64,000 bases of DNA from Octopus vulgaris (taxonomy: Eukaryota). Below, in pieces: positions 1 to 64,000 of this stretch. The translations under genes and the position numbers were made by a program. Location: the NCBI GenBank assembly GCA_951406725.2, contig OX597821.1, positions 47,306,001 through 47,370,000 of the forward strand, read 5' to 3'. Position 1 is the stretch's first letter. The number at the start of each line of letters is the position of its first letter. The notes beneath the pieces are model-generated. The model was not told where the DNA came from and ran no database searches. It saw nothing but the letters and a program-made list of their open reading frames with translations.

Positions 1-39
1 TTGAACCCGGGTTATCATTCCTAAGGTATTTTTTGATGT

Positions 40-130
40 TATTATTATTATTATTATTATTAAGTCGCTGCCTGGAATCGAACTCTGAATCTTGGGGTTA
101 GTAGCCCGTGCTCTTAACCCCTACGCCATA
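40..130 (-). mobile_element. tRNA-derived SINE head with (AAT)n tail
   Basis: Minus strand reads TATGGCGTAGGGGTTAAGAGCACGGGCTACTAACCCCAAGATTCAGAGTTCGATTCCAGGCAGCGAC, with Pol III A-box and B-box (GAGTTCGATTCC), followed directly by AATAATAAT. Confidence 0.6.
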
Positions 131-162
131 TAGAACAGTATTACCCGATGTTGTCTTCTAAA

Positions 163-651
163 GGCGGCGAGCTGGCAGAAACGTTAGCACACCGGGCGAA
201 ATGCGTAGCCGTATTTTGTCTGCCATTACGTTCTGAGTTCAAATTCTGCCGAGGTCGACTTTGCCTTTCATCCTTTCGGGGTCGATAAATTAAGTACCAG
301 TTACGCACTGGGGTCGATGTAATTGACTTAATCCGTTTGTCTGTCCTTGTTTGTCCTCTCTGTGTTTAGCACCTTGTGGGTAGTAAAGAAATAGGTATTT
401 CCTCTGTCTTTACATTTCAAGGCGGCGAGCTGGCAGAATCGTTAGCACGCCGGGCGAAATGCGTAGCCGTATTTCGTCTGCTGTTACGTTCTGAGTTCAA
501 ATTCCGCCGAGGTCGACTTTGCCTTTCATCCTTTCGGGGTCGATAAATTAAGTACCAGTTACGTACTGGGGTCGATGTAATCGACTTAATCCGTTTGTCT
601 GTCCTTGTTTGCCCCCTCTATGTTTAGCCCCTTGTGGGTGATAAAGAAACA
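163..651 (+). mobile_element. Dimeric tRNA-derived SINE with Meta-SINE-like core and 16-bp target-site duplication
   Basis: Two near-identical units (GGCGGCGAGCTGGCAGAA..GAGTTCAAATTC..GCCTTTCATCCTTTCGGGGTCGATAAATTAAGTACCAG). Flanked by the direct repeat GATGTTGTCTTCTAAA at 147-162 and 652-667. Confidence 0.85.
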
Positions 652-667
652 GATGTTGTCTTCTAAA

Positions 668-1290
668 AATGGTCGCTAAACCAGTGGCCTCCATTAAACA
701 AAATCGTCTGAAATGGGCAGAACATATGAAGGTCGACTTCAAAATTTTTTTACGGACGAAACTCGTGCTACCCTTGATGGACCTGATGGTTGGAGTAAGG
801 AATGAGATATAAACGAACGAGATCGTCATCAATGCTTGAAACACCAACAGGAGGAGGGGAGGCATCATGATTTGGGCAGGTATTATGGTTGTCCTTGGAA
901 AGTGCCTGACTATGTTAAAATGACCGCAGATGTTTACATACCCTTTCTGAGGGAGCACCTTGAACCTTGCCTTCAAGACAACTGTAATATTGATGCAAGA
1001 TAATGCGCCCTCGCACTCAGCGAAGAAAACTACAGAGTAGTACCATCAATTAGGCTTCTGTAGACCTCGGAAGATGAAGTGGCCTGTCTGTTTCCCCGAC
1101 TTAAACCCAATAGAAAACATGTGGAGTATTCTAAAGTGACGAGTTTACGTGAATTGACGCCAATGAATTGTAGCAAGCAATAGCGAATGTTTAGCGTGGT
1201 ATGACATCAAAAGAGATCCCGAAATTAGCAGGTTTCATGGACCAGCGCTTTTTCTAGCTTATTTCAAACGAAGGCACACATAGCCCTTAC
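668..1290 (+). mobile_element. Decayed DD37E (TRT-type) Tc1/mariner transposase
   Basis: Translates as FTDETRATLDGPDGW ... MQDNAPSHSAKKTTE*YHQLGFCRPRKMKWPVCFPDLNPIENMW. There are 37 residues between the second D and the E, with stops and frameshifts. Confidence 0.85.
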
Positions 1291-1664
1291 TAACCAGCTC
1301 ACCTACCATTTTTGAATGCTATTTATATATATTTCTACTTCTTCCATGTTTATGACTGTATGTGTTAATTTCAGTATGTAATTAAACAATTAAATTGGTA
1401 TTTTCTTGTTTGCACGAGTTTTAATTACACCTCGCTAATAATTTGAAACAGTGAAAGTTTACGTGAATGGCCGTAGTTTCTGTATTGTTTTACGCAACCT
1501 CACGTGTTTTATACACCACGCGCATATAACTGCTGCCACCATTTTGGGAAGTTTAGTTAAATTCCAACGAGTAGTTTTTAAATAAAATAAAAAGATGTTA
1601 CGTTGTAAATAATTTGAAACGCAGTGTAGATATCTCATACAAGCATGCATATATGTGCATGTGT

Positions 1665-1812
1665 GCGTATGACGAGCTTCTTCAAGTTTTCATTCACCAA
1701 GTCCGCTCACAACAAGGATTTGGTTGGCCTAAAGCTATAGAAGACACTTGCATAAAATCCCATGCAGTGGGACCGAACCCGAATGGAGTCGGGAAATTAA
1801 CTACACAGCCAC
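1665..1812 (-). mobile_element. Degraded SINE fragment
   Basis: Similar to the SINE family at 11067-11475 and 24720-24940 (GTGGCTGTGT.GT.AA..GGTTC.GTCCCACTG..GCAAGTGTCTTCTA.TATAGC). Confidence 0.6.
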
Positions 1813-2827
1813 ACTTCTATATAAGACTAAATTAAAAATTCTTTAAAATCTTATAGCAAGAACCCTAAGTCATTCGGTATAAAGAAATAGGAATACGGAT
1901 CTAAATCCTTGCAAGCTGCCATTCCTTTTCTGAAATCCTCACTTCCCTCTTTCTCTTCTCAATTGAGTGCTCTTAAAATTACACATTTTCAAACGATTTT
2001 AAAATCCTTTCTACAAATGAACACAGCCGTGTGTGTACTACTGCATTTTACTATATAATGTATTGTAAATACATTACAATTATTACGATATACACCAATA
2101 TGGCTTAATTATTTTGTAATTAGTATACTAATTGTATATTAGAGTCATGAGTCAGAATATTCCTTGGTTTGAGTACAGAGACAATCTGAACAAAATAAAA
2201 CTGATGTTCAAGAGTTTTTGCTACTCTGCCATCAAAACTGAAGCAGCAGCAAGAATAATAATCCTTTCTATTATGGGCACAAGATCAGCAAGTTTCGTGA
2301 GAGGTGGTTTGTCAATTACATCGACCCTTGTGCTCAGCTCGAACTTATTTAATCGACTCCCAAAGAATGAATAGTAAAGTTGACCTTGGAGGAATTTGAA
2401 CTCAAAACATAAAGCTAGAAGAAATGCCACTAAGCATTTTGTCTTGTGTGGGACAATTGTACCAGTTCACTACAGTTAATTATTTCTACAATAAGCACAA
2501 GGCCTGAAATATGGGGGAAGGATCAATTGATGTGCTCAGCCTCAGTATTTGACAGATATTTTATATTCATGATCTTGAAAGGATGAAGGATGACAATGGC
2601 AGGATTTCAACAATTTTCCTTATGCTCCAACGGTTCTGCCAAATGTTTCTAATTTAGGCAGTAGGTCAGTAATTTAGTGGGAGGGAAACAATTGACTATA
2701 TCAAACTGGTGCTTCACTGGAACTTTATTTTATCAGACCTGGAAAGAATAAATGCAAAGCTGATCTTAGAGAGACTTGTACTTTGAATGTCAGGTGCTGG
2801 AAGAAACACTGACACTTTTATGTGCTG

Positions 2828-2828
<1 letters not shown>

Positions 2829-2861
<33 letters not shown>

Positions 2862-3221
2862 TGTGTACAGTGCTCAGGTGCACTACAACTCATCTAAAGT
2901 GTATATATAATCAGGTGTAGTTTCGGCAGATTTCGGAAAGCATGAGGGCCTTAAAAGATGCAGTGTCATGGCAGTCAACAACTGACGCAGGCAGTTTATT
3001 CCATGCTTCAGCAACTCTGAGCGTGAAAAAATGTTTCCGAAAGTCATGGGAGCTGTATTGTTTTCTGACTTTGTAGGCATGTCCACGTGTGTTAGACACA
3101 TGGAGATCAAAAAGGTGTTCAGTGTTGTTGTTGGTGAGGTGGTTGATAACTTTGTGGGTGTTTACCAAGTCCGTCGCCAAACGCCGGAGCTTCAGTGAAT
3201 CCATGCCCAGGGAAACAAGGC
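2829..3221 (-). mobile_element. 5'-truncated CR1-clade LINE 3' end with (ATT)n tail
   Basis: ORF 2911-3204 encodes TRGHAYKVRKQYSSHDFRKHFFTLRVAEAWNKLPASVV, a typical CR1 ORF2 C-terminus. Microsatellite tail at 2829-2861; possible short TSD GCTGAT at 2824 and 3222. Confidence 0.8.
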
Positions 3222-4547
3222 GCTGATGATTCTGTTATTTCCTGTTCTTATTAACAACTTCAACAGGAGCTAGGGAAAGAGGCCTGTACATGGTAGTTGG
3301 ATCTGTTAGAAATCACAGCCAAATTTCCTTTAATTTGAATAATAACATCTTAAAGAAAAGTGAAGACAAATAATATAGTCCTTGGTCCACTATGTTTGAA
3401 ACAAGACTGGTTGTTCATGCTGTGAATGTCCACTCAATCAGAGATGACTTGGTGGGAGAGAAAGAACAATAAGAACAATAATAAAAACAATAAAAAAACA
3501 ATGAACAAGTTAGAAAAGGTACAAAAGTTTATTCATAACAAAGCCATGAACAACGTAATTGTCCAGTGATAACTGATCACAGGCTTGTAACAAAATATTG
3601 AATCTCTAGATTAAACTACTTCATGTAAGAAAGACACCATCAAATTAAGAGGCCATCTTCTTCATACATGAGTGTTTGTGTGTGTGGCGGCGGTGGGTTT
3701 TTTTTTTCTCTCTTGTTAACTTCAGACAACTTGCATACAATCAATAGGTCAGATTATATAGACCTATATTAGAGATGGCAGGAGCTATATAAGTGTGTGT
3801 GTGTGTGTATGTGGGTTGGTGAATTTTAAAAAGGAACCATTCAGAGTTTACAGCCCAAGCTCCATTAATCAAAATTACGGCTGATTTTAGTTCAGTTTCT
3901 TTATTAATTTTTACAATTTTGTTTAAATGTGAGAGAAACAAAAAACATAACAAAAACTTAAAAAGATAAAAGAAAATTGAAAAACAATTGTGATTAATTA
4001 AATAATTATGGAAATATAATTAATCAATCAATAAGGAGACTTCAAATTACGTTGTCAAAAAAAAAAACAAAAAAAAAAGTTTAAAAAAATCAAAACAAAG
4101 TAAAAGATCAAAACAATGAAACCAATAAAATGCCAACCAGAGAATTAAAACAGCAAGGTTTTAGAAATATTTTATAAAGAATATAGATGGAAGGGTTCAT
4201 GGGCTGAATAAATTTGTGCGCGAGGCGGCCAGGAGTGAGGGGTGGGGCACATCAAAGCAAGCAGGTAAAAATAAAAATAAACCAACAGAAACAAACCACA
4301 GCAGTCTTTGGAAGAAGAAAAATAAGTGTTAGAAGACTATATAAAGCTAAGACATGTCTAACCCATCACACAACCATTAAATCAGACGCCCAAACAGCTC
4401 ACTCTGCTAAGGATACAAAATTGTACAAAAATAACTCTCGTTTACTAAAAAAATGTACATTTGTTTAGGACAGATTTACCAATATATATATATATATACA
4501 TACACATATATATATATATATATCAATATATACATATATATATTTAT

Positions 4548-4578
<31 letters not shown>

Positions 4579-4583
4579 CATGT

Positions 4584-4614
<31 letters not shown>

Positions 4615-6090
4615 TATATATATATATATATACACATACACTCAAAGCCAGTTTGTAACAGCCTGAGTCATGTGTAAAAGGGGTGAGGGAGATGAATACA
4701 CAAATATTCAGTCCTTTGGAATGGTCCAAGTAAGAATTTATCCAAGAGATTTGCATTAAAAATACTGACCGTACAGAGATTCATTTCCAGTCAATAAAAT
4801 TGTATATTTATAAATATGTGTGTATGAATGTGCATGAAAGAGAGAGAGGGAGGGGAAAAATGTATATTTATAAATATGTGTGTATGTATGTATGTATGTG
4901 CATGAAAGAGAGAGGGAGGGAGAGAAAGAGAATGTGTGTGTGTGTGTGTGTGTGTGTGTGAGTGAGCGCATGTGTGTGACTGAAAAATACATTTTTCATC
5001 TTTTTTTTTTTTTTACTCTTTTACTTAGTTAAAAGAAATAGCAGTATGAAAGTATTCCTTGATATCATTTCATCACTACATGGTAGAAATTTTGTTACAG
5101 AGCATAATATTTCAAGACAGAAAAATGTTGCTATATATATATATTCTTTGTGAATCCAATTTCAATGTTTGTTGGGATACAAAAAGCAAAATGAAAAAAA
5201 AAACATAGGAGGGTGGCAAAAATACTTGTCAGTTTTCTTTTTTTGACAAAGGATATTGAAACAGTCAATATGCTCTCTTCGGTGCTCATTTTCTTTTAGT
5301 TATAGTTTCAAGGAAAACATTCTAATTACATGAAAAATTAAATCTGGATAATTCATTTTTTAGTGACTGAACCCAGCATTTTACCAAACATAGTGTGAGG
5401 GGATAAAAAAAAAAAAAAAAACGGGGAAAAAGTAAAAATAAACAAAGAGGAATGAAAACTGATTGGTTCTATCCAGAATTACATTGGTCAAAGAAACCAG
5501 GAGGATGTTACTTGCTGCACAACAATATAAGAATTCCAGAATAAAAAGGATTACTCAAAAATGTATGATTAAGTAAGAGAAGATTGAATTAATAATTAAG
5601 ATGTTAAGTAAGATAACTTAAACTAAAGACAGCCAATCAAATTATCAAATTAATTATAAAGAAAATACAATTTCCAAATTTTATCACAGTAAATTTTTTA
5701 GTCATTTGTGAAAAAAATAGAACAAAAATAAAATCAAAATGCAAACTTCAACAAATAAAGAATAACAAAATTGAAATTAAATAAAAAAGTCTGACTAATC
5801 CAAAGCCATCAGATTCCTCACATGAATAACAAATGGTAAATATAGGTGGGAGGCAATACAAGAAGCTATGATAGCTGATGGCTGTATGGTAGAATCTTGT
5901 CTATCTACTGATATTATACCTATTTTAATTAACTGAAGAAAACATACTTTAGCAGTATATATATATATATATATATATATAAATACAGGGAAGTAACCAA
6001 TTTTCCCTAAAAAGCACACTATAGATTGGATTCACCAATTTTAATCCACTGATTAAAACTACAGTTAAAACATTAATAAATACACACACG

Positions 6091-6133
<43 letters not shown>

Positions 6134-8109
6134 CACAGTGAAATAACCAATTTTCCTTTAAGCACACTTGGGTATTCCTTTGCTGATTAATTGATATTTG
6201 AAAATTGAAAAATAAACTCCTAGACTGTTTCTTTGAACTCAGAATTGTGTAAAATAGATAACATCAAAATATTCATTTAAAAATTTTTCGAATATTACAA
6301 ATCATTTATCAAATTTCTTTTCTTTTTTTTTTAATTGGTGCTATCTATTTCAGCACAAGGATATTCAAAATGTAGGGAGGGGGATATATATAGTAATAAT
6401 ATTGGATTGTATACTAATAATGTGAGTGATACATAAAGTTATATATTAGTTAATTTCAAGAACAAAAGTTTTCTTCATAAATAGATATTCCATGATAGAA
6501 ACCAATAAATATAATAGTCAATATGAGAATGCAGAAATTAAGCTAAATAACTGCTCTTGTTGCCATAATAATTAAGATGCTATAAGAATTAATGAACAAA
6601 AGATTCTAACTCAGCAAAAAAAAAAAAAAAATTGCATTTTTTTTCTTTTTTCTTGTTTTTGTTATCCAAAATAGATTCTATATCTATACAAATTTTTACA
6701 AATAATTCTTAGATTGTTGCAGAGAAAGCAAGGAAAAAAACCAAATTACTGAATTCGTGTAGCATCATTGTAGGTGTAGGAATATTCTTATATAGATACT
6801 GCATTATTGGAATGTCACTGGTGTAGTGAAAGGAATAATAATAATGAGTTTATTGTATACAGTGCTCACATGCACTACAATAGCAGAAAATATGTAAAAT
6901 TATTAAAAGAGGGAGCAAAGAAAGAATGACAGAAACAGTTTTACCCTCCAAAGGAAAAAAAATTACTTTTATAATGGGAACCTATAGAAAAATGGTAGAT
7001 GATATGTAGGTATAATAAATGTTAGACTTTAAATTAAAATAAAAGAATCTGATAGAAATTAAGAATCAAAACATGATAAATATGCTGGACAATCATAATG
7101 GCACACCTGTTGAGTTCGATGTTAATTTCAATCTCTGTTACGAATATATTACAGCAAGATTATCTAAGTTTGATAAAAGCACTCACTTATTAAAGACAAC
7201 ATCATTGCTCATCCAATTTTTGGGGATTGTTTCTATGGCACTTTTTATAATCTCAGAAACTATCCACAATTCAACTCAACTCATCAATGGGACAAACCAG
7301 TTTTCAGTGTTGGAGACTATCATATAGATACTACCATTACAAAACACTGAGGTAGTCTTTGATAGCAAAGAAAATAAGGAATATGAATGCTATATTTAAA
7401 ACAAAAAAAATTGCTAAATAAATATTTGCCAATCAAAAAAGACAACAGAGGAAAATTTATGGTATTTTAAAGTGTACTAAAATAATTCCCCAGTATAAAT
7501 TTCAAAGATAGTGATCATCAAAATTAAAGAATTACATTTAAATTTTGAAGGAAAATGACCAAGGTACAATGAGAAGGGATGGATTTTAATCATATCCTGC
7601 TACCAATTTCCTAACTGCTATGAAATAGACAGACTGAATAATATTTAAGCTAGCAATATAATAGAAGCATTAGTAAAAAGTAGCAGAAAGGTTAAAAGAT
7701 AAATACTAAACTAAGATGGTTCAAAGAAGATATTGTTGCATTTAGTGTGTAAACATTCAGACAGAGAAATGAACAGATGAAAAAGAAATAGTAAAAGACA
7801 GCTTCCATATGTCACATTCATATCTTTCTCTTGAGAGTCTGTCTATTGTGTTCTCTGTCCATATGCCCAAGGAAGACAGACACAAAATATTTACAAGACA
7901 AACATAATTACCTTGAACATGTCAAGTTTGTGACTCTCTCTACACACATACTATATATATATTAATAGTAATGGTAAGACAACAAAAGAATGAATGAGAC
8001 CTTGATATTATGTAAATAGAGGAATTTAACTGTAATATATGTGACAATTATTTGGTTGTCATAATAAGACTCTGGACCATTAAACGGTCATTTTCATAGC
8101 AATTTTTGA

Positions 8110-8184
8110 TTGCCTCAATAACTGATGAGATGCCGGACCAATTTTCCACCCCAAAATCCGAAACTCGGAGTCTTATTATGGCAA
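8110..8184 (+). ncRNA. Type I minimal hammerhead ribozyme motif (PLE-associated)
   Basis: TTGCCtcAATAA-CTGATGA-GAT..ATCc-GAAA-CTCGGAG-TC|TTATTatGGCAA. Intact core, stem I AATAA/TTATT plus TTGCC/GGCAA, near-palindromic stem III ACTCgGAGT, GUC site at 8170-8172. Confidence 0.75.
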
Positions 8185-8212
8185 CCGAATAACTGTCACA
8201 TATTATATGCAC

Positions 8213-8262
<50 letters not shown>

Positions 8263-8278
8263 ATACACACATGTATAA

Positions 8279-8335
<57 letters not shown>

Positions 8336-8349
8336 CACGCACACACACA

Positions 8350-8394
<45 letters not shown>

Positions 8395-8407
8395 AATATA
8401 TACACAT

Positions 8408-8459
<52 letters not shown>

Positions 8460-8487
8460 GTGCATATAATATGTGACAGTTATTCGG

Positions 8488-8553
8488 TTGCCATAATAAG
8501 ACTCCGAGTTTCGGATTTTGAAAATTGGTCCGGCATCTCATCAGTATAGGCAA
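8488..8553 (-). ncRNA. Inverted second copy of the hammerhead motif, sense to the PLXDC transcript
   Basis: Minus strand TTGCCTATA-CTGATGA-GATGCCGGACCAATTTTCAAAATCC-GAAA-CTCGGAGTC|TTATTATGGCAA. Core intact; the stem I 5' strand has a small deletion. Confidence 0.6.
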
Positions 8554-8613
8554 TCAAAAATTGCTATGAAAATGACCGTTTAATGGTCAAGTCTTATTAT
8601 GACAACCAAATAA

Positions 8614-8645
<32 letters not shown>

Positions 8646-10289
8646 AATATATACACATACACACATATATACATACAATGAGCTTCTTTTGGTTTCCATC
8701 AATCAAGTCTACTCACAAGACTTTAGTCAGCCCAGAGCTATAACTGAAGACATTGCCCAAGGTGTAACCAGTGAGAATGAACTCAAGAACACTATTTGGG
8801 AAGCAATCTTCTTATAATACAGGCATGCCTGCATCAATATAGACATATCTGTTTAACTCTGTGTGTGTGTGTGAGTGTAGTAACATTACTGGATAGCTCA
8901 TATTCAAAATGAAATGAGATTTCCTAACAATAAAGGAGAAACTCTAAAATACATTTTCATTTCAGCGAACATTTACATCTCATCTCTGTTAAAAGTTTAT
9001 CATTAATTATGTATCATAGTTTTCTCAAAGTTTACAAATACATACGTTTTTGCATCAAAAAAATCCTAAAGAAGGGAAGATCAACATTGTTTTTAATTCT
9101 AAAATATAATTAAATTATTTGTTTTCTTAGCTTTAGTAAACAGAAACCTAATGCTTGCAATGCCAAACACACTGAAAACAAAAGAAATACAAAGCTTATT
9201 AGAAAAACAAAATATAAATGAAGATTAGACTGCAGCTAAGAGTTCTAATGTTGGTTTTAAATAGTAAACAAATATTAAGTAGAGAATTATTGAAGAAGAA
9301 AACAGTTTAAATGGATGTTTCATGGTTTAGGTTTAGAATTTTTGTGCCATTTAATAAAACCAGATATTTTTATAACTACGAAACATTGATGAAATTTTTG
9401 CTATATCTCAATGTAATGTTGAAAAAAGAAAACCTTGCAAATTATGAAGCAAAAACAAAAAGATCCCTGTCATCATTCAATAAGACATCAAATTGAAATG
9501 CAATAATGCAAATAAAAAAAGAAACATATTGCAGTGTTAAAAAGAAGAAAATCCAAGGCAAATATTACATAATTAGTGAGTAACTAACAAGGAAATGATT
9601 AATTATACAACAAAAACTGAAAATATCAATAATGAGTCATAACAAAGTGAGTGATATTTTAAGTTTGGAAACCAAATAAAAGACTTGTATGATAATGCTA
9701 GAGTCCACATTAGCAATTATAACAGATTCAACCTCCACCAAAACATAATTATACAGAAAGCAATCCCAGAATAACTGAAAATAAAATAAAATATCAAGTA
9801 GAAAAAAAAGCATAAAACAGATTTTTATTTTATTTTTCTTTCTTATCTTATGTTTTTTCACTTTTTTTTTTTGTTTGTTTGTAATATATCACCAGGATAT
9901 TGGATGAGTTGGACAATATGAATTATCACTATAACTTTATAGATTCTGATTAGCAAATTAAAAATAAGAACAAAACAACAATATTAAAAAAAATATTTCA
10001 TTACTTAACATGAAAACTAACTACATAACAATTTAATTCAGAAAGCTCAGAAACAAAAAAGAAATTAAAATAAAATTTTTTACAAATAAAAGAAACAAAA
10101 TCATTAACAAGAAAAATAATCCAAATTTAACAAAGCAATCAAAACTTCTTTTCACTAACAAAACACAACATGCATATGCAAACAAGCATGTGTGTGTGTG
10201 CATACACACAAATATATAGGTAAGCACACACAGACATATACATACTGCTATTCAATATCAATACTGCTTCCATCACAAATATTTTTACA

Positions 10290-10863
10290 CACACACACAC
10301 ACAGACATATATATATATATACATATATAGATACACATAGATACATATATATATACATAGATACATATATATACATATATATATATAGATACATATATAT
10401 ACATATATATATATAGATACATATATATATAGATACATATATATACATATACATATATATATGTATATATTATACATATATATATGTATATATGTACATA
10501 CACAAACATATAAGTATATATATATACATACACATATACATACACACACACACATATATATATATACAAACATATATATATATACAAATACATACATATG
10601 TATATATACATATGCACATATACATACATATATATGTACGCATATAAATACATATATATATATATATATATACGTATGTGTGTATTTATATGTATACACA
10701 TATACATATATATGCATGCATACATACATATATATATATACATATATATATATATATGCATACATACATATATATGCATACATACATATATTTACACATA
10801 CATACAAATATTTATACATACATACATACAAACATTTATACATACATACATACAAACACACAC

Positions 10864-10924
<61 letters not shown>

Positions 10925-11065
10925 CATATATATACATTCTTTTTGTAGTTTCAGCACAAAGCCGTAACCATGCTGGGGCAATATATATTATACACATACA
11001 TACATATATACATACAAAAATATATATACATATACATACATATACACACACACACACATATATAT
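10290..11065. repeat. Compound (TA)n/(CA)n/(TACA)n microsatellite array
   Basis: Direct reading. Similar arrays lie at 4480-4640, 11480-11920, 17765-17885, 27095-27340 and 29215-29650. Confidence 0.95.
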
Positions 11066-11066
11066 G

Positions 11067-11475
11067 TAGGTGCAGCTATAGCTGTGTGGTAAGTAGGTTG
11101 CTTACCAACCACATGTTTCCTGGTTCATTCTCACTGTGTGGCACCTCTGGCAAGTGTCTTGTACTTTAGCCTCGGGCTGACCAAATCCTTTGGAGTGGAT
11201 ATGGTAGACAGAAACTGAAAGAAGCCAGTCGTTTATATGTATATATGCATATGCATGTGTGTGTGTATGCTTGTGTGTCTGTGTTTTTCCCCACAACATC
11301 ACTTGACAACTGATGCTGGTGTGTTTAAGTCCCTGTAACTTAGTGGTTCGGCAGAAGAGACTGATAGAATAAGCACTAGGCTTACAACGAATAAGTCCTG
11401 GGGCCGATTTGTTCGACTAAAGTCGGTGCCCCAGCATGGCTGCAGTCAAATTACTGAAACAAGTAAATGGGTAAA
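11067..11475 (+). mobile_element. tRNA-derived SINE with internal (TG)n
   Basis: GCTGTGTGGTAAG..GGTTCA.TC.CACTG.GTGGCACC..GGCAAGTGTCTT..GTAGACAGAAACTGAAAGAAGCC..CCAGCATGGC.GCAGTCAAAT.ACTGAAAC. Related copies at 24590-24940, 32715-33080, 34250-34380, 51350-51480 and 53165-53520. Confidence 0.75.
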
Positions 11476-11479
11476 AAAG

Positions 11480-11520
<41 letters not shown>

Positions 11521-11742
11521 ATATATATATCACATATATATATATATACATATACATAAATACATGTATATATATACATACATACATAAATACATGTATA
11601 TATATACATACATAGATATATAAATACATTATATATATACATACATAAATACATATATATACATACATATATAAATATATAAATACATATATATACATAC
11701 ATATATAGATATATAAATACATATATATACATACATATGTAT

Positions 11743-11787
<45 letters not shown>

Positions 11788-11951
11788 CACACACCTGCTT
11801 TCATCTTTTGTTTTTTTTTGTAAATTCTCACTGTATTTATACATATACATACATATATACGTATATATATATATACATATACATATGTACATACATACAT
11901 ATGTATATATATATATATATATTGGAGTAAATGCACTAAGCATCGTTTACA

Positions 11952-12276
11952 TATAATCACAATATGTTTGTCCCATATTTCAACTACTAAAGCCAAATAT
12001 ACAGCAGTTACTGCAGAGAAAACATTCTCTCACGGTGAAAACATCCCATTCATTCAGTGTTGCCCACTCTCAGGAGTCTATGACATTAATGCTCCCAGTT
12101 TGATCAACAAGGATCAACAAACTTGAAACATCGAAGACTCTTACTCCAAAGAGAGGGTGACACTGAAGAAATGGAGAGTTTTCACACCTTTTCATTGTAA
12201 GGTAACTGCAGTGTATTTACCTTTAGCAGTTGAAATACTTGACAAACATATTTCAACTAACCTAAATTGTGATATA
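11952..12276. repeat. Imperfect ~325-nt hairpin (inverted repeat) in the proximal 3' UTR
   Basis: AATATGTTTGTC..TATTTCAACT.CTAAAG..AAATA.AC.GCAGTTAC (11961-12011) pairs with 12202-12252. GTGAAAAC..CCATT..TTCAGTGT..CCC.CTCT (12035-12070) pairs with 12150-12185. Confidence 0.8.
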
Positions 12277-12509
12277 TATATATATATATATATATACATA
12301 CACACACACACACACACATACATATATAGTAAATGTCTGCACAAAACTTCTTTATATTTTGTTACACAGGTTTATTTTTATTGCGAGACTAAACCTATGT
12401 TAGTCAGATATATGTTGCATGATTTCTGTGTAGAAATATATTTATAACCACACTGTATTGGTCTGTTGTTTCATACATACAAATACATACACACACTCAC
12501 ACACATACA

Positions 12510-12544
<35 letters not shown>

Positions 12545-12674
12545 TTGTATGTATATTCCCATACATATATAAGATGATTACATAAAGAAAACCCCCCCAA
12601 AATAAATCTGGAAAAAACAAATAAAGAAACACGGTCTTGATTGTAAGCTGCAACCATTTTTTTCTTCGAAAATA

Positions 12675-12773
12675 TTAAGCATTGCTTTCTATCCTGTATT
12701 TGTCTCCAGCTGGTGTACTCTGTTTCCAAAATTTCATGTTAGCCATTTTAGCCTTCACTTGACTTGGTCGGTT
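12675..12773 (-). CDS. PLXDC2: Plexin domain-containing protein (PLXDC/TEM7-like), last coding exon: cytoplasmic tail and stop
   Basis: tttacag|NRPSQVKAKMANMKFWKQSTPAGDKYRIESNA*, phase 0. Resembles the vertebrate PLXDC2 tail RRPSRWPAMKF. The symbol denotes the family; an invertebrate gene is co-orthologous to PLXDC1/2. Confidence 0.88.
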   Translation of the reverse strand, partial: NRPSQVKAKMANMKFWKQSTPAGDKYRIESNA

Positions 12774-13895
12774 CTGTAAATAAGTCAAAATTGTTTTGAA
12801 ACATTTAATAATGCTTGAGCAGGTCAGACAGACAGCAAAATAGTAAAAATTAACATCTTAATAGTGAAGAATATTTATATCTTTTCAAGAGTGGCATGAG
12901 TAGGAAAGTTGCCTATTAACAACTCCCATTTGTGGCTCATTTTTAGAAGACTGAAATACCTAAAGGGTTAAATAGTTCACTTCAAAAGTAGACAGGATTT
13001 TGTGAAGTTATTTTCACAAATCTTTGTGAGATTAATCAGATTAATCATACTGTTTCTGTGTAACTTTGAAATCAGCACCCAAATTGAGATTTGTCACAGA
13101 TATTGCATACTTGCACAGCTAGAATAATAAAGATACACAGTTACAATAAATGTAATCAAATAATATTGTTGGTAGTGTTAACAAGTTATATTAAACTATA
13201 TATTTTGGTATTAAAAGAAATGACAATATATTTAGTCATATATAGAGCTGTTTAGCTGCATGTCAGCCTTCACAGGTCACATCTAAGATCCAAAGATTTT
13301 CACTAAGAACTATCCAGTTTTATATTTACATAAAATGTAACTCGGAGTATATCATCTGATGTATCCACAATCAACATAGAATACAAGATGAAGAGGGTTG
13401 GCTTTTATTTATAGATCATATGACATTAAAAGCCCAAAATTTGCCCTAATGTAAGTGGTATAAGGTGCACAGTGAAGTACTTAATGCACAGTGTAGTAGG
13501 TAGTATGAAGAGTAGTACTTAGTGTATAGTGTAGTAGCTGGTGTGTAGTATCACAGGCAGTGTGATGTTGTAGGTGTGCAATGTAACACCTAGCATGCAG
13601 TGTAATAGTTGGTGTACAGCATATGTGATGTACAATGTAGATGATGTCCAGCGTTTTGGTACTTGGACAGTGTAGTAGCTGGTGGACAGTCTAGGTGGTG
13701 TGCAATGGTTTGCATGGTGTACAGAGGGATAAGGTGATACTGGCAGCCTTGTTAGTGTTGTGATATGATGTTGAAGTCTACAGCAATACTGTAACACTCT
13801 AAATGATGTTATATCTATTTTACAAGTACTTCGTTATATAATCATTAGTATCACTTCGATGCCTACAAAAAGAAAAAATGCAAAGCAAAACCTAC

Positions 13896-14014
13896 CTCCA
13901 TTAGCCACATTCCAAGCTGCGATGTTGGGTGACTGTAACCATAGTAACACCAAGCTCCCAAAGCAATACACAAAATTAAAACTATAACAACAGCAATAAT
14001 TGCTGCTACTGGAA
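13896..14014 (-). CDS. PLXDC2: PLXDC exon: transmembrane helix and HPTS juxtamembrane motif
   Basis: Polypyrimidine tract, then ttctag|(x)TT PVAAIIAVVIVLILCIALGAWCYYGYSHPTSQLGMWLME|gtaggt; phase 1 to 0. Matches the family motif Y.Y.HPTS....F.IE. Confidence 0.92.
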
Positions 14015-14176
14015 CTAGAATAAGAGAAAAGAAAAGAAAAAGGAAAATAATTAATTCTAGAATGAAATGCATAATAAAAGATCAGCTAATTAATTGTGTT
14101 TGTGTGTGTGTGTGTGCATGGTACATGTACACATGCTCGTGTATATATGCAAATATAAATATACATACACATACAG

Positions 14177-14735
14177 CGCCCGCCCTACCCACCCCCACCA
14201 CCAATACCGGATATCTCTATATTTTTGCTCCATCTATACTGGATGTCGTTTCTCCCACCACCATTATAGGTGTCTACTCTTCGAACCCCCCTCTTCAATA
14301 CGCTATTTCACCATACATTACCCCTCTCGTGATATCCTACGTTCTACTTGTCTAGAACCTGTCATCGTTTCTCCGAGCACCCCTCCCCACTGGTGCTCCC
14401 CTATATTCCTGCCCCCCCCCCACACACATAAAAAAGCACCATCCGAACGTGGCCGATGCCAGCACCGCCCTGACTGGCTTCTGTGCAGGTGGCACATAAA
14501 AAGCACCAACCGACCGTGGCCGATGCCAGACCCCTCTGGCACCTGTGCAGGTGGCACGTAAAAAGCACCCACTACACTCGCGGAGTGGTTGGCGTTAGGA
14601 AGGGCATCCAGCTGTAGAAACACTGCCAGACCAGACTGGAGCCTGGGGCAATCCCTGGCTCCCCAGACCCCGGTCGAACCCGTCCAACCCGTGCTAGCGC
14701 GGAAAACGGACGTTAAACGATGATGATGATGATGA
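14177..14735 (+). mobile_element. Composite repeat: GC-rich unknown segment plus RTE-type 3' UTR with (GAT)n tail
   Basis: Ends in GCTAGCGCGGAAAACGGACGTTAAACGATGATGATG. A highly similar inverted copy lies at 19632-20123. Confidence 0.75.
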
Positions 14736-15066
14736 TACAACATATGCAGACATATATGTAATACATAGAATAAACAGCAACATGTTAATATATACTTATT
14801 AACACGCATAACATGTACATACATACTAACATGCACAAACACACATAACTTTCCCATAACTTAACACACATAACTTATTGAGTCAGATTTTCTAAAGCCA
14901 GTTTCTCTTCTTGTTACCAGCCTTCACCTATTTCCAAATAAGTTAATATTTCTCATGACCAGACACATTTTCAGAGAAGACTGAGAATGAAGGACACATC
15001 TTGCATGCTAGTCACATTCATTTATATGATGGCAAGGCAAGGAGTCAGTAACACACTCATAAAATT

Positions 15067-15102
<36 letters not shown>

Positions 15103-15363
15103 AATTATTTGAGGGAATATTAATCCAAACTTACAGGGAAAAAAATTCAATTTAGAAATGCTAAATCAAATTTCACACAATATAATATATATATATATAT
15201 ATATAAAATTAGAAAAAACCCACCTTTTATCAATTCAAAATGAACAATTAAATTACACCATCCAGAAAATTACATATAGAAATATTAAAATTTAAATAAC
15301 AATAAAATACCAATGATTAAGTAAATTGAAAAAAAATAATAAAAACGTATATAATTGGTAGAA

Positions 15364-15467
15364 TAACGACACGTATCTCATGGCTATATATAAGAAATGA
15401 TTATAGTAAAAAAATTAATAGTAGTAGTAAAATCACTTCAATATAAATATAGCCACTTATCAGGTTA
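15364..15467 (-). ncRNA. Decayed hammerhead ribozyme motif in a PLE-like terminal repeat
   Basis: Minus strand TAAC-CTGATAA-GTGGCTATAT..ATATAGCCAT-GAGA-TACGTG-TC|GTTA. 10-bp stem II, 4-bp stem I, near-palindromic stem III, two core substitutions. Confidence 0.6.
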
Positions 15468-15659
15468 AAAATAAACTAGAATAATAAAATAATTAATCAA
15501 TATATATATATATATTTTAGTCAGAAGATTTTAGTCAGCCCAGAGCAATAATTGGAGACTCTTGCCCAAGGTGCCACTAATGAGACTGAACCAGAGAACA
15601 TACGATTGGGAAGCAATCTTTGTATAACTCAGGTATGCCTGTACCCATATTGAAATAAA

Positions 15660-16580
15660 TATAGTGACTTTGGACTTGAAGCTAGAAAGATGCTGAGACT
15701 CAAACCAAATATGGAAGAGGAGGCTATGGAAACTCTAGGATCCTTCATATGGGTTTAGAGATGTCCTTAAGAAGCCCTTGATGAGGAGGTAGATATAGAG
15801 ACATACAAAGGGGACAGCAGGAAGTTCTTGTGGGACAATCTAATGAGGGCAACAGACCAAATCTGTGGTTGGAGTAAAGCTTCCACCAGACCAAGGGTGG
15901 CATAGTGGTGGAACAGTGAGGTCGACAGAGGTATAAAAGAGAAGAGATGGGCTTGGAAAGGACTGGAAGAGTGGGGGTAGGAAAGAACCATATCAGATAG
16001 CTAAAAGTAGAAAAGAAGTTTGCCAATGTCTTACAGTGTGAAGATCAGTGACTTGAAGTGTTCTGGCTTGCCAGACAGTGTATTAGAGAGCATCAAGATA
16101 TTGTGGGAGAGAAGTGTGAATAGACATGATGATAGGCTTGCACTTAGTGATCCTGAAAACAAAGAGATGTGGAAGGACTACTATAAAAGACTATCAAATG
16201 CAGAGTGTGATTGGGAAAAAGGGTGTCTTCCTCATGTGGACCCAACAGAGGGACCAGCTATCCTAGTTGACAGCAGCATGATAGATAAGGCAATTAAAGA
16301 TATGAAGATAGGGAGGGCTCCTGGTTCATCAGGAGTCACCTGAATAGTTAATCATGGTGAAGCAGCATCATAGTTAGCTACAAGGTTAAGGGAGACACCT
16401 GAAATGGAAGTAATCATAGAGGCATCAAATTGCTGGAACAGGTGGTGAAAGCTGCAGAGAGAGTTATAGTGCAATTAATTAGGAACAGAATTTAACTAGA
16501 TGAAATGCACATCACAGATACTATTTTTTTAGTCAGGCAACTACAACTGAAGTATTAACAAGCTGTTGCACTTGGCATTT
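15660..16580 (+). mobile_element. Old RTE-clade LINE ORF fragment (linker and RT N-terminus)
   Basis: Frames encode WWNSEVDRGIKEKRWAWK, IDKAIKDMKIGRAPGSSGVT and SNHRGIKLLEQVVK, with many stops. Confidence 0.8.
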
Positions 16581-16581
16581 A

Positions 16582-17745
16582 TCATCATCATCATCGTCAT
16601 TTAACGTCTGTTTTCCATGCTAGCATGGGTTGGACAATTCAACTGGGGTCTGGGAAGCCAGAAGGCTGTGCCAGGCCCAGTCTGATCTGGCAGTGCTTCT
16701 ACAGCTGGATGCCCTTCCTAACGCCAACCACTCCGAGAGTGTAGTGGGTGCTTTTTATGTGCTACCTGCACAGGTGCCAGACGAAGCTGGCAAACGGCCA
16801 CGACCGGATGGTGCTTTTTACGTGCCACTGGCACGGGGGCCAGACGAGACTGGCAACGGCCACACAATCAGATGGTGCTTTTTACGTGCCACCAGCACGG
16901 AGGCCAGTCAGGGCGGCGCTGGCAATGGTCATGTTCGGATGGTTCTCTTACATGCCACCGGCACTGCTATCTCAGCTACAATTTCCATTGATGTTGAAAG
17001 ATTTCGATTTCGATTTTCACTTGCCTCAACAGGTCTTCACAAGTAGCGTTTGTGTCACAAGAAGGAAAGGTATGCATAAGTGGGCTGGCTACGTCCCAGG
17101 TAGAGGCCACGGGTTATGGTCTCACTTGTCCTGCCGGGTCTTCCCATGCACAGCATACTTCCAAAGGTCTCGGTCTCTGGTCATTTCCTCGGTGAGACCT
17201 AAAGTTCGAAGGTCGTTCTTCACCACCTCGTCCCAGGTTTTCCTGGGTCTACCTCTTCTACAGGTTCCCTCAACCGCCAGGGTGTGGCACTTTTTCACAC
17301 AACTATCTTCATCCATTCTCGCTACATGACCATATCAGCGCAAACGTCTCCCTTGCACACCACAACTGATGCTTCTTAGGTCCAACTTTTCTCTCAAGGT
17401 ACTTACACTCTGTTGAGTATGAACACTGACATTACACATCCATCGGAGCATACTGGCTTCATTTCTTGCGAGCTTACACATATCCTCAGCAGTCATGGCC
17501 CATGTTTCACTGCCATGTAGCATGGCTGTTCGTACACATGCGTCATACAGTCTGCATTTTATTCTGAGTGAGTGGCCTTTTGTCACCAGCAGAGGTAAGA
17601 GCTCTCTGAACTTTGCCCAGGCTATTCTTACTCTAGCAGTTACACTTTCAGCACACCCGCCCCCGCTACTGACTTGGTCACCTAGGTAATGGAAGCTATC
17701 AACTACTTCTAGTTTTTCTCCCTGGAATGTGGCAGAAGTTGGTCT
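16582..17745 (-). mobile_element. 5'-truncated RTE-clade LINE (RT C-terminus, 3' UTR, (GAT)n tail) abutting the older RTE copy
   Basis: ORF pieces [39 protein letters not shown] and RRGRPRKTWDEVVKNDLRTLGLTEEMTRDRDLWK. 3' UTR runs 17121 to 16600, then the tail. Confidence 0.9.
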
Positions 17746-17761
17746 CTGAGCATTTTCAGTG

Positions 17762-17890
<129 letters not shown>

Positions 17891-18167
17891 AATTTTTTTA
17901 TTTGTTCATTGATGTTCAAAACCTAGGTACATGTGGTAACTATTGAAAATGTTTTTATTTATCATCCCTTTCAAAATTACTCTTAAGCGTGGTTTGGGCT
18001 TTGACTGCTCCTTTTAGCATGTAAGGTGTCTTGTTAGGGTCACCTCTTGTGTACAAATGTACAGTAATTTTATATGAAAAGTTTGTTGTCTATTTACTCT
18101 TTTATGCATGTTAGCTACTGGTAGAAAATTTCTCTAATTTTTCTACCCTATATATATTTTCTATATG

Positions 18168-18211
<44 letters not shown>

Positions 18212-18290
18212 ATTTATAAGTAAGGGCAAAAGAAAAAATTTCTAATGCTAAACTATGCCGAAAATAGACACAATGTCAATAACCATTATA

Positions 18291-18415
18291 ATTTATCACT
18301 ACAAGTACGTGTTTCCAAGAAAGCCGACAGAAATTTCTAAAAAATCCCGTTATTACCATATCGGACCCGATTTAAGAGTTAGTTCATAAGAACCTTCCCT
18401 TCATCAGTGATAAAT
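18291..18415 (-). ncRNA. Hammerhead ribozyme-like motif with long stem II loop
   Basis: Minus strand ATTTATCA-CTGATGA-AGGGAAG..CTTTCTTG-GAAA-CACGTACTTG-TA|gTGATAAAT. 8-bp stem I offset by one nt, wobble-rich stem II base, near-palindromic stem III. Confidence 0.55.
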
Positions 18416-18519
18416 GCGGTAAAGAAATAAGTGAAATACTTACTTGCACCCATGGAAGAAGCAAAAACTAAGTCACTATTGATAGAATTTTTTTCAAAAA
18501 AAATTTATCCTATATTAGA

Positions 18520-18545
18520 GATATATATATATATATATGTATATA

Positions 18546-18584
<39 letters not shown>

Positions 18585-19010
18585 ATATATATATATATAT
18601 ATACATATATACATCATCATCATCATAAACGATGATGATGATGATGATGATGTATATATGCATATCTATATATATATAGATATATGCATATCTATCTATA
18701 TATATATATATATATGTATATATGCATATCTATATATATATATATGTATATATGCATATCTATATATATATATATATGTATATATGCGTATCTCTCTATA
18801 TATATATGTATATATGCATATCTATATATATATATATATGTATATATGCATATCTATATATATATATGTATATATGCATATCTATATATATATATATGTA
18901 TATATGCATATCTATATATATATGTATATATGCATATCTATATATATATATATATATATATATCTATATATATATAGATATGCATATCTATATATATATA
19001 GATATGCATA

Positions 19011-19043
<33 letters not shown>

Positions 19044-19065
19044 TATCTATATATATATATGCATA

Positions 19066-19095
<30 letters not shown>
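18520..19095. repeat. Minisatellite of TATATGCATATCTATATATA-like units
   Basis: Repeated ATGCATATCT cores within (TA)n. The same unit resumes at 19472-19631, 20451-20500 and 20612-20670. Confidence 0.9.
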
Positions 19096-19096
<1 letters not shown>

Positions 19097-19471
19097 TAGC
19101 AGTATCGCCCGGCGTTGCTCAGGTTTGTAAGGGAAATAACTATAAAGCATTTTTAGAGAGTTATAGCCAAAAAATAGCAAAAAAATGGAAAAAAATGATG
19201 GTAAATTTCTTTTTTAGTTAAAAAAGGTGGAGTTGCGTCCCCTAGACAGTTTGTGTTTCTGATTCTGGACCCCATGTCGAATTTATCGATTTTTTTCAGA
19301 ACTGGGGGAACTTTTCAAAATTTTCGCTGCGTTAGTTATGAATTATGACGTTGGGCTATGTGTGTGTCAAGTTTCATCAGAATCGGTTGAAAGCCGTGGT
19401 CAGGGTGAAGGTACAAGCAAACAGACACACAGAAACACGCACAGACAAACTGCCGTTTATATATAGAGAGA
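19096..19471 (-). mobile_element. Non-autonomous Helitron
   Basis: Minus strand starts TCTCTCTATATATAAACGGC and ends CCTGAGCAACGCCGGGCGATACTGCTAG (GC hairpin plus CTAG). Inserted between A and T with no TSD. Confidence 0.75.
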
Positions 19472-19489
19472 TATATATATATATGCATA

Positions 19490-19560
<71 letters not shown>

Positions 19561-19631
19561 ATATATATATATATATATATATATATCTATATATATATAT
19601 ATATATATATGCATATCTATATATATATATA

Positions 19632-20123
19632 TCATCATCATCATCATCATCATCATTTAACGTCCGTTTTCCGCGCTAGCATGGCTTGGACGGTTTCGAC
19701 CGGGGTCTGGGGAGCTAGGGACTGCCTCAGGCTCCAGTCTAGTCTGGCAGTGTTTCTACAGCTGGATGCCCTTCCTAACGCCAACCACTCCGCGAGTGTA
19801 GTGGGTGTTTTTTTACGTGCCACCTGCACAGGTGCCAGAGGGGTCTGGCATCGGCCACGTTCGGATGGTGCTTTTTATGGGGGGGGGGGCAGAAATATAG
19901 GGGAGCACCAGTGGGGAGGGGTGGTTCAGAGAAATGATGACAGGTTCTAGGCAAGTAGAACGTAGGATATCAAGAGAGGGGTAATGCATGGTGAAATAGC
20001 GTATTGAAGAGGGGTGTTCGAAGAGTAGACACCTATAATGGTGGTGGGAGAAGCGACATCCGGTATAGATGGAGCAAAAATATAGAGATATCCGGTATTG
20101 GTGGTGGGGGTGGGCAAGGGCGG
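19632..20123 (-). mobile_element. Inverted second copy of the 14177-14735 composite repeat
   Basis: Its reverse complement aligns with 14177-14735 (both give the ORF text PTPTTNTGYLYIFAPSI). It lacks one internal sub-repeat. Confidence 0.8.
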
Positions 20124-20465
20124 CAAAATGTTAGCAAAGGAAGAGGGGATGCAGACAACGTAAAGAGGGAGAGATAGTGACGAAATGGGCCGCCATTGAA
20201 AAAAACTGTATGGAGAAATAATATGCAATTAAAAAATGCTTTCTCAAAGGGACAATACTAATACTAATAATAATAGTAATAATAATAAATAAACAGCAAA
20301 CCACAACATTAGATTAGAAAGACTCTCTATCTTGGGGTTCTTCGGCCTGACACGGGAATATGGGGCTGGCTTAAAAATGAGCAAAGGAAGAGGGGGATGG
20401 CAGACAACTGAAAGGAGGGAGAGAGAGAAGGGAAATAGTGGAACCCCGCGATATATATATGCATA

Positions 20466-20504
<39 letters not shown>

Positions 20505-20629
20505 CCCCGAGCTGACCGGAGCTTTGTGATTGAATTCGGTAGGTGGAAGTTACTGCCGTGTATGCGTATGTGCGTGTAGGTGCTTGTGCCTCTCCCAAAG
20601 AGAGAGAGGGATATATGTATATATGCATA

Positions 20630-20675
<46 letters not shown>

Positions 20676-21104
20676 TTTTGCTCTTTTACTTATTTCAGTC
20701 ATTTGACTGCGGCCATGCTGGAGCACCGCCTTTCGTCGAGCAAATTGACCCCAAGACTTATTCTTTTGTAAGCCCAGTACTTATTCTGTCGGTCTCTTTT
20801 GCCGAACCACTATATATATTAATTTGGGCATTCATCGTGACAAGACGTACTTTTCATAGTTCAAGCCAGTCAATAGCCAAAGAAACAGATTTCAACTCAA
20901 AACAGCAGTAACTTTCCTTGTTTTTAGTTCCAGAACTCTTGAATTCTACTATTTTACTCTCATCGGAAGATAAATTTACACAAATTTATACACAAATTGG
21001 AGAAACAAATATAAACCAAAACTAAACCTAAGATTAGTTCTAAAACTTGTCCCGTGAGTACAATTATTTTCTCTTGATTTCTATTAAACACACTGCTCAT
21101 TCTT

Positions 21105-21519
21105 ACTTCTTTATTGCCCACAAGGGGCTACACACAGAGGGGACAAACAAGGACAGACAAATGGATTAAGTCGATTACACTGACCCCAATGCATAACTAG
21201 CACTTAATTTATCGACCCCGAAAGGATGAAAGGCAAAGTTGAACTCGGTGGAATTTGAACTCAGAACATAACAGAAGATGAAATACCTATTTCTTTACTA
21301 CCCACAAGAGGCTAAACACAGAGGAGGCAAACAAGGACAGACAGATGGATAAGTCGATTATATCGACCCCAGTGTGTAACTGGTACTTAATTTATCAACC
21401 CTGAAATGATGAAAGGCAAAGTCGACCTTGGCGGAATTTGAGCTCTGAACGTAATGGCAGATGAAATACCGCTAAGCATTTCGCCCAGCGTTCTAATGTT
21501 TCTGCTAGCTCACCGCCTT
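21105..21519 (-). mobile_element. Dimeric tRNA-derived SINE, same family as 163-651
   Basis: Reverse complement of the same units (ATCGACCCCGAAAGGATGAAAGGCAAAG..GGAATTTGAACTCAGAAC), more diverged. Older fragments at 2270-2440, 46520-46860 and 47690-47975. Confidence 0.8.
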
Positions 21520-21832
21520 ATTCTGATTGTATTAAATACACTGAACTCTCTCACACACACCCAGATATAGCCACACACATTTCTGAATATATCGACACAA
21601 ACTTTTCAATGGTGCATTCACTATTATACATCAAGTCAATGATGCACAATCCCATTGGATATGGCCAATAATATTCTAATAATATTCTAAAAATAGTATT
21701 CTAAAATGCCACTGGGTAGAAAACGAAATCAGTGCACTGATAAATGCTTGCTACACTCACCATAACGACTGTGTAAAAGCTAATGTCTATGGTAAAATCA
21801 CTGGAAAATTAGTGTCACAATCCTTTTATATG

Positions 21833-22210
21833 TAAAATGGCACGTAAAATGCACCATTCGAGCATGATTGTTACCAGCGTCGCCTTGCTGCTACACGTGC
21901 CTGTGGTACGTGAAAAACAACATTCAAGCGAGGTCGCTGCCAGTGCCGCTGGACTGGCTCCTGTGCAGGTGACATAAAAACACCATTTGAGCGTGGTCGT
22001 TGCCAGTACTGCCTGACTGGCCCTCGTGACTGAGGCATGTAAAAGCACCCACTACACTCTTGGAGTGGTTGGTGTTAGGAAGGGCATCCACCTGTAGAAA
22101 CTCTGCCAGATGAGATTGGAGCCTGGTGCAGCCATCTGGCTTACCAGTACCCAGTCAAACTGTCCAACCCATGCCAGCATGGAAAGCAGACATTAAACGA
22201 TGATGATGTT
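21833..22210 (+). mobile_element. RTE 3'-UTR-derived element with internal ~55-bp sub-repeats and (GAT)n tail
   Basis: AAAAGCACCCACTACACTC..GGAGTGGTTGG.GTTAGGAAGGGCATCCA..GCATGGAAAGCAGACATTAAACGATGATG. Further copies at 49280-49580, 58845-59020 and 59420-59620. Confidence 0.75.
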
Positions 22211-22935
22211 GATATATACACACACACATATATATATATATATATACTTACACACATATACATAAACACATATATATATACTCACATATGTATACATAGA
22301 CACACACACACACATATATATATACACACACATATATACACACCTACTGCTTGGCACCTTGGTTAAGTGTCCTTTTCATTATCCCCAAACCCCAGAATGT
22401 AGATCTAACTGATAAAAATTGAAATAATAAACACCACATATACATGTATATATCTATGTGCATGCATTTTTATTTGTATGTGTATCTCCACACATACAAT
22501 GCTTCACTTATCTGTTTGGCAAAACAGACTGACAAAAGTTCTACGATTGAAAAGTAAGTAGTGGAGCCAATTCATCCAGTTAACCCTTCAAGGTGGTACC
22601 CCAGCATGACCATAGCCCTATGAGTGAAATAGATGGTACATAAAATAGTGCTTTCTCAAAAAAGTTAAAACAAAGAGGTGAAGAGTGGCAGGGAAGGATG
22701 CAGTATTTAAAACATAACTTCATAAGAGAAAATAGTATTTCCATTCTTGTAAATAAGCTGAGATCCAGAGCATAGCTATAATGAACCAGCATTGAAAAAT
22801 TGTTATGATGAGGAGGATGATGAGTGTAAAAAGTTATATAAAACACATTAGAAAAGAAAATGACTTTGTCAAGTATAGTTAAGGGAGGTAAAAAAAATCT
22901 CTCCAAAACCTTGTAAATAAGTAATTTGTTCAGAA

Positions 22936-23300
22936 ACTAGCACTATCACCTGGCAACGCCGGGTCATAGTGCTAGTGCATGCATATACAGCTGCATGAGT
23001 GTACACATACACACGAGTACTGTCCAAATCTCTGACCAATCACATACAGTTAGCTGGCATTCAATTGGCGTATCAAGTTTCGGGCATTTTGATTGGGTTT
23101 TGAATAGAAAATTCACAAAAAAGTCACTTCTATTGATTTTTTAATGGCTTTGTGGGGTGACTGGGGAAATGTAAAGATGTGCACGACCACCCTTGGACGG
23201 TTTTGAATGACCATAGAAAGTGTGAGCCCTCTAACTGAAAAATTGTGGATTTGTATAAAGGACACACACACAGACATTTTGCCGTTTATATATAGAGAGA
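22936..23300 (-). mobile_element. Helitron-like non-autonomous element with a doubled, palindromic 3' end
   Basis: Shares the 5' end TCTCTCTATATATAAACGGCA with 19096-19471. 22936-22976 reads ACTAGCACTAT-CACCTGGCAACGCCGGGTC-ATAGTGCTAGT. Confidence 0.55.
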
Positions 23301-23934
23301 TTCTACTTTATTTTAACTACTAAGAGTAAAAAACAAAACTGCATAAACTACAAATATATAGAAATACACAGAATTATATTTGTTATTCATTTCATTTTTG
23401 AGAATTTTCCCAATTTATGTTTGTTATCTTGCACTTCAGTTAGGAAAATTTTGAGTAAAACAAGCAGAAAGTGGTTTTGTTATTGTGCTAGCATCATTAC
23501 CTAAACAGTTGAATGTGCATTCAGGATTACAGTAAGTTTGTTTACTGCAATCCATAACAGTAATTGTGTAGTGTTTCATTAAAATGGAGACTTACAAATT
23601 TTAATTAAACCTAGTAAACATTGAATATGAAATCAGATGCAATAAACACAAATAAAATTCAAAAGTTACTCTTGACTTTAACAAGTAAACAGAGAGTTTC
23701 AATTTTAATAATAGCTTAAAATTCCTCATTAAGGGACAAAAAATAAAACTAAAGGAGTCGTATTTTATCAAATTAAAAAGGAACAACTTCTTCACTACAG
23801 TTTGGAGTGTTTGTAAGTTAATTAGATATCTTCAAGGCATAATTTAATTATGAGAGAAGAATATTAATTCAGGAATGGATTGAAACACAATAATGGTAAG
23901 TTGAGATAATTGGGTCACTAACAAAAGGAACATT

Positions 23935-24205
23935 AAACTGACACTGATGTCCACAGACCATGTGGACATCAAGTGACTTTATATTGAAACTACTGACCAG
24001 GTGGTCAATGATAACTGAAATCACTGACCACATACTCATCAAGTGGGTCTATCTCGAAACCACTGAACATATGGTCAAGTAAGTTTTTACTGAAATCACT
24101 GACCATGTGGTCACTGACTGTATTGAAATCAGAGACCACATAGTCATCAAGTGAATCTATATTGAAACCACTGGCCACATGGTCATCAAGTGGATTTATA
24201 CTGAA
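23935..24205. repeat. Degenerate ~35-38-bp minisatellite, about 7-8 units
   Basis: Consensus close to TGAAA(T/C)CACTGACCACATGGTCATCAAGTGGATTTATAT. Confidence 0.8.
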
Positions 24206-25019
24206 GCCTTTAGATTGAATGCTTGCCTGATATTTTACAAGTGTGGCAATCTAAATGCAGTTTCCTCTTTAACTGTAGAAATATTTGGTAAACAAATATC
24301 AAGAGAATGAAAGCACAAAAGCTAATTTCCCAACAATGGAAAAGCATCCATGCATATAGCAAAGCAAAGAAAATAGTAAAGAAAGTTTAAAAGAAAAAAA
24401 AATGAAATCTCTTTCCATTCTAAATGTTGATGGATGGGGATCAAAATAGTAGGAGAGAATGGAGATGCTAAGTGAAGCAAGCATTAGAAACAATTACTAG
24501 TTTTATAGAATTGTGCTTCTGTTAGCACCCTAAATATGAGATTACACTCTATAACTTGTCTTAAATCTTTTATGTTTTATCTTTTGCTTCACTGCATTCA
24601 TTCTGGGACATTGCCTCGGAAGTTTTTAGTTGAATGAACCGATCCCAGGATTAATTATTTTTTGAAGTCTAGTTCCTATTCTATTGGTTTCTTTTCTTGG
24701 ACTGCTAAGTTACAGAGACAAACACCAGTTGTCAAGTAGCAGTGGGGAACAAACACAGATGCAAAGATACATACATTGATATACATATATCTTTCAATCT
24801 ACCAAATCCACTCAGAAAGCTTTGGTTAGCCCAAGGCTATAGTAGAAGACTCTTGTCCAAGGTGCTACACAGTGGGACTGAACCCAGAACCATGTGGTTT
24901 AGAAGTCAACTTCTTACCACACAGCCACACCTGTGCCTATAAAAGCAAATTATATATATTGATAAATTAACATTTTGCATTCAGTGTAATAAAAGAAATA
25001 TAGAATTTAAAATATTTAC

Positions 25020-25059
25020 TTGGTTTCATTGGACATTTCACTTTTCTTTTCATAATTTC
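25020..25059 (-). CDS. Candidate 40-nt PLXDC stalk exon (EIMKRKVKCPMKP)
   Basis: Strong acceptor ttttttttgtattttttttcag and donor AA|gtaaat. Phase 0 to 1 bridges the PSI exon and the TM exon in frame and supplies the eighth PSI cysteine. No homology support beyond the Cys. Confidence 0.45.
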
Positions 25060-26907
25060 CTGAAAAAAAATACAAAAAAAATGATTAGTATATGTGGGAT
25101 ATATATTAAATAAATTCATTGTTATTAATTTCAATAACACAGTACTGATTATCTTAAGAAAAAAACCCACAATTCTTAAATATTCTTCATAGGTGGAAAT
25201 CTACTATAGTAGAGATGGCTCAGATCAAAGCCCTTTTGGACACCTGCTTTCTACATTTTTAATATTGCTAAATCGCATTTTTATAACAACATTTCTGCAT
25301 GTGGCTTATATTACTCGCACAAGCCATTCATCTACATGCCATTGTCTAAATGACAACTAGATTTCATGATATTCTATCTTGCAAAATGCCTTCTCTTGGT
25401 TAACAAAATTTAGACTTTCTTCAATAAACATTCTCTCTCTAGCAAGAGGACATTCGTATTATTCAGTGCTGATACAAACCCCAGTTACATATCCTTTAAA
25501 CTAATGTTTGCCCTGATATGCTCTGCTAATAAATCTCTGGCACCTAAAAGACTTTATTCATCAATCTGATGCCTCTATTATTGCTTCTTGTTTTTGTACT
25601 ATATTTCAGAGTTTGGATGAAGAATCTATTATGTCCTACTTTGCCAAATACTGTTAATGTCTGGATCTCAATTGGATCTACTTCAGAGTAGTTCCTTTCT
25701 CCCTCTCTTTCTCCTACATATTCTCCTTATTAAACAATCAAAAATAGTAGCATTTCCAGTTCTCTTTCTTGGCAGTGTCTGTGAGGGTAAATGTGCCATT
25801 ATCTTTACATATAAACTATTTGAGAGTATAGCCTAACACTTCATGCCCTTGGTTCAAATGACATGGAATATTGGTAAATTTTGGTTTTAAGTGGTCTCCT
25901 TGTTAAATATATCCATCAAGTTTCTTTTGTGACCAAAGAATATTTGTAGCACCTTAGTTTTTCAGCCCTGTCTCTTAGCTTTTGTGGCTTTCTTCCAACC
26001 ATTGCACTAATAACCACCATGTCCCCTTCCTTTTGGTTAGAATCTTGCTCCATCCCTAGATAAAGTTTGTGGTTCACAGCAATACTTTCAGCAGGGGGAC
26101 TTTCCTTCTGTTTAGCACATACCACTAGGTCCATGAAATCCTTTCTCTAATGCTGACTCTGAATCATTCATTAGTCTGCCTCATTTCCTGATTGCTGATC
26201 AACAAATGCATTAAAGCCACTTGCTGTAATAAAAAGATCTGTCATTGGAGCCATTAGCTATTAGTTGTGGTCCAGCAAGAACAGCTAATAGAAAATATAT
26301 TTTTACTTATCTATCATTCTTGATTGTGACTACAATAAGACTCAAAGTTGTTACCGTATTACCTGCAACTAGCCTAAACTTAATTATTCAACCACATACT
26401 CTGATCACCGCAAGCACTTTATCTGTCCATTTCACTGCCAACTGTATACCTACTCTATCTTCTTTAATGCTGAATATATATCCATTTTCCTAGCCAGTGA
26501 AGGTACTGATTGAGGGTTCAACTCCATCTCACTTCCATTACACAGCCCACACCGACTACACATCCCTAAAATCTCCCTGCGACTACCTTTCATTTTGCCA
26601 AGATTAATCTCACCAACTTTGAAGATTTATTCCTGGTTGCAATTTCTTGTAACATACAGTACATTTACTGAAAGACTGAGCCAAAATCTTTTTACAAACA
26701 CAATTTCACTAGCATATTCTCTGCAACATCTTTTTGTCTTCATCAGCAATCCTTGATTAATAGTTTAATTTCTAATTGAAAGTTTTCTCTCAAACATGTC
26801 AATTCCTGTTACACACACACACATACATACACTCTATAAAGAGATTGGCACAGAAAACATGTGGAATCTAGTCACACACAAAAACACACATTTATTTCTA
26901 TACATAC

Positions 26908-27092
26908 AAGGTCTGATCAATAAGTATCCGGACAGTTGCCATAGTAACAATGCTAAAGCACGCAGAGTGAAGGAGCTTGGCACAGATTGACTCCGCTATG
27001 CATGCACATTAAGTTTTAACATTCTACCTCATTTTCACTGTTTACAACAGTGCTTGGAAGGAACGTGTGTAGCGTGTGATCATTGTATTGAC
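26908..27092 (+). mobile_element. mariner-type terminal fragment
   Basis: TA|CAAGGTCTGATCAATAAGTATCCGGAC resembles mariner TIRs. No partner TIR seen. Confidence 0.5.
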
Positions 27093-27221
27093 TATATATA
27101 TATACATACATACATACACACACACATATATATATATACACATATACATACACACACATACATATATACATACATATACATACACACATAAATACACATA
27201 CATATACACACATAAATACAC

Positions 27222-27252
<31 letters not shown>

Positions 27253-28303
27253 TACATATATACATACATACATACACACATATTTACATACATATATATA
27301 TATACACATATATATACACACACACACATATACATACACTCTTCTCCCTATTAGATTATTGTTCTCCTATATTATCTATAAATTTTTATTCACTTATGTG
27401 CACCCTCCTGCTCGTATCTTTTTTCATATTCATAACTGGCACCACACCCTTATAACCTGAATACCACTATGACCCTACTACCATTACATATCCTTCTCAC
27501 ATAATACTAAGCTAGATTATTACCTCTAAAATAAATTTTTATTTATAGCAAAATACATCTACTGTATATAACTTAACACATCAATACTTCTATAAAATAA
27601 ACTTTTTATATATATATTTACTCTTCTACTTCCCAGCTCATTTATCTCCCCCACATTTTTTTTTTTTCGTATTCCAATCTTTATTCCCTGTTTCAATTTC
27701 ACTTTTTCTATCTTTATAGTCACACCAAGCCTGTAATATTGTATTGGTAGTATTAATAACTATTTTTCTGTCTTTATATATTTTTCTACATTATATTTAA
27801 TACATAATAATGAATATTAGTTTTTCTGCAAACATAAGTCCCTTTTATACATCATATTCCATCTTTAACCCTTTTTACATCTTTATTTCTCCTACCATTT
27901 GTTTACGTTAACTATATAGTATTAGCTCTTTATATACCATCTCCTCACAATAAACTTCATTCTTATGTATTGAAAATTTTCTTAAAAATACATCATACTA
28001 TGTAATGATTTTAACGGTCAGTCCATATTTCAATTCAAACCTAGAAGTGTCTTTCCATTGGACATTTCTAATACATATTTTTGCCCTATGCAACTTATTT
28101 GAAGTTAGAATTTTTAATTTCCATACAAATCTATACAGGGAACATCTCTGATACCTCTTTACTTATATTGTTAGATAACCATTATAACCGTTAGTTATGA
28201 TCAAATATCCAAACATAACTCACATCTCTTTCTCACAAGGATAAAACTATTAATCTCCTAGATTAAATTTTTCTGCTATTTTCATTGTATTTTCGCTTAT
28301 ACA

Positions 28304-28411
28304 TCCTGCACTGAAGATTACATTGATATATTTAATTCATTTAATTTAATCTAATTCAATCATGAATTTGCCTTATTATTATATCTCTGTACGAAATGAT
28401 AGTCGGCAAGA
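28304..28411 (+). ncRNA. Hammerhead ribozyme motif at the end of an AT/pyrimidine-rich PLE-like tract
   Basis: TCCTGCA-CTGAAGA-tTACAttGATATA..TATATCtcTGTAc-GAAA-TGATAG-TC|GGCAAGA. Intact core, two-part stem II, stem I with two mismatches. Confidence 0.6.
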
Positions 28412-28649
28412 ATTAAACTTCTTATATAATTTAACAATTTGTCTCCCCCATTTTTCAATAAATTGATGTATTTTATGGGACTTCTTTCCATAAATTCACC
28501 ACACACTATATACAAGCATTAATTTCATATCTTCAGAAATTTATGCTTGTAAACTACCAGCAAAGTATGAAGAATCAATGTTAGAAATCTCTTTTGGAAA
28601 CATCCATATACAAATACATATACATACATACATACATACATAAATATAT

Positions 28650-29141
28650 ATATAAATTAAATTAGAGATAAAACCACTATTAGGCAACTCAAACAGTGAT
28701 AGACATAAACCAAAACATAAAAACAAAAAATAAATATAATTACTATAATATATAATATATATAAAATATAAAATTTAAAAAATTAAATTATTAAGATTTT
28801 AAATTTTAAATTTATATCTTTAAATTTTAAAATTAAAAAATTTTTAAATTAAAAAATTCTTAAACTTAAAATTTTTTTTATATAACTAACCAAAAAGTAT
28901 AAAAAAGTTAAATATTTAACTTTTTTATACTTTTTAGTTATATAAAAAAAAATTAAACGTTTAAAAATTTAAAAATTAACAAATATAAAAATTTATAAAT
29001 TTAAATTTTAATAATTTAAAGTTTTAAATTTCATATATATTATATATTATATTTATTATATTTATTTTGTGTTTTTTATGTTTTGGTTTATGTCTATCAC
29101 TGAGTTGCCTAATAGTGGTTTTATCTCTAATTTAATTTATA
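28650..29141. repeat. ~490-bp spacerless AT-rich palindrome
   Basis: TAAATTAAATTAGAGATAAAACCACTATTAGGCAACTCA..GTGATAGACATAAACCAAAACATAAAAA mirrors 29070-29141. The centre AAAAGTATAAAAAAGTTAAATATTTAACTTTTTTATACTTTT is a perfect palindrome. Confidence 0.9.
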
Positions 29142-29209
29142 TTTATACTGTGAAATTTGATTTAATCCTATATCTAATTTTTCCCTGTAAGTTTGGATAT
29201 ACTCCCTAA

Positions 29210-29247
<38 letters not shown>

Positions 29248-29453
29248 TATATGCACACACACATATACATACACACATATATACATACACACATACAAAT
29301 ATATATATATATACATATATATCTATATCCGTATCTATTTATACATATATACACACACACATATATATACACATATACAAATATATATACATATACATAC
29401 ACAAATATATATATATATAGGGGTCATTTTCATAGCATTTTTTCCAATGGACG

Positions 29454-29515
29454 GATAACTGAATAGATGGCGGCGTGGATTTCAAACCTCGGCATCCGAA
29501 GCTCAGAGTTTTATC
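29454..29515 (+). ncRNA. Decayed hammerhead motif homologous to 8110-8184
   Basis: 29421-29545 aligns with 8085-8205: GATAA-CTGAATA-GATGgCG..CGGCATCc-GAAG-CTCAGAG-TT|TTATC. The core is mutated but the stems are retained. Confidence 0.6.
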
Positions 29516-29547
29516 ATGGCTACCGAATAATTGTCAAATATTACATT

Positions 29548-29630
<83 letters not shown>

Positions 29631-29683
29631 CATACATACATATATATATAAATAAATGGTTTTAAATACAGTTGTGATTCAAA

Positions 29684-29780
29684 TCTTTTTACTTCCGACA
29701 TGTTTCAAAGAAAACAGTATTTTTCCATAAGGAATAAAATGGTGTAAAATAATGCAATCTTCTCATCAGGGAAAGAAAGA
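29684..29780 (-). ncRNA. Type I minimal hammerhead ribozyme motif, sense to the PLXDC pre-mRNA
   Basis: Minus strand TCTTTCTTTCC-CTGATGA-GAAGA..TCTTT-GAAA-CATG-TC|GGAAGTAAAAAGA. Intact core, perfect palindromic stem III ACATGT, 5-bp stem I, 5-bp stem II base. Confidence 0.78.
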
Positions 29781-30299
29781 AACCAAACACATCAATATGA
29801 CATTTTAATTGAATTTGATGACTGGGTATATGATGAAGAGAATGCTAGTAAGTTATTTTTAAAAACCATTAGTAGATATAATGTCAAAGAAAGAGAAGGA
29901 GTAGAAAGAAAGAAATTTGCAGAAAACTAATAGTGGAGAGATATAGAGTGATAGGTGAATAGGAATAAATCTTAAAGGCATGGAAGTAGATATATTTAGT
30001 GGAAGTGAAAAGGAAGAAGAAAGTCAAAGGTCAAATTTTATAGAATGGTACAAATCACTGATAGGGACTAAAGGTATGTTTCTGCCAATGTTTGCAACAA
30101 TAAATGCATTATTAATCAGGACATGAAATCGAGTTATAATGATATTAATGATATTTTATTTCGAATAACAACACCAAATCGAGTAATGTAAATCTGCAGC
30201 ATAAGGGAGATAATTTTATTTAAGACCCTTTTTATATCATAAAGGTACATCGAGAACTTTTAAAGATAATTACCCTAATAGCAAGGTATGTCCTAGCAA

Positions 30300-30442
30300 A
30301 ACTGTTTGGTTAATAATTCCATATGGTAAGCTGATCAAATCCAACCTCCCTCATCAGTTTCATGAAGCTATAGAAAAGAATTTCCCAAGAAATTCAAGAT
30401 ATTATTCGATTATTAATACACAGCTGATCAGGATAGCATTCA
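30300..30442 (+). mobile_element. Penelope-like element ORF fragment (RT to GIY-YIG linker)
   Basis: WLIIPYGKLIKSNLPHQFHEAIEKNFPRNSRYYSIINTQLIRIAF resembles the PLE linker pattern W.N.PY....TN....F...I.K.FP......I.N..T..ISYS (recalled, not searched). Lies next to a hammerhead-bearing repeat. Confidence 0.6.
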
Positions 30443-30820
30443 AAGTTTTTGGGGTGGACTGTATAAACTCGACCTAGAGCATTCCTTTTTTTTATGTGTG
30501 AATGCCTATCGATGGTTACGCCAAGCCTTCCCCTCTTCTACTTCTTAAGTTTTTTAGAAATCTTTTTTCAATCTAAATGGTAGAATACGAAGATTAAGAA
30601 TATGGTGGGGGAAACGAATTTTAATTTCAAATTTTTTATGAAAAACTTCAAAATTGATCCACACCCCATGCTGCTGTCTAAAAGTGAAAATGAACGGCTG
30701 CTTTGTCTGTTTCTGCATGCATAGATTTATAGTGAAAGAACAAAAGGACCATGGCATGTGAAGCCCTCACCACGAAACTTGATATGCTAAAAATAACAGC
30801 TAAATGTCCAGAGAATTTTT

Positions 30821-31813
30821 GTGCTTGTGGGTGCGCACGTGTAACAATTTCTACAGTTTAACTGAATGAACAGAGAAAGAAGTACACAAAATATATTTTA
30901 CATACCTGTCGTATATATTGTTTTTTTTTTGCATTAAAGGCAAACGATTTTGATAGAAGCAATTATTTCGCTGTCAATTCATTGGATAAATCCAAACAAA
31001 ATACAAGTTTAGCCACTAGCTCAGCACCTATGTTTGTGTTCTTCATTCCAAAATAACAAAAACTTTAACATACTTCCAAAATGGGACTTAATCTATATGT
31101 ATCCACATGCGTATATGTGCAAGTGTGTATGTGTGTGTGTGCGTGGGAGGGGTAGTGCACAAGAAAAACATTTACGGAAATGTACTCATAAAATTTCTAT
31201 TAAAATAAGTTGTTTTTATATGCCACACTTGCAAATCTCCATATAAATGATAGCAAAATGTATAGCAAATGAAATTAAAATCCTTATTCAATGACAGATT
31301 GATCAAGTTACTAATGTTTTAACATTGTTGGTAACAACATATTTTCTCTTTTAATTGAATATTGGAAAAGAGAGCAAATGCAAGGGAAATTAATTTAAGC
31401 AGTAACAACTAAACTCCTTGATTCATTATCGCAATTAGAAAAAATTCAGAGGTGTAACATTGCACAAGTCCATTTCTGTAAGTATTATTCTTGTGCACCA
31501 GCCACACATGCACATATAAGCATGTGGATACACATGGATTAAGTCCCATTTTGGAAGTATGTTAAAGTTTTTATTATGTTGGAGTGAAGAACACAAACAT
31601 AGGTGCTGAGCTAGTGGCTAAACTTGTAATATTTTGTTGGGATTAATCCAATGAATTGACAGTAAGGTAATCACTTATATCACAATCGTTTACCTTTAAA
31701 GTGAAAAAACAAAACCAACGTTTATGACAGGCATGTCAAATATAATTTGTGTACTTCTTTCTCTGTTCATTCGGATAAGCTGTAGAAATTGTTACGTGCA
31801 CACATACAAGCAC
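30821..31813. repeat. ~1-kb fold-back element, ~365-bp arms and ~280-bp spacer
   Basis: 30821-31188 mirrors 31466-31813; for example TTAGCCACTAGCTCAGCACCTATGTTTGTGTTCTTCA and TGAAGAACACAAACATAGGTGCTGAGCTAGTGGCTAA. Confidence 0.9.
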
Positions 31814-34800
31814 ATACTACATATGTAGAAAATTGGTGTGTGCTTGTTTGCGGCGTTGTTAGCTAACCCCACCCACATCGTTTTATTGGTTGTGATGAAA
31901 CTTGACACGTGAGTAGAACTCATGGCTGGAAACCTCATGACATACTTAGATTGTTGAAAAGAATCAACAATACGGCCCCTGGAAGGGTTCTTTATATCTA
32001 CCTCATATAACTAATTTATTTTTTAAAACATCCAAGGGAAATAACCCATAGCACCTGCACAATATTTTTTTTAAAACACTCACGGAAAATAACTAATAGC
32101 ACCTGCACTTACAGTTGTTAGTTTTTAATTAAGCGATCAATATTTGATTCTCATGATCAGCAAACCTAATTCTGCATTTCGCTACTCACAGTTTTGAACT
32201 GCTAAACCTTATTATTGCACTTTCTTGATGCATGTACACTTTCAATGCCCATAACTCCGATAATTCTGCATTTTTCCAGTTAAAATTTTTGATTCCAGAA
32301 CATATTTAATTAGTGTGTCCCAATACAATGAACTCATACTTTGAATGCTTAAAATTCTTAAAAAATGAAACCAAATTTCAACACTACTTTCAGTTGGGAC
32401 ACCCTGTATTGCTTATTCTTATTTTACAAATCATAATATTTATTGCTTATTTACAGTTCATACAACATTTTCATGAAACTAATTGAGCCATCGAATTTAG
32501 AGATATTTTACAGGTTTCATTGTTTATGTTGAAAATTCTGAAAATAATATTCATCATATTTGGTAATATATCTGACCTAGATAATAGATTTACATCAGAG
32601 TGATGGAAAATACACGTATAATAGAGAATAAGAGCCTCGAGAAGATGAAAGGCTTAATATATTTATGTAATACCCAATTTGCTTATGTGACACAATGTAT
32701 GTGTGCAGTGTGGTGATGTGGTAACAACCACAGGATTCCGCATTCATTTAAGCAAGTGTCTTGTATTATAGCCTCAGGTCGACCAAAGCCTTGTGAATGG
32801 ATTTAGTAGACAGAAACTGAAAGAAGCCTGTCATGTGTATAAATATATATATATAAATATATGTGTGTGTGTGTGTGTCTTAGTATGCGTGTTTGTCCTC
32901 CACCACTGCTTGACAACCAGTGTGTTTATGTCCCCATAATCTAGGGGCTTGGGCAAAGGAGTGATAGAAAAAGCATCAGGCTTAACAAAAGAATTCAGGG
33001 GTCAATTCATTTGACTGAAAGTTCTTAAAGGTGAAGCCCCAGCATGGCCGAAGTCTAATGCCCAAAACAAGTAGAAGATAACAGAAATACAATTCACCAA
33101 AATAGTTACAAATCTAATATTAGAGAATTTCCAGCACCTCATAAAAATCAAAAGTAAACAACTAGTGTCATACAAGTAATCAACACACAATTTCCAAAAG
33201 CGAGAAGGCAAATATTATTCTTTCTATTGTATAACATTAAAGACCGAATGTGTGTGTGTGCATGTGTGTTTATGTTATGTATATGTGTACACAGCATGTG
33301 TGTTTGTTTGCCTCTCTCTGCTGACAGAGCTAAATTTGACAGTAATATTCTGTCAGTATTGAATGAACTCACAAGACCACCACACTGAGGCAGCTTTCTG
33401 CTGCTTATTATAAGTATACGTGTTTCATATATAATACATATATGTGTATGTGTTTGTGTGATTTACACATGCAAACACACACAAACACAGATATCCGTAT
33501 GTGTATGTATGTATATATATATTTATATATACTGCTGATACTCCAGGCAAAAGTTTGAACTTCACAATTGTTTCGTAAGTCAGCGAAACCCTGACATGTC
33601 AAAACAAACACTGGTGTGTAACAAGGTCCTTCAACTCAGCAGACCCAGTCAAGCTGTCCAATCCAAAATCATCATGGAGAGTGCACTTTAAATGATGATG
33701 ATGTATTTAAATTTGATTATACAAACACATGCATATTATACAGCATTTGTATTGTGGCATGGCTTTATTAGCAAATTTAAAAAGATGAAAGACCTGTTAA
33801 ATTCACTTTGCATTTATTTCTTGAAGGCAGATGACACCAGTTTACATACATGACAAATATACAGCTTTCCTTCCCCCACTTAAACTAGGTTTTAATTCAT
33901 TCAGTTACAGTATTTCATCCTCCTCCTTCACCTTCCCATCCTCGCCTACTAAAGGGCAGGTGTGACCCTGTTGTCTTACTATACAGACTGATATATGTGA
34001 TCAACAAAAGCAATAAACCCCAAGTCGTGTAAGAACTTGTCGTTAACTTTCAAACAGTTGCAGCAAGACTATCACTGATTATGTCACATTTATAGAATGA
34101 ATATACTGATATATCACGAAATAAACAAAAATTAATGAACAGCTTTGTGGTTTTTTTAATTACTTAATATGGTTCTTGCATATAATTACGTCACTTTTAA
34201 CACATACACTCAGTTCTAGTCACTGGCCATACACACACACACATGCACACGTAGCCATGTGGTTTTAGGTTTAGTCCCACTGCAAGGCACTTTGGGCAAA
34301 TGTCTCCTACTATAGCTTTGGGACCAACAAAGCATTGAAAGTGGATTCGGTATATAGAAACTGAAAGAAGCCCATTGTATGTGTATATGTGTGATCCTTA
34401 TTTTGTTTAGAATAAATGTTTTTATATTTTTATACATCATATTCCTATCCTATCCTTTTTCCCTTTCACCCTCTCTCTGTATCCCCTCCACCTCTCTACA
34501 CTTCTGTTCCTGCCATTTGCCTTCCCCTTATTTCTCTGCTCTCTCTCTCTCTCTCTCTGTGCCCTCTATCACTTTTCTCCTGCCTACTACTGACACATGA
34601 CACAACCCATTTCACTGCTTCTCATCCTTTAGGATACTCCTCCTGGTGTTAACCACATTTTTGTCTCATGTCTGGCCCTAACACTGTATTCTGCTCATTT
34701 ATTTCAGTTTGTTCATATGTTCACATTTTGTCTCTCATTTGTTCTTATCTTTGTCCCTCATCCATCTAACGACAGTCTCCACTTCAATAGCATTTATTTC

Positions 34801-35140
34801 ATGTCTGTATGTTTACTTCCTGTAATGCATATTTGTTTATTCACTTTCTGCCATGTTTGGTCCCTTGTTTGTTGGCTTGCCATTTCCTGGCAGCTTCTTG
34901 CTGTCAGCACCATCAGGTGGGGGGGACAATATTATTGTTGAAGGCATGAAATTGTGTATGACCCTCTGGCCAATAACTAATGAGGATTTGATGACCTTCT
35001 GTGTCTAATTTCCATTTGTTTGTGGATTTATATGCTTTTTAACTTACTGAATGCACACACACACACACACATACATACGTTTATGAATTTGTGCTGAAAG
35101 ACTTCTGACATGAAACCATGTATTGAAACAGATACTGTTA

Positions 35141-35491
35141 TATTTTGGGATGGTCACCCCACCCACTGCCATATAAACACATGCACTATATATTTGCTTT
35201 TCTCTCATTTGTTATTGTTCTTGTTTTATCTCATGTCCATTGTCTGGAAATCTTTCATCACATATTTGTGACCTCTTCAGTAACCCTTTTCATCCACATG
35301 TATCTTCCTGCTCCACTTAGTCCACTCTGGATGGAAAAGGCCACTGAAGTGGTCACAGATGTGTGATGAAAGATTTCCAGACAAAGAGTGTAAGATAAAA
35401 TAAGAACAATAATAAATGAGTGAAGAACGAATATATAATGCATGTCTTTATTTGGCAAAAAAAAAAAGAAAAAAATTACCATCTCAAAATA
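35141..35491. repeat. ~350-bp fold-back with a hammerhead-like core in each arm
   Basis: TGTCTGGAAATCTTTCATCACATATTTGTGACCTCTTCAGT mirrors ACTGAAGTGGTCACAGATGTGTGATGAAAGATTTCCAGACA. Termini TATTTTGGGATGGT and ACCATCTCAAAATA. Confidence 0.85.
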
Positions 35492-36009
35492 CATACATAC
35501 ATATATATATATATATGATGTATGTATGTATGTATATATACGTGTGTGTATGTAATGTGTGTGGGCCCTAGTCTTGATATTATGTGATGATTGTAAAACA
35601 AGCATCACTATCATACAATGTTGTTCATTTCTAGTCTCCCATGGAAAACATGTCCGACCAAAGAGAAATTCGCTTGAAAACAGGTGAGTGTTTTGTTACA
35701 GGAAGAGAATCTGGCTCTAGAAGATTTACCTCAACTTTTCTGTCTAACCCATGCAAGCAGAAATGTGGAGAGTAAATGATGATTATATGTATTTAGAAAT
35801 GAAGGAAATTTGAGATTTCCTCCGTTTCTAAAAATATTTAATCTATCATGGCACTTCGATGCTTGTCTATATATCCATACACATACATATATAGATATAA
35901 ATAAAGGCAAAAAGAAAAAATTCCCTTTGCCAATATGATGAAAAATAGATGCTGAATCATCTAACCACATAAAATATTTTCACTCATATATCATCATCAT
36001 CATCATCAT

Positions 36010-36065
<56 letters not shown>

Positions 36066-39000
36066 TACTGATACCTATCACTAATTTGATTGGTTCTTCT
36101 ATTGCTGATGCTATCTATCTGCTACAGCTTATGATAGAAAGTGTGTGTGTGTGTGTGTGAAAGGAAACAGGATTTTAACTCAGAGAACAGTCAGAACTAA
36201 TGTTGTAAATAATACTATCTGTTGGCCTAATGGCACCACAACTGTATAAATGCATGACATTCCCTGTGTGCATGCGTGTGTGTGTGTGTGTGTGTGGAAC
36301 ATCAAGAATTGGATGGGTCATTTCTGTTTCACTAGATTGGCTAGATTGGTCAGAGGACCACATGTTGCTTGTGAGTGTAATTTTTTGCTTGGTTTCTAAG
36401 GCTGGGTATCCTTCTGATTAACAGCCACTTGACAGACAGTACTAAGTGGATTTGCCATGGAACCAGCACTAGAGAGGTTGCTATGCTTTCCATGATGAGA
36501 CTAAAGGGTTTTCATAAGCCCATACTTAGTAGAATGTACAGGTTGCATTTTATTGTAACAGCAGCAACGGAGAGTACAGTGGAGAGAGAGAGAGAGAGAG
36601 ATGGGTAAATAGTGAGTGAACAATGGATGTTGATATAGCTAGTGGGACATATAATTGGAGCATATGAGGTACATGCAGGTCTGGTGAGATCTCTTAAATG
36701 TATAGTAAAAATGGTGAGAATTAGGGTGATAAGTGGGAGTGAGGGAGCTGTAGGGTGTTGAGGAGAGAGTCAGACAAGTCCTGTGGTATTCTTTGCAATG
36801 TGTGGTAAGCCAAAGAGAACCACTGCTATCCTTAGTGACACTGGTAGTGCAAAACAGTGGGAGTGAGAAGAGGAGAGAGTGAGTGAGAGACCAGCTTTAG
36901 GTGCATGAAAGCTAGAGTGATAAAAGGAAGGATTGTATATATATATATGTAGTTATGAATGTGCATGCGTGTGTGTAGACAGACAGGTATGTATTTGTAC
37001 ACACACACTTGTATGTATATATTTTTCTAAATTGTCACAGTGATAATTCATTTAATCAACACCTACTGCTCACTTTCAGTATTTACTTAAAATATGCTCT
37101 GTTTAGCCCAAGGACAGCCTTAATTGAGCAGACTTACTATCAAAAGCATTCCAGACATGACCTCAGAATCTGGGTCAGCATTAAATAATATGTCTTCTTT
37201 TTTAATCCTTTGAACTTGTGAATATGCTTTAGCAGGTGTGACATTGTTTGATTATGTCCCGAGCAGACAGAAAAGCAGTTAGTTGCATGTTTTTGTTTTT
37301 TATGGCTTAACTAATTGGTAGACACAGAATTATTTTCAGCTGTAAACATAAAACCATATGACCACTTGCTTTTGTGCCTCTCAGGGACATACTGAAATGA
37401 AATTACACCTGTTGAAGCATACCCAGGGGTTCAAATAGTTAGATATGGTATGTGGAAAATTTGGATGTTATTTCTAGAGATCAAGAAGTGACAAAAAAGA
37501 GGCTCCTTTGTGCAAGGCCACTGTAAGAATCATACAAGTATTTTTTGGAACATTTTCCTATAAAGACATCAATTTCATAACTGAATATACAAAAGAAGTA
37601 AATGTAATGTGTGGAAGTGATTCAGAAGTATTCATCAGTTCCTTCATAATGAGAAGGAAATATTCAGTAGCTGAGAGATCTCAAATGAGACACAAGCACT
37701 GAATCCCAGAGTACTAAGTTGGTTCGCTATCATAGTATAAAAACAGTGGGTAAGTCTGCCATATCTTTCATTTATCTAAGATCTGGTGTTGATAAAATAA
37801 CGTGCTAGTTAAGTAGTGATGTCAATTCAATTGACTAACTACAGCCACTGCTAAATTTGTGTTAGTATTAAAAATAAATTACATAACTAATGTAATGACT
37901 ATGATGATAACCATGACATCAAATGATGATAAGAACAAAAGTGATTACAACAATGGCCATAAGTATGTGAACAGCAGTTGTTTACAGCAAGTGACCTCAA
38001 CTTTTGTGTCCAAACATATCTATGGCCCAAAACTGACCAATCACATGTCTGCCAGCAGCCAGTAAGGTACTTCACTCTGTTCTAGGGACCATACAGTATA
38101 CTGTATCAAGTAATGTATGGAAATATAGGAGATGGGACACAGGATGGTATTAAAAGAATTGATCTTTGAGTAATGCATGTTTTTTGTATAAGGCACTGAT
38201 AGCAGCTGCACTGGAGATAGGATACGCTGGGGGACAATATGAACAATAACAATCAAGAAATACGTTGAATGTACTGCAACATATTAGGGGATGTAATAAA
38301 TGAAATTAAAGAGGATAAGATAGATGATTCACAATAGAGAAAGCCGTTAGACATTTGTTATGTTCAGCATTAATTTGTATCATAGACAGACTGGGGAATA
38401 GTGAATGGAAAGATAGAGAAAGACAGAATGAGACTTTAATGAACATTTCATATATGTCTCAAGAGTTCATTGATTTAAAGACTTAACAGGAATATGTAAC
38501 AATTACTTATAGGAAGAGAATGTAACAGTAAAAGTTAGAGAGAAATACTGTTAATATCCACTTATGATGGAAGATGGTGACAGTGGTGGCCGAGGAGAGT
38601 GGTTTGAAAATTATTAGAACAATTGTTTATAATGGTTAATGTCCCTCACACAATTAGTAACTCTAAGTGAAATTTAGTGCAATAGATTTTCACCAGTTTA
38701 ATAGAATGAATTGGAAAAACTTCAGTCTGTTAATTATTTCAATGCAACTGGCCAATAAAAACCCACTCAGAGTATTTTAAATTTAAACACACCAAGCAGG
38801 GGTGATAACTCAAACACGGATGATTGAAATTTTTGGAAGATAAAGACAAGAGGTGATGGGAAATGAATCTCATACTTAAAGGCAGCTAGTTTAAGAAACA
38901 AAAATTCAATAAGGTGATCAGATCTTTTGATGGAGTTTTAATCTGTAAATTGCATGGATAATCTCAGTGCAACCACACTCTACAGAACATTCTATCAGGT

Positions 39001-39489
39001 ACTCTCAGCCTATCATATTAAATATGAAACCCATTTGTCAGACAGGCTGACTTATGTACATTAACAGTAGTACAAGACATTATTTTATACACTACATAGT
39101 CTCTACAGCCGTTGTATTGTGTTTTAGTACTTCTGAAAGGACTGTTTCAGAGAATATATTCCACAGAAACAAGTTCTTTGATGTCAACCCTTTCAAATAA
39201 ATAACAATTTGCAGTTTACCTAACTAAGTTTAAAGACTGCATCCTCTAAGGTAATTTGAAACAATGGTAATTGGCAAAACTACAGCAATTTGTTTGCTGG
39301 ATTGACAGAATTGGAGAACTAATTGATTTCTTATGATATTTAGTTGTGTCTTTTAGTGTTCTGAGTTCAAAAGCAGCAGGAGGTTGAGTAATTCAGATAT
39401 CAAAGGACCTTTCATTAACTAGTTATGCATGCTATACATTTGATAAAAACATTTAACTATGAGAGATGTACTATCTCAGAGATACTACT

Positions 39490-42400
39490 CTCTACAATGC
39501 AAGGTACTACTGTCTAAAGAAAGAAACAGCACAAGCAACTTAACAGGACCTTCTGTCCAGTGTTGTGGGACACTGGACGGTATCATCATGCCACTCCAGG
39601 AGCCGTGTTGTAAGCCGATGAACCTGTCCTTGTTAACGTTTGCCCCTGCCACCACCTCGTATCCTTTGATTGCATCTTCTACACAAGGTAGCTGAGCTAC
39701 ATTGGACACAGTGATGGTGACGTCGTCAGCATATGCAGAAACAGACTTACCACATCCGGTTTCATTGGGGATGCCCTCCAAACTCTCCAACCTCTGCAGC
39801 AATGGCTCAAGAATCAGTACATACAGAAGCAGAGACCAAGCGCTTGATCTCAAACTGCTCTGACAAATATCCTATCTAAATAAGATCTGTGTGAACTGTC
39901 GTTATTAATCCACATCCACTGTGGAATGAGCGGCTCATCCAGTCTACAATGGTCTACTAGGTTATAGCTTCCTAGTATTTCTCCTTCTATTGGTTGAGCC
40001 AACACTATACACCCATGCGTCAAGAACAGTGTTAAAGTCTCCAACTAAAACTAGAGTTTTTTGACATTACCAAAAAACTGTTTATTTGGACTGTGGGTTT
40101 GATGCCCCACCTTTACCGGGTACTTTTACCCACCCTGTCTAAGGTGTAACATAAGAGATGAAGATTGTCTTGGATTGACCTACCTGGAATGGCACATGTC
40201 TGAACCCTCCCTACAAGTTTCTCCATAACATGTGTCAACCTTTTTACTAACACCTTGGCGAAGATCTTTAACTCTACATTGAATAGAGTTATGGGCCTAA
40301 AGGTACTAATACGAGCTCCCTTGCTCGGGTCTTTTCTGATCAGCGTCACCACTCTCTGACTCACAGAACTAGGAATCCTCCCATTCGGCTGCCAGTTTGT
40401 GTAGACGCAGGCCAGCAAGTGTCTGAACAAATCTGGTATGCTACGATAAAATTCATAGTGGAGACCATCCAACCCCGGCGACTTGTCCCCAGCACATTCA
40501 GCCAGCACCTCCTTGACTTCCACAGCTGTAATCGACCCTTCACAACAGTCTGTCTCCCGTGCCAAGAGTTGTGGCCTGCCGGGAAGGAAGTCCTTTAGGG
40601 ACTCCCCATGGTCCAGCAACCTGCTCCCCCCAAACAATCGGGCGAAATGTTGGTGAAAAGCCTTTTGCTCATCAATCAAAAACTTTATAGAGGCTTTTCT
40701 GCCTCTCCTGCTCTCCACATGACGTGCCCATTCGGCAACATTAATACCTTCTCTACTCATTGCATGTAACCTAGCCCTGACTCTACATCCTTCGTGTTTG
40801 GCTTTGAAATGACAGAAGGAAACCACTCTCACTGCCATCATTCTGGATGAAGAGCCAGATTCCATAGCCTCTTCTAATTCCTTAATTAGATACCCTTCTA
40901 TTCTTGACTTCTCTAAACTTAGCTTGTTACTAAACCTAAGAGACTCAGAACGAATGGCTCGCTTGAGGGTGCACCACCATCTATTATTAATGATGGTGCC
41001 ACATAATGCCATCTGCACTAACTCCTTAACCTGGATACGGAAGACTTTACAAGTCAAAACAGACTTGTTCATCTTCCTGTACCCTGGTCCCTGTCTATGA
41101 CACTTAACACATCACAAATTTGTGAGCCATGTAAAGGACACAACAAAAGCGTGGACAACTAAATGTTTTCCTATCTCTTTCTCTAACAAATATCCTATCT
41201 AAATAAGATCTGTGTGAACTGTCGTTATTAATCCACATCCACTGTGGAATGAGTGGCTCATCCAGTCTACAATGGTCTACTAGGTTATAGCTTCCTAGTA
41301 TTTCCCCTTCTATTGGTTGAGCCAACACTATACACCCATGCGCCAAGAACAGTGTTAAAGTCTCCAACTAAAACTAGAGTTTTTGACGTCACCAAAAAGC
41401 TCTCCAGGTCTTGAAAAAACCAGCTTGTCTACACTCTTTAGGAGCATAGACCACTATCAACCTGAAGGACTGCTTACTTGCATGTGTCACATCTAGGATG
41501 ACTAGCCTAACTTCTGGGTCCAGAAGGACTGTACTTTCCTGTACATCCAAGCTTTTCCTGAACAACACCACCATGCCCTCGCCTCCCAATCGACTAGGAG
41601 AAATGAATTTCTCATAGCCATTTAGAAGAGTTGAGAACGCCTGTAGCCCATTCAACTTGGACTCAGTCACCACACATACATCTATTTCTAGTGACCTGAG
41701 GTCATCGAGGAGACAAGTTTGCTTCCATCTCGACCCCAGGCTACAAACATTTATACACCCTAACTTAATCTCCATGGTGAAAATAAAGAAACTTACATTT
41801 CAAGTTTGGGGAGGGGCTGCACGAATTCACCAACCTCCCACTCTGTTCCTTTCTGAGGTGTAGCTACTGGTGTAGCTGCTGGGCTAAGCCCAAGTCTTTT
41901 GTTGGCCATCTCTTGGCTAACATCTTGTATGTACTGCAGGTATCTCACTTTAGATTGTTCAAATAGGTCTGCTTCTTTCCTTGATGGCCGGCCGTATATT
42001 TGGAGGCATATTTTGTATTGGCTGAAGAATATATGATTTATGATGCACAGTTAATACTCTCGCTAGAAACTCATTTTTCTCATTGTACTTCACAATCCTT
42101 TCTCCAAGTGCTTTTTTTTTTAGGGGTGGGGGTTGGTGTTGGGTTTCGACTTGGGGATGGACTGGGGAGTTTTTCTGTGAGCTTGCATTTTGTGTAGATG
42201 TTTTCTTTGTCAGGAAAGGGGAGTCTGGGACACGGGCTTTCTTTCTTTTATGTGAAGTTACTGTCTAAATTCCATTTCCTCTTCGGCTTCCTTCTGTTGT
42301 GCTTTTTCTACGTTTTGTTTGTTCCTTTCTCCTGCTTTTCCTGTGACGCTTTCAAACACTTTCTTGTTCCTTTCTTTTTGGGGAGGGACTTCAGTCTTTT

Positions 42401-43500
42401 TTTGTTGTTTTTTATTTTTTCGCAATCCAACCGGACGTGCCCTTTTTCTCCACATTTAAAACATTGGGTCTACGTCCTTCGTCTAATACTCTTGCATTCA
42501 GTCCCTCCCCTATAAAAATGCGGTCTGGCCTCGATTCAAGCACGTCATTTGAGGCTTGAACCACCATCTCAAGTGTTTGGCTTTTCCAGTTTAGAGTGTC
42601 TTTCTTTTTCATCTGGAGTATTGTTATCTCCTCCTCTGCATCGTAAATTACAGCCGCCACCATCTACGTTATGTCGTAACCAGCTGGTATAGCCTCTATA
42701 GTTATTTTTGCAGTTCTCCGGCCTAGGTAGGTTGGGAGCAAAATTACTTCTTCATTTTTAATGTTTGGGTGGTTACTTCCTTTGCTGTTTTAGCGTTCTC
42801 AAATTGTGCCTCAACAGTGGCGCTTCTTGCTCCTTGACTGACATAGGTGATTTTTCCCCCAAATGGGGGTGAGGCACTTTTCTACCACCTCGTTCTTCAC
42901 CGACATAATTCTTTTCTCTTTCCAGTTATATATCTTATAGACTATCATTCTGGCAGTTAAGTTTTGTAACATATTCTGTGGTGGCAACAGTTTTGTTTCA
43001 TTGCCACTTTTTAAAATAAGGTTTCTAAACTTAAATAGTTGTTCCTTGGACACCTCCAATTCACAAAAGTTACCACCAACAGCAGTAGAGAAACTGGGTT
43101 TTTTCTTTTCTTCCTGATTAGAAACTTGGTTATTTCCTTTCATTGCTGGGAAGTCCTCGTTTGAGTACAGAAAGTCAATATTTGAAAATAGGTTTAATTC
43201 CATTTTTACAAATGGCCTCTGTATTCCAGAAAGAAGCGTAGATATTTTTTGTCAAAATGACAGAATTTTTTTTTTTTTTTAACCTTGCAACGGGTACAAA
43301 ACAGTCCAACAAGTTGTGCAAAAACAATTTTCCGCCCCATAGGGCGAACATTTTTGTCAATGATGACAACCGTTCAATTTCAACAGGAGCTCAAATGTAA
43401 CAATTTCAACAAATAATCAACAACAAAAAAACATTAACCAAATAAACTCACAAAGCAACAGCAGCTGAACGCAGAAGAGTGACAACCACCGGTTGGCGAT
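39490..43500 (-). mobile_element. Tx1/L1-clade LINE, decayed and 3'-truncated: ORF1 with CCHC knuckle; ORF2 with APE endonuclease and RT
   Basis: ORF1 pieces from 43203 include CFKCGEKGHVRLDC (~42421-42466). ORF2 from 41775 has INVCSL..VTESKL..VYAP, LVGDFN, YLDRIFV, KSPGLDGL..EFY, FRPITLFNVELKIFAKVL, GRSIQDNLHL and SAYADDVTI. Frameshifts throughout. Confidence 0.92.
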
Positions 43501-43663
43501 GGGAAGTGGTTCTCAATGCAAATATATATATACTTTTTCCAGCGACGAAAAGTCACTGATCTCAAAAAAGTGGAAACAAGTAATAATAAGTCTCTGAGCA
43601 AGGTATAAACAATAGCTGCACAACATCGTAAAGTATATTTTCCACCTAAATGGGGCTAACCCT

Positions 43664-43861
43664 TAAGGGTTGATGCTACTGTGGCTTGTAGCTCCAGGAA
43701 GACATCTCCTCCAGCTGGCTATTGACACACTATCTGTGCCCTATCAGTATTTGCAAAGATGACGTCCCTTTGTAAATACTGACAGGGCACAGAAAGTGTG
43801 TTATAATAGCCAGCTGGAGAAGTCTTCCTGGGGCTACAAGCTACAGTAGCATCAACCCTTA
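43664..43861. mobile_element. Hairpin MITE-like element (~198 bp)
   Basis: TAAGGGTTGATGCTACTGTGGCTTGTAGCTCCAGGAAGAC mirrors GTCTTCCTGGGGCTACAAGCTACAGTAGCATCAACCCTTA; ~9-nt loop; TA at both ends. Confidence 0.85.
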
Positions 43862-46193
43862 TATATATATATGATTTTTACGATAGCTAAATGAAAAGAT
43901 TTGCTAAATTTTATCACGTCTAACACACACCCACACACAGTAGAGGTAACTGGCACATACATATACATTCACTCATCACTAGACACACACTAATATATAA
44001 AAAATATAATCAGATCAGAATAATAATAATCAAGCTGCTCAGTTCCTGGCTATTTTACACACAAGACTGACACAGGTTGAGATAGATAGATAGATAGATA
44101 GAAAGAGAGAGAGAGAGAGAGAGAGTGTGTTATTTCTCACTGCTACTATTACTAATCTCTCTAAAATAAACCGGTGTGCTGCTTTGCCACCAGTGACATT
44201 TAACATAAGTATTTATATATTAGATTCACCACCAACTTCTTGTGAGAAAGGAGAGATTATAACAGTTGTTATGTAGTCCAAGGAAGACATTTTAGGCATG
44301 CCAATCCTGTCTTCTATATCCTACTAGGTACACAATCAACCCAAAACCACCGGTGTTTCTTTCCTAAGATGGTAGGATATGATCTGAAGGAAATTTAGCT
44401 ATCTCTAGTGAGCCAAGTAACCACACAAAGGCCTCATTGACTGATAATAATGTAGTGACAGTTGCAGTAGTTGGGTGGTTGAAGTGGTTGTAGTGATGAT
44501 GTTTATGGTAGGGGGAGTGGTAGGGGGAGTGGGAAGTATCAGCAGTGGTGGAGGAGGTGGTGGTGGTTGTAGAATAGTAGTAACAGCAGCAGTAGATGTG
44601 GTATTCCCAGAAACAGCAGAAACAGTATCAAAGTGTTAGTTGTTTAGTTCAGTTTAAGTCATGAAGTGTAAGGCCAGGCTGGAGCACATATTGGGAATAA
44701 AATTAATGAAAATGGGTTCACCATCTAGAAAGTATTTGGTATTTTCACTTGAGGAAAAATTAAAATTGCAAATGCTTAGCCCAAAGTCATTCCTAATTCA
44801 ACACACTTATGATGTTTTGTTTTATCCTAAAAATGTCTTTGCTTTGTGACTAAAGGCAATTTTGAAGTGATTTGAACCTGAAATGGTATGATAGCAAACT
44901 AGAGACTATAAAACATCCTGTATGGCAATTAGTCTGTTGGATACTGATATAGCAAACTCTCTATAATGTAGGGCCATAGAACTATAAGCCTTACTGGTCT
45001 ATCTTGAAACCTATCTTTATTGTCAATCCCACACACTTTACTTTCTAGCACTTTTAAGTTGGTGTCTACACTTATATACCATTCACTTCACCATTCATTT
45101 CTTCATACTCTTCTTTTCTTTCATCCCTCTGTGATACCATCCATCTTTTCATTCTTTCAATTCTTTCATTGCACTTCCCCACTGCTCCCCCATCCTTTGC
45201 TCTATTTTCTCTCACTATCTCCTCTCCACAGCTTCACCACCTTCTCAATACTCCCTATAATTTCTCCCCATCTAGAATACTCCATGGTCTTCACACCTTT
45301 CTTTTAATCTTTCTCTCACGACTCTCACCACCCTTATCTCACCCTCTCATGTTACCTTTCACCTATGATTGCCATTACAGAGTGGAATAGCCCTGGACCC
45401 TTCAACACAACCCACCTTATCTTACCACTTTCTCCCTTCTTTTTTCACCATCCCTTCCTCCTTTCTCTTGCTCCTTCCATACTCCCTTAATAGTGTCTAC
45501 TTTATTACTCTTTCCACTAATGCTTTCTCACAACAATAATTCTGTTCCACTTTGCAAACATTACCCTCTCAAGAACTATTACATCCCCTCCCTTCTCCTT
45601 TTAGTCTTGCAAGCTCCAAGTAACCCCACTAGGGTTGGTACCATAACAGTGTCTAGTACTCTGTATAAAGTGGTTAGCATTAGAGAGGAAATCCAAGCAT
45701 GAAAACTACCCTAAAGCAGACATTGGAGCACAATATAATCTTCTGACCCTTCAGATCCTGTTAGACCATCTAACCCATGACAGCAATGAAGATGTCCATT
45801 TAATTATTATTATCATCCTCATCATTGCTTAATCAGAAGAGAAACAACAATGCCCATGACACTATGCAGGATCTGAAATTGATAGAGACCAGAAAATATG
45901 TTTAAATACATGTAATAAAGGGGGCATGAGTAAAGGCACCTAAGGGCTACATGATGGTGTTAAACTCTAGCTCAAAGTTTCTCTTCTCCACATTCTAATT
46001 TTGCCTTCTACACCAAAATTATTTGACTTCCATCCAACCCTCTCTCTCTCTCTCACATCAAACTCAATAGCTTCAATGACCATTAATTCTACTGGTCCTC
46101 ACAGTCCTCTTCTCACACTGTCCCTCCTTGTTACTATCTTCACCTGTGTGCAGCATACAACTGCAAACTCAGTTTTTTACTGTTTAGTCAAAA

Positions 46194-46398
46194 AGCTCAT
46201 GTTGGTCAGCCACATGTCACATGGCCACAGCAGATGAGGAAGTATTTCCAGAGATGGGGACTGGCAGGGACACTGTTCAGAGAATTGCCTGGAATGACCC
46301 AAGCAAATACCAACAATCATTAAAACATCAGAAGTTATACTCTGAGTTCAAATCCCATCTGCTGTGGCCATGTGACATGTGGCTGACCAACATGAGCT
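46194..46398. repeat. Perfect 43-bp inverted repeat with 119-bp spacer
   Basis: AGCTCATGTTGGTCAGCCACATGTCACATGGCCACAGCAGATG (46194-46236) is the exact reverse complement of 46356-46398. Confidence 0.9.
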
Positions 46399-49300
46399 GT
46401 CAGCTGCATGAAGAAAACACAATACACAGGATCCAACATGGCCAAACAGTCTGAGCTGACGCTCCCAAATCATACAAATAACAGGATGCATCTTAGGTAG
46501 GGGGATTAGTCAACTTATACTGATACCAGTGCTTGAGTGACACTTTATTTTATAAACCCCAGAAGGATGAAAGATAAAATTAGATTTGGTGGGATTTGAA
46601 CTCAGAATATAACAATATAATTTCTGATGTTTTAATGATTTTGCCAAATCCACCACCCAAATGATGATGATGATGGAGGTGGTGGTGATGATGATAATGG
46701 TGGTGGTGATGATGACAACAATGATTTGGGCACAAGGTAAGCAATTTTGAACAGAGTTAGCTAATAACATTAACCCCAGTACTTGACTGGTACTTCTTTT
46801 TTTTTTTTTTTCTTTGACACCAAAGTGGAATTTGAAGTCAGAACATTAAGAGCTAGAGGAAATACCACAAAATATTTTGTCTGATACTCTAACAATTCTG
46901 TCAGTGCATCACCCTAATAACAACTACAACTATAATAACTATAAATCTACTACTACCATTACTACTGCTACTAGTAATTACTATACAACTACAAGTATTA
47001 CTACAGTCAACAAAATAAACAACAAAACTTATAAGAGATGCAGAAATAAGAATTATCTTCAGGAAGTAATAAGCAAAAGAGAACAAAATGTAAGGGGATT
47101 GGAAGTCGTGAAGTATTTATAGTTAATTATAGTTAATTACTAGAAGTAGTAGAGATAATTTAGCAATGGTCCTAGTTGACGCCAGACTTTTGAAAGTCAA
47201 ATATGTTAATATGCCAGGCAAAGAAATAACTAAAGTTCATTGCAAGGCCCTTCAATTCTTTGATGAAGGACCATCTTGTGATGAAAAGTAATACTCTGAC
47301 CTATGGTTCTCTCCTTGTAAAAGAAACCTAAGCAACTGTGACAAAAAGGAATTCAAGTATTTGTTCACACACCTACAGGCCTCACGTTAGGTTTTCTTTT
47401 CACTCTAAAACATTTCTCAGAAATAAGAATTTATCCTTTTAAGGAACCAATCTCAAAACAAATGAAAACCTAATAGTTCTTCACCTCAACCTCAGTCTGA
47501 AGTATATCTTCTAATATTTCTTGCTTTATTCCTTCAGTTGGGACATTTGGTGTCACAAAACATATTTATAAACATGAATTAGTTAGGCTACTGTAAATAA
47601 TTTTCACATTATTAAATAAATTTATCATAAACTAGAGCAAAGCCATTTGTTAAGAAATAAGTTGGAATACTGAAGACAAAGACATTGGGAGGGAAGGTAC
47701 AGTTTATTTTCAGTTGGTTCCATTACTTGTACTTTTCTGACTTCAAAAAGATAAAAGGCAAAGTTAACCCTGGTCAGATTTGAACTCAGAATGTAACAAC
47801 ATGTAATTAAATATTATTACAAATTTTGGTACAAAGCGATTTCAGGGAGGGGATAAGTCGATTACATCAACCCCAGTATGTCGGCTTCAGCAGAATTTGA
47901 ACTCAGAATGTGAAAACAGACGAAATGCTGTTATGCATTTTACCCAGCATGCTAACAATTCTGCAGGTTACCACTTAAGAAAATATAACTAAATATTCCA
48001 AGGTATTTTGTCCAATGCCCTACCAACCCTACAAGGTTGAAATTAATTAGTACATCCTAATTTAATCAGAACATTGTAAAGAATTATAATATATTGGATC
48101 AGAAGGCAATAACACAGAGTAGTAGAGTGCATGGACATCATTAAGAGATGCATGTACTGGGTTTTAGTGTTTTGTTGGTCAACTGTGTTGCTTGAACTGA
48201 AGCAAATATAATAATTGATCAGGGAAATTACATAAGTGGTGAGACAAGCTGTTAGTGGTTAACCTGCTTATAGAACATGTCATTTGTTTCCTTAATTACA
48301 CAGCTTTGCAGCACATTCGCAACATCTAATAACAACTATGAACTGCAAACAGATTGCAATATATTCAGTAGCGATAACAGTGACTTTGTTGTTGTTCTGC
48401 CAATAAAAGGTGGGGTAATCTTGATAAAAGTTGTTGTTGCTGTTTTGGTGTTTTGACAAGCAACCACTTATTGTAATTGCTCTAATAGAAACTATTGCAG
48501 TGGTTGCTTCAACAGAGGTTGTTGTGGTTGTCTCTACAGTTATCTTTTGATATTGGGTATATTCACTTCAGATGACATATGATCAAATAATATCTTTAAA
48601 CTGATATTTTGTGGCTGTGATCATTTCAACATTCCTGGTGGATATGAAGTGAAGATTTAGAATTTCAGAATTTCCTAAAAACAGACATGCTTGAAACAGT
48701 GATTAACTACACAGAATTAACCCAACAACTTTGTTTAGAACAAGTACTCCCTATTCATGCCTCTTGGCAATTCCTGGCCATGTGTATTATGACCTCCATT
48801 CTTAGGGGCTATGTCCTGGCAACTGCCACTATTTATTTCTTCCTTCCTTCCTTACTCTGCCATCCCATCTTTGCTCTGCTCTCCATTCCTTGTGAGTATA
48901 TCCCGACACTTTACCACCATCTCTTTCCTGCTTTCTCTTTCACTCTTGCTGTCTGTCTCTCACACACACACTCTCTCTCTTTTCCTTTGCTCTTACCTCT
49001 GGCTGGGTAACCAGGAATCTCCACTACAGCAGCACACCTGTTTCTGCCTTCATTCTTGATCACTCTCTCTCCCCCCTCTTGCTCTTACTTTTGGTTAGGT
49101 AACCATGTATCTCCTTTACATCAGCACACTTGTTCCTGCCTTCTTCATGGTTAACTCTCTCCCTCTCTCTACAGCAAGACACCTGTTTTAGTCTCTCAAT
49201 CATACTCTAACCATTCATTAAATGATGCAAGATTACCTCCTCCAATGCTCCCTCCCCTCTCAAAGATTCCTTGTCTTGCAAAGTTACTTGGTGACCTTGC

Positions 49301-50782
49301 CAGTGCAGGTACCACTTAAGCATCTACACTGCAAAGTGGTTGGCATTTGGAAGGGTATTGATCTGTAAAGATCACGCCAAAACTGATCTTATCTCTGCTG
49401 GTGCTATGTAAAAAGCACTCAGCCTGCTTTGTGGGGTGGCTGGTGATAGGAAGGGTACCCAGCCATAAAAACTATGCCAAAACAGACACAGTGCAGGCTT
49501 CTGCCTGGCCAGCTCCTGTCAAACCATCCTACCTATGCCAGCATGGAAGGACATTAAACAATGATGATAGTGATGATGAATGTAACTCATCTACAGCTAA
49601 CAAACATATTTACATAATGGTAGAAGGTTGACAGCCTCTAAAATTAAAAACTACAAATACAACACAAGATGTTATGCAGAGGAGCCATACATATACAACA
49701 TGTTTTATAAACATCACACTAGTAAAAGTTTGTTTACTGAGAGACATAAGATATATCCTTTGTTATTTGGGCAATACAGAAAGGGACAGAAACAGACAAA
49801 CTGATCTTCTTTTCTAATTAGTGAAGCATCTGTTTGTTTATTCATGATATCTTATCATTTAGCCATGATATCTGCACAGTAATGCTGAATACATGCTTAT
49901 CAAATGTATATGAATTCCATCTACACACACACACGATGTATATAGGTTTTAGATAGAAATTTTGATGTAATACAAATATAATGAAATGTTCCCAATTATT
50001 ATTAATCTAGAGATAATTATCTAAATATATAATGAAACTAGTATTGTCAAACAATCCAGGTGGAATCAGAAACATAACAGACCAAAAATTAATTAGGTTT
50101 TCATAGAATGAAGGGAGACAGTCAAGATGGTAGGATAATGTGGGAGAAATGAGAAAATATTCACCAATTTTAGACACTGGCTGAGTCAGTATTTGAAATA
50201 AACTGGGGAAGAGAGGAAGGGAGAGAATGAAGGAGAGCAGGAGGAGGTAAAATGCGTTAATTCATAGACCTAGGCAAACTTCATCTGAAAGTGTGATGAG
50301 GAAGAGAAAATAACTGACTTTCAAGCATTATTATCTAAAAACTCTGTAATTCAAGAATTACAAAGAATTCCAACCTAAAAAGATCAGAGAAGAATTTAGT
50401 TATAAAAACTAAAAGAAGTGCAAAACAAAAAAAGAAAAAAAAGAAAAATTAAAAATAAATAAATAAATAAATAAAAACAGACCATGCAACAGATTTTATG
50501 TGAGGAGGAGATGCATATATAAAGCAGGCCAATGACATTTCCAGAGCCTTTATCTAACAAGATGCTAATTGTTTGTTAGTCAGCATTCACTTTTGTTATT
50601 TTAGAGAGGGAGGAGTTTCACTGAGAAATCGTCACTAGAATTTTCTTTGGTAGAGAAATCAAAGAGACAGAATAAAACAATGTAAAGCCAATTCAGTTGA
50701 AAGCATCACAATAGCTTGACTAGAGTTGGAAAAAAAAAAAAAAAGAGCTAAACAAAACATTCTAAAGAGGAACCTATTTTAC

Positions 50783-50860
50783 CATGGTTTTCCATTTCTA
50801 AGCCTATAGATACTGTGCTTGAACGACATCCTTCGAAAACATACTTGAGCAGCTGTTTAG
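50783..50860 (-). CDS. Weak candidate 78-nt symmetric exon (phase 1-1; xKQLLKYVFEGCRSSTVSIGLEMENH)
   Basis: Acceptor ttttgttgttattttag, donor G|gtaaaa, open only in phase 1. No recognisable homology. Confidence 0.2.
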
Positions 50861-53400
50861 CTAAAATAACAACAAAAATACCTTGAAATAAGAAAATGGT
50901 TTTTAATGACCCCCAAAAAAGCAAAAAAAAAAAAGCAGATGTTTACAAAAAAGATAAAGATGATATTCCTTCATAAAATAAATAAATAAATAAATTTAAA
51001 GACAAAAATAATTTCAACAGAGAATTAAATTTGATTTGTGGTTTTGACTTTCTCAAAATTGTTGATATCCACCACACAAAAATAACTGGCTGGGGAGACA
51101 AAAACGTGGCCATATTTTTTCTTAGTAAAACAAAATGTTGACAGTAGTTATGATGATGAGGATTTTTACATGGGACACTGTTTTGTACAGCTGTGAGAAA
51201 TGTTCAGAACCAATATAATTCACTTTAGTACAATATTAGTACATATGATATTGTTATGATCACAATTGTTTTACACCAGACATAGGATTAAAGTTCAGAA
51301 TTGATCAAGCCTGTAATTGTGCATATTCAGGGCTACATTATATAGATGCAGGCATGGTTAAGAAGTTTGCTTCCCAACCACATGGTTTTTAGTTCAGTCT
51401 CACTGCGAAGCACCTGTGCAAACCAAAGCCTTGTGAGTAGATTGAAACTGAAAGTAGACAGAAACTAAAAGAAGCCTGTCATACCTATGTACATACATAC
51501 ATATGTGTGTACATTTGTGACTCCTTGTCTTGAAAGTGTGTGATTGCTGTAAATGAGTGTCATTTGTTTCTAATGTTCTGCAAAAACATGTCTAGTCACA
51601 TGGAGATGTAACTATGCTTGAAAACAGGTAAGGATTGGTGAGAGAAAGGGAATCTAACCATAGAAAATCTGCCTCAAGCAATGTCATCTTCTCCACACAA
51701 GCATGGAAAAGTGGACATTAAAATAACGATGATGATAATGACATTACCTAATGTATTTTTTTTTCTTAAAGCAGAAGGTTGTGATTTATTCCATAAATGA
51801 AACAAATACGATTCACTAATTTGATTCATTCACCAACAAGACTTCTCCATCATCTTGACTCATTCTCAAACCTGATTGATTCTCTGTCTTGACTCATCCA
51901 CTTAAATGATTCAGTGTTTCAACTCACACAAAAAATAAATGTTGCTGATATATCAAAGACTGTACAAAAAAATTATTTCTTTGATGTATAAAGACCCGGC
52001 TACATTTTGGTGACACTACTTAGGGTGAAGAAATAATTTATATTTTCTTTTTCCTTTAGAATGACAGAACAGCTAGGTTGTACCTGTAACCTTGTTCTCT
52101 TTTCTCCACTCACTTCTACTTACCACAGACATTTTAAAGGCCAACCCTGGCACTTCATCAACACTATTGTTGTGTCTCTCACCCGCTTTTCTGTAATGAG
52201 TGCAGTCATATTGCTCCCCAACAGTAAAAGATGTGTTCTGTTCTCGCCACTTTCTCTCATACTTTAACCTCTCATCTCCTAACACACTGAAGTTCCACTT
52301 GGTCAAAGAGGATCTTAAGTCCTTCTAGGTGCATAGCAACATCACAAGTGCGAGTGCATAGAAAAAGCACCCAGTACATATTGTAAAATGGCTGAGTCAT
52401 AGAAACCATGTGAATGTTGACATAGGAACATGATGCAGTTTTTGGACCTGTCGGATATTGTTAAATCATCTAACCAATGCTAGCACGGAATATAGATATT
52501 AAATCAGGATTTAACACAAGGTAATATTACCTAAAATTAAAAACTAATTTTGGCATAGTTTATCTAAGATAGTATGAATGACTGGAAGTAACAGTGAAGC
52601 AGCTGAAATAAGAGGGAGAGAGGAGAAGGGAGCACAGATTAAGTCCTACCTACTAAGATAATAAAGTGGAAAATAGTGTCCTAGTAGTAATTGCATGCCT
52701 CAGAACATATTCTCTCAAGGTGGTACCAGAATAGACTTCCTCTGGTAGATCCTAAGGATACCTACAAACACTTCCTCTTCCTGTAAGTCAGTCTGCTGGA
52801 CTGTTCTAAGATATAGTCACAGCATGAAGTCAATACTGCTATAGTGGCAAGCTGTTATTACTCATGGTCTTTATTTCAAACCAGGATGAGAACTGCATAT
52901 CTTGATAATTTAGTATCTCAGGAATGGGGAAATTTATATAATCATATAAACTAGCTGGGCCTGTGAAAAATTCATGGAAACAAAGTAAGCTTCTGTAAAT
53001 TGTTGGTGCCGTGAGAAATATTCTGTGACAGTTACAGAATATAAAAAGAAGTGTAAAACTGCAGTTATGCAAATGTAAATAGAATTACTATTTAGTCTTA
53101 AAATACATTGTACATATTCAAAGAACCTTCTTTGTTCAGTATTATGGAACGTTCATCTGGTATTCTTTTATTTGTTTCAGTCATTTGATGGTAGCCATGC
53201 TGGAGTACCGCTCTATAGTCAAAGAAATCGACCCCTGAACTTAGTCCCTGTAAGCCTGGTGCTTATTCTATCAGTCTCTTCTGTTGAACAGCTAAGTTAC
53301 AAGGATGCAAACACACTAACATCAGTTGTCAAATAATGGTGGTGCTGGTGGGACAAATACACACTCAAACACACACACTAAAAAAAAATAATATATACAT

Positions 53401-53440
<40 letters not shown>

Positions 53441-55585
53441 GACAGGCTTCTTTCAGTTTCCGTCTACCAAATTCACTCACGAGGCTCTGGTCAGCTCGAG
53501 GCTATAGTAGAAAACACTCTTTAAAGTATAGAGTTGAATTTCATATAGCCACCTGTTGGCAACTTTTTTCTCCCCACCTATTTTGTAGGGTGCTATTACC
53601 TAATTTTCTGGGCTCTTTTCACAGCTATATCCTGTTTGAAATTTGCATTAGTTTTTGTATGGAAAAAAAAAAGGAAGGGAGTGGGGCTTGTTTGTAGTTT
53701 GTAGAGAAAATGTTAAACAAGCCTGAAAAAAAAAAAAAGCTAAAGACAAAGAACTATGAAAGAAGGCGATAAGTACCAGGGGTTGGGGAAAGAAGAGAGA
53801 ACTAACAGTTGATCATTCTAGAACTTCCAGAATATAAATGTAAACACCTGAAAGACTTTCTCTCTATTCATTACTAAAAGTCTTTCCCTCTTCTTCATTG
53901 TTAAAAATAAAGAAGCTTGAAAAGATCAATCGTATTTCAGTCTGTCCTTGTGAATGACTGACGCTTTCTTTCTCTATCGCTTCACTCCTTTTCTTAAGAG
54001 AGTGAAGGTGCATGGCTCAGTAGTTAGGGATATTCGCTTTGCCACTCACTTCTTCCTTTGAAGTAAGTGTGACACATACCACAGGTAAGTACAAAAAGAA
54101 CAAGTTAGCATATTAATATTATTGATACTGAAGAGAATATATGAACATATGAACTGATGTATTCAGCAAGCAAATTGGAAATATGGAAGGTTGATAGAGA
54201 ATCAAGTATAAGCCAGGTATTGTGACTGATTATAAGCACCATTCTGTGAAAAGCACCATTCTATGAAAAGCCAGTGACGTTGGTCTGAAGTTATAGTTGA
54301 CAGAGACAGTGCAACAGTGTCACTAAGGAACAAGACAACCAAGTGTCCATGACATTTGCAGTTTGAATTGGTTCAAATTGGTAGGTTATTTCTAACATCA
54401 ATCTTAGCAAATCAATCAACCAGGTGGTTATCTATTAAATATCCAGCCAGAGAGACTAACATTGGAGCCAAAAACAAATGATACAGTAAACAAAATTTAT
54501 TGTAATGAATGTGCTTCTCTTTAATTCATTTACATTCTGTGCAACAAGAAAGTGTGGAAGAGTGAGTGAAGTTAAACAATAAACCTGTAATTCTGTGTTT
54601 CTTTATCATATCAGACAGAAAAAAGAAGACACATTAAATAGTCTGAAAGATTACGAGATAATGCTACACACAGGAGATATGTACTTAGGTAAGAGGCAGT
54701 GTAAAATTAAATAAATAAAAATACAAATGCATACAAAGAATTTTAAAAAGATGAAACAGGCTGGGAGGTGCAAAAGAGTAAGGGTTAAATTACGTTTTGA
54801 GGAGGTTATATATCAAAGTAACACATTTCTCAACAGAAAGTGAAACACGGTATACAATTTTTTTTTTTGTAAGGAGTAGAAGAATGAGATATTCTAAATT
54901 GACCATTTACAGTTCATATACGAAAAAGTGTTGGCATTAATAAAGGCACCCAACTATAGTAAACCATGCCAAAGTAGACACTTGAGCACAATGCAGTTCT
55001 CAGACTTAATGGATCCTGTCAAATTATCCAGCTCATGCCAGCTGGAACATGGATGTTAAATGATAATGATGATGATGATGATATGAGGTGCAAACAAAAG
55101 ACTAGCAGGAAATGTAACAAGAACACAGGTTAGATTTCAGGCTGAGAATTACAGTAAATATGCTGCAGCGGTTGAGATTATCAAAGTATGTTGAAATGGA
55201 TGTTTTGTTCTGGAAGATAAATATCTTATAATTCTGGTGATGTAAGACAGCAAAATGTAGGAGGTAGAGACAGAGACAACACAGCTTCATCAATAGATGT
55301 GTCAGCTGTTCACACTGACTTACACCAAAAATCTAAATTAAGTAGATTTGATGAAATATTGGCTGATGCAAATAAGAGCAATGTTTAACCTAATGCAAAT
55401 TTACACAGTGAATGACACATATATTGTTTACTACAGTGCTTAGCATAGTTTACAGATGCTGCATTTGAATCTTGCAGGCAATGTTACAACTTATTCACAT
55501 GTATTACAAAGACACACTCACATATAGATTTAACATACATGTACACATGTTAAGTATATATACATATATATATGTATACATACAT

Positions 55586-55625
<40 letters not shown>

Positions 55626-55668
55626 GGATAGATAGATATTTAGATAGATAGATGTATATACACATATA

Positions 55669-56110
55669 CAGGGTACGATGAATATATTGTCATCTAAATT
55701 ATGCAAAATTGAAAATAACACTGACATCTCATTTTAAGAGATATATTTACCAAAATTACATAAAAATTATCTCGAAATACTAAAGAGTAAATTTATTCAA
55801 TAAAATCGCCATTGGCTTCAAACACAGCCTCCAGACGACTTCGGAATCTCCTGCAACTCTTCTGGAAGGTCTCCTTGTTTAAGTTGGTGAATGCTGCCAT
55901 AATCCTTGCCTTCAGTTCATCTTTGGTATTACAAGGCATTTTTTGGGGCTCTCACTCAACTGCACCCCACACATAATAATCAAGGGGGTTGCAGTTTGGG
56001 GAGTTAGGTGGCCAGATGTTAGGGGTGATATGGTCACAAAAATTGTCTGACAGCCATGATTGGGTTCTCCTGCTTGTGTGGCATGGTGCAGAGTCCTGTT
56101 GCCAGACAAT
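55669..56110 (-). mobile_element. DD37D (maT-type) transposon 3' portion with terminal repeat
   Basis: WQQDSAPCHTSRRTQSWLSDNFCDHITPNIWPPNSPNCNPLDYYVWGAVE, with 37 residues from D to D. TA|CAGGGTACGATGAAT terminus at ~55669. Confidence 0.85.
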
Positions 56111-56219
56111 TTGTTGGAAAATGAAAATGGATGCAGAAAAAAAGAAGATCTCTGCAGAACAATGATCGTAAGATAACAACTGCATTGATGAATGCCAATT
56201 TGACAGCTATAGGAGTTCA

Positions 56220-56570
56220 TGTGAGGGTCAACAACTACTTGAACTCTAAATATCAGTGGCTTGAAGACATGCCATCATTGTTGAAGAAGAAGCACTTAAC
56301 TGCTCATCTGAAGTTTACTGGGAACTTTCTGAAGGAGCTCGAATGATTTTGGCAATCTGTTCTGTGGTCTAAACTTAAGTTATTCAGTCACAATAATAGA
56401 GCAACTGTTTGGAGGGAAAGAGGAGAAGCCTACAATCTGAAGAATATTAATCCTACCATCAAACATAGTGGAGGCAGCATAATGTTGTGGAGCTATTTTT
56501 ATGCTAAAGGCACTGGGAAATTAATTCAAATTGAAGGAACAATGAAAAGAAGAGAATTATCTCAATGCTT
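56220..56570 (+). mobile_element. Tc1-like transposase remnant
   Basis: LLKKKHLTAHLKF..FWQSVLWS..VWRERGEAYNLKNINPTIKHSGGSIMLWSYFYAKGTGKLIQIEGTM. Confidence 0.8.
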
Positions 56571-57425
56571 CTAAGAATCCACAACATGGAGATTTAGAGG
56601 TATCTAAAATCTTGATTGTGTCACTCCAGTGTAGAAGATATTACCCACATCATCAGCAGGCTCTCCAAAAATTTCTACAAGGTACTACCTTTCCATGAGA
56701 CTTGATACTGTCACTAAAACCAACTACAAAGCTATCTGCATGAAGTATTTCCTGGTAGCAGTACCAAAGGTACACCAGAATCAAAATTTTTCCACACTTT
56801 TAAAAACTAAATATTACTAGTGTTTTTCCAATAAAAAAAACAGCACTCTAGTGTAAACACCAAAACTAGATATTGCTCTGTGGGACAACAGATAAAAAAT
56901 TATGCACTGTTATAACAGTCGGCTGCCTAGCAGATACAAATGTGTCACCAAAAGTTGAAGGAAAGAACATCTACATAATGATGAGAAATTTACAGCTCTA
57001 ATAACCAGAGTATGATTTTCATTTGTACCTGCTATCATAGGTACAAATGGGTTACATAACAGATTTTCATAAAATCTTAGAAATGCCAAGAATAGAAAAA
57101 ACAAAGCAATTTCACATTCTCCAAATACAACTGATTTGTAATACAATAAAAATTTGTAAAGCATTGAATGTATACAGTCATATGTATGTGTATATTACAA
57201 ATACACATACATAAACTGTACTCAATCATGTACCAAAGGAACATATTCATCCATTTGATGAGCGCAAGAATATTCGCACATACACCTGCATACATGCACA
57301 CACTGATGCACATATTCACAGATCCCTGCTAATGTCTTGATCCACAGAAATGCTCGAATTTTGATTCTGTGAAGACATTAAATTTCAGTGACACATACAC
57401 GGTAAAAAAAGTAGTCTCAACTTAC

Positions 57426-57568
57426 AACACTATTACAGTTATTTGCAATCCATGACTGTCTGTGCCAGTCTATACCATTGGAACACCGTTGCAAAGTTGA
57501 ACACCATCTACAGGAAAAGTTGCTTTTCTGAGTGAAACATGTTTGGCAATCTTCAGCAAGGTTACAGG
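57426..57568 (-). CDS. PLXDC2: PLXDC exon: PSI (plexin) domain
   Basis: tttgcctag|(T)CNLAEDCQTCFTQKSNFSCRWCSTLQRCSNGIDWHRQSWIANNCNSV|gtaagt; phase 1 to 0. Matches the family pattern C.WC..LQRCS.G.D.HRQ.W...C. Confidence 0.95.
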
Positions 57569-60186
57569 CTAGGCAAAGAAGAAAAAAAAAATCATTATTC
57601 AATAAATAAAAAATTACTAGGATAATAATTAATGGCTAACAAGAAACAAATACATATCAATTATTTTGTAGAAATATCATTAACAATGGGCTTCATACAT
57701 TTCATTAATTCAATCTGTCTATATATATTCACATTAGTTGTTGTTTATCCCAGGCTTGAGCAGGCTTATAATCAAAGTTATTCAAGTTATTACTTACAAG
57801 TATAGTGCAAGTAAGACTATATTATTCAATGTATTTTTGTCTCAAGATAGTAGTCTGAGGAAAGATTTGACTGCTATTTCTTACAGAGTGAATGACCAAA
57901 ACTGGTAGCTAATCAGACTAAAGAATTCCCAGTACTGTCACTGCTTTATGTTTTGAGATCAAATCTCATCAGATAAACTAAGAACTGTTAATGTATTAAT
58001 GGTGGTTCCCATGACTGAGCCATCACTGCAGACTTAGAGACAAGTGATGTGAACTTGTGTACTACAGTGTGTATTAAAGATATGTTACAGTGAGAATCAC
58101 AAATGACCAAGTTAATAAGTGGCCATTTTGGTTGAAGGTTCAAATCTTTATATTATCATCTTGCACAGATCAGTGTGTTAATAAAAAGGTACATCACTCT
58201 CAAAATCTTGAACCGTCCAACAGTAAGGAGACACTAGTGAGGAACACTACCCAACATCACCTTGTAGTGCCACACTCAATTTCACTCAAGGACCAGAGCA
58301 AGAATACCAGTAATATCAGTAAGGGCCACTAAAGTGCTATCCCATCAAAATCATCAAAATAGGGTATGGTTTCAATTCCTAGCTATGGACATATCATTCT
58401 GTACCACTTGTATCATTAAAAACAAGTGGGACGTGAACAATATCCCTCCCATCGTTGATCCCCTTGACAGCTGAAGTTTATAGGCACTACATGAAAAATA
58501 TCAATGAAAAACAATTAATCCCAACAGGGAAGTCCCAATGGAGTTGTAAATCACACCCTGCTGTCTTACATAAGGATCAGGTACATTAGATAATATAATT
58601 TAAAATATCTATAAGAAAGATAGGAAAGTCAATGGTGGGGTATTTTGATCAAAAGTCTACTCATTGAGGCTTATCCTGGAACCAAACAACAGCAATTTAA
58701 ATATCATTACTGCGCCCTTACAATAGACAGTTACTGTTGCTGATAATCTCAGGTAAGCCCCGAATCAGCAGGCCTAAGATAAGGATATTCCAGTTATGAC
58801 TGTGCCATTTTTTTCTTTACAATGATTCAATATATCTTATATCATCATTTAAAGTCCGTTGTTCATGCTGGCATGGGTTGGACAGTTTGACCAGGGCTAG
58901 TAAGCTGGAAAGCTGCACCATTCTCCAGTCTGATTTGGCATGGTTTTCTATGGCTAGATGCCCTTCCTAATGTCAACCACTCAGAGAGTGTAATGAGTGC
59001 TTTTACGTGCCACTGGAATAGGTGCCATTTGCATGACTCCAGTATCAGCCACATCTGCCATTTTGCTCAGTTTGATGGGTCTTCTGAAGAATGACATAAT
59101 GCTAAAGGTCTCGGTCATTGGCATTATGTCGTGCTTTTAATGTTACACCATCCTAACAAGGCTAAATATGGTTCTATATACATGATAGTACATGGTAGTT
59201 GTTAACATATGATAAGAAGGTTCAAAATTACAATAGTCTCTTTTCTTCATCATGTACTCTCAAAACATGTGTTTCAACAAAACAAAGAAACAAATAAATA
59301 AACAATCCTGAGAGGAGGAATAAAGAATAGTAAAAAATACCTAATACATTATGTTCTATACTGTGTGATTGCCAATGAAATTAATTATGTGATTGCTTGT
59401 CAAGTAAAGAATTAATAATTATCATCATTAAATGTCTTTCTACCATGCTGGTATGGGTTGGATGGTGTGACAGCAGCTGGCAAGTCAGAAAACTGTGCCA
59501 AGCTATGCTGTCTGCACGGGCATGGTCTCTATGGCTGGATGCCCTCCCTAATGCCAACCACTTTACAATTTGTACTGGGTGATTTTTCTGTGGCACCAGC
59601 AGCTGTGATATCACCAAGTAACTTGCCAGATAAGATCCCTCTACAGGACAGGCAAAGTAGTATTGTGAGAGGTGACTTTGGACCAAGTGATGAAACTTCC
59701 ATCAACAGGATTAATTGAATAGTAAAAAGAAAAGAGATGAAATATTAAATTATGCAAGAACTAAGTATGCTTACTAAGGGTATAAGTCATGATTACTATT
59801 GGATCTTGACTCAATTGCTATATCAATAACTGAGTCCATTGATATATTTATCATAGGATTCACTTCTAACACAGGTTAGAAGAGCCTTTAGTGCTGTAAG
59901 CCATTACTTAATTCAATCTAATGTGTAATCTCAATATGGATGGATTTCAAATTCTTGCATCACCAATGCCCAGAGGAAAGAATTAGTAAAACAACTTCCA
60001 TCACCAACCCAAAGGTAACTAAGTTTCACACCAACACAATGAGAATTTTCTTCAGAGTGGTTTCAGGATACACTTTACAGACACGAAGGTGACATACAAA
60101 TGTAAAGGAAATGAATCAAGTTTGCTAAAAATGAGACAATAATTGCAAAAAGCCAAAACAAATAAAGTAAAAGTTAACAGACTTAC

Positions 60187-60279
60187 TTGGGAGTGGAGTA
60201 AGTATCACAACAGTTCTTTGTCTTATTTTTGCCTTATCAATTGTAACTCTGTGGTATTCATAAATTATTCGGACAATAC
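60187..60279 (-). CDS. PLXDC2: PLXDC exon: end of the nidogen-like (NIDO) region
   Basis: cttttag|(G)IVRIIYEYHRVTIDKAKIRQRTVVILTPLP|gtaagt; 93 nt, phase 1 to 1. Family motif IYEYHRV..TPLP. Confidence 0.95.
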
Positions 60280-61499
60280 CTAAAAGAATATGAAAGTAAC
60301 AAAAAGTTTTAAAATTTTACTAATACTTAGCTGCCAATACATGCTAAAAAATATAAATTTCCCACCCCCAGCTTCATATTAAGCTGTAGCTCCATAAGAG
60401 CATTCTAAATTAATCCATTCCTAATTCTGATCCAAAACTTTTCTCCTCTTATCTAAAATAAAATCATTCATTCTCATTTTATGGGACAATCTTCTGTTAA
60501 AAAAAATGAAATAGCTAGTTTACTAAACCCCTCCAAATGCCTGGTTATCTTCACAATTAAGTGAAACACATATTTAATTAAAAATATGGCAAGGAAAGTG
60601 TTAAAACTCATGTCTGTACCCACATAAAATGTCAGAAGAGTACAGATTTTATGATTAAACAATTATTTGAACATATTCATAAGATAAAAAGATATCAGAT
60701 GTATTTCTTGTATCTTCATAACAGAAAGGAATCACTGCTCATATTATATTAGTGCTATCTATTTCATGGGGATTAAGAAGTCTGTTCCAAAACCATATAG
60801 TTCTAGGTTCAATTCTACTGTATGACACTTTGGGTAAATGTCTTTTAAAGTGAACATGATAGGATGGACATCCAGTTGACCAAATTTATCAATTACAAAC
60901 AAGACATGGACTCCTGAACCAACTGTGAGAGCAATAACTCTGGATAAAAGTGAACTTGTATTGTTATGGCTCATCCAAATTTACCACCATAGAAAAGGGA
61001 TATGAAATGAGAATATTTACACACACACACACACACACACAAGCATACTTGTGAGATTACCTGCTGAATCACTGTATGCCCTCAATGATGAAATAACTAA
61101 TTAAGATGAACTAAGAATGTGCTGCCTCAGTTCATCTAAGTCAATCAAATTTTTATGAGATCTGTATAATCTAGTCTCTCTCAAATATACAGAGTGCAAA
61201 GGGTACTTGAGGAAACCTAATTATCAGTATATTACTCTCTTCAAACCAATTACAAAGCTTTTATTTCTTTCAGATCCTTCATGGCAGATAAAATGCTAAC
61301 ACAGGAAATGAAAAGACATGCATCCATCTTTGCCACATGAGTGTGAAACAAAGCAGTTTATAAATTGCCAACTTTCTAAATGTGGCAAGATCTTTGTTCT
61401 ATACATAGTTTGGATGAAAAAGGAAGCTTCCAAGCAAGAACAATACAGCTGTATTAAAGACAAAAATAAGATTCTAAACGTTTGGACACAATAGGGACA

Positions 61500-62290
61500 C
61501 TGCAATTCATCCAAAAGGCTCAAAACATTATTGATGATGATCCTAGAAAATCAATAAGGGTAATCAATAAAGATCTTCTGGTGATGCAGTAGATTATGAG
61601 AACTGCTGTGCATGAGGGCATTGAAAACAAGTCACATGTACTGAGGAGAGGCCACAGGCAAACTATCTGATCTATATCAAGTGATTACTTAACAAGGTTA
61701 AAAATCTTCACAAACCTGACCTGCTTTGGTTCCTCTTTGAGGAATAAAAGTTTGACCAAGATCAAAAGTCTAACAGGGGAAATTACAAATGTTTCCAGAG
61801 TGATGCACACTAAGTTGCTAGTAACTATGATTGTTTTTTTTAGGAATAGTGAATAATTAAAGTCATTTCATGCCAACTCACATCCCTCCACAACTTCTTA
61901 GAATTAATGCTGCTGGATACAATGAGGTGCTGGAGACAGTTGTTAAATCCTGGATGGATGAAGTATGCAGTGGAAGGCCATATGTGTTTCAACAGAGCTC
62001 AGCACTTTCCCACCAAGTCCATGTAACCCCTGAATAGAAGTTAGACAATCTTTATGATCATGTAACATGAAACTTGTGTCCTCCAAACTTACTGGATTAA
62101 AATCCCATGGACTAAAATGTTTGGAGCATTGTTGAAAGGGAGACTAATTGACATCCCTACAAGACCATAGCTTCACTGAAGCTGTTTTTCAGGTGACTTT
62201 GAAATGAATGAGGACCATTTAGAACAGGCATGTCACCAATTCCCATCTTGCATCAAAGCAGTCATTGAAGCCAGTGGCAGACTGATAAAA
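61500..62290 (+). mobile_element. Heavily decayed DD37D (maT-type) transposase
   Basis: VLETVVKSWMDEVCSGRPYVFQQSSALSH..DNLYDHVT*NLCPPNLLD*NPMD*NVWSIVERETN, homologous to the 55952-56110 translation. Confidence 0.75.
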
Positions 62291-62959
62291 TAATTCTTAT
62301 AAGAAAGCTTACTGAGAACATGTACACAAATTGCTATAAACATACATTTGGTTTTTGCTAGATTAGAGTTGTTTTATTATATTACCCAATATGTCCTCAA
62401 ATACTCCATTGTGTGTGTGTTTGTGTGTGTGTGTGAGCGCACACACATCACCACTGTATATTTATGTTTTGCTGTGTAGTGGACAGGCAAACAATGTTAT
62501 CTATAAACATTTACACAGAACATCACAGGTATTGCTTACTCAGCTACATGAACAAGCCCACAGTTTTAAGAGAGGATAATTTTAGATTCTAGTTTTGTAA
62601 AGCTTATGATTGAGAACCTGTAATCTCTAATGTCTTGTTTGTCTAAACTTTTTTTCAGTTCAGGACTCATTACAATGCCTTTTCTGCAGTATTTCACTTT
62701 CAATTTTAAACTTATTACATTATTAGCTTTAACACCTTCAAATGAACACTAGCAAGAGGAGTAACTAGGTTCACATTATTGGGATGTTGAACTGGCACAG
62801 CATACAGGAGTCTAACTGAACCAATGCTATGAGACCAAAGTTAAACAAAATTGTGCTCTTGAATTGTTTGACCTGTACATATTTAACTAAGGTGCTCTAA
62901 AACACAAATTGTTTGTGATCAAAAGGTAAAAAATAATTTTTATATAGAATTAGGTTATA

Positions 62960-63085
62960 CAGGGTGTCCACAAAGTCTGGGTGCATGGAGTAAATAAAAT
63001 CATAACATAAACAATTAAACATAAGAAATAATAATTTCTTAAAGTATTGTTAATCCCCATGTACCCAGACTTTGTGGACACCCTG
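62960..63085. mobile_element. Tc1/mariner-derived MITE, 126 bp, TA TSD
   Basis: TA|CAGGGTGTCCACAAAGTCTGGGTGCATGG ... CCATGTACCCAGACTTTGTGGACACCCTG|TA; 29-bp TIR with one mismatch. Confidence 0.9.
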
Positions 63086-63377
63086 TACATCTTATGCAGT
63101 TCCATCCACCTCACTGCTCACAATATTTACACTCAGAAGAACTATATTTCACACAGATACATAGTGACAATGTAGCTTCCTCCTCCTCCTCCTCCTACAA
63201 CTACTACTATTACTATGTATATGATGAACGGTTAGTTGATACTCAAAGCCTGACAGAAGTACTCTTCTGAAGTTATCTATTAATTGATGCATTTGATGAA
63301 GAACAGTGAACTCACTCCATTTATTATGACTCTCATGCAAAATAAATATTAGATAATTGACATGAATGCAAACTTAC

Positions 63378-63471
63378 CACTGTCACCCTTTTTGTCAATG
63401 TAATATGCATCGGACAATCCTATTTTTACAGGATGGTTTTGTGAACTGATAAAATAAGGAGATATTGGTAA
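63378..63471 (-). CDS. PLXDC2: PLXDC exon in the nidogen-like region; the gene continues beyond the window
   Basis: ttctacttccag|LPISPYFISSQNHPVKIGLSDAYYIDKKGDS(G)|gtaagt; 94 nt, phase 0 to 1. Family motif ISS.NHPVK.GLSDA. Confidence 0.95.
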
Positions 63472-64000
63472 CTGGAAGTAGAAATTAAATTGATTTCTTG
63501 TAAAACGATAAGGGAAAACAGTATCATGTATCTTAAATAAAAGTTTATCACTAACAATGCAGTGTAAGGGATTGTCTTTATAAATATATTTAGTACAGCT
63601 ATGAGGACTGCTTAAATTTGAAATCCAAGTTAATGACTATATCAGTCATGAATTTAATTTGTTGCCCAGTTTAACATGACCACCAGCTGGTCCTTGAGTG
63701 GATGTGCCTGTAGCAAAGTTCACTCAATTGCAAGCTCAGGATTATTTCCTCCATTCAATTCGGAAGCCTTTATGACTACACCTCCTCCTCTGATTAACCC
63801 CTAAAGAAATAAATAATTCACAATATGGCCTTGTAATCATTTTTGTTCCAAGATGTATTGATTTATCAGTGATTAAATGAAGCAATCTAAGGGTCTTAAA
63901 TCTCCAGCTTTCTCTGTGTCTCTCTCATTAATTTGGTTCTTAACACCAACCAATTTTTACAGCAAGACTATTATTTAGATATACCATACTTATCCATGGT

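Follow-up and report, generated by a model that had tools for sequence, protein, structure and literature searches.

Penelope-like elements of the Hydra clade are the closest described relatives of the sequence studied here. They are EN+ elements with a C-terminal endonuclease, show RWK, DKT, CxCX5C, CxxC and CxH features, insert at (TA)n and carry canonical hammerheads (PMC8557442); the supplement of that paper includes an octopus member, Hydra-1_Obim, and lists Hydra hammerheads with a stem III of ACTC-G-GAGT (File S2), and the same source describes insertions of Penelope-like elements as often accompanied by inverted copies. With regard to activity, hammerheads with a short stem III cleave poorly as monomers (PMC7229834), and a lizard Penelope hammerhead was reported not to cleave in vitro without the element's protein, the RNA-seq reads having no ends at the site (PMC11167929). 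In addition, an inverted repeat together with a direct repeat is one outcome of the four-point template-switch model (PMC5453318), and young repeats are the main targets of A-to-I editing in metazoans (PMC9989829).

We analysed a 64,000-nucleotide stretch of the Octopus vulgaris assembly (contig OX597821.1, positions 47,306,001 to 47,370,000; hereafter the window), for which an initial annotation had described a hammerhead-bearing segment duplicated in inverted orientation across a palindromic microsatellite. The inverted duplication is real in the assembly, since self-alignment matches positions 8047–8212 to 8614–8460 over 166 columns at 92.8% identity (E 3e-65). A 21-nt word spanning a junction within the arms is found at exactly two places in the 2.8-Gb genome, one in each arm, and the inverted pair is therefore not due to chance. 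The spacer (8204–8459) is indeed a microsatellite, a compound of (TG), (TA), (TC), (GA) and (CA) tracts, although it is palindromic in part only; it is the insertion target and the likely template-switch point, and its first part (8204–8240) recurs in mirror image where the right arm begins.

Both arms contain a CUGAUGA-G...C-GAAA-C core, a GUC site and a stem III of ACU(CGG)AGU, which in each case amounts to 3 bp with the self-complementary sequence ACUCGGAGU. In the left arm, family alignment places stem I from 8110, CUGAUGA at 8122–8128, GAAA at 8160–8163, stem III at 8163–8171 and the cleavage site after 8172, all on the plus strand. For the minus-strand copy (8553–8488), the intact core, the site at 8500/8499 and a weakened stem I had all been annotated correctly, the last being short of 3 nt. 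What had gone unreported is that stem II is damaged in both arms, which carry 9 substitutions relative to the family majority, and that the right arm has lost 6 further nt; in this arm, stem II and the part of stem I beside the core are disrupted. At gathering thresholds, an Rfam search of the whole window returned no family that reached its gathering score. The type I core (CUGANGA, GAAA and NUH) is present in both arms and in 22 of the 27 family copies described below, so that an intact core at this locus is no sign of selection. Among these copies the three helices are paired in 94.3% of cells, as opposed to 21–54% when slid, and covariation is weak (12 of 500 shuffles were as high), as expected for copies ageing neutrally.

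When the left arm was used to search the octopus genome, 2,290 first-look candidates were returned; 40 of these were scored, and the best other copies among them were approx. 90% identical. Similarity among the family copies extends further upstream and, downstream, into a tail ending in TA tracts; our counts leave out L002, L028 and L031 as duplicates of L001, L013 and L014 respectively. In four of the 27 loci (L005, L012, L014 and L024), a piece of an RT/GIY-YIG ORF is found within 1.5 kb upstream in the same orientation, and two further loci have ORF pieces in other positions. At L032 the order is ORF remnant, 3′ UTR, hammerhead and tail, which puts the hammerhead near the 3′ end and downstream of the ORF, the latter matching at 76% over amino acids 174–680. 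The window copy itself has no ORF, and no Penelope-like ORF was found near it within the window; its subfamily is linked to the ORF through L032 and the four loci listed above. A related subfamily element, L035, has a 717-amino-acid ORF with RWK, DKT, YKDD, CxCX5C (CSCRNKELC), CxxC (CGLC) and CxH (CPH) motifs and a C-terminal IIYEA...YVGLT of the GIY-YIG type. Pfam and PDB searches with this ORF gave no significant match, and the clade placement consequently uses ORF motifs and by-eye comparison with published proteins rather than an RT tree. On this sequence evidence, we identify the motif as the 3′ end of a Hydra-clade Penelope-like retrotransposon, and the element as a new family member of that known clade, in a family distinct from Hydra-1_Obim. 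The Naiad clade, octopus members of which are annotated 'HHR_half_core', was excluded on the strength of the linked ORF, whose endonuclease is C-terminal and whose motifs are of the Hydra type.

Further copies of such elements were met in the course of these searches. A genome search with a Hydra RT fragment gave 11,285 first-look candidates, many of them equal-scoring, with several 717-amino-acid open frames and frequent inverted or tandem pairs, and the Hydra-type family looks recently active. The young-looking subfamily with the intact 717-amino-acid ORF keeps stems I–III with changes on both sides relative to the subfamily in the window, and at L035 (2700–2790), as well as L036, L042, L043, L046 and L047, CUGANGA is replaced by CCGANGA and stem III is preceded by UGAA, a core variant in apparently mobile copies. 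The window also holds an older copy of the element, 74% identical and with a broken core, at 29422–29546 in an intron of the PLXDC2-like gene described below.

The left side of the locus is itself composite. It opens with a third piece, unnoticed in the initial annotation, which is an inverted copy of the element's post-ribozyme tail (7953–8072, minus strand). This piece starts a few bases before the cleavage site, ends in (TA)n, matches family sequence downstream of the hammerhead (approx. 80% identity to the tails of Hydra elements with an intact ORF) and is the 5′ inverted piece typical of Penelope-like insertions; the same layout is found at L014 and L022. It meets the forward stub at a private inversion junction (8073–8082, plus strand), the site of the 21-nt word, and this is followed by the 5′-truncated 3′ end of the element with its type I hammerhead (8083–8203, plus strand), which lies antisense to the host mRNA and was assigned from the genome search, the family alignment and the RT/GIY-YIG linkage. 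Being antisense, this hammerhead cannot act as a ribozyme on the mRNA strand. The left arm has its own 36-bp hairpin, in which 8037–8072 pairs with 8168–8203. A TA-rich tract ends the tail of the copy in the window and of most of the family copies viewed. The junction is bridged by contigs in organism A (run X1) and in organism B (runs X13 and X18), and the insertion is thus older than their split.

5′ truncation with an inverted 5′ piece is shared with 12 of the 27 other loci, where the inverted partner stands head-to-head, whereas a tail-to-tail partner was found in none of the 27. The pair in the window is tail-to-tail and is therefore not the element's own inversion. The right arm (8460–8612, minus strand) repeats 8047–8212 in reverse, including the private junction, all 9 private substitutions and the flanking microsatellite, and it is bracketed by a 62-nt direct repeat (8363–8424 and 8614–8675, plus strand, 61 of 62 nt identical). 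The arms differ by four or five deletion events, 11 nt in total and all on the right arm, while the only mismatch lies at the microsatellite edge and no substitution is found elsewhere. Given the copied junction, the direct repeat and the deletion-only differences, we take the right arm to be secondary to the left. At position 8059 the family letter C is present in X1 and X13 but T in both assembly arms, consistent with copying that followed a recent substitution; editing is an alternative explanation.

The right arm is uncorroborated in other samples. A second arm is expected to branch the 31-mer graph at 8075 (as assembled) or at 8047 (if perfect), and single unbranched contigs cross both points in X13 (6700–8202), X1 (7996–8185) and X18 (8045–8112), the last with a depth of 50.8 against 50.7 in the flank and ending where family copies join. 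Unbroken contigs from three runs point to a right arm that is either a young or rare allele or an artefact. Our own reading of them is that it is absent in organism B and probably absent in one organism A sample, bearing in mind that contig graphs are cleaned and may drop a branch, and that the sole bridging contig from organism A (X1) comes from a run guessed to be RNA, where the arm of a hairpin could be depleted. As indirect evidence, the organism B contigs (one DNA run and one guessed to be RNA) carry the antisense arm unbranched, and the sense arm was not found to be conserved. Three further observations were not counted as evidence, namely zero depth in bin 8556–8671 in X1 and X13, zero depth at 97% likeness in bin 8589–8619 in four of four DNA-size runs, and zero depth in bin 8527–8588 in X2 and X10, with a loose end at 8577 in X11 and X18 that indicates a different copy of the family; about 80 in 100 of X2 and 76 in 100 of X11 were read, and the filter drops records. 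X2, X10 and X11 each have one flank-site difference from the window, so that none is evidently the assembled individual, and none of the runs compared is identified as coming from it.

The nature of the differences between the arms is also unusual. Family copies depart from their majority by 160 substitutions and 5 indels, and at this ratio the chance of four of four events being indels is about 1e-6, which places the deletion-only divergence of the right arm far from ordinary ageing. Four or five deletions without a substitution in 150 nt are hard to explain by ordinary mutation and hence favour the view that these letters, at least, originate in sequencing; base-calling errors in an otherwise perfect copy may account for the 11 deleted bases. 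A systematic deletion error in all palindromes of the assembly was considered and rejected, as none was seen in 20 other self-matches or in a set of 19. Elsewhere in the same assembly, L020 (2031–2427) contains a perfect 165-bp inverted repeat of a different repeat family, with a 49-nt spacer and TA-tract ends.

The minus-strand gene that had been proposed upstream of the repeat is a PLXDC2-like gene. Its exons at 63.4, 60.2, 57.5, 13.9 and 12.7 kb match plexin domain-containing protein 2 on the minus strand. The transmembrane exon (13896–14014) has 72% identity to residues 480–504 of P0003, a plexin domain-containing protein 2-like sequence, with AG/GT ends in phase, and the last coding exon (12773–12675, stop codon 12677–12675) has 85% identity to the C-terminus of the same protein. 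P0001, a database protein identical to the gene, ends before the transmembrane exon, whereas exons for both the transmembrane and the cytoplasmic part, matching P0003, are present in the window; the P0001 gene model is therefore probably truncated. A 3′ UTR that reaches the sense hammerhead, 4.1 kb beyond the stop codon, had been put forward, and it is plausible. The label 'RNA?', a guess, is attached to 13 of the 24 runs listed, none being on record as RNA, and 12 of these 13 contain 0.73–0.89 of the words in 6700–10170. As the contig sets of the runs guessed to be RNA are small (44–141 million letters against a 2.8-Gb genome), this repeated cover suggests transcription. The stretch 6700–10170 is a likely distal 3′ UTR, covered on both sides of the repeat by unstranded contigs of these small runs; those of X13 run from 6700 to 8202 and from 8680 to 10170, at depths of 112 on the downstream and 42 on the upstream side, contig depth being unable to show RNA level. 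By eye, 11966–12013 and 12207–12240, inside the putative 3′ UTR, resemble the inverted ends of a small non-autonomous DNA transposon, and on the minus strand at 39485–43251 there is a decayed LINE-like element with endonuclease-like and RT frames (RVT_1, E 2e-05).

Folding was modelled at equilibrium, leaving out tertiary contacts, magnesium, kinetics and co-transcriptional order. With the core held open, the right arm pays 12.5 kcal/mol for the hammerhead fold when only stem III is imposed and 21 kcal/mol when all core-adjacent pairs are, against 9.2–13.6 kcal/mol for the left arm and 7.9–11.7 kcal/mol for two family-like copies, and on the basis of this difference we predict almost no activity of the sense hammerhead, with or without the masking arm. 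For five motifs folded without constraint, the z-scores lay between −0.7 and −1.8, none of them significant. When both arms were folded together, the sense motif was paired to the other arm with a mean probability of 0.97; approx. 300 nt lie between the motif and its complement, which we estimate, from general transcription rates, at seconds of transcription. The likely outcome in a carrier transcript would be a long RNA hairpin, an ordinary editing substrate, rather than cleavage. In contigs of runs guessed to be RNA, T>C changes are found at 8059 (X1 and X13) and at 8062 (X13), equivalent to A>G on the minus strand and lying inside the 36-bp hairpin. These letters restore or match those in family copies or DNA contigs, and the two changes in the hairpin of this fixed insertion could be A-to-I sites or alleles; 8059 faces a C.

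Taking these data together, we favour, at slightly better than even confidence, a truncated Hydra-clade element lying antisense 4.1 kb behind the PLXDC2-like stop codon, with the mirror arm a much later local copy, rare in or private to the sequenced haplotype and expected to form a hairpin rather than to cut. The first step was insertion of the element into a (TA)n tract, giving an inverted tail followed by a 5′-truncated forward stub (7953–8203), and this layout is seen also in a related organism. The self-complementary (TA)n tract may then have been the site of a double template switch that copied 8047–8240 backwards, with synthesis resuming 62 nt upstream to leave one inverted and one direct repeat. 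If a UTR carries this allele, the sense hammerhead, damaged in stems I and II, would be sequestered some 300 nt of transcription later into a duplex of approx. 155 bp, an ordinary ADAR substrate and no switch. The main competitor, clearly the lesser possibility but one to be taken seriously, is that the right arm (about 8425–8675) is an artefact of assembly or of long reads, produced by a fold-back read that was stitched in at the microsatellite, and that the true locus is the antisense stub without a sense hammerhead. The differences between the arms, one-sided, deletion-only and mostly in short runs, would be accounted for in this way, as would their improbability at the family ratio and the unbroken contigs of the three runs; the second arm of inverted duplicates is known to lose bases in nanopore reads (PMC7229812), which bears on the present case only if the assembly is nanopore-based. 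Two precise junctions with a return to the forward strand go beyond what we would expect of a simple fold-back read, however, and the unique part of the 165-bp palindrome at L020 is error-free in the same assembly.

It is improbable that all three pieces arose in one Penelope-type integration as a complex tandem and inverted insertion. Inverted copies are frequent in such insertions (PMC8557442) and at 12 of the 27 family loci, but these partners are head-to-head and never tail-to-tail, the right arm contains flanking microsatellite together with all the later substitutions of the left arm, and the non-branching contigs of organism B (X13 and X18) suggest a left arm without a right one. The least probable account of all is the one originally advanced, namely a self-masking 3′ UTR ribozyme whose cleavage, in competition with hairpin formation and A-to-I editing, tunes the level of PLXDC2 mRNA. 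Its core is intact, it would be transcribed first on the minus strand and the region is likely to be transcribed; however, the X13 contig argues against the arm in that sample, the sense arm was not found to be conserved, stems I and II are damaged, and published data also speak against it, short-stem-III monomers being poor cleavers (PMC7229834) and the Penelope hammerhead tested in vitro being inert without the element's protein, with RNA-seq reads that did not end at the site (PMC11167929). A working regulatory switch is unlikely; the model requires an arm that is not only real but also transcribed, active and of consequence. The repeat to which the motif belongs is mobile and present in thousands of copies, its fixed older copy here runs antisense, and the sense copy is young or artefactual with a disfavoured fold; the alternative offered at the outset, a neutral fold-back, fits, and our verdict is a known element with a neutral or artefactual fold-back.

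If the favoured explanation, the truncated antisense element with a later local mirror copy, is true, its consequence is slight, this being one among thousands of Penelope-like stubs. It is very improbable, but of greater interest, that a real and still-segregating template-switch allele flipped a transposon hammerhead into sense in the octopus PLXDC2 3′ UTR and made a hairpin of approx. 155 bp in the same step. Were this so, carriers and non-carriers would offer a natural allelic test of how a ribozyme plus dsRNA comes to exist in an mRNA, the choice between masking and cleavage falling to editing, and the locus would be a rare snapshot of catalytic RNA entering an mRNA by one mutation, in a lineage with heavy A-to-I editing. 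As the arm on which this story depends comes from one assembly, mirror-image ribozyme pairs in assemblies need read-level checks.

Hammerheads in the 3′ UTRs of rodent Clec2 genes are conserved, active and discontinuous type III motifs. They resemble the present case in having a core in a 3′ UTR (here putative) that could lower mRNA level, whereas the motif in the window is a transposon relic whose sense orientation is unconserved. Animal non-LTR retrozymes (PMC7229834; bioRxiv 10.64898/2026.07.22.740005) likewise have a type I hammerhead in a non-coding, Penelope-derived repeat, but the window has no tandem units over the arms and one hammerhead per strand, and in the absence of two hammerheads on the same strand no monomer or circle can be excised. 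The short-range template-switch mutations described in PMC5453318 also produce a nearby reverse-complement copy with a direct repeat, while the piece copied here happens to hold a ribozyme and carries unexplained deletions. With regard to dsRNA edited by ADAR at inverted repeats (PMC9989829), the predicted duplex of approx. 155 bp would be a substrate of the same kind. The closest likeness is to Hydra-1_Obim and the Hydra clade (PMC8557442), with which the element shares a type I hammerhead near the 3′ end, a stem III of the form ACTC-G-GAGT, insertion into (TA)n, and 5′ truncation accompanied by an inverted 5′ piece, together with the peptide YRKPNDRL and a linked ORF with RWK, DKT, CxCX5C, CxxC and CxH. 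In contrast, stems II and III are not those of the hammerhead given for Hydra-1_Obim, stem II being long in the window family with an extra base before GAA, and the ORFs differ by eye; the insertion pattern described for the clade in that source is one without a tail-to-tail second arm, and such an arm is present at this locus.
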